A stretch of DNA of 64,000 bases, taken from Macrostomum hystrix. Lineage: Eukaryota; Animalia; Platyhelminthes. The stretch is taken from assembly GCA_950097015.1 (NCBI GenBank), contig CATNEN010000024.1:4030001-4094000 (forward strand). The letters run 5' to 3'. How positions within the stretch are numbered: the first letter of the stretch is position 1; every line of letters begins with the position of its first letter. Positions 1 to 64,000 of this stretch are shown piece by piece. The notes under the pieces are model-generated. The model ran no database searches, was not told the origin of the DNA, and saw nothing but the letters and a program-made list of their open reading frames with translations. The position numbers and the translations under genes were made by a program.

Positions 1-420
1 AGACAGCTGAGACAGGAGTGATGAGACAGTGGAGAGATGAGACAGCTGAGACAGTGGAGAGATGAGACAGCTGAGACAGTGGAGAGATGAGACAGCTGAG
101 ACAGAAGTGATGAGACAGCTGAGACAGGAGTGATGACACAGTGGAGAGATGGAGTAGGTAAAAGATAAAGGCAGTGAAGAGACGAGACAGAGGAGAGATA
201 GGGCTGGGGAGTGGTGAGACAGGATAGAAATAAAACATGGCAGAGACGAGACAGGGTTGAGATAAGACGGAAGTATAAAACAAGAGAGAGATGAGACAGG
301 GAAGAGATTATTCAGGGGAAGTTAGACACGTGAAACATGAGGCAGGGTAGAGATAAGAATAAGATAGAGAGAGAAAAAGGGAGAGAGATGAGGCAGAGGA
401 ATGATGAAACAGCAGTCGAT
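1..420. repeat. Purine-rich degenerate repeat (gagacagctgagacagt-like units) in an MK2 intron
   Basis: Repeated gagacag/gatgagacag units, clearest over 1-150. Confidence 0.7.
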
Positions 421-536
421 AAGACAGGGCAGATTTAAGATAAGATTAAAGATGAGATTAAAAAGTGAAGTGTTTATGAAAAGGAGTTGGAAGAGGCCAG
501 ATTGCTAGAGTTGGTCTATACATTCGACTTATCTAG

Positions 537-5766
<5,230 letters not shown>

Positions 5767-6534
5767 CTGCTCCTGCGGACTCTCTGTCTGATCCCCAAAT
5801 TTAATTCCCCGAAATCCCCACTTGACATTCTCCCCTCTCCGTTTGTCAAGTCGTCCTTGTTGTTGCTGTTGTTTGAACTTGATCTACACAGTCTTACATG
5901 TGATGAAGTAATAGTATTGCTAATTTAACCCTGTAGATTAAATATATATATATTGGATTGCTAGGCTAGAACGTCTGGAGATTAGAGAAAGAATTAATTT
6001 CAAATCCAACCCCGTCATTAAAGAGAATGCAATGGATTGCTAATCTAGCCCATGAGTTTAAAATGGATTGCTAATTTAACAGTCTGAGAACCTATTATGT
6101 CTATTTATTCTGATAACTACTTTTAGTAGGCATATTCAAAATTTCTGGCTAAATTTGTTTCTGGATTGCTAGTCTATTCACTGTGACGACAAGCAAAGTC
6201 AATGCGCGCGGAATTAGAGGACCAAACAATAAGCTATAATTGATTTTTTTAGCAATGGATGATCTCATTAGCTCTAAGATGCAATGTGGTTTTACAATGA
6301 ACTTTTGCAGTCTTTGTATTCTACAATTACCCTGTTCTCTAGTTATTTGCGTTTAGGTTTTCACTGTGCAACGCGCTAACAAATATAGCAATTACTGTAT
6401 GTCGGCAGCCTTTGATTTTACGTAATGTAATATATAGCTGCAGTCGCGTTCCGCTAATTCTGTTTTCTGTTTCAGTTTCAGTCAATTTGTTTAAAAACTA
6501 TGCCTAATTGATCACTTCCTTTTATCGTTATTTT

Positions 6535-8702
6535 TGACTCCCCACTCCCTGATCCTTCGACTCACCACTCCCATATTCTTCGACTCCCCACTCCCAGTTC
6601 CTTCGACTCTCCACTTCCAGATCCTTCGACTCTCCACTCTCAGATCCTTCGACTCCCCACTCGCAGATCCTTCGACTCTCTACTCCCAGATCCTTCGACT
6701 CGCCATTCCCAGGTCCTTCGACTCCCCACTCCCAGATCCTTCGACTCGCCATTCCCAGATCCTTCGACTCTCCACTCCCAGATCCTTCGACTCTCCACTT
6801 CCAGATCCTTCGACTCTCCACTCTCAGATCCTTCGACTCTCCACTCCCAGTTCCTTCGACTCTCCACTCCCAGTTCCTTCGACTCTCCACTCCCAGATCC
6901 TTCGACTCTCCACTTCCAGATCCTTCGACTCTCCACTCTCAGATCCTTCGACTCCCCACTCCCAGATCCTTCGACTCTCTACTCCCAGATCCTTCGACTC
7001 GCCATTCCCAGGTCCTTCGACTCCCCACTCCCATATTCTTCGACTCCGCACTCCCATATTCTTCGACTCCCCACTCCCAGTTCCTTCGACTCTCCACTCC
7101 CAGATCCTTCGACTCTCTACTCCCAGATCCTTCGACTCGCCATTCCCAGGTCCTTCGACTCCCCACTCCCATATTCTTCGACTCTCCACTCCCAGATCCT
7201 TCGACTCTCCACTTCCAGATCCTTCGACTCTCCACTCTCAGATCCTTCGACTCCCCACTCCCAGATCCTTCGACTCTCTACTCCCAGATCCTTCGACTCG
7301 CCATTCCCAGGTCCTTCGACTCCCCACTCCCATATTCTTCGACTCTCCACTCCCAGATCCTTCGACTCCCCACTCCCATATTCTTCGACTCTCCACTCCC
7401 AGATCCTTCGACTCGCCATTCCCAGGTCCTTCGACTCCCCACTCCCATATTCTTCGACTCCCCACTCCCATATTCTTCGACTCTCCATTCCCAGATCCTT
7501 CGACTCTCCACTCCCAGATCCTTCGACTCTCCATTCCCATATTCTTCGACTCCCCACTCCCAGATCCTTCGACTCGCCATTCCCGGGTCCTTCGACTCCC
7601 CACTCCCATATTCTTCGACTCTCCACTCCCAGATCCTTCGACTCGCCATTCCCAGGTCCTTCGACTCCCCACTCCCATATTCTTCGACTCCCCACTCCCA
7701 TATTCTTCGACTCTCCACTCCCAGATCCTTCGACTCTCCACTCCCATATTCTTCGACTCTCCATTCCCAGATCCTTCGACTCTCCACTCCCAGATCCTTC
7801 GACTCCCCACTCCCAGATCCTTCGACTCCCCACTCCCAGATCCTTCGACTCGCCATTCCCGGGTCCTTCGACTCCCCACTCCCATATTCTTCGACTCTCC
7901 ACTCCCAGATCCTTCGACTCGCCATTCCCAGGTCCTTCGACTCCCCACTCCCAGGTCCTTCGACTCCCCACTCCCAGATCCTTCGACTCTCCATTCCCAG
8001 ATCCTTTGACTCCCCACTCCCAGATCCTTCGACTCCCTACTCCCATATCCTTCGACTCCCCACTCCCATATCCTTCGACTCTCCACTCCCAGATCCTTCG
8101 ACTCCCCACTCCCAGATCCTTCGACTCCCCACTCCCAGATCCTTCGACTCCCCACTCCCAGATCCTTCGACTCCCCACTCCCAGATCCTTCGACTCCCCA
8201 CTCCCAGATCCTTCGACTCCCCACTCCCAGATCCTTCGACTCCCCACTCCCAGGTCCTTCGACTCCCCACTCCCAGATCCTTCGACTCTCCATTCCCAGA
8301 TCCTTTGACTCCCCACTCCCAGATCCTTCGACTCCCTACTCCCATATCCTTCGACTCCCCACTCCCATATCCTTCGACTCTCCACTCCCAGATCCTTCGA
8401 CTCCCCACTCCCAGATCCTTCGACTCCCCACTCCCAGATCCTTTGACTCCCCACTCCCAGATCCTTCGACTCCCCACTCCCAGATCCTTCGACTCCCCAC
8501 TCCCAGGTCATTCGACTCCCCACTCCCAGATCCTTCGACTCCCCACTCCCAGATCCTTCGACTCCCCACTCCCAGATCCTTCGACTCCCCACTCCCAGGT
8601 CCTTCGACTCCCCACTCCCAGATCCTTCGACTCCCCACTCCCAGGTCCTTCGACTCCCCACTCCCAGATCCTTCGACTCCCCACTCCCAGATCCTTTGAC
8701 TC
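6535..8702. repeat. 23-bp minisatellite, about 2.2 kb, between convergent genes
   Basis: Unit ccccactcccagatccttcgact with variants. It is the source of the many spurious ORFs in this interval. Confidence 0.97.
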
Positions 8703-8982
8703 TTCCTTATTCCCACCTCATGATTCTTCCGCTTCCCTGGACCAATTATCAAGCAGAAATATTTAACCGAAGATTCTGTTTGACGGAATGTTTTAATTGT
8801 CTGTATATTTAGCAACAGAAGTGTACGAACAGGGTATTTTACGAGTATAACATATTACAATTTTTTCATTAATGAATAAGCACAGCTAGAAGATCAATTA
8901 TTTGAAGGATTAAACACGCTGCTAGCCACTGGATGAATTGTAAGTAGTATATATTTAGAATTAGATTTCGACTCTAAGTTTG

Positions 8983-11353
8983 TCATTCGTCTTTATTTTC
9001 ATTATCTTTTTTGCCCCCGAAATTCGGCTGCAAAATAATTTCGCCCAAGCACATGCTAAAATCGTTGCTGGAGTCAACCACGTTAATCACATCAGATGAT
9101 TGCCTCTCGAAGCTGTGGCGCATGGTTCTGCGGACAAAGGACGCCGACATGACCTCGGGATCTGGCACCGATTGTTTACAGAGGTTTAAAGTTTGAGTTC
9201 CCACATCCTCTCTCTCCCAAATCCTTCCATATCCTCCAGCTCCCATATCCTCCGAATCCCATCCTTCAATCCTTCAGCTTCTATATCCTCCGAATCCCAT
9301 CCTCCAGCTCCCATATCCTCCGAATCCCATCCTCAAGCTCCCATATCCCCCGAATCCCGTCCTTCAGCTCCCATATCCCCCGAATCCCATCCTCCAGCTC
9401 CCATATCCCCCGAATCCCATCCTCCAGCTCCCATATCCTCCGAATCCCATCCCCCAGCTCCCATATCCTCCGAATCCCATCCTCCAGCTCCCATATCCCC
9501 CGAATCCCATCCTCCAGCTCCCATATCCCCCGAATCCCATCCTCAAGCTCCCATATCCCCCGAATCCCATCCTCCAGCTCCCATATCCCCCGAATCCCAT
9601 CCTCAAGCTCCCATATCCTCCGAATCCCATCCTCCAGCTCCCATATCCTCCGAATCCCATCCTCCAGCTCCCATATCCTCCGAATCCCATCCTCCAGCTC
9701 CCATATCCTCCGAATCCCATCCTCCAGCTCCCATATCCTCCGAATCCCATCCTCGAGCTCCCATATCCCCGAATCCCATCCTCCAGCTCCCATATACTCC
9801 GAATCCCATCCTCCAGCTCCCATATCTCTCCAATATCCCCAGCTCCCTGTCCAGACAACAATGGTAGTGAGGACGCTTACAGTCCCAGGCAAGCTTAGAC
9901 ATGGCTTCCCCCAGGCTGGGGTTCTTGTCTAGCAGGGAGCGGCTCTGCGCGAGACTTCTCAGCTGGTTACTCATTCGCAGCTGCGGCATGGCAATGTCCC
10001 AGGACCAGGACTGCAGATCATGGCACTCGATCAGGGCTTCTTCCATTTTTTCGCGTTCCCGCTCAATCGGAGGCTGCGCCTGAGTACACTCGAGACGCTC
10101 AATCTCTTGCAGCCTGCCGATGAGCAGCCTGTGGTAGTTTGTGAGTTTATTTAGGAAACTGCATGCCTCATCTTGCCCATAGGTGAATTGCACAGTCTAG
10201 GTCAATAATTCTATCGACAGATGGGGGATAAGAGGAGGATAAGAGATAAGAGACAGAGAAAGATAAGGGAACTGAATGGATTGCTAAACTAGCCCACATT
10301 GAATAGGGAACTGAATGGATTGCAAATCTAGCCCACATTGAATAGGGAACAGAATGGATTGCTAATCTAGCCCACATTGAATATGGAACAGAATGGATTG
10401 CTAATCTAGCCCACATTGAATATGGAACAGAATGGATTGCTAATCTAGCCGACTAGATAAGGGAACTGAATAGATTGCTAAACTAGCCCACATTGAATAG
10501 GGAACTGAATGGATTGCTAATCTAGCCCACATTGAATAGGGAACAGAATGGATTGCTAAACTAGCCCACATTGAATAGGGAACAGAATGGATTGCTAATC
10601 TAGCCCACATTTAATAGGGAACAGAATGGATTGCTAAACTAGCCGAATAGACAAGGGAACTGAATGGATTGCTAATCTAGCCGAATAGACAAGGGAACTG
10701 AATGGATTGCTAATCTAGCCTGCTTACCTAAAGTCGTACACGTCCAGCTGGCCGAAGCCGGATCTGTCGCACTCGCTGATGATGTTAATGACCTGGCAGG
10801 ACAGCTGTCGCTGCATCCTGTAGGTGTACATCTGCACCAGCTGGCCGACGGAGACACGATCGTGCCCGTTGCTCACGATGTCGAACAGGGCCTCCTCCAC
10901 CTGGTCCTTGGAGGCGAAGGACAGGAAAAACATGAGGCGCACGAACTCCCGGCGGGTGAGGTAGCGATCTCCCCGCTTTGAAAGGCTCCTGACCAGAATC
11001 AGCAGCAGCTTCCGGTTCAGCATGGCGTCGATGCTAACGAAGCAGTCGAGCTGGTACAGCAGCAGGTCTATGAGCACGCGGCTGTCCTCAACTCCGTGAA
11101 TATTATCAAAGTAGGAGCTGAACAATTTTCGTAGGTCGTTGTAGGCCTCAGAATCTTTGTCCCAATTCCTCTCTAGCCAGGGATCCGTTGGGACCCCGGT
11201 TACCAGGGATAAGGACCGCGAAATAGTCTCGCAGGAACCCTTCGAGTCATCGTTCGATTCGCTTTCGCTACCCTCTAAGTAGCTCTGTCTGATCAGCTGC
11301 GATGTGCTGTTGCTGAACTGCCTATCGTCCGATTCAACATTAGAGTCTTCCAT
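8983..11353 (-). CDS. Uncharacterised protein with degenerate EF-hand-like motifs (3 coding exons)
   Basis: Exons 11353-10728 (AG|gtaagc, phase 2), 10128-9881 (cacag|G...GAC T|gtaagc) and 9161-8983 (gccag|AT CCC GAG...TGA) join in frame. EF-hand-like segments: LSKRGDRYLTRREFVRLM and IISECDRSGFGQLDVYDFRLL. Confidence 0.7.
9203..9845. repeat. 30-bp minisatellite (intron 2 of the EF-hand-like gene)
   Basis: Unit ctcccatatcctccgaatcccatcctccag, about 20 copies. Confidence 0.95.
10266..10720. repeat. 39-bp minisatellite (intron 1 of the EF-hand-like gene)
   Basis: Unit gggaactgaatggattgctaatctagcccacattgaata; period 39 (10267 to 10306). Confidence 0.93.
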
Positions 11354-11699
11354 CCTAAACTGTCTGCTGCAATTTTTACTAACCTCGGTAAGGATTTTTC
11401 GTCCTTATGTTTACGAGTATATATTAAGAATAAAGATGAGATTTGGCCATAGACTATTCGAATGAAGCCGCAAATCAAAATCCGACTGAAAATACGAGGG
11501 GTGTTGCAAAAGTGTTGTTTAAATTATTTGCTGAATCAGACTAAAATTATCACCATGACGAGCATTAGTCCGGAAACTTTTGCAGCACCCCTCGTAGGTC
11601 GTGGAGCACTTTTTGACAGACGTAATCAAGTATACCACTTTAATTCTCTCATATTCACCCTACGTATCTAACTATCAACCCTACTTCTCTCAATTTCAA

Positions 11700-12260
11700 T
11701 TTCACCTAACGTCTCTCACGCTCAGCCCTACTTCTCTCAATCTCAACCCTACTTCTCTCACTCTCAGCCTTAATTCTCTCAATCTCAACCCTACTTCTCT
11801 CACTCTCAACCCTACTTATCTCACTCTCAACCTTACTTCTCTCAATCTCAACCCTACTTCTCTCACTCTCAACCCTACTTCTCTCACTCTCAACCTTACT
11901 TCTCTCAATCTCAACCCTACTTCTCTCACTCTCAACCCTACTTCTCTCAATCTCAAACTTACTTCTCTCACTCTCAACCCTACTTCTCTCAATCTCAAAC
12001 TTACTTCTCTCAATCTCAACCCTACTTCTCTCAATCTCAAACTTACTTCTCTCAATCTCAAACCTACTTCTCTCAATCTCAACCCTACTTCTCTCACTCT
12101 CAGCCCTACTTCTCTCAATCTCAGCCCTACTTCTCTCACCCTCAGCCCTACTTCTGTCACTCTCAGCCATACTTCTCTCACTCTCAACCCTACTTCTGAC
12201 ACTCTCAACCTTACTTCTCTCACTCTTAACTCTACTTCTCACTCTCTCCCCTAATACTCT
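11700..12260. repeat. 21-bp CT-rich minisatellite
   Basis: Unit ctacttctctca(a/c)tctcaacc. Confidence 0.93.
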
Positions 12261-13001
12261 CACCATCACTCACAGGTACCTGTTTCCTGGATGAGCCACA
12301 CAGGTAAATTTTCACGGCAGGTTTTTAATACTACTTTCTATCCAGTAGAACTATAAACATTTTAACGTATTTTTCCTTTATTACAACGTTGAATGTGCCG
12401 AGAAACACAAAAAATGTTTGTAGGACCTCAAATTTTGGCGAAAAAAAACTTGGAAATATTCTCAAAGCTTGAAATAACATTTGCAGTGGTACTTTTTGTA
12501 CAAATTCAAGTTAAATCAAAACTGAAATTTTAACAATAGTACACTACTTTTAATACTATCAGCTTTTCATTTTCGAAGCTGAGTCGTCGTTTGAGTTCAG
12601 TTAAGTTAAGCTCTGCCGACTACAAAGCCCGCTACTAAACAATAAGTAGAATAAAATTACCATTGAAATTAGCCTGAGTAAATTTTGTAAATGCCAACTG
12701 CCAACTATCCAGTATTTAGGATTGTACAAACGCTGACCAACTCGCGTGCGTGTAAATGCTACAAAATATGCCTCATTTCCGCATACTATTATCTCGTATT
12801 TAGTAGTTGATCTTGGGGAGTCAACTCAATGCAGTCATAAATTTGAGTTCGCTTATTGTTTCAAAACTTGTGCACGATCTCAAATAAGCGTATAGGGGGG
12901 TATTCTGCTCAGCCGCGAGACAGCTGCTTTTTTCCTTCGTCTTCTTCTTTCCCTCTCAATTCCCCTCCCCGACAGTTTTGGCCCCTTAAATTTTGAGGAT
13001 C

Positions 13002-13008
13002 TATAAAT
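13002..13008 (+). promoter_or_regulatory. Candidate TATA box of the achaete-scute gene
   Basis: tataaat about 230 bp upstream of the ATG at 13239. Motif and position only. Confidence 0.35.
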
Positions 13009-13238
13009 CCAAAGTCGGACCCAAAGTGGGTGAGGATTTCTCAGCCGCGGAAGGGAGGCAGCCAATAGCTGTGCCGCCGCAGCCTGTGCCAGCCCACCCC
13101 AGCCAATGCTATAGATAGACTTGAGCAGGCACGTATGAGCACACACATTCATACCAGTTAGCTGCCTGCCTGTTGTCTCCTCTTACGGACATTGTTAACA
13201 CTTATTCATTCGCCTGCTAGTTCATCAGAAGTAAGTAA

Positions 13239-14474
13239 ATGGCCCAAGCCTCATGCAGCGATGTTGACAGCAAGTGCGGCTTCTGGTACCTCAACACTGC
13301 TGGCGATTTCGGGGCGGACAGCCAGTCCGCCTATTGGACGCCGGATTCGCAGCTTGCCAATGATTTCATTTACATCAGCCAGCATCAGCAGCAGCAGCAG
13401 CCTGACGCACTTCCACTACCCCCTATGATGCATCAGCAGACATTGATTGATTTTCCCATCGACGAGCAGCAGCTGCAGCAACAGCAGCAGCAGCTGTTCG
13501 TCGGCGGTCTGCCTGCAGCCTTCTCATCGAGTCCGTTGGCCTATCTAACGTCAAACACTGACGTCGCCGACTGCTCCGCTTATCTGCTGCCACCGGTTGA
13601 TATTCACGGTTCCTGTCAGCCGGATGACAATGCGACGGGCGCAAATCGGCACCTCCTGTCAGCGACGAGGGTGGCCGCGGCGATGGCGGCGGCCACAACG
13701 TCGGCGTCGACATCCTCGGCGATGTTGCCATCGCTGTCCTCTTCTTCGTCTCCGCCGTCCTCCACCACCTCGCCAGCCTCCAAGCCCGTCGGTCGCGGTC
13801 GAAGTCGCGGTGGCAAGACTCCGACGAAAGCATCGTCGACTCATTCAGCAGTCGCTGCCGATGCTCCGAAAGCCGATGCGATTCTCATGTTGAAGCCCGA
13901 AGGCGAGCCGAAGGTCAAGACGCCTACGATGGTCGCCAAGAGGAACGCCCGAGAACGTCGCCGAGTTGAGGCCGTCAATTTGGCGTTTGCCAAGCTGCGA
14001 AAGTGAGATTTTGCGATTACATGGGATGTGGTGAGATAGGATGAGATAGGATAGGGTGAAATAGGGTGAGATAGGATAGGGTGAGATAGGATAGGGTGAG
14101 ATAGGATAGGGTGAGATAGGATAGGGTGAAATGGGGTGAGATAGGGTGAGACAGGATAGGGTGAGATAGGATAGGGTGAGATAAGATAGGGTGAGATGCT
14201 GGAATGTAGTGGCGATCAGAGATGGGATGAAATGTTTCTCCACCCGCTAACCGATGCACACCCTCACCTAATTAGGTACATCCCGTACGAAAAGCGAAAT
14301 AAGCGCCTATCGAAAGTGAAAACACTGCGCATCACAATTGACTACATCAGGCTGCTGGAGCAGGTGCTGAACGAGTTGGACAGCGGGATGGACATTGCGG
14401 CCAGTTCAAACTATCAGAACCTGCTGCAGTTAGCCACGCGCAAGGAGGTTGTGGTACCTCTGCCTTCCGTCTGA
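13239..14474 (+). CDS. ASCL: Achaete-scute family bHLH transcription factor (2 coding exons)
   Basis: Exons 13239-14002 (AA|gtgaga) and 14276-14474 (ctaattag|G) give VAKRNARERRRVEAVNLAFAKLRKYIPYEKRNKRLSKVKTLRITIDYIRLLEQVL. This matches the achaete-scute bHLH pattern (RN.RER.RV..VN..F..LR...P....K.LSKV.TLR..I.YI..L). Confidence 0.9.
14030..14195. repeat. 15-bp minisatellite inside the bHLH intron
   Basis: Unit gtgagataggatagg. Confidence 0.9.
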
Positions 14475-14487
14475 ACTGAACTTCCAG

Positions 14488-14838
14488 TGCTGACGATTTG
14501 GGATCTGACAATTCGGGATCTGACGATTCGGGATCTGACGATTCGGGATCTGACGATTCGGGATCTGACGATTCGGGATCTGACGATTCGGGATCTGACG
14601 ATTCGGGATCTGACGATTCGGGATCTGACGATTCGGGATCTGACGATTCGGGATCTGACGATTCGGGATCTGACGATTCGGGATCTGACGATTCGGGATC
14701 TGACGATTCGGGATCTGACGATTCGGGATCTGACGATTCGGGATCTGACGATTCGGGATCTGACGATTCGGGATCTGACGATTCGGGATCTGACGATTCG
14801 GGATCTGACGATTCGGGATCTGACGATTCGGGATCTGA
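14488..14838. repeat. Near-perfect 15-bp minisatellite just after the ASCL stop codon
   Basis: Unit gacgattcgggatct, about 23 copies. Confidence 0.97.
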
Positions 14839-15462
14839 TGGCTCAGAGTTAAAAATTGTAGTTTCAAAGTTTGGGACTTTCAGATGGGTTTCTGATTTTG
14901 AGTTAGCCGTATTCGTTATTTTGACTTTCATTATTTTAAAGAGTGTTTGATTTCAATTCCTATTGATACTGCTTACAGCTAAATGAATTTTATTCTTATT
15001 GTTTACACCATAATAGGGTCTCCTTGAAATTTTTATTCCATAAATTTTTTATTGAGTTGTGTCTCGAAAATGTTTTATAATATGAATGTTCCATAGCCAA
15101 TAAAGTTGTTAGTTTTCAGCACAAAATTTGGAATAATCAGTTGTTGCCTCATTGGCATCTACCATGAAAATCCGCAAATATATTAGTCATTTATGATTGA
15201 ATAATTTGATCATTATCGGGACACTTACAAGTTTCAGCTCGTAATTAATGTTCCGATCTTGTTATGCTCAGATAATCGCCGGTATTCTGCTTACAACGAA
15301 TGTGTGCAAAGAAGTCAATAAACATCAAGATAGTTTTAGATACTCATGGAGACATAGTCTTAATTAATTCATAAGAGGGCATTAAAAAACACGTTTATGA
15401 GAACGTAATGATCAGAACATCTTACTATTGAAAACTCAATAAAGGCCCAAACTCGCTTCCTC

Positions 15463-16168
15463 TCACCCTACCTCTCTCCCTCTCACCCTCCCTCTCTCCC
15501 TCTCACTCTCCCTCTCTTCCTCTCACTCTCTCTCTCTTCCTCTCACCCTCCCTCTCTCCCTCTCACCCTCCCTCTCTCCCTCTCACCCTCCCTCTCTCCC
15601 TCTCACCCTCCCTCTCTCCCTCTTTTCCTCTCACTCTCCCTCTCTTCCTCTCACTCTCCCTCTCTTCCTCTGACTCTCCCTCTCTTCCTCTCACTCTCTC
15701 TCTCTTCCTCTCACCCTCCCTCTCTCCCTCTTACCCCCCCTCTCCCTCTCACCCTCCCTCTCTCCCTCTCACCCTCCCTCTCTCCCTCTCACCCTCCCTC
15801 TCTCCCTCTTTTCCTCTCACTCTCCCTCTCTTCCTCTCACTCTCCCTCTCTTCCTCTCACTCTCCCTCTCTTCCTCTCACTCTCCCTCTCTTCCTCTCAC
15901 TCTCCCTCTCACTCTCCCTCTCTTCCTCTCACTCTCCCTCTCTTCCTCTCACTCTCCCTCTCTTCCTCTCACTCTCCCTCTCACTCTCCCTCTCTTCCTC
16001 TCACTCTCCCTCTCACTCTCCCTCTCTTCCTCTCACTCTCCCTCTCTTCCTCTCACTCTCCCTCTCTTCCTCTCACTCTCCCTCTCTTCCTCTCACTCTC
16101 CCTCTCACTCTCCCTCTCTTCCTCTCACTCTCCCTCTCTTCCTCTCACTCTCCCTCTCTTCCTCTCAC
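15463..16168. repeat. Polypyrimidine (CT) compound repeat
   Basis: Almost purely C/T on the + strand; units such as ctctcactctccctctcttc. Confidence 0.95.
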
Positions 16169-16904
16169 TGTTCTTCTCTAGCTATGTTTGAAATTCGGCA
16201 GTTTAGATGAGCGATGAAGCTCCAAGTTCTAAATATACGAGTAGAAGCATCGGTGACAAGGCAGGACTCGGGGATTGAGAAAGGCAAAAGACTGTTGCGC
16301 AATTTCAGTGACTCTGTTGCCTCTCGCGCGCCTGTATACGGAAACAATGTGGGAATAAATTTTATAGGCTGAAACTTGCGGGCGCCCTGCGCCGGGCCTC
16401 TGTTGCCTGGATTCTTTTGGCTATGATCACACTGCGATGCGTTTTAGGCGACTTCCGCGCAGTGGAAATATCTGGCAGAGATTTGTCCACCATTCTCCCC
16501 TCTATCTGTGCTTATAATGGCGATCACTCAAGCGCGGTCGGGATGTAATATAATGTAGAGGCCACGTCCACCCTCATATATGCCTATTTACGAGTATAAT
16601 ACAAGACGATGGACAATGGCCATTCAGGTAATTGCCTTGCTATGTATTAATTATAGTATATAAGTCAGTTCCTGTTGATCTGTTTATAGCTGTCACGCAC
16701 TGATAAACTCCCAGGCGTGTGTGTGTGTGGCGTGTGAATCTGCATTGTCAGTTCTGAGCACTGCGAATATGCAGGTCCGCGTGTGCTGTGCAATTCTGCT
16801 GATTCTCTGTGGCTTTGATTTTTACTGGTTTTCTCATTGCATCATCCTTGATACACATTTAATTGGCTAGTACCCACTCCAAGTTCTTTAGTAACCAGTA
16901 CTTC

Positions 16905-17725
16905 ATTACTATCCTTCAGTAGCATCCTTCAGACCTTCCTTCAGTACTAACCTTCAGTAGCATCCTTCAGACCTTCAGTACTATCCTTCAGTAGCATCCT
17001 TCAGACCTTCAGTACTATCCTTCAGTAGCATCCTTCAGACCTTCAGTACTATCCTTCAGTAGCATCCTTCAGACCTTCAGTACTATCCTTCAGTAGCATC
17101 CTTCAGACCTTCAGTACTATCCTTCAGTAGCATCCTTCAGACCTTCAGTACTATCCTTCAGTAGCATCCTTCAGACCTTCAGTACTATCCTTCAGTAGCA
17201 TCCTTCAGACCTTCAGTACTATCCTTCAGTATTATACTGAATCTTCAGTATAATTCTTCAGTATAATCTTCAGTATAATCTTCAGTATAATCATCCTTCA
17301 GTAAATTCTGCTATAAGAGGTTGTAGCCTAGTGGTTAGGGCATTGGACTCACGACTTGAAGGTCAGGGGTTCGATTCCCGACCCCACTGGAACAATTTGT
17401 GTCCTTTAGCAAGACACTTAACTCTGCATTGCTTCAGTTCACCCAGCTGTTAAATGGGTACCAGCATCAGCTGGGATAATTGAAGATGGGTGTGGCGTCC
17501 CCCCAGTCCATGGACTGAACAGCTGTACGCAGTCTTCAGATGCGCTGCGCATTAGCTGCGGCTGTGCTGTCGGCTGCACATCTGACCCAATTAGGGCAGG
17601 TGTAATCAATTATTATTATTAATTATTCAGTATTATCCTTGAGTACTATCCTTCAGTACTATCCTTCAGTACTATCCTTCAGACCTTCAGTGGCATCCTT
17701 CATACCTTCAGTACTATCCTTCAGC
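16905..17725. repeat. 34-bp minisatellite interrupted by a SINE
   Basis: Unit ccttcagtactatccttcagtagcatccttcaga (period 34), present on both sides of 17318-17627. Confidence 0.9.
17318..17627 (+). mobile_element. tRNA-derived CORE-SINE
   Basis: A box tagcctagtgg (17324) and B box ggttcgattcc (17368), then tgtgtcctttagcaagacacttaactctgcattgcttcagttcacccagctgttaaatggg (17398-17458), which resembles the MIR/CORE consensus. Ends in an (ATT)n tail. Confidence 0.8.
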
Positions 17726-18919
17726 CACCCAGTCCCTCTTTAAGTTTTGACCTTTGCCTGCCCTTTTTGACTATTCTGACAGCCGCTGCAGTGGCCACAT
17801 TTGAGCTTCATCGCAGAGCATTCATAACTCCAGCCCTATTGAGATGGCCAGGCGCATTAATTTAATTATACCTTTAAGTTCGGTCGCCAAGTCCTTGCAG
17901 ACATCAGACAATCTAATGCCCTATTTGTTTACTAATGTCTCTTAACTTTTCCGACAGACAGCTTGTCTGCTTTAACCGCCTCTCACGCGGAGTCTGTCCC
18001 AAATTCTGCTTTCTCCAGCCTTCAATTGCAAAATAGGAAAGAAATTTCATATGCAGCCAAATTGCAAGTTCCGCTTATTAGTGTCTAGAATTTTAGTCTG
18101 ACAATGAGCGCATTCGTTTCACAGCATTTCAGACACAGTGTCTCCGCCAGTGTCTCCGATGGCCAAATGGGGCGCCGATTTTCCAGGATCAGATCAAAAA
18201 CTTGTCCAGCCAAACTGAACGAAATTACAAATTCAGCTTATGCGGGGAAATGCTTCAGAAAAGTGGGCGGGGAAGGCCAAGACAAGGGGCAGAATTATTT
18301 TATTATGACATTGTTGGCATTTTATCTGCTGGTATCCAGCATGCGAACACTAGTCACCGGGCGGGGCTCAGGGAGACGACAAGCTTCAAACTCTGGCACG
18401 TCAAGATGAAATTGTCAGATTAATAAAAAAAACTAAGCGGCAAGCGATTCGGCACGGTTGAAGATTTTTGTTGGGCGCGGAAAATACTAGTTTTCTACAC
18501 GTTGCTGGGCAGTTTCTATGCTAGCCGATGGACCCGCATTGAAGACGGAGAAGATCCAGCAGCGTCTGAGACAATCTGCTTCATGTTTACATTTTACATT
18601 TTGCTTCGCTAAATGGTCAGTTGTGCAGCGCATGGCAATCAACAGTGTCTTGTTCTGCTTATTCAATCTGACATGCGTGCATTGCTCGGATATATTTCAT
18701 GGCGTCTCCAGTTTAGTAGAAACTCAGAGACAACGCAACCGATATGACAAGGAAGGACAGATCCTAGCATGATTCGGCATAACCTAGAAGTGATTAGTTT
18801 GCAGTTTTTCACTTTGACCTCCGCACCGTGCAACCCCAATCAACATACAGCTTTCCCTTTTACCCTACCTCGCTTAGTTCCCTCACTTCTATACTCCACT
18901 TACACAAATTCTCAAAGTC

Positions 18920-19115
18920 TTATCTCTCTCCTGTCTCATCTCTCCCGTGTCTCATCTCTCGCGTGTCTTATCTCTCTCCTGTCTCATCTCTCCCGTGTAT
19001 CATCTCTCGCGTGTCTTATCTCTCTCCTGTCTCATCTCTCCCGTGTATCATCTCTCACCAGTCTCATCTCTCCCCAGTCTCATTTCTCCCCAGTCTCATC
19101 TCTCCCCTGTCTTCT
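18920..19115. repeat. tctcatctctcccgtg minisatellite (same family as the one inside the hAT MITE at 35540)
   Basis: Unit tctcatctctcccgtg with variants. Confidence 0.85.
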
Positions 19116-19524
19116 CTGGAGCAGTGGAATATACACGAACACTGTCAATGCAGTGTAAAAATGAATAAATAAATTATGCTGCATATAAACTCAGTCTAGA
19201 CGGCACAAAACTTCGAATTTAAATGAGTCGCAAGATAGCCGGGATAATCGATTGTGCGAGAGCTATGCTCAGATTGTCTGTCCGAAATGTAGCCCAACTG
19301 AAAAAAAAGCCATTTTGTCGCTCGGGTTTTTATGAGTTTGTTATTTTATTTAGCGTAAGTGAAATCTTCTCGAGTTGGAGAACTACTTGTTAAACAGGCG
19401 AGGACGCCCCGACAGTCAAAAGAGGAAGTTTTAGCACTCCTTCGGTGCACCTGCTTTATTATCCCCTTTTATACTACCTAGAAAAAATCTGATCTTTACA
19501 AAAAAGCTTGTTTTCATACAGAAA

Positions 19525-20295
19525 ACCATACATGCCACCCGAAAATCATACATGCCACCCGAAAATCATACATGCCACCCGAAAATCATACATGCCACCC
19601 GAAAATCATACATGCCACCCGAAAATCATACATGCCACCCGAAAATCATACATGCCACCCGAAAATCATACATGCCACCCGAAAATCATACATGCCACCC
19701 GAAAATCATACATGCCACCCGAAAATCATACATGCCACCCGAAAATCATACATGCCACCCGAAAATCATACATGCCACCCGAAAATCATACATGCCACCC
19801 GAAAATCATACATGCCACCCGAAAATCATACATCCCACCCGAAAATCACGCACGCCACCAAAAAATCACACATGCGCCACCCGAAAATCACACACGCGCC
19901 ACCCGAAAATCACATGCGCCACCCGAATATCACGCGCGCCACCAAGAATCACACACACGCCACCAAGAATCACACACGCGCCACCCGAAAATTACATGCG
20001 CCACCCGAAAATCTCGCACGCCACCCGAAAATCCCGCACGCCACCCGAAAATCAAACACGCCATCCGAAAATCACACATGCCACCAGAAAATCACACATG
20101 TGACTACCGAAAATCACACATGCCACCGAAAATCGCACATGCCACCAGAAAATCGCACATGCCACCAGAAAATCACACACGCAACCCGAATATCACGCAC
20201 GCCACCAAGAATCACACACGCGCCACCCGAAAATCACGCATGCCACCCGAAAATCCCGCACGCCACCCGAAAATTACACATGTGCCGCCCGAAAT
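19525..20295. repeat. 20-bp minisatellite, perfect at the 5' end and degenerate at the 3' end
   Basis: Unit gccacccgaaaatcatacat, identical for about 15 copies up to about 19830, then diverging. Confidence 0.95.
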
Positions 20296-22474
20296 TAATA
20301 GTGACAGTGCGAGATGCTTGATCAAATGCTATATGCCAGTTCTATAGAAAAGTTAGTTTTGCGTTAGAAAAAAAGTTTTGTTTTATTTAGTACTGGTAAA
20401 GCAAGAAAAAATTCGATTTTGAATGGTGCTGCGGCAGCTGCATCTAGAGACTGACTGTGAGACTTCTTTTCGTGTGTCCACGTGCATTAAATTCTGTCCT
20501 GCTTGCCTGCTTCAGCGCGAGGAATAACCCGACTACAGAATAACTGCAGATGAAACAAGAAACACTCACTAAACAGAAATGCTGCCTAATAAGACCACGA
20601 ATGGGGTGGGTGTGGGCTCGTGAAAACAGTGGGAGCAGCTGAAATATTCCCATAAGGGGTTCTGGCGGTGTGTGTGTAAATTTATAGAGAATGATTCGAG
20701 AGAAATGAGCAACAAGACTGGGGGCGGGTGGCGCGGTTCTTGCCGCGGACAATGACCCTGAAGAGTTTTAAGCTAATTTCAGCTGTCTAGATGCGCCGAT
20801 GTCCACACTGTTCATTGAATGCCCAACATAGGCCCACTTTCTATCTACGTATTCGCGTGTATACCCTCATATTTATGTTTGAAATCCCACAGCTACAATT
20901 CCCAACCAGTAGAATCATTTCCCAGTTCCTTTACCTAATCTTAGTTGGCCTAATTGTTAGCTGCAACAAGTAGTTTAAGTAAAAATGGTGGACAAATGCC
21001 TTTTACGTACGATACAGATACAAATTCTTAGTAAGCCGGCAAATATTGATAACTTCTACAATACAGCATCTTCATTTTTACTATAAATGCAAAATAGTTT
21101 TAGAAGTCTACTTTTCGTTTGAAGAAATAACAATTCCTTGTCCAAACGGCAACTGCCATTAGATCCTTTCCGGCTTATTGATTCCACTTTATAATAATAT
21201 AACGCGACAGTTATGATTGCCAAGATTTGCAAGAGAATTTTCAATATTTGTTTCAACACGCACTGCTTACTGCAAGTAGCATCTTGTCCAAATAATTAAT
21301 GAATTTACTTTGCGCTCGACTTTTGAATGTATAATATTTCTTAACAGGCGTTTAAGTCTTGTCAATGAATAAAGAAAGCTGCTTTTTAATGCAGAACACA
21401 AAGTACGCACAAAAATATGTATTTCTATTTAGTTTTTTAATTAAAAAGTGCTGCGCCTGTTAAAAGTATCTTTATAGCCTCAAAATTTAAGTGAATGCAA
21501 AATACTTTAGGGTATTAATATAAAGACTTATTATATTTAAATTTAAATTGCTTTAACACAGAATTTTAATCCGTTAAAGTAAACTAACTTATAATATAAT
21601 ATAATATGATAATATGATAATATAATATGAGAGGTACTTTTGCACGAGTTGATTCCGGAATTCAGATAAATAAAACAAATGAAATACAGGTTGATAAAAC
21701 GAATATTTAATAGCCGGAATAAAGGCACGAAAGATAATTCGATTTTAACCGCCTGCGCGAGTCAAATAATTCAAGAAACGCGCGATATAAGATTGCGTTT
21801 TTATTTAATAAGGCTCTTCAAAAAATAAGCAGTGATTTTTTCGGCTTTTAACTGGGTCTGCTGTCTTGCGTCAATTGGTGACTCCATTTGCTTCGAGGTA
21901 AATATCTTTCTTATTTATGAAGAAATTAAAACTTTTGTATTCAATGCAGTGTCTTTAAATAAAATTTTTAGATATCGATACTGAGTACATTATAAAAATA
22001 TCGCGATAAGTTGTATGAAACATATATATACTTTTTATATACGAAAACTATATCCAGTACATTTCTCTTATAGGACAGCTTAGCAATGTATTTATGCTCC
22101 TTTTAATTATAAGAAACATTATTTTAACTAAAAAGCAAGAACTATCCAATTCACACACACATACACATATATGTACATATATATATAATGCTATAAAAAG
22201 CTTTTGATAAAAGGCGTGTGAACAATAGAGAAAAAAGTTGCTCTAGTAACAGTAAATTTTATAAGTTTTTGTTATGCTTAATTTTTTCAATTTATTTTGA
22301 AATTAGATTCTTGAGCACATAGATCCAAGGGTTTGTTCTAACATAAGCTTGAGTATGCATTCTCTGTAATAATAAAATACTATGTCGTTATGCACTTGCA
22401 GCGCGGAGAGAAAATTTGCGTGGATATATATAAAAAGAAGAAATCTTTATGCCACTTTAAGCGACGACGAAAAA

Positions 22475-25400
22475 ATGTCTGAAGAGTCGTAAGTGAATTA
22501 ACATTTTTACTTGATTTATTTTTTAGTAAAATTTAAGGACAGTTTTGCCTTCAAATTGAGAGACAACCAACATTTCAGAGTTAAAGTGGCAGTCAGAGTC
22601 AGGCCGTTCAATCAGCGCGAAATGGACAGACAAGCCAAGCTAATCATTCAGATGCAGGACAATAACACGGCCATCACAAATCCGGATAGTGAGTTTAAGA
22701 ACACCTCACTTACCAGCTAAATATCAGCGCCTCTACCGACACCTCGTTATCATATATGGTCACCCTGACACCTCACTCCACCCTGACACCTCACTCCACC
22801 CTGACACGTCACTACCAGCAAAATATCAGCGCCTCTACCGACACCTCGTTATCATATATGGTCACCCTGACACCTCACTCCACCCTGACACCTCACTCCA
22901 CCCTGACACCTAACTCCACCCTGACACCTCACTACCAGCCTGACACCTCACTCCACTCTGACACCTCACTTCACCCTGAAACCTCACTCCACTCTGACAC
23001 TTCACAACCACCTTGACACCTCACTACCACCCTGACACCCCGTTGACGTTCCTGACATCTCACTCCCACCCTAAAACCACCACCCTGACTTCTAACCGCG
23101 ACACAGAAGCCTTATCTATTCTCCGCTGACAATTATTTCTATTTGTTAAATTTCGATTTGGCCTTTTAAGATCCAGCCGATGTGAAAACTTTCGCATTCG
23201 ACTTTTCTTATTGGTGAGTTCAAGCTGCCATTCGATACTCATGTTGAAACAAAATGACAGAAAAAAAATATTTTAAATCTGTGCATGTCGCTAAGCCTTA
23301 TCCAATCTCAGGTCGCACGACGGATTCGAGGAGAGGCCAGACGGTGTGCTCGAGCCTGTCTCGCCAGCCTCCAACTATGCCAGTCAGAAGCGGGTGTTCG
23401 GCAATCTTGGCCAGGGCGTCCTTAACAACGCCTTCCTTGGATACAACTGCTCTCTGTTTGCTTACGGCCAAACTGGAGCCGGCAAAAGCTACTCAATGGT
23501 TGGATACGGTAGCAATAGGTGAGTGGCACAGGTGTGTGGTTAGCAACCGGTGAGTATTATGAGACAGGTGTATGGTTAGCAACCAGTGAGTATTATGAGA
23601 CAGGTGTATGGTTAGCAACCAGTGAGTATTATGAGACAGGTGTATGGTTAGCAACCGGTGAGTATTATGAGACAGGTGTATGGTTAGCAACCGGTGAGTA
23701 TTATGAGACAGGTGTATGGTTAGCAACCAGTGAGTATTATGAGACAGGTGTATGGTTAGCAACCAGTGAGTATTATGAGACAGGTGTATGGTTAGCAACC
23801 GGTGAGTATTATGAGACAGGTGTATGGTTAGCAACCGGTGAGTATTATGAGACAGGTGTATGGTTAGCAACCGGTGAGTATTATGAGACAGGTGTATGGT
23901 TAGCAACCAGTGAGTATTATGAGACAGGTGTATGGTTAGCAACCAGTGAGTATTATGAGACAGGTGTGTGGTTAGCAACCGGTGAGTATTATGAGACAGG
24001 TGTATGGTTAGCTATCGGTGAGTATTATGAGACAGGTGTATGGTTAGCAACCGGTGAGTATTATGAGACAGGTGTATGGTTAGCTATCGGTGAGTATTAT
24101 GAGACAGGTGTGTGGTTAGCAACCGGTGAGTATTATGAGACAGGTGTATGGTTAGCTATCGGTGAGTATTATGTAACAGGTGTGTGTGGTTAGCAACCGC
24201 TTTAACAAAAAATAATTTATGCTTAATGGAATTCAGTGAGAATAAAGTTGTTCTATTTTTAAAGCAGAATAAGAAAGTAAGTACAAGTAATTAATTTTTA
24301 TTGCAACACACTTCAGAGGCATTGTTCCAATCACCTGCGACGAGCTGTTTAAGACGATTTCGGAAAATTCGAACAAATCATCACAGGTAACAGGTTAACA
24401 GGTGTTCTGGGTAGCTAACAAGTGTTCTGAGTGGCTATCAGGTGTTCTGAGTGGCTAACAGGTGTTCTAAGTGTCTAACAGGTGTTCTGAGAGGCTAACA
24501 GATGTTCTGAGAGGCTAACAGGTGTTCTGAGTGGCTATCAGGTGTTCTGAGTGGCTATCAGGTGTTCTGAGTGGCTAACAGGTGTTCTGAGTGGCTAACA
24601 GGTGTTCTGAGTGGCTATCAGGTGTTCTGAGTGGCTATCAGGTGTTCTGAGTGGCTATCAGGTGTTCTGAGTGGCTATCAGGTGTTCTGAGTGGCTATCA
24701 GGTGTTCTGAGAGGCTAACAGGTATTCTGAGAGGCTAACAGGTGATCTGAGAGGCTAACAGGTGATCTGAGAGGCTAACAGGTGATCTGAGAGGCTAACA
24801 GGTGTTCTGAGTGGCTATCAGGTGTTCTGAGTGGCTATCAGGTGTTCTGAGTGGCTAACAGGTGTTCTGAGTGGCTATCAGGTGTTCTGAGAGGCTAACA
24901 GGTATTCTGAGAGGCTAACAGGTGATCTGAGAGGCTAACAGGTGATCTGAGAGGCTAACAGGTGATCTGAGAGGCTAACAGGTGTTCTGAGAGGCTAACA
25001 GGTGTTCTGAGTGGCTATCGGGTGTTCTGAGAGGCTAACAGGTGTTCTGAGAGGCTAACAGGTGTTCTGAACAGGTGTTCCTATCTCGCAGATTATACGT
25101 TTAATTTGTTCGACGTATATTTGTGGCCACAGCTCTTATAATCTCCTGTGCACTTTTCCGATAAAAAGGCATTAAGTTCTTTCAGTTTTTTCTTATTCAC
25201 AGCTGGCGTGCTTGATCTATTCCAGCGCATTCGAGTTGCTATGCCAACCAAAATACGCTCTTATCCCCCCAAAAACCCATCCAGCTTCCCTTTTTTGCCA
25301 CTCTGCTGTTTTCAGCAGAAGGATATAGAACTGTTTTTAGTCGACACAACAAGCGGTGCCAGGCTGAGGAAAAGAGGAGGAAAAAGTCCCCACACGCACA

Positions 25401-28400
25401 CACTTATATCCCACAGTTCAGTGGGGATCCCCACACGCACACACATGCTCACACTTATATCCCACAGTTCAGTGGGGATCCCCACACGCACACACATGCT
25501 CACACTTATATCCCACAGTTCCGTGGGGAATTGGAAAGCTGAATTTGCGTTTTTCCCAATCACTTAGCTGTTTTGAGCTGCCTTGGGAATTAATCCTATT
25601 TGGGATTTTGCTTAAGTCTCCGCAAGACACGAAGAAGCGACTGGGAAGCAAAAAAGCTTTCGGAAACAAATTTCCAGAATAACTGGGATAAACCTGTTAG
25701 ATGCTTTCATTTTGGTTTTATAATATCTCCACCCGTTGCTATGACAACGGACACCTAAAACACCAACTGGCAGTGAGTTCAGCTAGCCCGGCGCATTTGT
25801 ATCGATTCCACTAACCACCCGGCTTCGGTTTTTGGGGAAAAGTCTCCCACTTCATCTTCCACATGGGAAGGCTCAGACTCATTCTCTGTAGCAGCAGCAG
25901 CAGCAGCCGCAGCAGCAGCAGCAGCTACAAGTCAGCCCAGCCAGTCCACCCCAACCCCACTCTCGTCTTCAGTCCACAGTCTGAAATCCACCTTGTTTAA
26001 CAACTGCGAAGCGTGCACTATTCTAATGCTAGAGCATGCAGTGGCCTCACTAAAGGAGGCAAACAGTTGGAAACAGATACATAGTTTATTTCTGACCGCA
26101 ATCTACGGCCAGTATTTCAGATTTTTTGTAGCGAGCTTCTCTTAAAGCCAATTCAAATTTCAGTTGGAAGCATTATGTAACGGTATTGTCACTTTAAAAA
26201 GAATAGCTCTTGGACATATACTTGCGATAAAAAGCGTGATAGCAGCAGCGTGATTGTCAGGGAAGTTAAAGTCCAGTTCCGGCACCCATTCCTCAGAGAA
26301 AATCTGAAAAAAATTGAGGAATGAGGAACTGGCAGAGCCACGCCTCAATTTCCGGTCTCCTAGGTTTTGGGAGTACAATCTGATTGATCCCATCAGACAT
26401 GTTTGGACGCAGCGTTCCTTCTGCCCCTAGAGCAGTGTGTGAGGCTTTTTGTTTGCTTTAATGGGAATATTAAAAGTGTACAAATACAAATACAGATTGG
26501 CTGAATCTAGTTTTAATCCGATTGGTTGGATCTTAGCCTCTTCTGATTGGCTGAATCTAGTTTTAATCCGATTGATTTAATCTTAGCCTCTTCTTATTGG
26601 CTAGATCTAGGTTTAATCTGATTGGTTATATATTAGCTTCTGATTGGCTGAATCTAGTTTTAATCCGATTGGTTGGATCTTAGCCTCTTCTGATTGGCTG
26701 GATCTAGGTTTAATCTGATTAGTCTTTTTTCTTGTTTCTTTCTTTTCTTTTTTCTTGTTTCATTAGGCTGGAGTGTTTTTTCGAAGATTCAATGTGTCAG
26801 TGATCTAGGCGAATCGCTTTTTGCATCTTCGGCAATCGATGCCAAAGTTGTACATCTTGTTAATATCTGTATTTCCTGCAGCGCTACGAAGTGACATTCT
26901 CCATGCTGGAGATCTACAACGAAAATGTGCGCGACCTCCTTGGCGACGCGTCAGCGAAAACTGGCCTGCCAATCAGGCAGCACCCCAGCCAGGGTTTCTA
27001 CGTTCACGGTTTGAAACGGGTGCCAGTTGGCAGCTACAGGGAGATTGAGCAGCGTATGGAGCAGGGAACTGCCAACAGGACCGTGGCGGCTACCAACATG
27101 AATGCCACTAGCTCTCGCGCGCACACTGTTGTCACCATCGTCTTCGACCAGATCGCTGGCGGCGGCGGCGCTGGCAGCGGCGGCGAGACCAAAAAGAGCA
27201 GCGTCATGAACCTGGTTGATTTGGCCGGTAACTTCTGATTACCCATCCTAATGAGGAACGATTCCGATTCCCGAATTCCGATTCCCGAATTCCGATTCCC
27301 GAATTCCGATTCCCGAATTCCGATTCCCGAATTCCGATTCCCGAATTCCGATTCCCGAATTCCGATTCCCGAATTCCGATTCCCGAATTCCGATTCCCGA
27401 ATTCCGATTCCCGAATTCCGATTCCCGAATTCCGATTCCCGAATTCCGATTCCCGAATTCCGATTCCCGAATTCCGATTCCCGAATTCCGATTCCCGAAT
27501 TCCGATTCCCGAATTTCGATTCCCGAATTCCGATTCCCGAATTCCGATTCCCGAATTCTGATTCCCGAATTCCGATTCCCGAATTCCGATTCCCGAATTC
27601 CGATTCCCGAATTCCGATTCGCGAATTCCGATTCCCGAATTCCGATTCCCGAATTCCGATTCCCGAATTCCGATTCCCGAATTCTGATTCCCGAATTCCG
27701 ATTCCCGAATTCCGATTCCCGAATTCCGATTCCCGAATTCCGATTCCCGAATTCCAGGCTCAGAGCGGGCTGACAGCACGGGAGCAACTGGTGACAGGTT
27801 GAAAGAGGGCGCCAACATCAACAAATCCCTATCAGCACTTGGCAACGTAATCTCTGCACTTGCCGACCTGTCTATGGGCAAGAAGAAAGTGCTGGTCCCC
27901 TACAGGGACTCAGTGCTCACCAAACTGCTGCAAAATGCTCTCGGTGGAAACAGGTTACTCAGGAACAATATTCTGGACTACTACTTCGCAATCTTACATA
28001 CTGATAGTAGTACATAGCGGATTTTTGTACTTCATTTGCAATATTTTAGCAAAACGGTGATGATAGCCGCTCTATCACCGGCCGACATTAACTATGACGA
28101 AACCCTGAGCACTTTGCGCTATGCAGATCGAGCAAAGAAGATAAAAAACCAGGCCGTTGTCAATGAGAACCCCATGGACAAGCTGCTCAGAGAGCTACAG
28201 GTGAGTTTCCTTATACACCAGGTCCCAGCACTGCCTGTGAATGCCACTGCGAAATGCATGAGAATCGCATGATGGGATACATGCGAATCTCACTGATGAT
28301 ATGCATGAGAATCTCACTGATGATATGCATGAGAATCTCACTGATGATATGCATGAGAATCTCACTGATGATATGCATGAGAATCTCACTGATGATATGC

Positions 28401-31400
28401 ATGAGAATCTCACTGATGATATGCATGAGAATCTCACTGATGATATGCATGAGAATCTCACTGATGATATGCATGAGAATCTCACTGATGATATGCATGA
28501 GAATCTCACTGATGATATGCATGAGAATCTCACTGATGATATGCATGAGAATCTCACTGATGATATGCATGAGAATCTCACTGATGATATGCATGAGAAT
28601 CTCACTGATGATATGCATGAGAATCTCACTGATGATATGCATGAGAATCTCACTGATGATATGCATGAGAATCTCACTGATGATATGCATGAGAATCTCA
28701 CCGAGGAGATACATGAGAATCTCACTGATGATATGCATGAGAATCTCACCGAGGAGATACATGAGAATCTCACTGATGATATGCATGAGAATCTCACCGA
28801 GGAGATACATGAGAATCTCACTGATGATATGCATGAGAATCTCACCGAAGAGATACATGAGAATCTCACTAATGATATGCATGAGAATCTCACTGATAAG
28901 ATGAATGAGAATCTCACTGATAAGATGCATGAGAATCTCACTAATTAGAGGCATGAGAATCTCACTGGTGATAAGAATGAGAATCTGGCTGTTGTGGTGC
29001 TTGATGACTCTGTAGTTACGGTACAGAGAATCTCATTATGATCATTCGCGAATTCTAAATTTCCATTTAGATGGAGAATGAGCGACTAAAGAAGGCGCTG
29101 GATTCTGGGGATCTAAGCAGTGCGGGATTTCCGCAACAGGCGCAGCCGACTGGAATGTCGAAAGCGGGTAATTTTCACAACCCAATTTTGAAGACAGTAA
29201 ATCTTCAGTTAAACATTGTTCAAAAGTCCCGTGGATCATTTAAAATTTACTTTCAGACCTGGAAAAAATGCGTAAGGAAATGGAAGAAGAGATCCGGGCC
29301 CAGCTCATGTCCAATAGCGAGCTTATTCAGCAAAGCAACGCGAACAACTGGGAGGCTAAAGTAAGATAAGAGCTTGCAAATGAGATGCAGCCTAATGTCA
29401 AGCCAATTAGGCCTAAGATCAAGCCAATTATACGATGCCTACGAGTAAGATCCAGCCAATTGGACGAAGCCTTAGATCGAGCCAATTAGACGAAGCCTTA
29501 GATCCAGCCAATTAGACGAAGCCTAAGATCCAGCCAATTATACGAAGCCTAAGATCCAGCCAATTGGACGAAGCCTAAGATCCAGCCAATTGGACGAAGC
29601 CTAAGATCCAGCCAATAAGACGAAGCCTAAGATCCAGTCAATAAGACGAAGCCTAAGATCCAGCCAATAAGACGAAGCCTAAGATCCAGCCAATTATACG
29701 AAGCCTAAGATCCAGCCAATTAGAGGGACCCAATCAGATGAGACAAAGTGACATACGACATAGTTAAATAATAAATCCAACCTTTCCATAATATAATTGC
29801 AGCTGGCTGAAGCTCGGGCCGACCTGGCTACGGTGAGCGAAACGGCTGACAAGAAGTTGCAAACTCCGCACCTGTTAAACCTGAACGAGGACCCGATGCT
29901 CTCCGGTGTGGTGGTTCACTACCTGGAATCGCCCGAGACTCTAATTGGCCGAACTGACGACGAGCAACAGCCGCAAATTCGGCTGATGGGCTTGTCGATA
30001 TCCAAGCGACACGCTATCATCAGCCGGCTGACGGACACGGACTTCGAAATTCGGCCGGCGATTCAGGGCGCCAAGACAAATGTTAACGGACTGCCACTCA
30101 CCGGCGCTTTGGAACTAACGCACAAGGATCGGATTGTGTTTGGTGCGCGAACATTTTTGACTCTATAGATTGACCTTGAACTCTGTCATTGGATATATTT
30201 TGACATTGTATTCAGCCAATCAGTGACTGACCTGGAATTCAGCCAATCAGAGACTGACCCAAAATTCAGCCAATCAGAGACTGACCTAAAACTCTGCCAA
30301 TCAGTGAATGACCTTGAATATAGCCAACGAGAGACTGACCTTGCATTTGACCAATCATAAATTGAAATGAAATTCAACCAATTTCAATTCATAAGCAATT
30401 TTTTCCCTTACTTTGAAAGGTATTCATGCACGCAATTAACCTACCTGAGCGACTCAACTTGCTCCATTACAAATTCCAGGCTCAAATCACGTGTACGTCT
30501 TCATCAATCCAATGAATCCTACCTGCAATGCTAGACTACCAAAGCGCATAGATTGGGACTATGTGCAGAAGGAGATCGCCAATGTCAAAGGCTTCTCAAC
30601 TGGCTCTGCTGGCCTCACTAAGGGCAAGTTAATTTTATGTGCCTTTAATATGCACTACTAACAAATAAAAAGTCAGAGTTTAGTAAAACTTACACAGAAG
30701 CGTACGAATTCCATGTTACAGAGCAAGCAGTGGTGCAAGAACAAATTCTCGAGCTAATACCTTTGGTGACGGAGGTCAACGCAATCTCGGAGGAGTTAAA
30801 CAAGTATCGCTCTTTCGAAGTGATTCTGCTGCCTGTTGTTCGGCCAGACGGTACTAAAGGATCGAGGTAAATCTTATGAAAAATAATAATAATTGCAGGA
30901 GGGCTGCGGGCAATGGCAAATCATTTGGTGACAGTAGAACACAGCCAGCGAGGAGGCAATTCTGCCCATTTCACTGACTCCTGAGCACAGACTCACACAG
31001 GAGTGTACATCTGCCCTGACTTTCTTATCGTCAGACAGTGTACACTCTCACTGTGCCTTGGATGTTGGCCTCAAGGGCGTAAATTGCACGACAAGCCCCC
31101 AAGCCTTCTCTCCGCGGCTGCGCCCCCAAATAAATGTGGCCTCGCTGCGGAATCGAACTAAGGGACCTTTCGATGCAAACAGATGCAAACGCGTCTGCCA
31201 CCGACCTCCCCAGGTTAGCTTAGTAACCAAGGTGTAGGCGGCGCCAGCCGTCACGCGTGCGTGGGGTTGGCGGCGTTCTGCGTCTTTCTCTCTGCCACCT
31301 CTCTACCCGCCTTGGCATGCACGTTAACTGATGTACGGGCTGCGGCTCTAGCCGCCACCCCAGCTCAACTGAGCTGTTATAAAATATACTGAATCGCATT

Positions 31401-33120
31401 GAAATCGCTCTTGTGTATTTTCGGCTATCGACTACAAACAGTCGCATTTCTCAGTTCTTACACAAGGGACCAATTAACCTAGTGGTTAGAGATTTGGAAT
31501 TATAGCCAGAAGGGCGGTAGTTCGAATCTCAGCCCGGGGAAAGCAGTATGTGTCCTTAAACACTTAATTCCCAAGTGCCTCAGTTCTAACGGTTTTAAAA
31601 TGGAAACTTTGGTACAATAAGCTGGTATGCAAGGTGCGCCACCCAATAGCTGTGGCTAAGCCACTGGCTATACGTCTGGCCCAACTTTTCTAGATATTAT
31701 TTCGTTCTCTATTTCAATCAATCTAGGTCATGATAGATTCTAGACTCTAGACACAAGTTGAAAACTTTTACAACTGATTTTCCGCACAGATGCGCTGTGC
31801 AAATGCAGGACCTGCTGAGTGATCTGGAGTGGCGCTGGGAGCGCGGCAAATTTATGAACAGACGGTTCCTCATGCTAGAGCTCTATCAGCGTTTCCAGGC
31901 GGGCGACGACACTGTCGGCTCCGTTGCTAGGGACGCCGATCCGTTCTGGGAGCCGCCTGAGGAGGTGGTCGTTGGCACGGCCACGCTATTCCTGCAGTCG
32001 CTGGCCTACTGTCTTGACTTCGAAGATCGCCTGCCAGTCATCGACCATCGTGGCGTCGTTGAAGGTCACGTGACCGCTGGCCTGACGCCGTGCGACGTCG
32101 AAGGTCGCCCGCTAGGCGAGGACGAATTCATCGACGAGCCTGAGGAGCTGCTTGGCCGGCCGTTGCGATTCAAGGTGCGAATCGAGTCCGCCGAGCTGCT
32201 GCGCCAGCGACACACTCGAGGCGGCTGCCGAGTGGCCTTCGCACTGCTCAGCAAGTCGGTGACAACGCAGACTGTGTTGGACACGGCTGCGCCAAAGTTC
32301 GGCTTCGCCGAGCGGTTCAGTCTGGCCAGTGTGCAGTCGCAGCATCTGCAGTTGCTGACGCATGGCAGCGTCACACTGGAGGTTTGCTTATTAGCTCTGC
32401 GATAGTCACTGTCAGAGTTCGTCACTAAATTCTGAGCCTTTTCAAACTCCGCTTGCAGCTACTCTGCAAGCAGCGAGAGGCGACGCCAGACGGCCGCCTA
32501 TCCGGTCAGTCGACGAGGCAGCTGAGAGAGCGGCTCCGACTCGGCGCCAACGGTATTGTCGGTGGCAACGTCGGTGACTCTGGTCCCTCATCGGCCGATG
32601 CACTGATCGGCGTCGGGACAGTCAGCGTGGCAGACGCTGCCGAGTTAAGCAGGGCTCGTGGCGAACTGGTGGCCCTGCAGCATCGGGTAGCTCGCCTCGA
32701 AGCCCGCGAGCGTCGCTTATTGCAGCTTTGCTCCGATTGGTCCGCCAAGGAGCCAATCGGAGACAGTGCCGGCGACTTTCAAGCCTTGCTGAGGGCCCTG
32801 ACAGCGCTGGCCAGCGGACCTGGCGGACGGTTTCGCGGAAAAGCCGGGCTGATCGGAAAGGTGGGCAGTGAATACCAATTAACTCGCCGCAAAGGTGTTC
32901 ACGAGAGGGCGTCCTTAACAATACGAGTAAAAATTATTTGCAGATGATGCACATACGAAAGGGCGATGCGACAACAGACAATCAGCAGCACAAGGAAGAG
33001 CTGGAGCAGTCGCTGCCTCAGCAGCAGCCAGATCAGACCGCACTGACGCCTTCATCGCCAGGCGGGGCTTCGGCGGAGACGGAGGTTGGCAAGAAGAGCA
33101 AGACATGCCTCATCATGTGA
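22475..33120 (+). CDS. KIF28: Kinesin-3 motor, KIF28/KLP-6-like: motor domain, FHA domain, stalk, C-terminal CaaX
   Basis: Exons 22475-22488, 22579-22688, 23171-23213, 23312-23518, 24317-24386, 26882-27227, 27758-27953, 28050-28200, 29071-29167, 29257-29360, 29803-30142, 30480-30623, 30722-30866, 31790-32381, 32459-32860 and 32944-33120, joined in frame. Motifs: [17 protein letters not shown]-loop [67 protein letters not shown] and the FHA lead-in [14 protein letters not shown]. Kinesin-3 assignment is secure; the KIF28 subtype is by resemblance (GYGSNRGIVP, WSHDGF). Confidence 0.88.
22700..23080. repeat. 18-bp/compound minisatellite (kinesin intron 2)
   Basis: Unit cctgacacctcactccac, plus a duplicated longer block. 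Confidence 0.85.
23519..24200. repeat. 36-bp minisatellite beginning at the 5' splice site (kinesin intron 4)
   Basis: Unit gtgagtattatgagacaggtgtatggttagcaacc(g/a), about 19 copies. Confidence 0.97.
24387..25080. repeat. 20-bp minisatellite beginning at the 5' splice site (kinesin intron 5)
   Basis: Unit caggtgttctgag(t/a)ggcta(a/t), over 30 copies. Confidence 0.95.
25385..25530. repeat. About 51-bp repeat, roughly 3 copies
   Basis: ccccacacgcacacacatgctcacacttatatcccacagttcagtggggat. Confidence 0.8.
26495..26720. repeat. About 50-bp repeat with multiple ATTGG motifs
   Basis: gattggctgaatctagttttaatccgattggttggatcttagcctcttct; period 50. Confidence 0.85.
27258..27755. repeat. 14-bp minisatellite filling kinesin intron 6
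   Basis: Unit ccgattcccgaatt, about 35 copies, running directly into the acceptor AG at 27756-27757. Confidence 0.97.
28255..28985. repeat. 24-bp minisatellite (kinesin intron 8)
   Basis: Unit gatgatatgcatgagaatctcact, about 30 copies. Confidence 0.97.
29395..29725. repeat. 26-bp minisatellite (kinesin intron 10)
   Basis: Unit gatccagccaattagacgaagcctaa. Confidence 0.9.
30200..30360. repeat. Degenerate repeat of about 29 bp (kinesin intron 11)
   Basis: Recurring ttcagccaatcagagactgacc. Confidence 0.75.
30882..31211 (-). mobile_element. tRNA-headed SINE, family 2, copy 1
   Basis: On the minus strand: ggggaggtcggtggcag...agttcgattcc head, a conserved body and an (ATT)n tail. Homologous to 39686-39910 and 54341-54678. 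Confidence 0.75.
31466..31640 (+). mobile_element. Diverged CORE-SINE copy
   Basis: cctagtggttag A box, agttcgaatct B box, then tgtgtccttaaacacttaattcccaagtgcctcagttctaacggttttaaaatgg (CORE-like). Confidence 0.65.
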
Positions 33121-34485
33121 CTGGCTGATTGACACCTTACTAACAAATAAGCATGCGCTTGTAAACATTTGCATATTGACCTTATATTCTTTATTTTCTA
33201 TCCTGAGCTGATTGTGTTTTACTGAGAAATTAAGAAAAAACTAATAAATTCGCTTTGGATTCGATCCTCGTTTGGCAGTAGTCTGTATAAATTGATGGTA
33301 ACATGTTAATTATTAAGTATCTGTTAATTTGCTAAAAAAGTTTAGCAAGTTAAATCCAAAACTCTTATAGCAAGATAAAAACTTGTTGTTCATTTCATTC
33401 TTAAATCGGAAGTAAATTACTAATTCCGTTTTGCATTTCAGTGCGCGAGCCGCATCTTAGTCAGTCGTACGTGTGACTTCATATTTTGCTGTTGGGATGG
33501 ACCTTTTAAAGTACATCATAAGAAGTACACATTGGAGTGACAAAAGTCGGCATTGATAAGCCGCATATTTTGATGTTCGTATTTATTTAAAGGGCTTAAA
33601 ATTATTGTTTCAACTGTTTGTGCAAGTCTCATTGGAACCAGCTCTTTATTAGTTACTTATTGTTATATATACTTAATCTTTTTATTTAAGGAATTCCAAG
33701 ACAGATAATGCTAAACCTTAAATAGTTTCTTTATAATAAGAAAAAGCAAAAAAATTCCATTTCAATTTCAACGTTAATAATATCAAACAACACTTGTTCG
33801 ATATTACAAGGAAAAAATCAACAGTATGAGCAAGAATTGCGTAATTTTTCGGGTTTTGTTACTAATTTGAATGACGCGGAACAAAAGCGAACGAATTAGG
33901 ACAAAAATATTTTGTCTCGTATTCGCCGCTATTTATTTAGTTTATTGAATTATTGAATCCAAACAGACCTACAACTTTTGTCGAGTGCACAGCTTTATTA
34001 TTGACGCCAATTTGTATCAACTCTCATGATAATATGACTGTGAAAAAGATTGATCTGCACCAGAAGATCAATTGCAAATTATTAGTTTTAAAAACTATTT
34101 TATACGAAAAGTTTAATTAATTTCAGACTACAGAGATTTAGTCCACTGGAATAGAAGTTGCTCGCCTTTTGAAAGAACTTAAAGAACTTTTGCGAAGTTT
34201 TAGCGTGCAGGCGGCAGATCGAGGAAAATAAGTTAATATTACCGTAAATTAGAATGCAGATATCAGTAAAACAAAATGAACAAAGCAACGCGAAAGCGAA
34301 GGACAGAGCAAAATCAATTATCAAAAGAATTTGAACAGCAAATTGAGCTCATCACCCATCTAGTAAATCCAAGAGCTTAAATTGCTCAAATACACAATTG
34401 TTTTGAAATACACCATTATAACTTGAATTCTTGGAATATAAAAATGTAAATTAATTTAAACAATTATCTTACAGATTTTAATGGG

Positions 34486-35172
34486 TGTGACGTTGTCACT
34501 TGTTGTAAGCGCCCCTAGCAATTTAATTTACGTGTTAATTTACATAGCAAATTTACGTGTGTACTAACTAGGGCCGTTTTACTGATGTCATTTGGCTATC
34601 ATCCATTTTTCAGTTTCGTATGGTTAAGCTGTAATTCTTAGAGTGTTACTGTTAGTAGACGTTAGTGCACATCGCGCTGCCCCCAGCTTGTTTTTGCTAA
34701 TGTCTAATTGTCGTCTGCCCAGACCAGTGTACTTACACGCTCATTGGCTGGGGCCAGTTTCTAGATTTATCGATCGGCCTGTTCTGCAGTTTATTAAGTT
34801 TATTTAACTAAGGGCTTTGAGCCCGCTCGCGCACCACCTGCCTACCGCTCTACCCTGCCTACCGCTCTACCCTGCTTACCGCTCTACCCTGCCTCTGTCC
34901 TGCCTTCTTCCACTGCCGTGTCTGTCCTAGCTTCGCGTTCCGTACTATTTCCGTTCTCTGCCTTGCCGTGCCGTACCATTCGTTATTACCATTGCCATCG
35001 TTGAGCTCCTGCACCTTTACTTTTTCTTACTCTCTGCTTGTCGTGCATCCCAGTGTATAACGAGAATAAAGTGCTACCGCTACACCACATATTTGGAACT
35101 GACTCGAAGACTGAAAGTGAACTTTAACTGTCGCCGCTACGGACTTACTGTCTTCATCAATTTATCGTCACA
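34486..35172 (+). mobile_element. Solo LTR, 687 bp
   Basis: Starts TGTGACG and ends CGTCACA (inverted termini). Flanked by a perfect 5-bp TSD, ATGGG (34481-85 and 35173-77). AATAAA at 35065. Confidence 0.85.
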
Positions 35173-35539
35173 ATGGGGGACAAGGGGTTTCCTTGTTGCT
35201 GTTTAATTAATAAGGAGAAGCAACATTTTTCTACTGATCGTGGCCAATAAAGTACAACCAATCAAATAAAATGTAAACTGACAAATCCACTGACAAAAAT
35301 GGTCAGACCATGGAACACAATTAACGAGATTTCTGCACTACGAAAATTTTTCAAACAAACAAAAAGAAAACGTGAAGCAGCAAATTCGGGCGGACGGCAA
35401 AAAGGTTCGTGGTGCAAATAGCGGAAAATCACAAAAGCGAGCTATTGCAACATGTTTGTTCAGGCTATTGCTGTTTGGATAGTTAAAAGTACATGTGCTT
35501 AAAGGGAAGTCTTTAAGCAAATATTATGAGCGTATACTT

Positions 35540-36228
35540 CAGGGGTCGGCAAACTCCGGCCCGCGGGCCAGATGCGGCCCTCGAAGCTCCCAAATCCGGC
35601 CCGTTGCCCCTTCTGACATCTACAGTGTCCTGTTTCATCTCTCTCGTGTCTAATCTCTCCCGTGTCTCATCGCTCTCGTATCTAATCTCTCCCGTGTCTA
35701 ATCTCTCCCGTGTCGAATCTCTTCCCTATCTTATCTCTCCCGTGTCTCATCTCTCCCGTCTCATCTCTCCCGTGTCTCATCGCTCTCGTATCTAATCTCT
35801 CCCGTGTCTAATCTCTCCCGTGTCTAATCTCTTCCCTATCTTATCTCTCCCGTGTCTCATCTCTCTCGTGTCTCATCTCTCCCGTGTCTAATCTCTCCCG
35901 TGTCTCATCTCTCTCGTGTCTCATCTCTCCCGTGTCTAATCTCTCCCGTGTCTAATCTCTCCCGTGTCTCATCTCTCCCGTGTCTCATCTCTCCCATGTC
36001 TCATCTCTCCCGTATCTAATCTCTCCCGTGTCTAATCTCTCCCGTGTCTAATCTCTTCCCTGTCTTATCTCTCCCGTGTCTCATCTCTCTCGTGTCCCAT
36101 CTTTCCTGTGTCTCATCTCTCCCGTGTCTCATCTCTCCCCTATCTCATATTTATACAGTCAATGCGGCCCGCTGTCGTCTTTTAGGCTCTCTCTTTGGCC
36201 CGCCAGCAAATAAGTTTGCCTACCCCTG
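35540..36228. mobile_element. Non-autonomous hAT (Charlie/Buster-like) MITE carrying a minisatellite
   Basis: TIRs CAGGGGTCGGCAAACT and AGTTTGCCTACCCCTG (15/16 match) with subterminal ggcccgc motifs. The TSD is imperfect (gtatactt vs (a)ctatacta). The interior 35630-36145 is a tctcatctctcccgtg array. Confidence 0.8.
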
Positions 36229-36392
36229 ACTATACTAAGTTAAGCATTAGACAATTTACAAAACTTTTCATTTTAGCCGAATTGGTTTTACAATTAATCA
36301 TAGCTGAAACCATTTCTTATAGCGATCGAACATTATAATCTGATACGAAAAGCAGAACTGACAAATATTACCGGATAAGAATCCACCCATCA

Positions 36393-38601
36393 CTAGGACG
36401 GCTTCTCATTCGACTGAACAGCGTCCAGAATCTGCTGAATAGTCTTGGTCTGCATAGTGAGCAGGGTCTTCATCACCTCGCGGTATTCGCTGACCGTAAT
36501 GCTGCCGTCCTTCACCTGGCTAAGGAAGTGGCGTTGCTTCGAAACCATTTTGTCCATACTCTCCAACATGGCGCTGTGCACTTCAATTAGGGCGCTGCGG
36601 GTGCAAGTAAAATAACAAATATTAGATATACGACAAGAGAAGCAAGACATATAGGTTACAGAGGCCGTTTGTAATCTTAGAAAAGAAGGGACTCACTTGT
36701 CACCAATCCTTCCCTGACCCCAAATTTCGCCGTGTCCATTTCTGTCGCCGCCTTCTGACCGCTGTCTCTGCTGCTGCTGCTGCCTCTGAGAATGCGAGGA
36801 CGAGCTGCTGCGGTGATTTTTCCGGTAACGGCTGTGATAATCGCCTTCGAAAGTCTTTATCTCGTCGTTAGGATTGAAGGAGACCGCCTTCGGTGGACTG
36901 CTGCCGCAGCTGCCGCCAATCTTTGAAGGGCTGCCTTCGCGTCTGGCGGATGCGGCCGCAGCGGCTGCCGGCGAGGCGAACTCAATTTTGCGTGCGCTCG
37001 GGTGACGAATTTGCGGGGCGGTGCGCGACTGGGCGTCCTGAGGAATGGGGAAATGGGTCTAAAATGATATTTAAGGGATCCTATGAATCAGCTTGATAAA
37101 GCAAAGCTTTTCTGACCTGCATAAGAAACTCCAGGCTGCTGGATTGGTTGTGACCGCTGGCTGCACCTCCGACACCGGTTCCGACTCCGCTGTGCGCCGC
37201 CACTTCGCCATCAGACTGTTGATCCTCGCCTGGCGACTCCCTATCAGTGTCGTTGGCCTCCGCTGGCGAGTCGTCTGTTGCCGCCGACACCGGCATGAGC
37301 GCTGCGGCGATGGCGGCGGCGACTCCCCGACCTGTGGGGCTCTCGAGGCGTCGGCCGGCACTGCGAGCCATCCCGCTGGGCGGCTTGCTCTTCGCCGCCG
37401 CTGCCACCACCTCCGAGCCGCCGTCGTCGGAGTCGACTGCCGGTGTTGGAGTCGGCGGCTTCCGGGTTCCGCTGCTACTAGCGCTGCCGCCGCCGCTGCC
37501 ACCGCCGCCGCCGCTGCCACTGCCACCGCCGCTGCTCCCACCAACGCGGGCCTGTTCAAGACTCTCCTGCGAGCGGTCGCGCTTCTTCTGCACGAGGGAG
37601 GCCAGGCTGTTCAGATCGGCAGCGGCAGCGTTCTGATTGGTCAGATTCTCGCTGCTGCTGGCTTTGTTAAGCAGCTTCTTGTCCGGCAACACCTTCACTA
37701 CGGAGCCGCCACGTAGGCTACCAGCTCTGTTGCGATTCATTTGTGAGGGTTGCTGCAGCTGTTGCTGCTGCAACTTAATTGCCGCTTCCTGGGCTTTTTT
37801 CGGGCTCGAGGAGCGGGAGCCGCCAGAAACGGCAGCCGCTGCTGCTCTTGCCGTCAGCACAGAATGACGCGGCTCGAATGAGAAGATGATGTCCTCGCCT
37901 GGCTGCGGCAGCAGCGCCTTTGGAGAATCTTCAGATGGCGCTGGTGACACGGATGTGACACCGGCGGCTCGAGCGATTCCAGCGGCGCCGCCGACCACGG
38001 AGGAGTTGAATCGCTTGATGAGATTGTCCTTGAGACTGCGCGTACGACGCACCGGACTGCCGACACCGGGCGGCGGTGCCTGGGACGCTTGCGCCTGTTG
38101 ATGAGGCTGCTGCGCCTGTGCTAGGTATTGGTGCGTGTTGATTGGGCCCGAGTTAGACTTGCCACGTCCCTCCTCCATGCCGGAGAATGGCATGAAGGCG
38201 GACGGCTGCTGCGGCCTGTCGAGCTCCAGGCTGCGTCTGAGGCTGTTTGAACCCGACGAACTGCTGCTGCCCTCGTCGAAGCCGATGCCTCTGACTCCGC
38301 CGCCTACGCCTCCGCCTCCGGCTCCGCCGCTTCCGCCGCTGGTTCGCCGGCGCTGCGGTTTCGGCGAAGACTCGCAGGCACTTGGCTGAGGAGCTTCGAT
38401 CGCTGCTGCAGCCGCCGCCGCCGCAGCCACCGCCGCCGCCGCCGTTGGTGACGCGGAACCCCCGAAGGCCGACGTGTCGAAGCCCTGCGACTGATTAACG
38501 CTGGCGGAGATTCTAGTTGACTCTGTGATACCTCTGCCGCTATTGATGCTGTGGTTGCTGCTGCTGCTGTTTGTCTGCGGCGGGCCGAGGCCCCGGCGCA
38601 T
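36393..38601 (-). CDS. Uncharacterised low-complexity protein (about 675 aa) with an RVxF-type motif and a helical C-terminus
   Basis: Exons 38601-37117 (tgtcag|ATG...CAG|gtcaga), 37037-36697 (cctcag|GAC...AA|gtgagt) and 36594-36393 (ccgcag|C...TAG) join in frame. Upstream exons cannot be excluded. Confidence 0.75.
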
Positions 38602-39685
38602 CTGACAAAGTGAGTTGAGGCGCGAGTATCAGCGGGGATGGACGGCTTCCCTTTTGCAAGTCACATCTGAGCACATCAACGCGCTGCTCTTCTTCTAGTC
38701 ATGGTGAAAGAAACGAGGCTTTGTTGGGGACGGAAAGTGAAGTGGGTGGGATACGGAGCACTGCAGCTCGGACAGGGATAAAACTAGGCAGAGGGAGAGA
38801 GAAAGAAATGAGAGAGAAAATGTACGTGCAGGTGTGCTCACAAGGTGAGGAAGGAGGGCTAAAATTAGTCCGACTGTACAATCAGGTCTTCCCTGTTTGA
38901 GTACTGTTTCCCTTCACTCTTCCCACCAGGCCCTCATTTGGTAAAGATACGAGTACTGCAGGCCATGCAACCATTTGCCGACAAATGCTGCTAGATATGA
39001 CTCACTCTGCACTGCGGGTAAGAACGGATCGTCAAAGTCCCGACAGTACGGCCCTAAAAGCCCTTCCCGTCGCATCTCCCTCCACCTACAGTCGTGCTAT
39101 TGGCGCCAAAACAGCCAGCATGTACAGGAATGCCTCAGTCGCCCTGGCCGCTAGTCTCTTGTACTAAAGGCGGCAAGCAATGCGCGCCTCGTGTTTATCC
39201 TGGCTCTTGCTTTGACAACCGCCAGTCTGGAGTGACTATGCAGTGTGTGAGAGGAAATGTGACTGCGGGTCGCGGCAAGGACACCGGGGTGGGTGGTCGG
39301 ACTGCGTCGAGACGCGTGAGAATCGAAAAATATTTGGGGTTGGGGACATGAAATCATACAGAACGTGAGGAAAGAATGTCGAAAGGAAGTTGCACTAGGT
39401 TTGAACAAATATACGACGTAATATTAGCTAAAAGCCTATTTTTAGTGGAATTTAGTATAGTTTGGCCACAAACAAAAAATTTTCTTAACCCTTCAACAGT
39501 ACATCCCGTACAAAAACAACACTAAAAAGCATCCAAACTTCTGATTTTTACCATCAAATATTGCTGCACAATCTGTCTAATGCTATCTATAGGAGTCGGC
39601 AACATCCAAAATTGGCAAGGCCAATCATAGGCCCTGCCCCCATTCCAGAGACGTCTCTACCGTGTTTCGTTTAACAATACGCTGG

Positions 39686-39910
39686 TAATAATAATATTTG
39701 CAAAAGGGCTGCGGGCAATGGCACATCATTTGGTGACCATTGACCCGCAGTTAGCGAGGAAGCAATTCAGCCCGTTTTGCTGACTCCTGAGCACACACGC
39801 ACACAGACACTGCACAGGTGTGTACATCAGCCCAGGCTTTCTCATCGTCAGGCAGCGTGAGTGCCTTGGAGGTTGGAAGCCAACAAGACTAGTCTCCGCG
39901 GCTGCGACAC
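39686..39910 (-). mobile_element. SINE family 2, copy 2 (head degenerate)
   Basis: taataataatatttgc...agggctgcgggcaatggcacatcatttggtgac...tgtacatc...ctcatcgtca, matching 30882 and 54341. Confidence 0.75.
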
Positions 39911-42900
39911 AACTGAAGGTGACCTCGATGCGTCCCATTTCTCCCCGCCGCCTCATACTCATCTGTGCTTTTCTCGCCACCTTTAATTGAGTGCACCTGT
40001 CGAAGCTTCAGATGTTCAGCGGAAGCAAAAGAAATTCGAAGAAGATAAATTCCTACCTGCCAAAGCAGTTCAGAAGCAGCCGTGCCCGAATGCTGCTCAG
40101 ACTGCTGCTCCAGACTGGCTGATATTCCTAGAAAGTCTGGCCCCGCCCACGCCGGTTCTTCTGGGGCGTCAGCTGAGTAGGGCGATGCAGCTTGCGGCGG
40201 CCCGGTCAGCTCCGTTCCCAGCGCAATAGATGCGCCGTGCAGCGATAAGGAATACAGCCTGAGGAACTGATACTAGACCCAGACAGGCTAGACTTGAACT
40301 TTTAATACTAATAACTCAACGAGAAGGAAACTACTGCAACCTTCTATTTGCTTGCCGCTTTTCTTCTGCCGCGACTGCAACGAAAGGGGCGTGGTCTGTC
40401 GCAGCGCCGTAGTCTCACTGCCTCACTGCCAAATGTAATTTCTCTTTCCTATACACTATGTTTAGTCTATTAGGTTTCGATATAGATAGGTGCAGGAAAG
40501 ACTATACATACGCAATCTTCGAGTCTGAATTTTCTTTATATAGGACACTGCAAATTAGAAAGCAATGCTTGGAGAGAAGTGGCTCTCGCCTCGAATAAGC
40601 GCCAAGACAACCGAGACAAAATATAAATTTGGTCACACTGTTAAGCACGCTCGTGTGTGTACATTTCTGAGCACCTAGTCTGCATGCAGACCCTGTCAGG
40701 TCAATTCTCTGGCTGTCCCGCGGTGAACTCTCTTTCTGCCTTGCATCTGCAGGTAAGTAATAGCCTAATTTCATTCCTCGCCTCTCCAGCAGGGTAATTT
40801 AGTATACTGTGCACAGAGTCCTACCATGCAGATTTCTCACAAGTTTTTAAAGAGAAAAAATAACAGCTTGAAACAATGTGCGCACTGTACCTGTGTAGGT
40901 TCCCAGATCGCGGGAGAGAAAGAAAATGACGCAATACATTTTTAATAGCCTACAAGTGATACGTCACTACTGGACAGGCATTATTTAAATATAGTCCACA
41001 CAGAGATGAAAGCAAAATCATACTCTGCAATAAGCTGAATAAGGTGTCAATTATATTTATATGAGTAGTAATATAACACAATTCTTTTCTAAATACGAGT
41101 ATATTGATTACGTAGAGTTTTGCAACCTAAAGAATAAGTGGCAATGCTATTGCACGATCGTGTACATTACCGTCTAATCGTATTACTCATTTTTTACAAT
41201 ACTGCTTTTTAGAATGTAACCGGCTATTACTATTTACTGTATCATATATGAGTCCTTATAATTTCCCTATCGAGTTCACAGTCGCTCGATTCGGCTGATC
41301 ACTGCATTAGCGCAGTGACTAAAAATTAAGAGTTTGCTATAGCTGACACAGACTCCAAAGGCTACTGAAACTATAGGTAGTTTAACTAGTAGTCCCTTGA
41401 GCACCCACCAGATCAAATTAGGATTAGCTTTTGAGTATTTACATGGCGCTGTCAGGTATTGCGTAAAATACCGAAAGTACGTCGGGCAACTAAGCTAAGC
41501 CACCACGAGCATTTTGAGCCTTTTAAGTAGAATTATTCTGTTTTAGCCTAGTCTATTTACCGACATCGAAATAGATGTAAGCTAACAACGTGCAACATCA
41601 TCTCTTGTACATATACAATCATCCTGGTCCTGTACGGCCCTTGTCTCGTCACTGCAGTTTCCATTCACTGTCTCAAATATTAATACGTCATGTATACATC
41701 CAACTTAGGATAGTGTAATCTGGACTCTGCATAATTGCATTGATACGACGATATGCATATCGGAGCAGATTTTTTGACTGCCTCCACTGTAATCCAGTAC
41801 ATTTGTAATCTGTGTGCTTCAGGGTCCGTGAGCCCTTTGTCATACAATTACCTTATGGCTTCATTCGTAGGATATTTTTCTGTGGAGGGAAATAACTTGC
41901 CAATTGTCTGCTGTCTGATAGCGGCGCGTCCCGATAAACCGAATAAGAATAATACGTAAATGAACAATGCACATATGACGTGTTGCTGTCGCAACGAAAA
42001 AGCAGGGAGTAAGGTCATCAGAACTCTGCTCTTTTTTCCGCTATAAGGTCCTCTATCTTAAAAATATATAATTTGCCTCCAAAAGTAAATCGGTATTTTT
42101 ACAATAAATTAACTACTACACGACATAAAGTTAAACATTTTGTTATATTAAAGAAACGGTAGCGGGGGGATCGTCTTTCTTAGATTTTTTCAAGAAATAG
42201 TGCTCGAGGACGACGAAGTCATATAAAAATAGTTGTCATCTTACTCATCTAAGTAAGTTTTCTATCTAAATCCCAGTTTAATACCCACAAGAAGGCAGAT
42301 TTTTACCGTGAGCTTTAAGAATCGTGAATAGATTATGCTATTATGCTATAAATTTAGATATGGAACTAACGCGTGCGACTTGAGACCGCTCGAAAAAACG
42401 CACTAACAACCACATTGTGACGGTAAAGCATTATGCAACGCGATTTATAATATGGGATAGAAATACAATGTGCTATTCCTGTCATTAAACTGAAAAGATT
42501 TGCACTTATTTGCTCATAAAAGTAAAACATTCCTAGGCATGAAACATGCTAGGAAACATTCTAGGCAAACATCTTGTTTGCTGCAAATGTCCCATTCTAG
42601 ACATTGTTCCATACTTAAGTAGGCCTATATTGCTACCACCTTAAATTTAAGTAGTGCCTAGCTAGTAGCTAGTAGGGACTGTTGCTACCCCATGGCTATA
42701 CCTATATATGCTATATATAGGCTAGGGAGATGCTATACCCATACCCACCCTCAATTATCCTAGATAATGTGGTACAATTACTTCTTATTTAGCTGCTGGA
42801 TAAACTGAATAATTGTTGAGTTATGTGTCTTGCTAAAGAACACAAAATTGTTCCAAGGGAGTTGAGAATCAAATTCTCAACTTTCACCTTATGACTCCAA

Positions 42901-44726
42901 CATTGTAACCACAAGGCTACAAGTTCCTACAACCTCTTCTGTAAAATCTGTACTACAAGTAAATAGATCTTGAATGCAAATTCTAGCTGATATTTATTCA
43001 GACAAATTTCTAGGCAAGTGCCAATAAGTAATTAAAACTTAGAAAATGCATTAACAAAAAGTTCAAATCTCACTCTTCCAGTTCCATTTCTTTTAAGGTC
43101 TTAAATCGCAATGTTAGCTAACATACTAAATTGCTCTGCCTCCATAGTGTGGATCATGCTAAGTGCACACAAGAAACAACCCAAAGCTAATCCCCAAAAG
43201 CGCGCCAACGACAAGCGAATGTACGCTGATGCACATTGATACATGCCTACTAGGACAAGGACTACTAACCACAGGTAACAACAAATAACAAAACTTAAAA
43301 CACCCTAACCATAACTAACCATATCAAATAACCATAACCACTACTAAAACTGTAATAATAGAAATTAGTTAGGCCTAATCAATTTAATTTAGTTGGCATC
43401 CTAATTCTCCAGGTCGGACTTGGACTGAAGGCCAACAAAGCTGCAAAACCACGACCGCAAGGCTTTCCGGCTGTCGATGACTTTGCTGGTGTCATATTTT
43501 TATGATAAAATGATATTTATTACCATAGGCCTATATTACGATATTTACAATTAAATGATAAATTCAAATTCAAATTGAAAGACAAAAAACATATTTTAAT
43601 GTTGCATTGTGTAAAACAAAGCAACAAACGATGTACTAAAGAAATGATATATCTTTAAAAACATGTATTTCTCATAAATTAATTTATTTAACAGTCTAAT
43701 ACACTGTTTATATACAATAGTTTTCAAAGTTAAATACAATAATATGTATTTTATGTCTGCTTACCAATGCATTGGCAGCATTGCTACATCAGGTGCCAGG
43801 CACGTGGCATGCGGTGCATGCCAGGCACGCCAGTGTATTTATGTAGTGTGCATTATGCATGCCAATTGCAAGCCACTTACCTAATCGCATGCCAGTGCAC
43901 ACCACTTTTGAAAATGCATGTGGGAAAATTCTCGCGTGCACTACATGATCTACACTATGGCTCTGCCTATAGTCTATTGGCCTTTCCTCAGAACATAATC
44001 AGAATATTTTATTACTTATTCTTACTTTTCATTTACAAGCCACAGCCCTGATTCTCAACTCATGACTTGTGCCAATTTTCCCCACATAAAATTAAATATT
44101 TAATATTTGAGCTAGGCCTATCAGCATTCTAGTTCCAATTTAGGCCAAATATTATGTTAGGTTAAAAAAATTATTTGAATTACATACAAGTAGCTAGTTT
44201 GTTTATAAGCTTATTTTAATGTTGTGGCTACTAATTTTGTCTTTTCTTTGGTAGCCAAATACTTTCTATACAGGTTAGTCTTTGTTTTAATTAGTAGGTA
44301 TTTAAAAAATAAAAAATATTGAATAATATATTTAATAATATGTAGCTAAGGCCTAAGGTTATTTTCTCTGTGTGTGACTTATATGGCTTATCATTAAAAA
44401 TAAGGCTTTTTAAGTACCATTAAGAACTACCATCTTTATGGCAAAAGTACTGTGAAAATATCATAATTCTGTTTTTTAAGTGGTTTCATGATGAAGCATT
44501 CAGGTGTGAAACTTGAGGTATAACTATTACTACTGTCGTTTACTTAACACTATGCTCCTCCTTCAAGATAAGGATCTCCATTAAATTTTACAACAATGCT
44601 TGCACTCCAATAAAGCTGAAGTATGTGAATATGTCTGACCTGTAATTGAAACTCTGCAGCTAATTGGTACACACCTAACTACACGGACAGTTGTTATACT
44701 AAGAGGGTTCATTCCAAACAATCTGA

Positions 44727-45290
44727 ATGTCGCGCAGCAGTGTGAAGATAGCGCCTGGCGCTGTGGTCTGCAGCGAGTGCGAACTGCGCGGCGATATTAC
44801 AATTGGTCAGCGCACCGTCATTCACCCGAAGGCTCGCATCCTGGCTGAGGCTGGCCCAATCATAATCGGAGATGGAAACCTAATTGAAGAAGTGGCCGTT
44901 ATCCACAACAGACCAGACGAAAGCAATCCAAATGAGAAGGTGATGATCATTGGATCACAGAACATCTTCGAGGTTGGCTCCAGGTGCGAGGCCGTGAAGG
45001 TCGGAGACTTCAATGTGCTGGAAGCTCGCAGTTTTGTCTCGCGAGATACAGTCATTGGCAATGGTTGCACTATTGGCGCTATGTGCAGCGTCACTGGGCG
45101 AGAGGTGCTGCCGGATAATTGCGTAGTCTATGGTTCGGCTTGCCACCGGAAAGTGGTTAGCGAGAGGCCGCCAGCCCAGACTCTGCAGTTAGACTTCTTG
45201 GCTAAGATTTTGCCTAATTTTCATCACATAAAGAAAGCGGGCGCGCCGACTGGCGTTTCCTCGGCCTCGGCGAAGCAGAGGCCGGCTTAG
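44727..45290 (+). CDS. DCTN6: Dynactin subunit 6 (p27), intronless CDS
   Basis: 187 aa. [53 protein letters not shown] is the hexapeptide left-handed beta-helix typical of DCTN6; [20 protein letters not shown] tail. Confidence 0.95.
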
Positions 45291-45427
45291 CCATTGCGAA
45301 CTGTTTGCTTGGAATTTCAGCAAGGAGTGTGTCTGATGAGAGCTCTTTTTTTCTGAGCCTTTATCGTAGATTTTTTTTCTGTTTAATATATATTAATTAA
45401 TTGCAAAATAAATTGCTTAGGATCAAT

Positions 45428-45672
45428 TAGCTGAAGGACATCGGATGGATTAGCACTATGCTGAAGGACATGAGATGGATTAGAACTATGCTGAAGGACA
45501 TGAGATGGATTAGCACTATGCTGAAGGACATGTCATGGATTATCAGTTTCCTGATGTACATTGGATGGATTAGCAGTTTGCTGATGTACATTAGATGGAT
45601 TAGCACTATGCTGATGTACATTGGATGGATTAGCAGTTTGCTGATGTACATAGGATGAATTAGCAGTTTTCT
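45428..45672. repeat. 30-bp minisatellite
   Basis: Unit gctga(t/a)g(t/g)acat(t/g)(g/a)gatggattagca(c/g)t(a/t)t. Confidence 0.85.
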
Positions 45673-46349
45673 GGAGATTTAAGAAGATTGGTCGGTTTAA
45701 GATTAGTCATTTTAAGTACACAGTCTACCGTTCAATGCGTTGTATGTTACAAGCGCGTAACAATAAGTCGCCGCTGCAATTTGCAAAAAGGTATATTTTT
45801 AAAATTCACTGCATAATCTGCTTTGTTGAAAGTCTACTTGAAATAGACATTTATCTAATTAAATGTGTTTATCTAATTAGATTTTGCTATATAATAGCGT
45901 TTTACTTGGTAATATGCCCATGTCCAAAGAGATTATGTTACAAGTGACTGTCTAGAAAGTAAAATTAGTTATTAACCACGATATTTTCTTTGACGAAGTT
46001 CTACTCCTTGGTAAAAGTAAATGGTTTCTGTTATCTGCTTAAATACATTAAGTAATATTCTCGAGTTTTATTATCACCTGGTTGTGGATTTTCTAGTGTC
46101 TACAGTCTAGCATAAGATTGTACTTTCGGCTGATAAACTCTTTGGTGTATATTTTAGTACATTTATTATTAACTTACTACTGTTGCTAGTATTCAACCAT
46201 GTAACTTGGCACAAATTTACAACTACGTTTGATTGTGAAAATAGTTGTTCTTATATTGGTGATATGATTTCAAATGTTTTTGTCACATTTGCAGAACCAG
46301 TTTAGGATTATTTGTTCACTACCTAAATATGATCAAGTGGATTTAAGTG

Positions 46350-46995
46350 GATTCGAGGAAGATGGCAGTAGGTCACTGTAGGGGAGTCGAGGAAGATGGC
46401 AGTAGGTCACTGTAGGGGAGTGGAGGAAGATGGCAGTAGGTCACTGTAGGGGATTCGAGGAAGATGGCAGTAGGTCACTGTAGGGGAGTCGAGGAAGATG
46501 GCAGTAGGTCACTGTAGGGGAGTCGAGGAAGATGGCAGTAGGTCACTGTAGGGGATTGGAGGAAGATGGCAGTAGGTCACTGTAGGGGAGTCGAGGAAGA
46601 TGGCAGTAGGTCACTGTAGGGGATTGGAGGAAGATGGCAGTAGGTCACTGTAGGGGAGTCGAGGAAGATGGCAGTAGGTCACTGTAGGGGAGTCGAGGAA
46701 GATGGCAGTAGGTCACTGTAGGGGATTGGAGGAAGATGGCAGTAGGTCACTGTAGGGGATTGGAGGAAGATGGCAGTAGGTCACTGTAGGGGAGTCGAGG
46801 AAGATGGCAGTAGGTCACTGTAGGGGATTGGAGGAAGATGGCAGTAGGTCACTGTAGGGGAGTCGAGGAAGATGGCAGTAGGTCACTGTAGGGGATTGGA
46901 GGAAGATGGCAGTAGGTCACTGTAGGGGAGTCGAGGAAGATGGCAGTAGGTCACTGTAGGGGATTGGAGGAAGATGGCAGTAGATCACTGTAGGG
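46350..46995. repeat. 34-bp minisatellite upstream of GMPPA
   Basis: Unit gaggaagatggcagtaggtcactgtagggga(gtc/ttg); period 34. Confidence 0.95.
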
Positions 46996-47090
46996 ATAGA
47001 GGTCACAGTGGGATAGAAATAATCCAGGAATGATAAAATGTTGCTATAAAGCGGTCTCTCATTGGCTTGCAGTGCCCGCACTAGTCTAGC

Positions 47091-50000
47091 ATGCCAGCTT
47101 GTGACACAAACCCAGAGGCCACATGCAAGGCTGTTATCTTACTAGGTGGACCTGCTAAGGGTACTAGATTTCGACCATTGTCGCTAGACCAGCCGGTTCC
47201 TTTGATGTCCATCGGCGGCTATCCTTTGATCTATCATCACGTTGAGGCGTGCGCCGCTGTGCCCGGAATGCGGGAGATCCTACTAATCGGCTATTATCCT
47301 AAAGAGCAATTGGGCCAGTTTGTGGACGAATGCCAGCGCAGATTCAGCGTTCGCATGCGCTACCTGCAGGAGTTCACGCCGTTGGGCACAGCTGGCGGCC
47401 TGTATCATTTTCGCGACCAGATTTTGCTTGGCGAGCCAGCGGCCTTCTTTGTAATGAATTCGGATGTTTGCTGCGATTTTCCCCTAGTAGACATGCTGGC
47501 TAGGCACCGGCCGGGCACCTACACTGTGATGTGCACCGAGGCAACGCGATCGCAGAGTGTGCAGTACGGCTGCGCCGTTATACGCAAGGGCACTGATGAG
47601 GTACGACTTTGGGGGAGGGGGTGGAGTCTACAGGCTCTACGACATTTGACTGCCAGGAAATTCTACTTCTGTGTGACTTCACACTGTCGACTATTTCACT
47701 TCCAACAATTTGGCAGCCAGTGACATTTCACTTCCAACAATTTGACAGCCAGTGACATTTCACTTCCAACAATTTGACAGCCAGTGACATTTCACTTCCA
47801 ACAATTTGACAGCCATTGACATATCACTTCCAACAATTTGACAGCCATTGACATTTCACTTCCAACAATTTGACAGCCATTGACATATCACTTCCAACAA
47901 TTTGACAGCCAGTGACATTTCACTTCCAACAATTTGACAGCCAGTGACATTTCACTTCCAACAATTTGACAGCCATTGACATTTCACTTCCAACAATTTG
48001 ACAGCCAGTGACATTTCACTTCCAACAATTTGACAGCCATTGACATTTCACTTCCAACAATTTGACAGCCAGTGACATTTCACTTCCAACAATTTGACAG
48101 CCATTGACATATCACTTCCAACAATTTGACAGCCATTGACATTTCACTTCCAACAATTTGACAGCCAGTGACATTTCACTTCCAACAATTTGACAGCCAG
48201 TGACATGTCACTTCCAACAATTTGACAGCCAGTGACATTTCACTTTCAACAAGTTGACAGCCATTGACATTTCACTTCCAACAATTTGACAGCCAGTGAC
48301 ATTTCACTTCCAACAATTTGACAGCCAGTGACATGTCACTTCCAACAATTTGACAGCCAGTGACATTTCACTTTCAACAAGTTGACAGCCAGTGACATTT
48401 CACTTCCAACAATTTGACAGCCATTGACATATCACTTCCAACAATTTGACAGCCATTGACATTTCACTTCCAACAAATTAACAGCCATTGACATATCACT
48501 TCCAACAATTTGACAGCCATTGACATTTCACTTCCAACAAATTAACAGCCAGTGACATTTCACTTCCAACAATTTGACAGCCATTGACATTTCACTTCCA
48601 ACAATTTAACAGCCAGTGACATTTCACTTCCAACAATTTGACAGCCATTGACATTTCACTTCCAACAATTTGGCAGCCGTTGACATTTGACCACCAACAA
48701 TTTGACAGCCAGTGACATTTCACTTCCAACAAGTTATCAGCCAGTGACATTTCACTTCCAACAATTTGACAGCCAGTGACATTTCACTTCCAACAATTTG
48801 ACAGCCAGTGACATTTCACTTCCAACAAGTTAACAGCCATTGACATTTCACTTCCAACAATTCGACAGCCATTGAAATTTCACTTCCAACAATTTGACAG
48901 CCATTGACATTTCACTTCCAACAAGTTGACAGCCAGTGACATTTCACTTCCAACAAGTTATCAGCCAGTGACATTTCACTTTCAACAATTTGACAGCCAG
49001 TGACATTTCACTTCCAACAATTTGACAGCCAGTGACATTTCACTTCCAACAAGTTAACAGCCATTGACATTTCACTTCCAACAATTCGACAGCCATTGAA
49101 ATTTCACTTCCAACAATTTGACAGCCATTGACATTTCACTTCCAACAAGTTGACAGCCAGTGACATTTCACTTCCAACAAGTTGACAGCCATTGACATTT
49201 CACTTCCAACAATTTGACAGCCATTGAAATTTCACTTCCAACAATTTGACAGGCAGTGACATTTCACTTCTAACAAGTTAACAGCCATTGACATTTTACT
49301 TCCAACAATTTGACAGCCAGTGACATTTCACTTTCAACAAGTTGACAGCCAGTGACATTTCACTTCCAACAATTTGACAGGCAGTGACATTTCACTTCCA
49401 ACAATTTGACAGGCAGTGACATTTCACTTCCAACAAGTTAACAGCCAGTGACATTTCACTTCGAACAATTTGACAGCCAGTGACATTTCACTTCCAACAA
49501 TTTGACAGCCATTGACATATCACTTCCAACAATTTGGCAGCCAGTGACATTTCACTTCCAACAAGTTATCAGCCAGTGACATTTCACTTCCAACAATTTG
49601 GCAGCCAGTGACATTTCACTTCCAACAAGTTATCAGCCAGTGACATTTCACTTCCAACAAGTTATCAGCCAGTGACATTTCACTTCCAACAATTTGGCAG
49701 CCAGTGACATTTCACTTCCAACAAGTTATCAGCCAGTGACATTTCACTTCCAACAAGTTATCAGCCAGTGACATTTCACTTCCAACAATTTGGCAGCCAG
49801 TGACATTTCACTTCCAACAAGTTATCAGCCAGTGACATTTCACTTCCAACAATTTGACAGCCAGTGACATTTCACTTCCAACAAGTTATCAGCCAGTGAC
49901 ATTTCACTTCCAACAAGTTATCAGCCAGTGACATTTCACTTCCAACAAGTTATCAGCCAGTGACATTTCACTTCCAACAATTTGGCAGCCAGGACATTTC

Positions 50001-53000
50001 ACTTCCAACAAGTTATCAGCCAGTGACATTTGACCACCAACAATTTGACAGCCAGTGACATTTCACTTCCAACAAGTTAACAGCCATTGACATTTCACTT
50101 CCAACAATTTGACAGGCAGTGACGTTTGACTTCGAACAATTCGACAGCCAGTGGCATTTCACTTCCAACAATTTGACAGCCAGTGACATTTCACTTCCAA
50201 CAATTTGACAGCCAGTGACATTTCACTTCGAACAATTCGACAGCCAGTGACATATGACTGCCTGTAAACTAGCCTCAGCTATATTATTTTGTCAGCAGTT
50301 AAATTTTCAACAGTTTAATTGTCAGCAGTCACATTGTCTGCAGTCAAATTGTCTGCAAAATATTTATAAGCAAATGGCATATGCTATTTACATATTTAAG
50401 CAAAACATTGCAGTTAAATTTACGAAATAAGAGCTTACTACTAATGCGTTTTAAAAAATGAACCAATAATCTGTTTTTAAATACAATTAAAATCCAGATA
50501 ATGCACTACGTCGAGAAGCCAACAACCTTTGTGAGCACTATGATCAACTGCGGAATTTACATACTCAGCCCTAGCATCTTTCAATACCTCAAGTCAGCTG
50601 TTAAGGCACACAAGGATGCTCATTATAAGTGAGCTATAATAAGTTTGATCAATGACCCCTTATTTTGATTAAAATCCCCTCAGTTTGATCAATATTACTC
50701 AGTTTGATTAAAGGCAGTGCTTATCCCCACGGTACCGTAGAAATAATTTTTGTCTTATTCCTACGGTACCTTGGGAATAATTTCCTGCTTATCCGCACGG
50801 CACACTGACGAGATAAATAGATAAGATAGATAAATTATTCCGTGGGAATAATTTACTTGTTTACTTGCTTTTAAAAACCGGAAGAAAAAAGGAAAATTGC
50901 AGTCATGATAAAAAGATAGATGATAGGACAGCTATCTCGTCAGTGTGCCGTGCGGATAAGCAGGAAATTATTCCCACGGTACCGTAGGAATAAGACAAAA
51001 ATTAGTTCTACGGTACCGTGGGGATAAGCACTGCCTTGATTAAAATCCCTTTAGTTATTCAAAATCCCTCAGTTTTATTAAAATCCCTTCAGTTGATCAA
51101 AAGTTGAACTGCTATTCAAAAGCTTATTTATCACTTAGCATCATCTCTCCACAGTTTCGACTTGTCCTCGCAGTGCAACGAATGCGTTCAAATGGAGCAG
51201 GACGTATTTCAACCCTTGGCTAGTCGCAACTGTCTGTTCGCGTATGTCACTAACCGATTCTGGAGTCAGGTCAAATCAGCCGGGTGAGTTGCAATAAATT
51301 TTTACTAGGCCTTGACACAATAGAGAATAAATTAACAAGAGGAGGGTAGGCGAGCGACTCGCAGACATATAGGTAGTGGCAGACTACAAAGAATCGATAT
51401 ATAGGTAGTGGCAGACTACAAAGAATCGATATATAGGTAGTGGCAGACTACAAAGAATCGATATATAGGTAGTGGCAGACTACAAAGAATCGATATATAG
51501 GTAGTGGCAGACTACAAAGAATCGATTCTCACCTGGCCGATACTCACTTAATAAGAATGGCAGGCTACAAAGACTCAGTAGATGTAGCAGACTACAAAGA
51601 CTCAGTAGATGTAGCAGACTACAAAGACTCAGTAGATGTAGCAGACTACAAAGACTCAGTAGATGTAGCAGACTACAAAGACTCAGTAGATGTAGCAGAC
51701 TACAAAGACTCAGTAGATGTAGCAGACTACAAAGACTCAGTAGATGTAGCAGACTACAAAGACTCAGTAGATGTAGCAGACTACAAAGACTCAGTAGATG
51801 TAGCAGACTACAAAGACTCAGTAGATGTAGCAGACTACAAAGACTCAGTAGATGTAGCAGACTACAAAGACTCAGTAGATGTAGCAGACTACAAAGACTC
51901 AGTAGATGTATCAGACTACAAAGACTCAGTAGATGTAGCAGACTACAAAAACTCAGTAGATGTAGCAGACTACAAAAACTCAGTAGATGTAGAAGACTAC
52001 AAAGACTCAGTTGACAGGAGTATTCTGTTGCCTTTAAGGGCTCAATAGATAAGGATTAGCAAGCTACAAAGACTAAATAGATAGGGATTGGCAGGCTACA
52101 AAAACTCAATAGATATGGAGTGGCATATTATTCTGTTGCCTACAATGACTCCAGCGCGGCCATCTACGCCAATCGCCACATGCTGGAACTGTATCGTGCC
52201 AGCCATCCGGACCGCCTGGCAGTCGCCTCCGCTCCGACAGCCGGCCCGAAAATTATCGGCAATGTCTATATTCATCCGACGGCCACTGTTAGTCCAGGCG
52301 CCGTACTAGGCCCCAACGTGTCAGTTGAACGCTTTGTAACCATTGGCAACGGGGCGCGAGTGCGCGAATCAATTCTGTTGCAGGGCGCTGTGGTTAGGGA
52401 TCACGCCTGCGTACTATTCTCAGTTGTTGGCTCTAATGCCACAGTCGGCGAATGGACTAGAGTTGAAGGCACGCCAACTGATCCGAATCCGGATAAGCCA
52501 TTTGCCAAGATTGAGACTAAAGAGCTGTTTAACGAGACGGGACAGCTGAACCCATCCTGCACTGTCATTGGTTAGTGCATTCTCTGATACTGATACTTGC
52601 TAGGACCGGGAGATACTGCGGCTTGTCTCTTATTAGGGAAAAAATGATCCGCCGCAATATCTAGGAGTCAATTCCGCTCACTGAGCAGTGACTCCTGAGC
52701 ACCCACCCATGAAATATAAAAAACTGCACTTTTAAGGAAAATTTTCACTAAGCAGGATTTATGATAATCCTCATTTTAATAAATCATTTTTATAATTATA
52801 GAAATCAGAAATAACTTGTACATACTCCAGGCAGTATTGGCGACTATTTCATAAAATAGTTGCGTTGTTAAATGGTATACAAATAGACCACGCTATTTTC
52901 CATCTGGGAAAAGACAACTAGGGTATTTCAAATACCCACTGCCTACTTCAGGATAGCTCCCAAACCAGAATGACCGATTTTGGTGAAAGTCCACTTTTTG

Positions 53001-53572
53001 GATCCAATTTTTTCGCCTTTTCGACGAACTAAATTTCAAAGCCGTCCAACCTTAGTATCGTTGAAATATCGTTGAAATAGGACCGCAGAAGCAGCCACCG
53101 TCTTTGAATTGTCAATCGTGTGCTTTTGTTGAAGGTCCCGACGGTCGCCGCCGATGTCCAGACGATGATCGCTGGTGACTGGGATGCTGAAAACAAAAGC
53201 CCTGCGACTGATTGAATCGGATTGTTGATCATAGTTTGTGGAGCCGACATGGTTCCATGATGAAATTTACTTAGCCAGAAAATCATGCCCATAGCGGTGG
53301 TTTTCGTCACCAGACACCCCCGAAGAGAATCGTTGAATATCTTGACGATGCCGATGTTTTGTGATTCTGGAAGTTGTTTCACCGGATTGAGAGGAAAATA
53401 CTGAAAAAATGTGGGTATTTGAAATACCCTCGTGTTCTATCTACAGTTAACACTGCCGTTCTGTTTTCCAGGCTCCCACGTGACTGTCGCCCCGGAGACC
53501 ATTGTGCGAAATTCGATTGTACTGCCGCACAAGGAGCTAGATAGGAGCTACAGGAATCAAATCATTCTGTGA
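47091..53572 (+). CDS. GMPPA: Mannose-1-phosphate guanyltransferase alpha (5 exons)
   Basis: Exons 47091-47600, 50498-50628, 51155-51283, 52155-52570 and 53472-53572. Motifs [71 protein letters not shown], and the C-terminal YRNQIIL typical of the alpha subunit. Confidence 0.95.
47695..50255. repeat. 32-bp minisatellite, about 2.5 kb (GMPPA intron 1)
   Basis: Unit cacttccaacaatttgacagccagtgacattt, about 80 copies. Confidence 0.97.
50713..51035. mobile_element. MITE with TIRs of about 103 bp and a 9-bp TSD (Mutator-type)
   Basis: Ends GGCAGTGCTTATCCCCACGGTACCGTAG... on both sides, with 2 mismatches over about 100 bp. TTGATTAAA on both flanks (50704-12 and 51036-44). Confidence 0.9.
51368..51525. 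repeat. 32-bp minisatellite (GMPPA intron 3)
   Basis: Unit atataggtagtggcagactacaaagaatcgat. Confidence 0.9.
51560..52015. repeat. 27-bp minisatellite (GMPPA intron 3)
   Basis: Unit agactacaaagactcagtagatgtagc. Shares gcagactacaaaga with the adjacent 32-bp array. Confidence 0.95.
52920..53430. mobile_element. Candidate inverted-repeat-bounded non-autonomous element (GMPPA intron 4)
   Basis: agggtatttcaaatacccac (52920-39) and gtgggtatttgaaataccct (53411-30) form a perfect 20-bp inverted pair. No TSD recognised. Confidence 0.45.
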
Positions 53573-54340
53573 TGCGGCGTTTTCGTTTACTGTTCATTAA
53601 AATTACCAAGGTTTCAATTTTTTGTTTTCAAAGCACTTCATTTGAGCTATTGAAGATTACTGTCCTGCCTTTGATTTGCTTACGAGCGTATATTAAGTTC
53701 AGTGACCGATTGTCATAATACTTCGTAGTAAGCAAACACTAACAAAGTAAATTTTGAAACAAGTAATTTTTTGTGACGAAATAGCGAATAATAAACTAGA
53801 GTTGGATGATAAGTGTATTATTTGTGTATTTTTGTGTGTAGTACATATAAATAAATATGTCCCTACTTAAGGAGAATTTGAAGATGAAAAAAATTAGTAC
53901 CATTGCCGGCTCTTAAAATTAACTGACAAAATGTAGCTCTCTTTTCATTTTTTTTATTTTCGAGGCTAACTCTGCTATTTAGTCCAGTGGTCGTACAAGC
54001 TAGTTGTATGCTGAATCAATAGAATAGAAATTACAACTAGCCCAGTTAAGCCGTTTGTGCAGCCAGTGCTTGTGTACAGTTGTTCAGTCCACGGACATTC
54101 ATTTAAATTTTCACCCTAGGTGACACTGCTACCCATTTTACAGCCGGATGAACTTTAGCTATCTTGCTCAAAAACTCAATTTTTTTCACCCTCACCTCTA
54201 GGCCACTGTTAGAGAGCTTCTGATTCCTTGCCTGGAGGTCTAGAGTTCGAATCTGAGACCAATGACAAAAAGACTGAACAGCTTCGCCAAGCGATTCCTT
54301 TGGCTGTGCCGCTGGCTGTATATCCAGCTCTAATTCGTTG

Positions 54341-54678
54341 ATAATAATAATAGTTGCAGGAGGGCTGTGGGCAGTGGCACATCATTTGGTGACAGTAGAC
54401 CTGCAGCCAGCGAGGAGGCAATATTGCCCATTTCTAGCACACACGCACACAGATACCGTTCGCAGGCACACACACAGGTGTGTACATCTGCCCTGACTTA
54501 CTCATCGTCATGCAGTGTACACTCTCGTACTGTGCCTTGAAGACTGGCCCTTAAGGGCGTAAATTGCTTGACAAACCCACAAGCCTTCTCTCCGCATGGC
54601 CTCACCGCGTAATCAAGCTCAAGACCTTCGTGCGAGAGTAAAACGTGTTAGACGGCTGTGCTACTCACCCTCCGCCCC
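54341..54678 (-). mobile_element. SINE family 2, copy 3
   Basis: (ATA)n, then the body shared with 30882 and 39686. The degenerate tRNA-like head ends at about 54678. Confidence 0.75.
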
Positions 54679-54725
54679 AATGCGTTGGCTACTATTTATA
54701 TCTACATACTGACAAAATATTGCAG

Positions 54726-56135
54726 GATTTGCTAATAACTGTGCAACCCGATTGGCCATTGTCCTTGGCCGATGAGGCTCCAATCTGGATCAACGTGCGC
54801 CGTCGCTGTCAAAACAATAGCAGCAGCGGCAGCAACAGCGGCATAGCCTGCCGCAAGTATCGAGCTCAGATTAGCACTCTCCGTCAGCCGACGACAGTTT
54901 CTGAAGTGACAGCCGAGCCTGTAGCCTCGCCGAACAGCGCATCCCAGGATGAGATCGCACAGCTGACGCTCAGCCTGCCGCAGCCCCGGCTGCTTCGCGT
55001 TCGTTGCACCTTCGCCGGCGAAGCTGTTGTCCATTTGGCGGCCTTCCAGTCGCCGCAGGCCACGCTGGACGGCCTGCACGCTGGCAAAGCTGTAAACAGC
55101 GTCGACGTCACTCCCGGCGGCATCGGCGTCTCTAGCGACAAGACTGGCCGGCTTCTCGTCTGGGACACGGCCACCGGCGAGATCCGACGTCGGCTAGAAG
55201 GCCACACTGGCGACGTCTACACCTGCCGCTTCTTCCCCTCTGGTATTGTTGCCATGAGCGGCGGCGCCGACTGCCGCATCCGCATCTGGGCCTGCGACAC
55301 GGGCAACTGCGCCGCTGTCATGGTCGGGCACCTCGGCGGAGTTGCAGCCCTCACACCGGTGGATCGCGGCCGGAATCTGGTGTCCGCAGGCCGTGACGGC
55401 GTACTTCGCCTGTGGGACGTCGGCCAGCAGCGATGCCTGGCCGTCTACGGCGAGGCTGCGAATCCCCCGGATCCCATCAACTGTCTGTGCCTATTGACGC
55501 CCTCAAGTAGTCTGATTGCGGCTGCGGAGGCGGCTGTGGAAACAGCGTCTGTCCGGCCTGCCGCTGTCTCCACGGATCGGGAGGTCGGCACTGCCGGCAA
55601 GGCGGTCCTAGTTGGACACGAATCCGGCCGGCTGGTCTGCCACAGTCTGGCTGGCCGGCGCTCTCAAATCTGGTCCATCCACTTACCGGCCGCCGTCAAC
55701 TTTGCCTGCCCGGCGCCTGACAGCCCTGCTACAGCAGCTGTCGGCTGCTCCGATGGCCGCCTACTGATTGTCCGATTTGACGGACCGAGATTGCCACCAA
55801 CTTCGCTTGATGCCGACTGTTGCGCTGAAAACGGCGACAACATTGAGGGAAATAGTAGCAGTATTGATCGCCTTCGACAGCAGCTGCTAATGCTGGGCCC
55901 CCTGCTGTGCGGCAGCTTCTTGCGCCAGCCCGACCGGCTGGTTGTCGGCACCCAGAATGGCGTCTGCGCCTTGCTCAAATTGTCGCCGCTTGGTGACACT
56001 GCCTCGGCACCCGCTATTGAGACACTGCTAATGCTCACCGGGTCAGACTGTGATCCTATCTACTGTCTGGCTTGGGATGCCGGCCACCTGTACACCGGCT
56101 GCAGGGATGGCCGAGTTCGCAAATATAGCTGCTGA
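54726..56135 (+). CDS. PAAF1: Proteasomal ATPase-associated factor 1 (WD40 protein); start codon not encoded in this exon
   Basis: The open frame follows a 3' splice site (tactgac...ttgcag|GAT). The N-terminal ITVQPDW segment resembles IQSDW of PAAF1. WD repeats: LEGHTGDVYTCRFFPSGIVAMSGGADCRIRIW and GHLGGVAALTPVDRGRNLVSAGRDGVLRLWD. Also DREVGTAGK, and the C-terminal LTGSDCDPIY...YTGCRDGRVRKY. Confidence 0.88.
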   Translation, partial: DLLITVQPDWPLSLADEAPIWINVRRRCQNNSSSGSNSGIACRKYRAQISTLRQPTTVSEVTAEPVASPNSASQDEIAQLTLSLPQPRLLRVRCTFAGEAVVHLAAFQSPQATLDGLHAGKAVNSVDVTPGGIGVSSDKTGRLLVWDTATGEIRRRLEGHTGDVYTCRFFPSGIVAMSGGADCRIRIWACDTGNCAAVMVGHLGGVAALTPVDRGRNLVSAGRDGVLRLWDVGQQRCLAVYGEAANPPDPINCLCLLTPSSSLIAAAEAAVETASVRPAAVSTDREVGTAGKAVLVGHESGRLVCHSLAGRRSQIWSIHLPAAVNFACPAPDSPATAAVGCSDGRLLIVRFDGPRLPPTSLDADCCAENGDNIEGNSSSIDRLRQQLLMLGPLLCGSFLRQPDRLVVGTQNGVCALLKLSPLGDTASAPAIETLLMLTGSDCDPIYCLAWDAGHLYTGCRDGRVRKYSC

Positions 56136-56922
56136 CTGCTAAATTCTGAATTCTCTTAGAAAAAAAAGCAACTGAAATAGTTTAAAGCGCTCGTATTGCC
56201 ATAATCGCATTTCCTTTTTTCCTAGTAGGCATCCTGTTGCCTTACTTCTTTGGACACCTGTAAATCTTTATTTACCAGTGATTTTCGCAAATAAACAAGA
56301 TGCGCAACAATTTATTGACGGAACCGATCATTTTAAAACGATAATAAAGGTCGTCTAGATAAGAACAAAAGGTCGTCAGTGAACACCGAAGTCGGAGATG
56401 ATGCAGGCACATTCGGGTGATATGCTGATAAAGTCGCAGTTTGAATTGGTGCATATGGGTGTATGAAATGCACTAGCGCTTATGGGAAAAATTCTACCTT
56501 CGACCAGAACCGATGAATATCTCGACGGTCTGAAGGGCTGCCCACTTGATTCTTGTTTCAGAAGATGCGCAACAAAAAGTTGGCCCGTGTTCTTGAGTTT
56601 CGTGTGCTTGCGTTGCTCCGTTCGGGTACATCTGTTAAACTTGTTAAATTGCTTTTACGCATGTTTTGTGTAAATTATTGAGCACACCGACTGGCTGTAG
56701 AAGACAAAATATGATTGGCTGGGCCAGAATTGGCGATGAGGCTGTCAAAACTCTGGCGAAGACGTAGGTGGATCGATAGGCGATCGATAAATAAACGTGG
56801 GGAGAATGTGCAGGGCTAGACCAGACTGATCGATAATACTCGTAGATTAATCGATAATGCGTGAATCCATAATGGCAGACAATAGGGGAGCTAGAGAACG
56901 AAGGGCGCACAGAGAATACGAT

Positions 56923-59578
56923 GGTTTACTCCCGATTCGCTGATTCGCCGAATTCCCGATTCGCCGAAATTCCTGACTCGCCGAATTCCCGATTCGCCGA
57001 AATCCCTGACTCGCCGAATTCCCGATTTGCCGAAATTCCTGACTCGAATCCTGATTCAATACATCTTACTTTATCATAAATTAAAATTAAACCACATAAC
57101 CATTGCCCTCTTTGAGTGTTGGTCAAATATTGGAACTCTATTTCTATTGTATTGAAGTTAATTAAAAAACTAACTTAAATGAAATGTAGGATTCATACAT
57201 CGATTCATACATAATGGTGCCATAGACCATTTAAGCACAAAAAATCGATGTATGAGTTGCATTGTATTACGTTGGCTTACTACTTTAGATGGCGCGTTAG
57301 ATGCACGCTCAGTTAGACTTTGTCTTAACCATAGACAAAATGCGTGAAAGGCACGCAAGTTGATTGAGTGTTACGAAGAAGGGAATAAGAAGCTGTTAAA
57401 TTAAAATCACTTGTGAGAGAATATGGCTGAGCCACCAACTAAAGTCAGACTTCTGAATCTGAGCAAATTTCCGAACGAAATGATTTCCGGCTTGTCCACC
57501 AATGAGATTGACGACATCCTGAACGAGCCTGATAATCTACAGGAGTCGGCGATTGATCGAGAAGAGGAGGATCTTCTGGAGGCACTTTTCAAGAAGATAC
57601 CTGACGAAGAAGCTGAACTACTTGAATTGGAACAGCTCGTTTCCGAAATCGAGGACACCGCTGCTAGTAAGAGTGTGACAAAGGCTACCGAATATTATGT
57701 CGGTAAGTTGCAGAGCTTCATGGAGAACCATCCGTCAGTTCAGCGTGATTTGGCGACTTCTACACCGCGCGAGATCGATAGTCTATTGCGATGCTTCTAT
57801 GGCTCACTTCGCAAGAGGAATGGCGAATACTTTGCTCCAGCCACGTTGATTTGCATCCGAGCTGCGCTCTACCGGCATTTCATGTCGACAAGGCGAATCA
57901 ATATTCTAACTGACGACGCATTCTATGCTTCCAATACGACACTGAAGTCAATGGGCAGAATCTTCATTGCCCGAGGCGGACGCGCCCGACACTTTCAATC
58001 GATCGAGCCTGTTGATCTGAAGAGGCTGTCTGACTACTTCGATCGGAAATCTCCAGAGGTGCTACTTCATGAAGTGTACTACAACATTATTTTCTACTTT
58101 GGAAACAGAGGTCGCGAGTGAATCCGTTCACTGAGCGATGATTCCTTTCGATTCGAGACGGATTCCGATGGGATTGAAGTGTTGCTGGAACAGTAAAGAA
58201 TGTTGGCAAAGAACTCTCCAGGAACTCGTGTGACGATGTCAAGCAAGCTGTTATGAGTGCGTTGCCAGACAGAAGCCGCTGCCCTGTGGAAGCTATGAAG
58301 CTCTATTTAGCTCAGCGTGAGCAATCCATTCCATCAAGCAGTTCGGAGACGGTGAAAAGATATCCTTTCTTCTTACTGCCGAAAAAGACTGGTTGGGCAA
58401 ATGGAGCATGGTACTGCCCGAACAAGGCAATTGGTGTGAATCCCTTGGGCCAGCTGATGACCGTCATTTCAAAGAAGGCGAATTTATCAAAGTCATACAC
58501 TGCGCACTGCATTCGATCCACGGTAATAAAGGAGCTATCTAACGCAGGTTACAGTGTGTCTGATATCTGCAAAGTGACTGGCCATAAGCAGACGCGAACT
58601 GTAGAACGCTACTTACGCTTTGGCTCCAGAAGGGATGGTGAAATGCGAGACATGTCGGTCAGCTTGGCTTCTGCACTACACAAGGATGATTCCATGCAAG
58701 ACGTGATTATGAAAGACTCTTCTACCGTCATGAGCCAGTCACTGATTATTTCTGACACGTCGGACGTTGCTGGTGGGACGCCAAGTGATGACGCCAAGAA
58801 GAAGCCAACTGTGGTTTACAACTTCTACAACACTGTCAACAACTGCACGTTCAATTCTTAGAGTGAGTAATAGCAATGAACTTTTCCCATACTGAACTTC
58901 CAAATGCAGAACGCCTTCATCTTCATTCGCTTTCCCTGTCTGTGCACCTGCTAACCGTTCCTGTTACTGTAACTGTAATCGGGATTTACAAAAGCCTGTG
59001 TAGGGACCGAAAGGACGGGGTGTCCACGATGTGAATACACAATAAGCGATGTAAAGCATTTTCGATGACTTAAAATGGAAATCACTTGGGTCAGGCGTCT
59101 ACACAGTCTACCTTGTTTACACAATTCCATGTTGTTCGTTCGTTGTACTTGTAGCAGAAGTATACTTATTAAAATATACTCACTTTCCGTGCATTACACG
59201 CGTTAGACGCACGCTTGTTGTTTTTACTCAGATAGAAAATTGCCATAGACAACTACATTAGACGCACAGTAAATCGTGCATCTAACACGCGCCAGCGTGA
59301 TACAATGCACTTTCTTTATTCATTAACTTGTAAACTTGCTTCTAAACTTTATTAACTTAGATTGAGTGAGCAAAGAAGAACATCACACGTACTTCGGAAA
59401 AAGCAAAACTTGCTGGACATCCTTCGGGAAATTCGCCGAAATTCGGGAAATTCGGCGAATCGGGAATTTCGGCGAATCGGGAATTTCGGCGAATCGGCGA
59501 ATCGGGATTCGGCGAATCGGGAATTTCGGCGAATCGGGAATCGGTGAATCGGGAATTTCGGCGAATCGGGAGTAAACC
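56923..59578. mobile_element. 2,656-bp TIR DNA transposon with a 9-bp TSD (Mutator/Foldback-like ends) containing a tyrosine recombinase gene
   Basis: Both ends read GGTTTACTCCCGATTCGC (18 bp identical), followed by inverted arrays of ttcccgattcgccgaa (56930-57050 and 59420-59570). GAATACGAT sits immediately outside both ends (56914-22 and 59579-87). Confidence 0.88.
57423..58861 (+). pseudogene. Crypton-type (CryptonA/DUF3504-like) tyrosine recombinase interrupted by an in-frame TGA and a 1-nt frameshift
   Basis: ORF 57423-58121 has LRKRNGEYFAPATL..IRAALYRH and FGNRGRE (catalytic R). The reading continues past TGA 58119 as IRSLSDDSFRFETDSDGIE, then shifts at about 58179 into the frame of 58253-58861: CPV, YTAHCIRST (HxxR), VTGHK (H) and VERY (Y). 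Confidence 0.8.
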
Positions 59579-60070
59579 GAATACGATACGCTGATTGATA
59601 CTCGTACAATTGGGGATAAACACTTTCCGCGACAGTGTAAAAGCCTATAGGGCTATCTTTAAGACTGCGACGTGAATATTTCCAGATAAAATGCATTTTG
59701 TTTTTTGAAGTGTACTTAAGTTTGGTTAGCACAGCTTTAATTGTTTTGTTTTTTGAGATATTTTGCTCGAGGCATCTGAAAAAACGCGAGAGAAGACTGC
59801 AGACGGCATCGTTACAGTGCATGGTTATTCTTTTTACGTCTCTGCCTCTGCCTTTACAGAAGCTGCAGAACCCTTTGGGCGCTTTCCTGAGGCACTCCAC
59901 TTACACAGGCAGCATTCATTTGTTGAGAATTCATCTGACTAGTTTACGCAGGAAAATTGCTGCTTTCGAGTGGTATATACTCGTATATTAAATGGCGAAC
60001 GTTAAATACAAAAAAGTACTTCTCTTTCACGCCACTCATATCTTACCGCTTTAGTTTCAAGCTACGGAAA

Positions 60071-60712
60071 ATGCTTGCAAGTTTTTTTGTCATATCTTTG
60101 GCGCTTCTAGCCTCGTCGGCATCATCGTCCGCTGTTGATTCGCAGGACGCGGATGCAGCCGAGCAGCCAGCGGTGGTCCGCATGTCGATGCTGGTGCCCG
60201 CTGAGAAGATCTCTAATCGCCCTCTGGCCAGCCGCTTGCTTGGCTTCTCCTGGTCGGACTGCGGCCCGCCAGACAGCTGGGTGAAGATTCACTACCTTAG
60301 ATTGCAGCCAGATTACATCAAACTGGGCGGCACTGTTGTTATCAATGCTGCTTTCAACATTACAACTAGCTTTGGCGACACCCAGCCGCTCGAAGGTTCT
60401 GTGGAAATGCAGGTCAAATCGATTTTCGGATGGATAAAGTTGCCATGCATTAACAACATTGGTTCCTGTAGCTATGGCAATTTGTGCACTAGCCCGCCGC
60501 CGCCAAGCACTTGTCCGACAGCGTTTATTAAGGCCGGCATTCCTTGCAAGTGTCCATTTACGGCTGGCAACTATACTCTGACAGACTACGCCTTCACTGT
60601 TGACGGCTCTAAGTTTCCTGACGTGCTAAAAGGAGACTTTAAGGTGACCATGAATTTGAGGGTCGGAGGAAGGCAAATCTTCTGCATCAACTCTGAACTG
60701 TCCGTCAACTAG
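60071..60712 (+). CDS. GM2A: GM2 ganglioside activator-like ML-domain lipid-binding protein, secreted
   Basis: ATG at 60071 followed by a hydrophobic signal peptide. FSWSDCG, FGWIKLPCINNIGSCSYGNLC and CPTAFIKAGIPCKCPF give the GM2AP cysteine pattern. Confidence 0.88.
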   Translation: MLASFFVISLALLASSASSSAVDSQDADAAEQPAVVRMSMLVPAEKISNRPLASRLLGFSWSDCGPPDSWVKIHYLRLQPDYIKLGGTVVINAAFNITTSFGDTQPLEGSVEMQVKSIFGWIKLPCINNIGSCSYGNLCTSPPPPSTCPTAFIKAGIPCKCPFTAGNYTLTDYAFTVDGSKFPDVLKGDFKVTMNLRVGGRQIFCINSELSVN

Positions 60713-62277
60713 AATATTTACTGTATGGAGGATGTTGGCTTTTTAGGCTCCTAAAGCGTGTAGCACTAAACTTTTTTATTTTTGTAGTCGACTCTTTCTC
60801 TAATAGAAAAATAGATATAGAAGCTAGACTGGCATGATATTTACTTATATTTCTCTATATGGTATGTAAGAGACATAATTATACTGGTAAGATGGAAGTT
60901 TAATCTTATGCAGCCGTGCTGTGACAATATCTGTTTGTTTGCTTGCTACGAAACGAAATAGCTCGTAACATTTTACAGCTTAATTACAAAACGATAGTCT
61001 TTGATAAACGAGCTATTACAGCTTTTTACACGAAATATTTTTTTGCTTGAATTCATTGTGTCAAGTTGAAAACTAGGCAAGGAGACAGAAATGGTTATGG
61101 TACTTACATACCATATTTAGTAATAATAACTAGTGCTAAGTGACTTGACTAGGTACTAGACTAGGTGCTTCCTAGTCAAGTTATTTTGTACGGCAGTCCA
61201 GGACGTGACACCCCCTCGGTACAAACAAATGAATTCGTACACAATTAGCCTATTTACTAGGTCGTACATTCATTATTCCACAAAGTTTTACTGTTGCTAT
61301 GAATACTGCTTTCTTTTATAGACGTTCAATAAATTAAGACTCTTCGAAAAGTCTTATAACAATGACTTCTAAATGTTATTTCCTCGCTGTGAAGCTTTCT
61401 ACCAGAAACAATAGCATAACGTGAGCACTATGCTCTCGTATCGTCCTCTTATAGCGCCCCACCTTATTTATACACAGCTTCAGCTAGTTTTAAAGAAATA
61501 TAAATTTTGAGATGATTTCAGCTTACTTGAATGACAAATTAACGATAATAGGAACTAAAAAATCGGGCACATTAATCGTTATTTCATTTCTAAATTTCTA
61601 AACAGTTATTACTAAGGTCAAAAAGCGATTTGCAAATATGAAAACAAAAAACTGCGACCGGAATTAAAAGTATGGAAAACTACAAAAAATAGTCACTGAT
61701 TATCATAATAATGCGAATTGCGCTAAATAGCAAAGAGGCTGAATTAAAACCTTGAAAATCTCTCTCCACTCATCTCCTCTTCTCTTTCCTCCAATCCTCC
61801 TCCTTAGCAATCTAGTAATAAATAAGTGATAGTGATTTTAGCTAGTGCACTAAAAATAAACATGGAAATAAAACAAAAGGTCCAAAAAACAGTTGGTGCT
61901 TAAGAAATAAAAAAAGAGAAGTGATTGGTGTTTTAAATGGAGAAAAAATATTGAGATATTCAAGCCAGAAGAAGAAAAGCTATTTTAAATTCTGAAAAAA
62001 AACTAATAAAAAACACTAAAAAGACTCAAAAGCACAGGGGTAATCACTAACTAATATTTGTACAGTAGTTGTTTCTGCAAAGAGAAACCAAAGAGGAAAG
62101 TGCTAGAAAGATTAAATTAAAGAAAAAAGTTAAGACTAACACACCTAAATCGCTAGCTTTGTACCAATTGAGTATGCAACAACGGGCGTAGCCTCCTAAA
62201 GGCAATGGGGCATCGACCCCCCTAATCGGATGATTAAAGGACCCGACTCCTAATCTACATGTAAGGTGGCGCGCCTC

Positions 62278-63500
62278 TCCCCCCAAATCCAAGTTTGCAC
62301 TCCTCTCCCAAATCCAAGTAGGCACTCCTCCCCAAATCCAAGTAGGCACTCCTCTCCCAAATCCAAGTTTGCACTCCTCTCCCAAATCCAAGTAGGCACT
62401 CCTCCCCAAATCCAAGTAGGCACTCCTCTCCCAAATCCAAGTTTGCACTCCTCTCCCAAATCCAAGTAGGCACTCCTCTCCCAAATCCAAGTAGGCACTC
62501 CTCTCCCAAATCCAAGTAGGCACTCCTCTCCCAAATCCAAGTAGGCACTCCTCTCCCAAATCCAAGTAGGCACTCCTCCCCAAATCCAAGTAGGCACTCC
62601 TCTCCCAAATCCAAGTAGGCACTCCTCTCCCAAATCCAAGTAGGCACTCCTCTCCCAAATCCAAGTAGGCACTCCTCTCCCAAATCCAAGTTTGCACTCC
62701 TCTCCCAAATCCAAGTAGGCACTCCTCTCCCAAATCCAAGTTTGCACTCCTCTCCCAAATCCAAGTAGGCACTCCTCCCCAAATCCAAGTAGGCACTCCT
62801 CTCCCAAATCCAAGTTTGCACTCCTCTCCCAAATCCAAGTAGGCACTCCTCTCCCAAATCCAAGTAGGCACTCCTCTCCCAAATCCAAGTAGGCACTCCT
62901 CCCCAAATCCAAGTAGGCACTCCTCTCCCAAATCCAAGTTTGCACTCCTCTCCCAAATCCAAGTAGGCACTCCTCCCCAAATCCAAGTAGGCACTCCTCT
63001 CCCAAATCCAAGTTTGCACTCCTCTCCCAAATCCAAGTAGGCACTCCTCTCCCAAATCCAAGTAGGCACTCCTCTCCCAAATCCAAGTAGGCACTCCTCT
63101 CCCAAATCCAAGTAGGCACTCCTCTCCCAAATCCAAGTAGGCACTCCTCCCCAAATCCAAGTAGGCACTCCTCTCCCAAATCCAAGTAGGCACTCCTCTC
63201 CCAAATCCAAGTAGGCACTCCTCTCCCAAATCCAAGTAGGCACTCCTCTCCCAAATCCAAGTTTGCACTCCTCTCCCAAATCCAAGTAGGCACTCCTCTC
63301 CCAAATCCAAGTTTGCACTCCTCTCCCAAATCCAAGTAGGCACTCCTCCCCAAATCCAAGTAGGCACTCCTCTCCCAAATCCAAGTTTGCACTCCTCTCC
63401 CAAATCCAAGTAGGCACTCCTCTCCCAAATCCAAGTAGGCAACCCTCCCCCAAATCCAAGTAGGCACTCCTCTCCCAAATCCAATTAGGCACCCCTTCAT
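62278..63500. repeat. 24/25-bp minisatellite downstream of the CTH stop codon
   Basis: Unit cactcctctcccaaatccaagtagg, with variants ...gtttg and cactcctccccaaat. Confidence 0.97.
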
Positions 63501-63655
63501 CCAACAGAAAATCCAGGCTATGCCCCTGTGCGCAACTTTTTTGGCACTGAGAGAAACTCAGATAGTTCTGAAAGAAGCAAGTTTTCAAAGTTCTACTTGC
63601 TGTTCATTACATATGAAATAAATTGTGTTTCAAACTTTAAACACTGCCTTGCCAT

Positions 63656-64000
63656 TCAGCGGCTGTTATTTGGCGCCGACTTGCTTCGCTTAGCATCCGG
63701 GGTGCCGTCAGCGGCGGCGGCAGCTGCCAGGGCCTGATCTAAATCAGCCAGCAGCTCTTCTACATCTTCCAGACCGACAGACAGTCTAACGAACGAATCG
63801 GTGATGCCCAGCTCGGCTCGCTGCTCCGGCGGTACAGAGGCGTGCGTCATTATTGACGGCACTTCAGCAAGAGACTCGAAGCCGCCGAGCGATTCGGCCA
63901 GCGTGAAAACCCGCAACGCGGAGACAAACACGGAGGCGTCGACGCGCAGATAGGCGGACACCATGCCGGAGTAGCCGCGCTGCTGACGCTTGGCCAGCTG
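63656..64000 (-). CDS. CTH: Cystathionine gamma-lyase, 3' end (5' part outside the window)
   Basis: QLAKRQQRGYSGMVS...FTLAESLGGFESLAEVPSIMTHASVPPEQRAELGITDSFVRLSVGLEDVEELLADLDQAL, then TGA. This is the C-terminus of the Cys/Met metabolism PLP-dependent family. Confidence 0.92.
   Translation of the reverse strand, partial: QLAKRQQRGYSGMVSAYLRVDASVFVSALRVFTLAESLGGFESLAEVPSIMTHASVPPEQRAELGITDSFVRLSVGLEDVEELLADLDQALAAAAAADGTPDAKRSKSAPNNSR

Follow-up and report, generated by a model that had tools for sequence, protein, structure and literature searches.

Tyrosine recombinase (YR) elements and elements moved by DDE transposases leave different marks at their insertion sites. Fungal and oomycete Cryptons carry a terminal direct repeat matching the target (PMC3212892), and Cryptons are bounded by a 4-6-bp microhomology repeat (PMC3212892, PMC13465315); in the 2011 survey of Kojima & Jurka, animal Cryptons were found without terminal repeats (PMC3212892). 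In Aedes aegypti, the non-autonomous Foldback-type MULEs derived from Muta1 have 8-9-bp TSDs, terminal inverted repeats (TIRs) of >100 bp and subterminal repeats (PMC5225508). Both worlds meet in MarCry-1_FO, a Mariner-Crypton composite of Fusarium oxysporum in which a DDE-type element, with its TIRs and TSD, encloses a Crypton YR; the composite encodes its own DDE transposase and is present in four copies that are >97% identical (PMC3212892).

Here, we analyzed a 64,000-nucleotide stretch of Macrostomum hystrix DNA (hereafter the window), in which a YR gene is likewise enclosed by TIRs and a TSD of DDE type. Compared with MarCry-1_FO, however, the composite is known from one copy, lacks a transposase and contains a broken YR. 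The analysis led to the conclusion that two independent elements, a 2.1-kb Crypton nested in a 535-bp non-coding TIR element, very probably account for the locus. As the Crypton was inserted inside the TIR element, the outer ends and the YR belong to different elements.

Outer TIR element

The features of the locus are collected in Table 1. The 18-bp TIRs, the inverted subterminal arrays and the perfect 9-bp direct repeat GAATACGAT, which lies directly against both TIRs, were all recovered as given in the preliminary description. With up to three mismatches allowed, the 18-mer matched only its two terminal positions across the window, and no match was obtained in 100 shuffles. Beyond the perfect 18 bp, an imperfect inverted match runs on to ~120-137 bp, across arrays that are built of 16-17-bp units and lie in opposite orientation. 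Without the inner Crypton and one AATG, the two outer parts add up to a symmetric, non-coding element of 535 bp (264 + 271 bp), in which TIR and array on either side frame an AT-rich non-coding interior. No transposase coding content was found inside it, and no empty 535-bp element turned up elsewhere in the window, in metagenome contigs or in 112 kb of DNA from M. lignano.

Table 1 Features of the composite element and its neighbourhood in the window.
Feature	Position	Strand	Remarks
PAAF1	54645-56135		neighbour of the composite
TSD of outer element, left copy	56914-56922	.	identical to 59579-59587
Outer non-autonomous TIR element, left part	56923-57186	.	TIR, array and AT-rich interior as far as the AATG target
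Subterminal array, left	from TIR (56923-56940) to ~57046		16-17-bp units
Inner Crypton-type YR element	57183-59307	+	2125 bp including both AATG cores; M. lignano similarity ends there
AATG core, left Crypton junction	57183-57186	+	same position in L001, L006, L009, L010, L012
Left-end hairpin remnant of Crypton	57193-57255	.	arms 57193-57205 and 57243-57255; tip found in L001 deleted here
Imperfect inverted copy of Crypton right end	57260-57306	.	just inside the hairpin; pairs with ~59273-59307; L009 alike
YR pseudogene, first piece	57423-58121	+	232 aa; QRICH1-like domain; catalytic Arg 58107; ends at premature TGA
YR pseudogene, last piece	58190-58861	+	shifted frame; K, HxxR, H, Y; Phage_integrase, weak DUF3504
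CCATAGAC motif	59243-59250	+	starts 65 bp inside the Crypton right end; further copies at 57220 and 57329
AATG core, right Crypton end	59304-59307	+	
Outer TIR element, right part	59308-59578	.	AT-rich interior, array 59423-59571, TIR 59561-59578
TSD of outer element, right copy	59579-59587	.	
ML-domain gene (GM2 activator / NPC2-like)	59957-60712		also delimited as ~60071-60712; apparently intronless

The outer element was first described as having MULE/Foldback ends, and this assignment probably holds. Its TSD of 9 bp lies within the 8-10 bp typical of MULE/Foldback elements, as judged from a single copy, and its repetitive TIRs exceed 100 bp when the imperfect extension is counted and carry short subterminal tandem repeats. 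The arrangement resembles the Foldback MULEs of Aedes in its 9-bp TSD, in the short terminal motif followed by inverted subterminal arrays and in the non-coding interior, but differs from them in the length of the repeat unit (16-17 bp compared with 9-15 bp in Aedes), and neither an autonomous partner nor a sequence link to a MULE transposase was found. The class is nevertheless not firm, because the GG...CC termini combined with a 9-bp TSD fit Merlin as well (terminal GG with an 8-9-bp TSD; PMC8101967). With its terminal 5'-GG-3', 9-bp TSD and internal tandem repeats, the outer element is indeed similar to Merlin / IS1016 non-autonomous elements; however, its perfect TIR of 18 bp, though extended imperfectly, falls short of the 24-462 bp described for them (PMC8101967), and no link to a Merlin transposase was found. 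We regard Merlin as the less likely of the two classes, though a tenable one.

Two minisatellites elsewhere in the window (14490-14838 and 27261-27755) consist of GATTC-rich units like the outer subterminal repeat, the second matching it at 76% over 139 bp. Both are plain intronic arrays, 27261-27755 forming a small intron in an apparent kinesin motor coding region. They were rejected as members of the outer family, being without a matching TIR or TSD.

Inner Crypton and free copies in Macrostomum lignano

Database searches were carried out with the two YR pieces. The first piece was 99% identical to the M. lignano protein P0001; another member of its cluster, P0002, pointed to contig NIVC01001456.1 (L001). 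Positions 2571-3618 of this contig hold an internally deleted copy of the Crypton, with 97.4% identity to 57221-58066 and 94% to 59177-59308 of the window. The similarity starts at ~57183 and ends at 59307-59308, the flanks beyond are unrelated, and no outer TIR, array or TSD was found in the flanks of the L001 copy. Its internal deletion (3484-3487, corresponding to 58063-58066 / 59177-59180 of the window) joins two TACT words, as in a microhomology-type deletion.

An inverted copy of the L001 flank serves as an empty-site paralogue: 47 of 47 bases are identical, and a single AATG occupies the insertion point. As the empty site has one AATG, integration of the Crypton leaves AATG at both element ends, and the copy at 57183-57186 is probably the target's own. 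AATG was present at both ends in six of seven Crypton copies from three families, the seventh having ATTG on the left and AATG on the right. The rule is thus kept by a sister family and one more distant element, apart from the single left-hand ATTG. The sister family comprises four dispersed M. lignano copies (L004, L009, L010, L012) with a mutual identity of 97-99.6%, and its proteins are 35% identical to the query relative. One of its copies, L012, is internally deleted, as L001 is with respect to the window Crypton. A bracket of TIR and 8-10-bp TSD within 700 bp was absent from all five free Crypton copies tested, while the same test recovers the outer element of the window. The four dispersed copies of the sister family show that elements of this kind are independently mobile. 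L001, the sole close free copy of the window Crypton, belongs to a different species and carries an internal deletion.

The inner element accordingly displays the features by which a Crypton is recognized: a 4-bp terminal direct repeat that matches the target and is not a true TSD, as in fungal and oomycete Cryptons; a YR with R-(K)-HxxR-H-Y as its sole gene, without RT or DDE, although a stop and a frameshift disrupt this gene; and dispersed copies that share the same boundaries in different flanks (the window and L001, and the four sister-family copies). In its one intronless YR gene, without RT or DDE, it corresponds to animal Cryptons (CryptonA / DUF3504-type), as do its YR and the relatives of this YR in combining QRICH1-like, DUF3504 and integrase domains. 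Internally deleted derivatives (L001, L012) are a further trait shared with Cryptons. Unlike the animal Cryptons of 2011, the element has defined ends, consisting of the AATG core, a left-end hairpin and, further inside, a copy of the right end in inverted orientation; the window copy is a pseudogene.

The position of the GTCTATGG motif, the hairpin and the boundaries were checked directly at 57183-59307. The left-end hairpin, whose tip is deleted in the window, reached a z of -4.3 there, compared with -10.9 in L001 and -8.8 in L009. In sister families, the tip reads GCGAAGC (left ends of L004, L009 and L010; L006 at ~575-590), while in L001 (2581-2677) it reads GCGCTGC, or GCGCAGC on the other strand, as though the tip had been inverted. 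From these sequences, a flip/flop of the hairpin tip appears possible. The inverted copy of the right end (57260-57276 against 59291-59307, with an equivalent in L009) includes the complement of AATG and gives both families a lox-like layout. The inverted repeat 57258-57276 / 59291-59309 was also considered as a TIR of the Crypton and was rejected, as the similarity to L001 reaches further left, to 57183.

Decay of the tyrosine recombinase gene

Alignment with intact relatives, for which the two pieces were read through with X at each break, assigned the YR residues R (58107), K (58196), H-x-x-R (58505, 58514), H (58583) and Y (58610). The order R, HxxR, H and Y in the preliminary description is thereby borne out. 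The gene, however, is broken, a point missed in that description: an in-frame TGA at 58119-58121 follows just past the catalytic Arg, where relatives carry Trp, and a frameshift lies near 58185-58196. Owing to these two lesions, the catalytic residues are split over two reading frames. The YR is a pseudogene, and judging by its reading frames the enzyme cannot be made from the copy at 57183-59307. Pfam matches were obtained to QRICH1, Phage_integrase and, weakly, DUF3504. For DUF3504, the window pieces remain below the cut-off, whereas intact relatives exceed it (P0005, 45.2 bits; P0006, 31.8 bits; P0158, 35.6 bits). No other coding content, neither RT nor DDE, was found between the outer TIRs, in agreement with the preliminary description, in which the YR was likewise the sole gene.

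In a quick tree built from the same read-through, which contained no labelled CryptonA/I/V references, the window YR fell among its relatives, its closest neighbours being a DUF3504 protein from M. lignano and Logan proteins without a name. A search of metagenome contigs with a YR piece gave no confirmed relative. The closest other relative, L003 (SRR31628425 contig; 60-66% identical), is also interrupted just past the catalytic Arg motif, in this case by a deletion, and the similar point of interruption in L003 and the window is probably a coincidence.

Host neighbourhood and possible transfer between species

The best match of the neighbouring PAAF1 was found in M. lignano (64% identity), and the gene order nucleotidyltransferase, PAAF1, cystathionine-lyase-type gene is common to the window and the M. 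lignano locus L011. The composite is absent at this orthologous locus, the sequence of which is too diverged to serve as an empty site. The ML-domain gene sits between PAAF1 and the cystathionine-lyase-type gene in the window; no matching sequence was seen in L011 11317-12928, and the gene may represent a lineage-specific gain or loss.

Comparison of four-fold degenerate sites revealed a marked difference between the Crypton and these host genes. Only 2 of 96 sites differ between the window Crypton (57221-58066) and the M. lignano copy (L001 2643-3487), whereas in three host genes (window 52148-52576, 54720-56133 and 63732-64000 compared with L011) 93/176, 40/71 and 17/51 sites differ, giving 150/298 in total and a range of 33-56% (Crypton versus host genes, Fisher p ~3e-21). 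The coding DNA of the Crypton is ~98% identical to the L001 copy, and its 5' non-coding part 95%. As such near-identity cannot be put down to selection acting on the protein, recent horizontal transfer or introgression is likely. The sequences of this one copy pair thus suggest that the Crypton may have moved recently between Macrostomum species by either route. Four other repeats of the window (17319-17621, 43142-43960, 50712-50982 and 56432-56626) have 82-91% identity to M. lignano loci, above that of host synonymous sites, and may represent either additional cases of exchange or conserved elements.

Origin of the composite and alternative explanations

Two sets of ends, two target signatures, an inner element that occurs free and the decay of the window copy together argue for nesting. 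The outer element would have been inserted by a putative DDE transposase acting in trans, most likely of Mutator/Foldback type and possibly Merlin, whose 9-bp staggered cut would have produced the TSD. The Crypton would have integrated at an AATG in the AT-rich interior of the outer element, leaving AATG at both Crypton ends; following the Goodwin model as it is cited in PMC3212892, it may have been excised as a circle and re-integrated by its own YR. After integration, the window Crypton would have decayed, acquiring the stop codon and the frameshift and losing the hairpin tip. The YR did not contribute to the formation of the 9-bp TSD. The Crypton could have arrived before or after the last jump of the outer element, as either order fits. 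In the former case, sister copies of the composite might exist, as is known for MarCry-1_FO (PMC3212892).

Such sister copies are at the heart of the best-placed alternative, according to which a single nesting was followed by Pack-MULE-like copying of the 2.66-kb composite to several places by a DDE transposase, giving a small family with a dead or live YR gene as its passenger. We consider this improbable. The perfect state of the TIRs and TSD next to a decayed inner element is in its favour, non-autonomous MULEs with heterogeneous interiors still move (PMC5225508), and MarCry-1_FO provides a precedent for a Crypton composite mobilized by a DDE enzyme (PMC3212892). The perfect outer ends are nevertheless no proof of a later jump, because 27 perfect positions are not unusual at ~1-3% divergence. 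The YR is broken, and no second composite of outer ends and Crypton was seen in the window, in 112 kb of M. lignano DNA or in metagenome contigs.

A hybrid family, in which the outer TIRs would be substrates of the YR itself and the 9-bp duplications its products, was suggested by the YR being the sole coding content between TIRs and TSD. This chimeric reading, raised in the preliminary description, has largely been refuted by the L001 copy and is now very improbable. The same YR element, 97% identical, exists in M. lignano NIVC01001456.1 without the outer ends, with its own AATG-bounded ends and an empty site; the YR is thus evidently neither restricted to the space between these TIRs nor devoid of boundaries of its own. 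Occurrence of the YR elsewhere with its own boundaries had been named beforehand as the observation, on the YR side, that would speak against a hybrid family. In addition, the YR gene in the window is broken, and YR chemistry yields microhomology repeats rather than staggered-cut TSDs (PMC13465315). Of the options listed at the outset, the nesting of a Crypton within a non-autonomous MULE proved essentially right, with the YR residing in the separately bounded element. That the outer TIR and TSD are a product of chance or rearrangement without any transposed element, for which the similar intronic minisatellites might be cited, is hardly credible, given that an exact 9-bp direct repeat (alone expected by chance at ~4e-6) abuts an exact 18-bp inverted repeat and that the outer 11 bp of this TIR fall outside the array unit.

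Implications

Nested transposons are routine, and Cryptons and Foldback/Merlin-type elements are both known kinds. With two nested elements, the locus becomes ordinary and the apparent paradox of a YR with a 9-bp TSD disappears. A more far-reaching scenario, which we rate as a long shot, is that the composite became mobile after nesting, so that the Crypton would be multi-copy cargo with 9-bp TSDs, spread by a DDE enzyme, and that this carriage aided the recent crossing between Macrostomum species. If true, such a cargo family would parallel MarCry or Pack-MULE in an animal. For the Crypton itself, the ends of an animal representative are now defined to the base, together with its 4-bp AATG core and a corresponding empty site, and excision and integration assays can consequently be designed.
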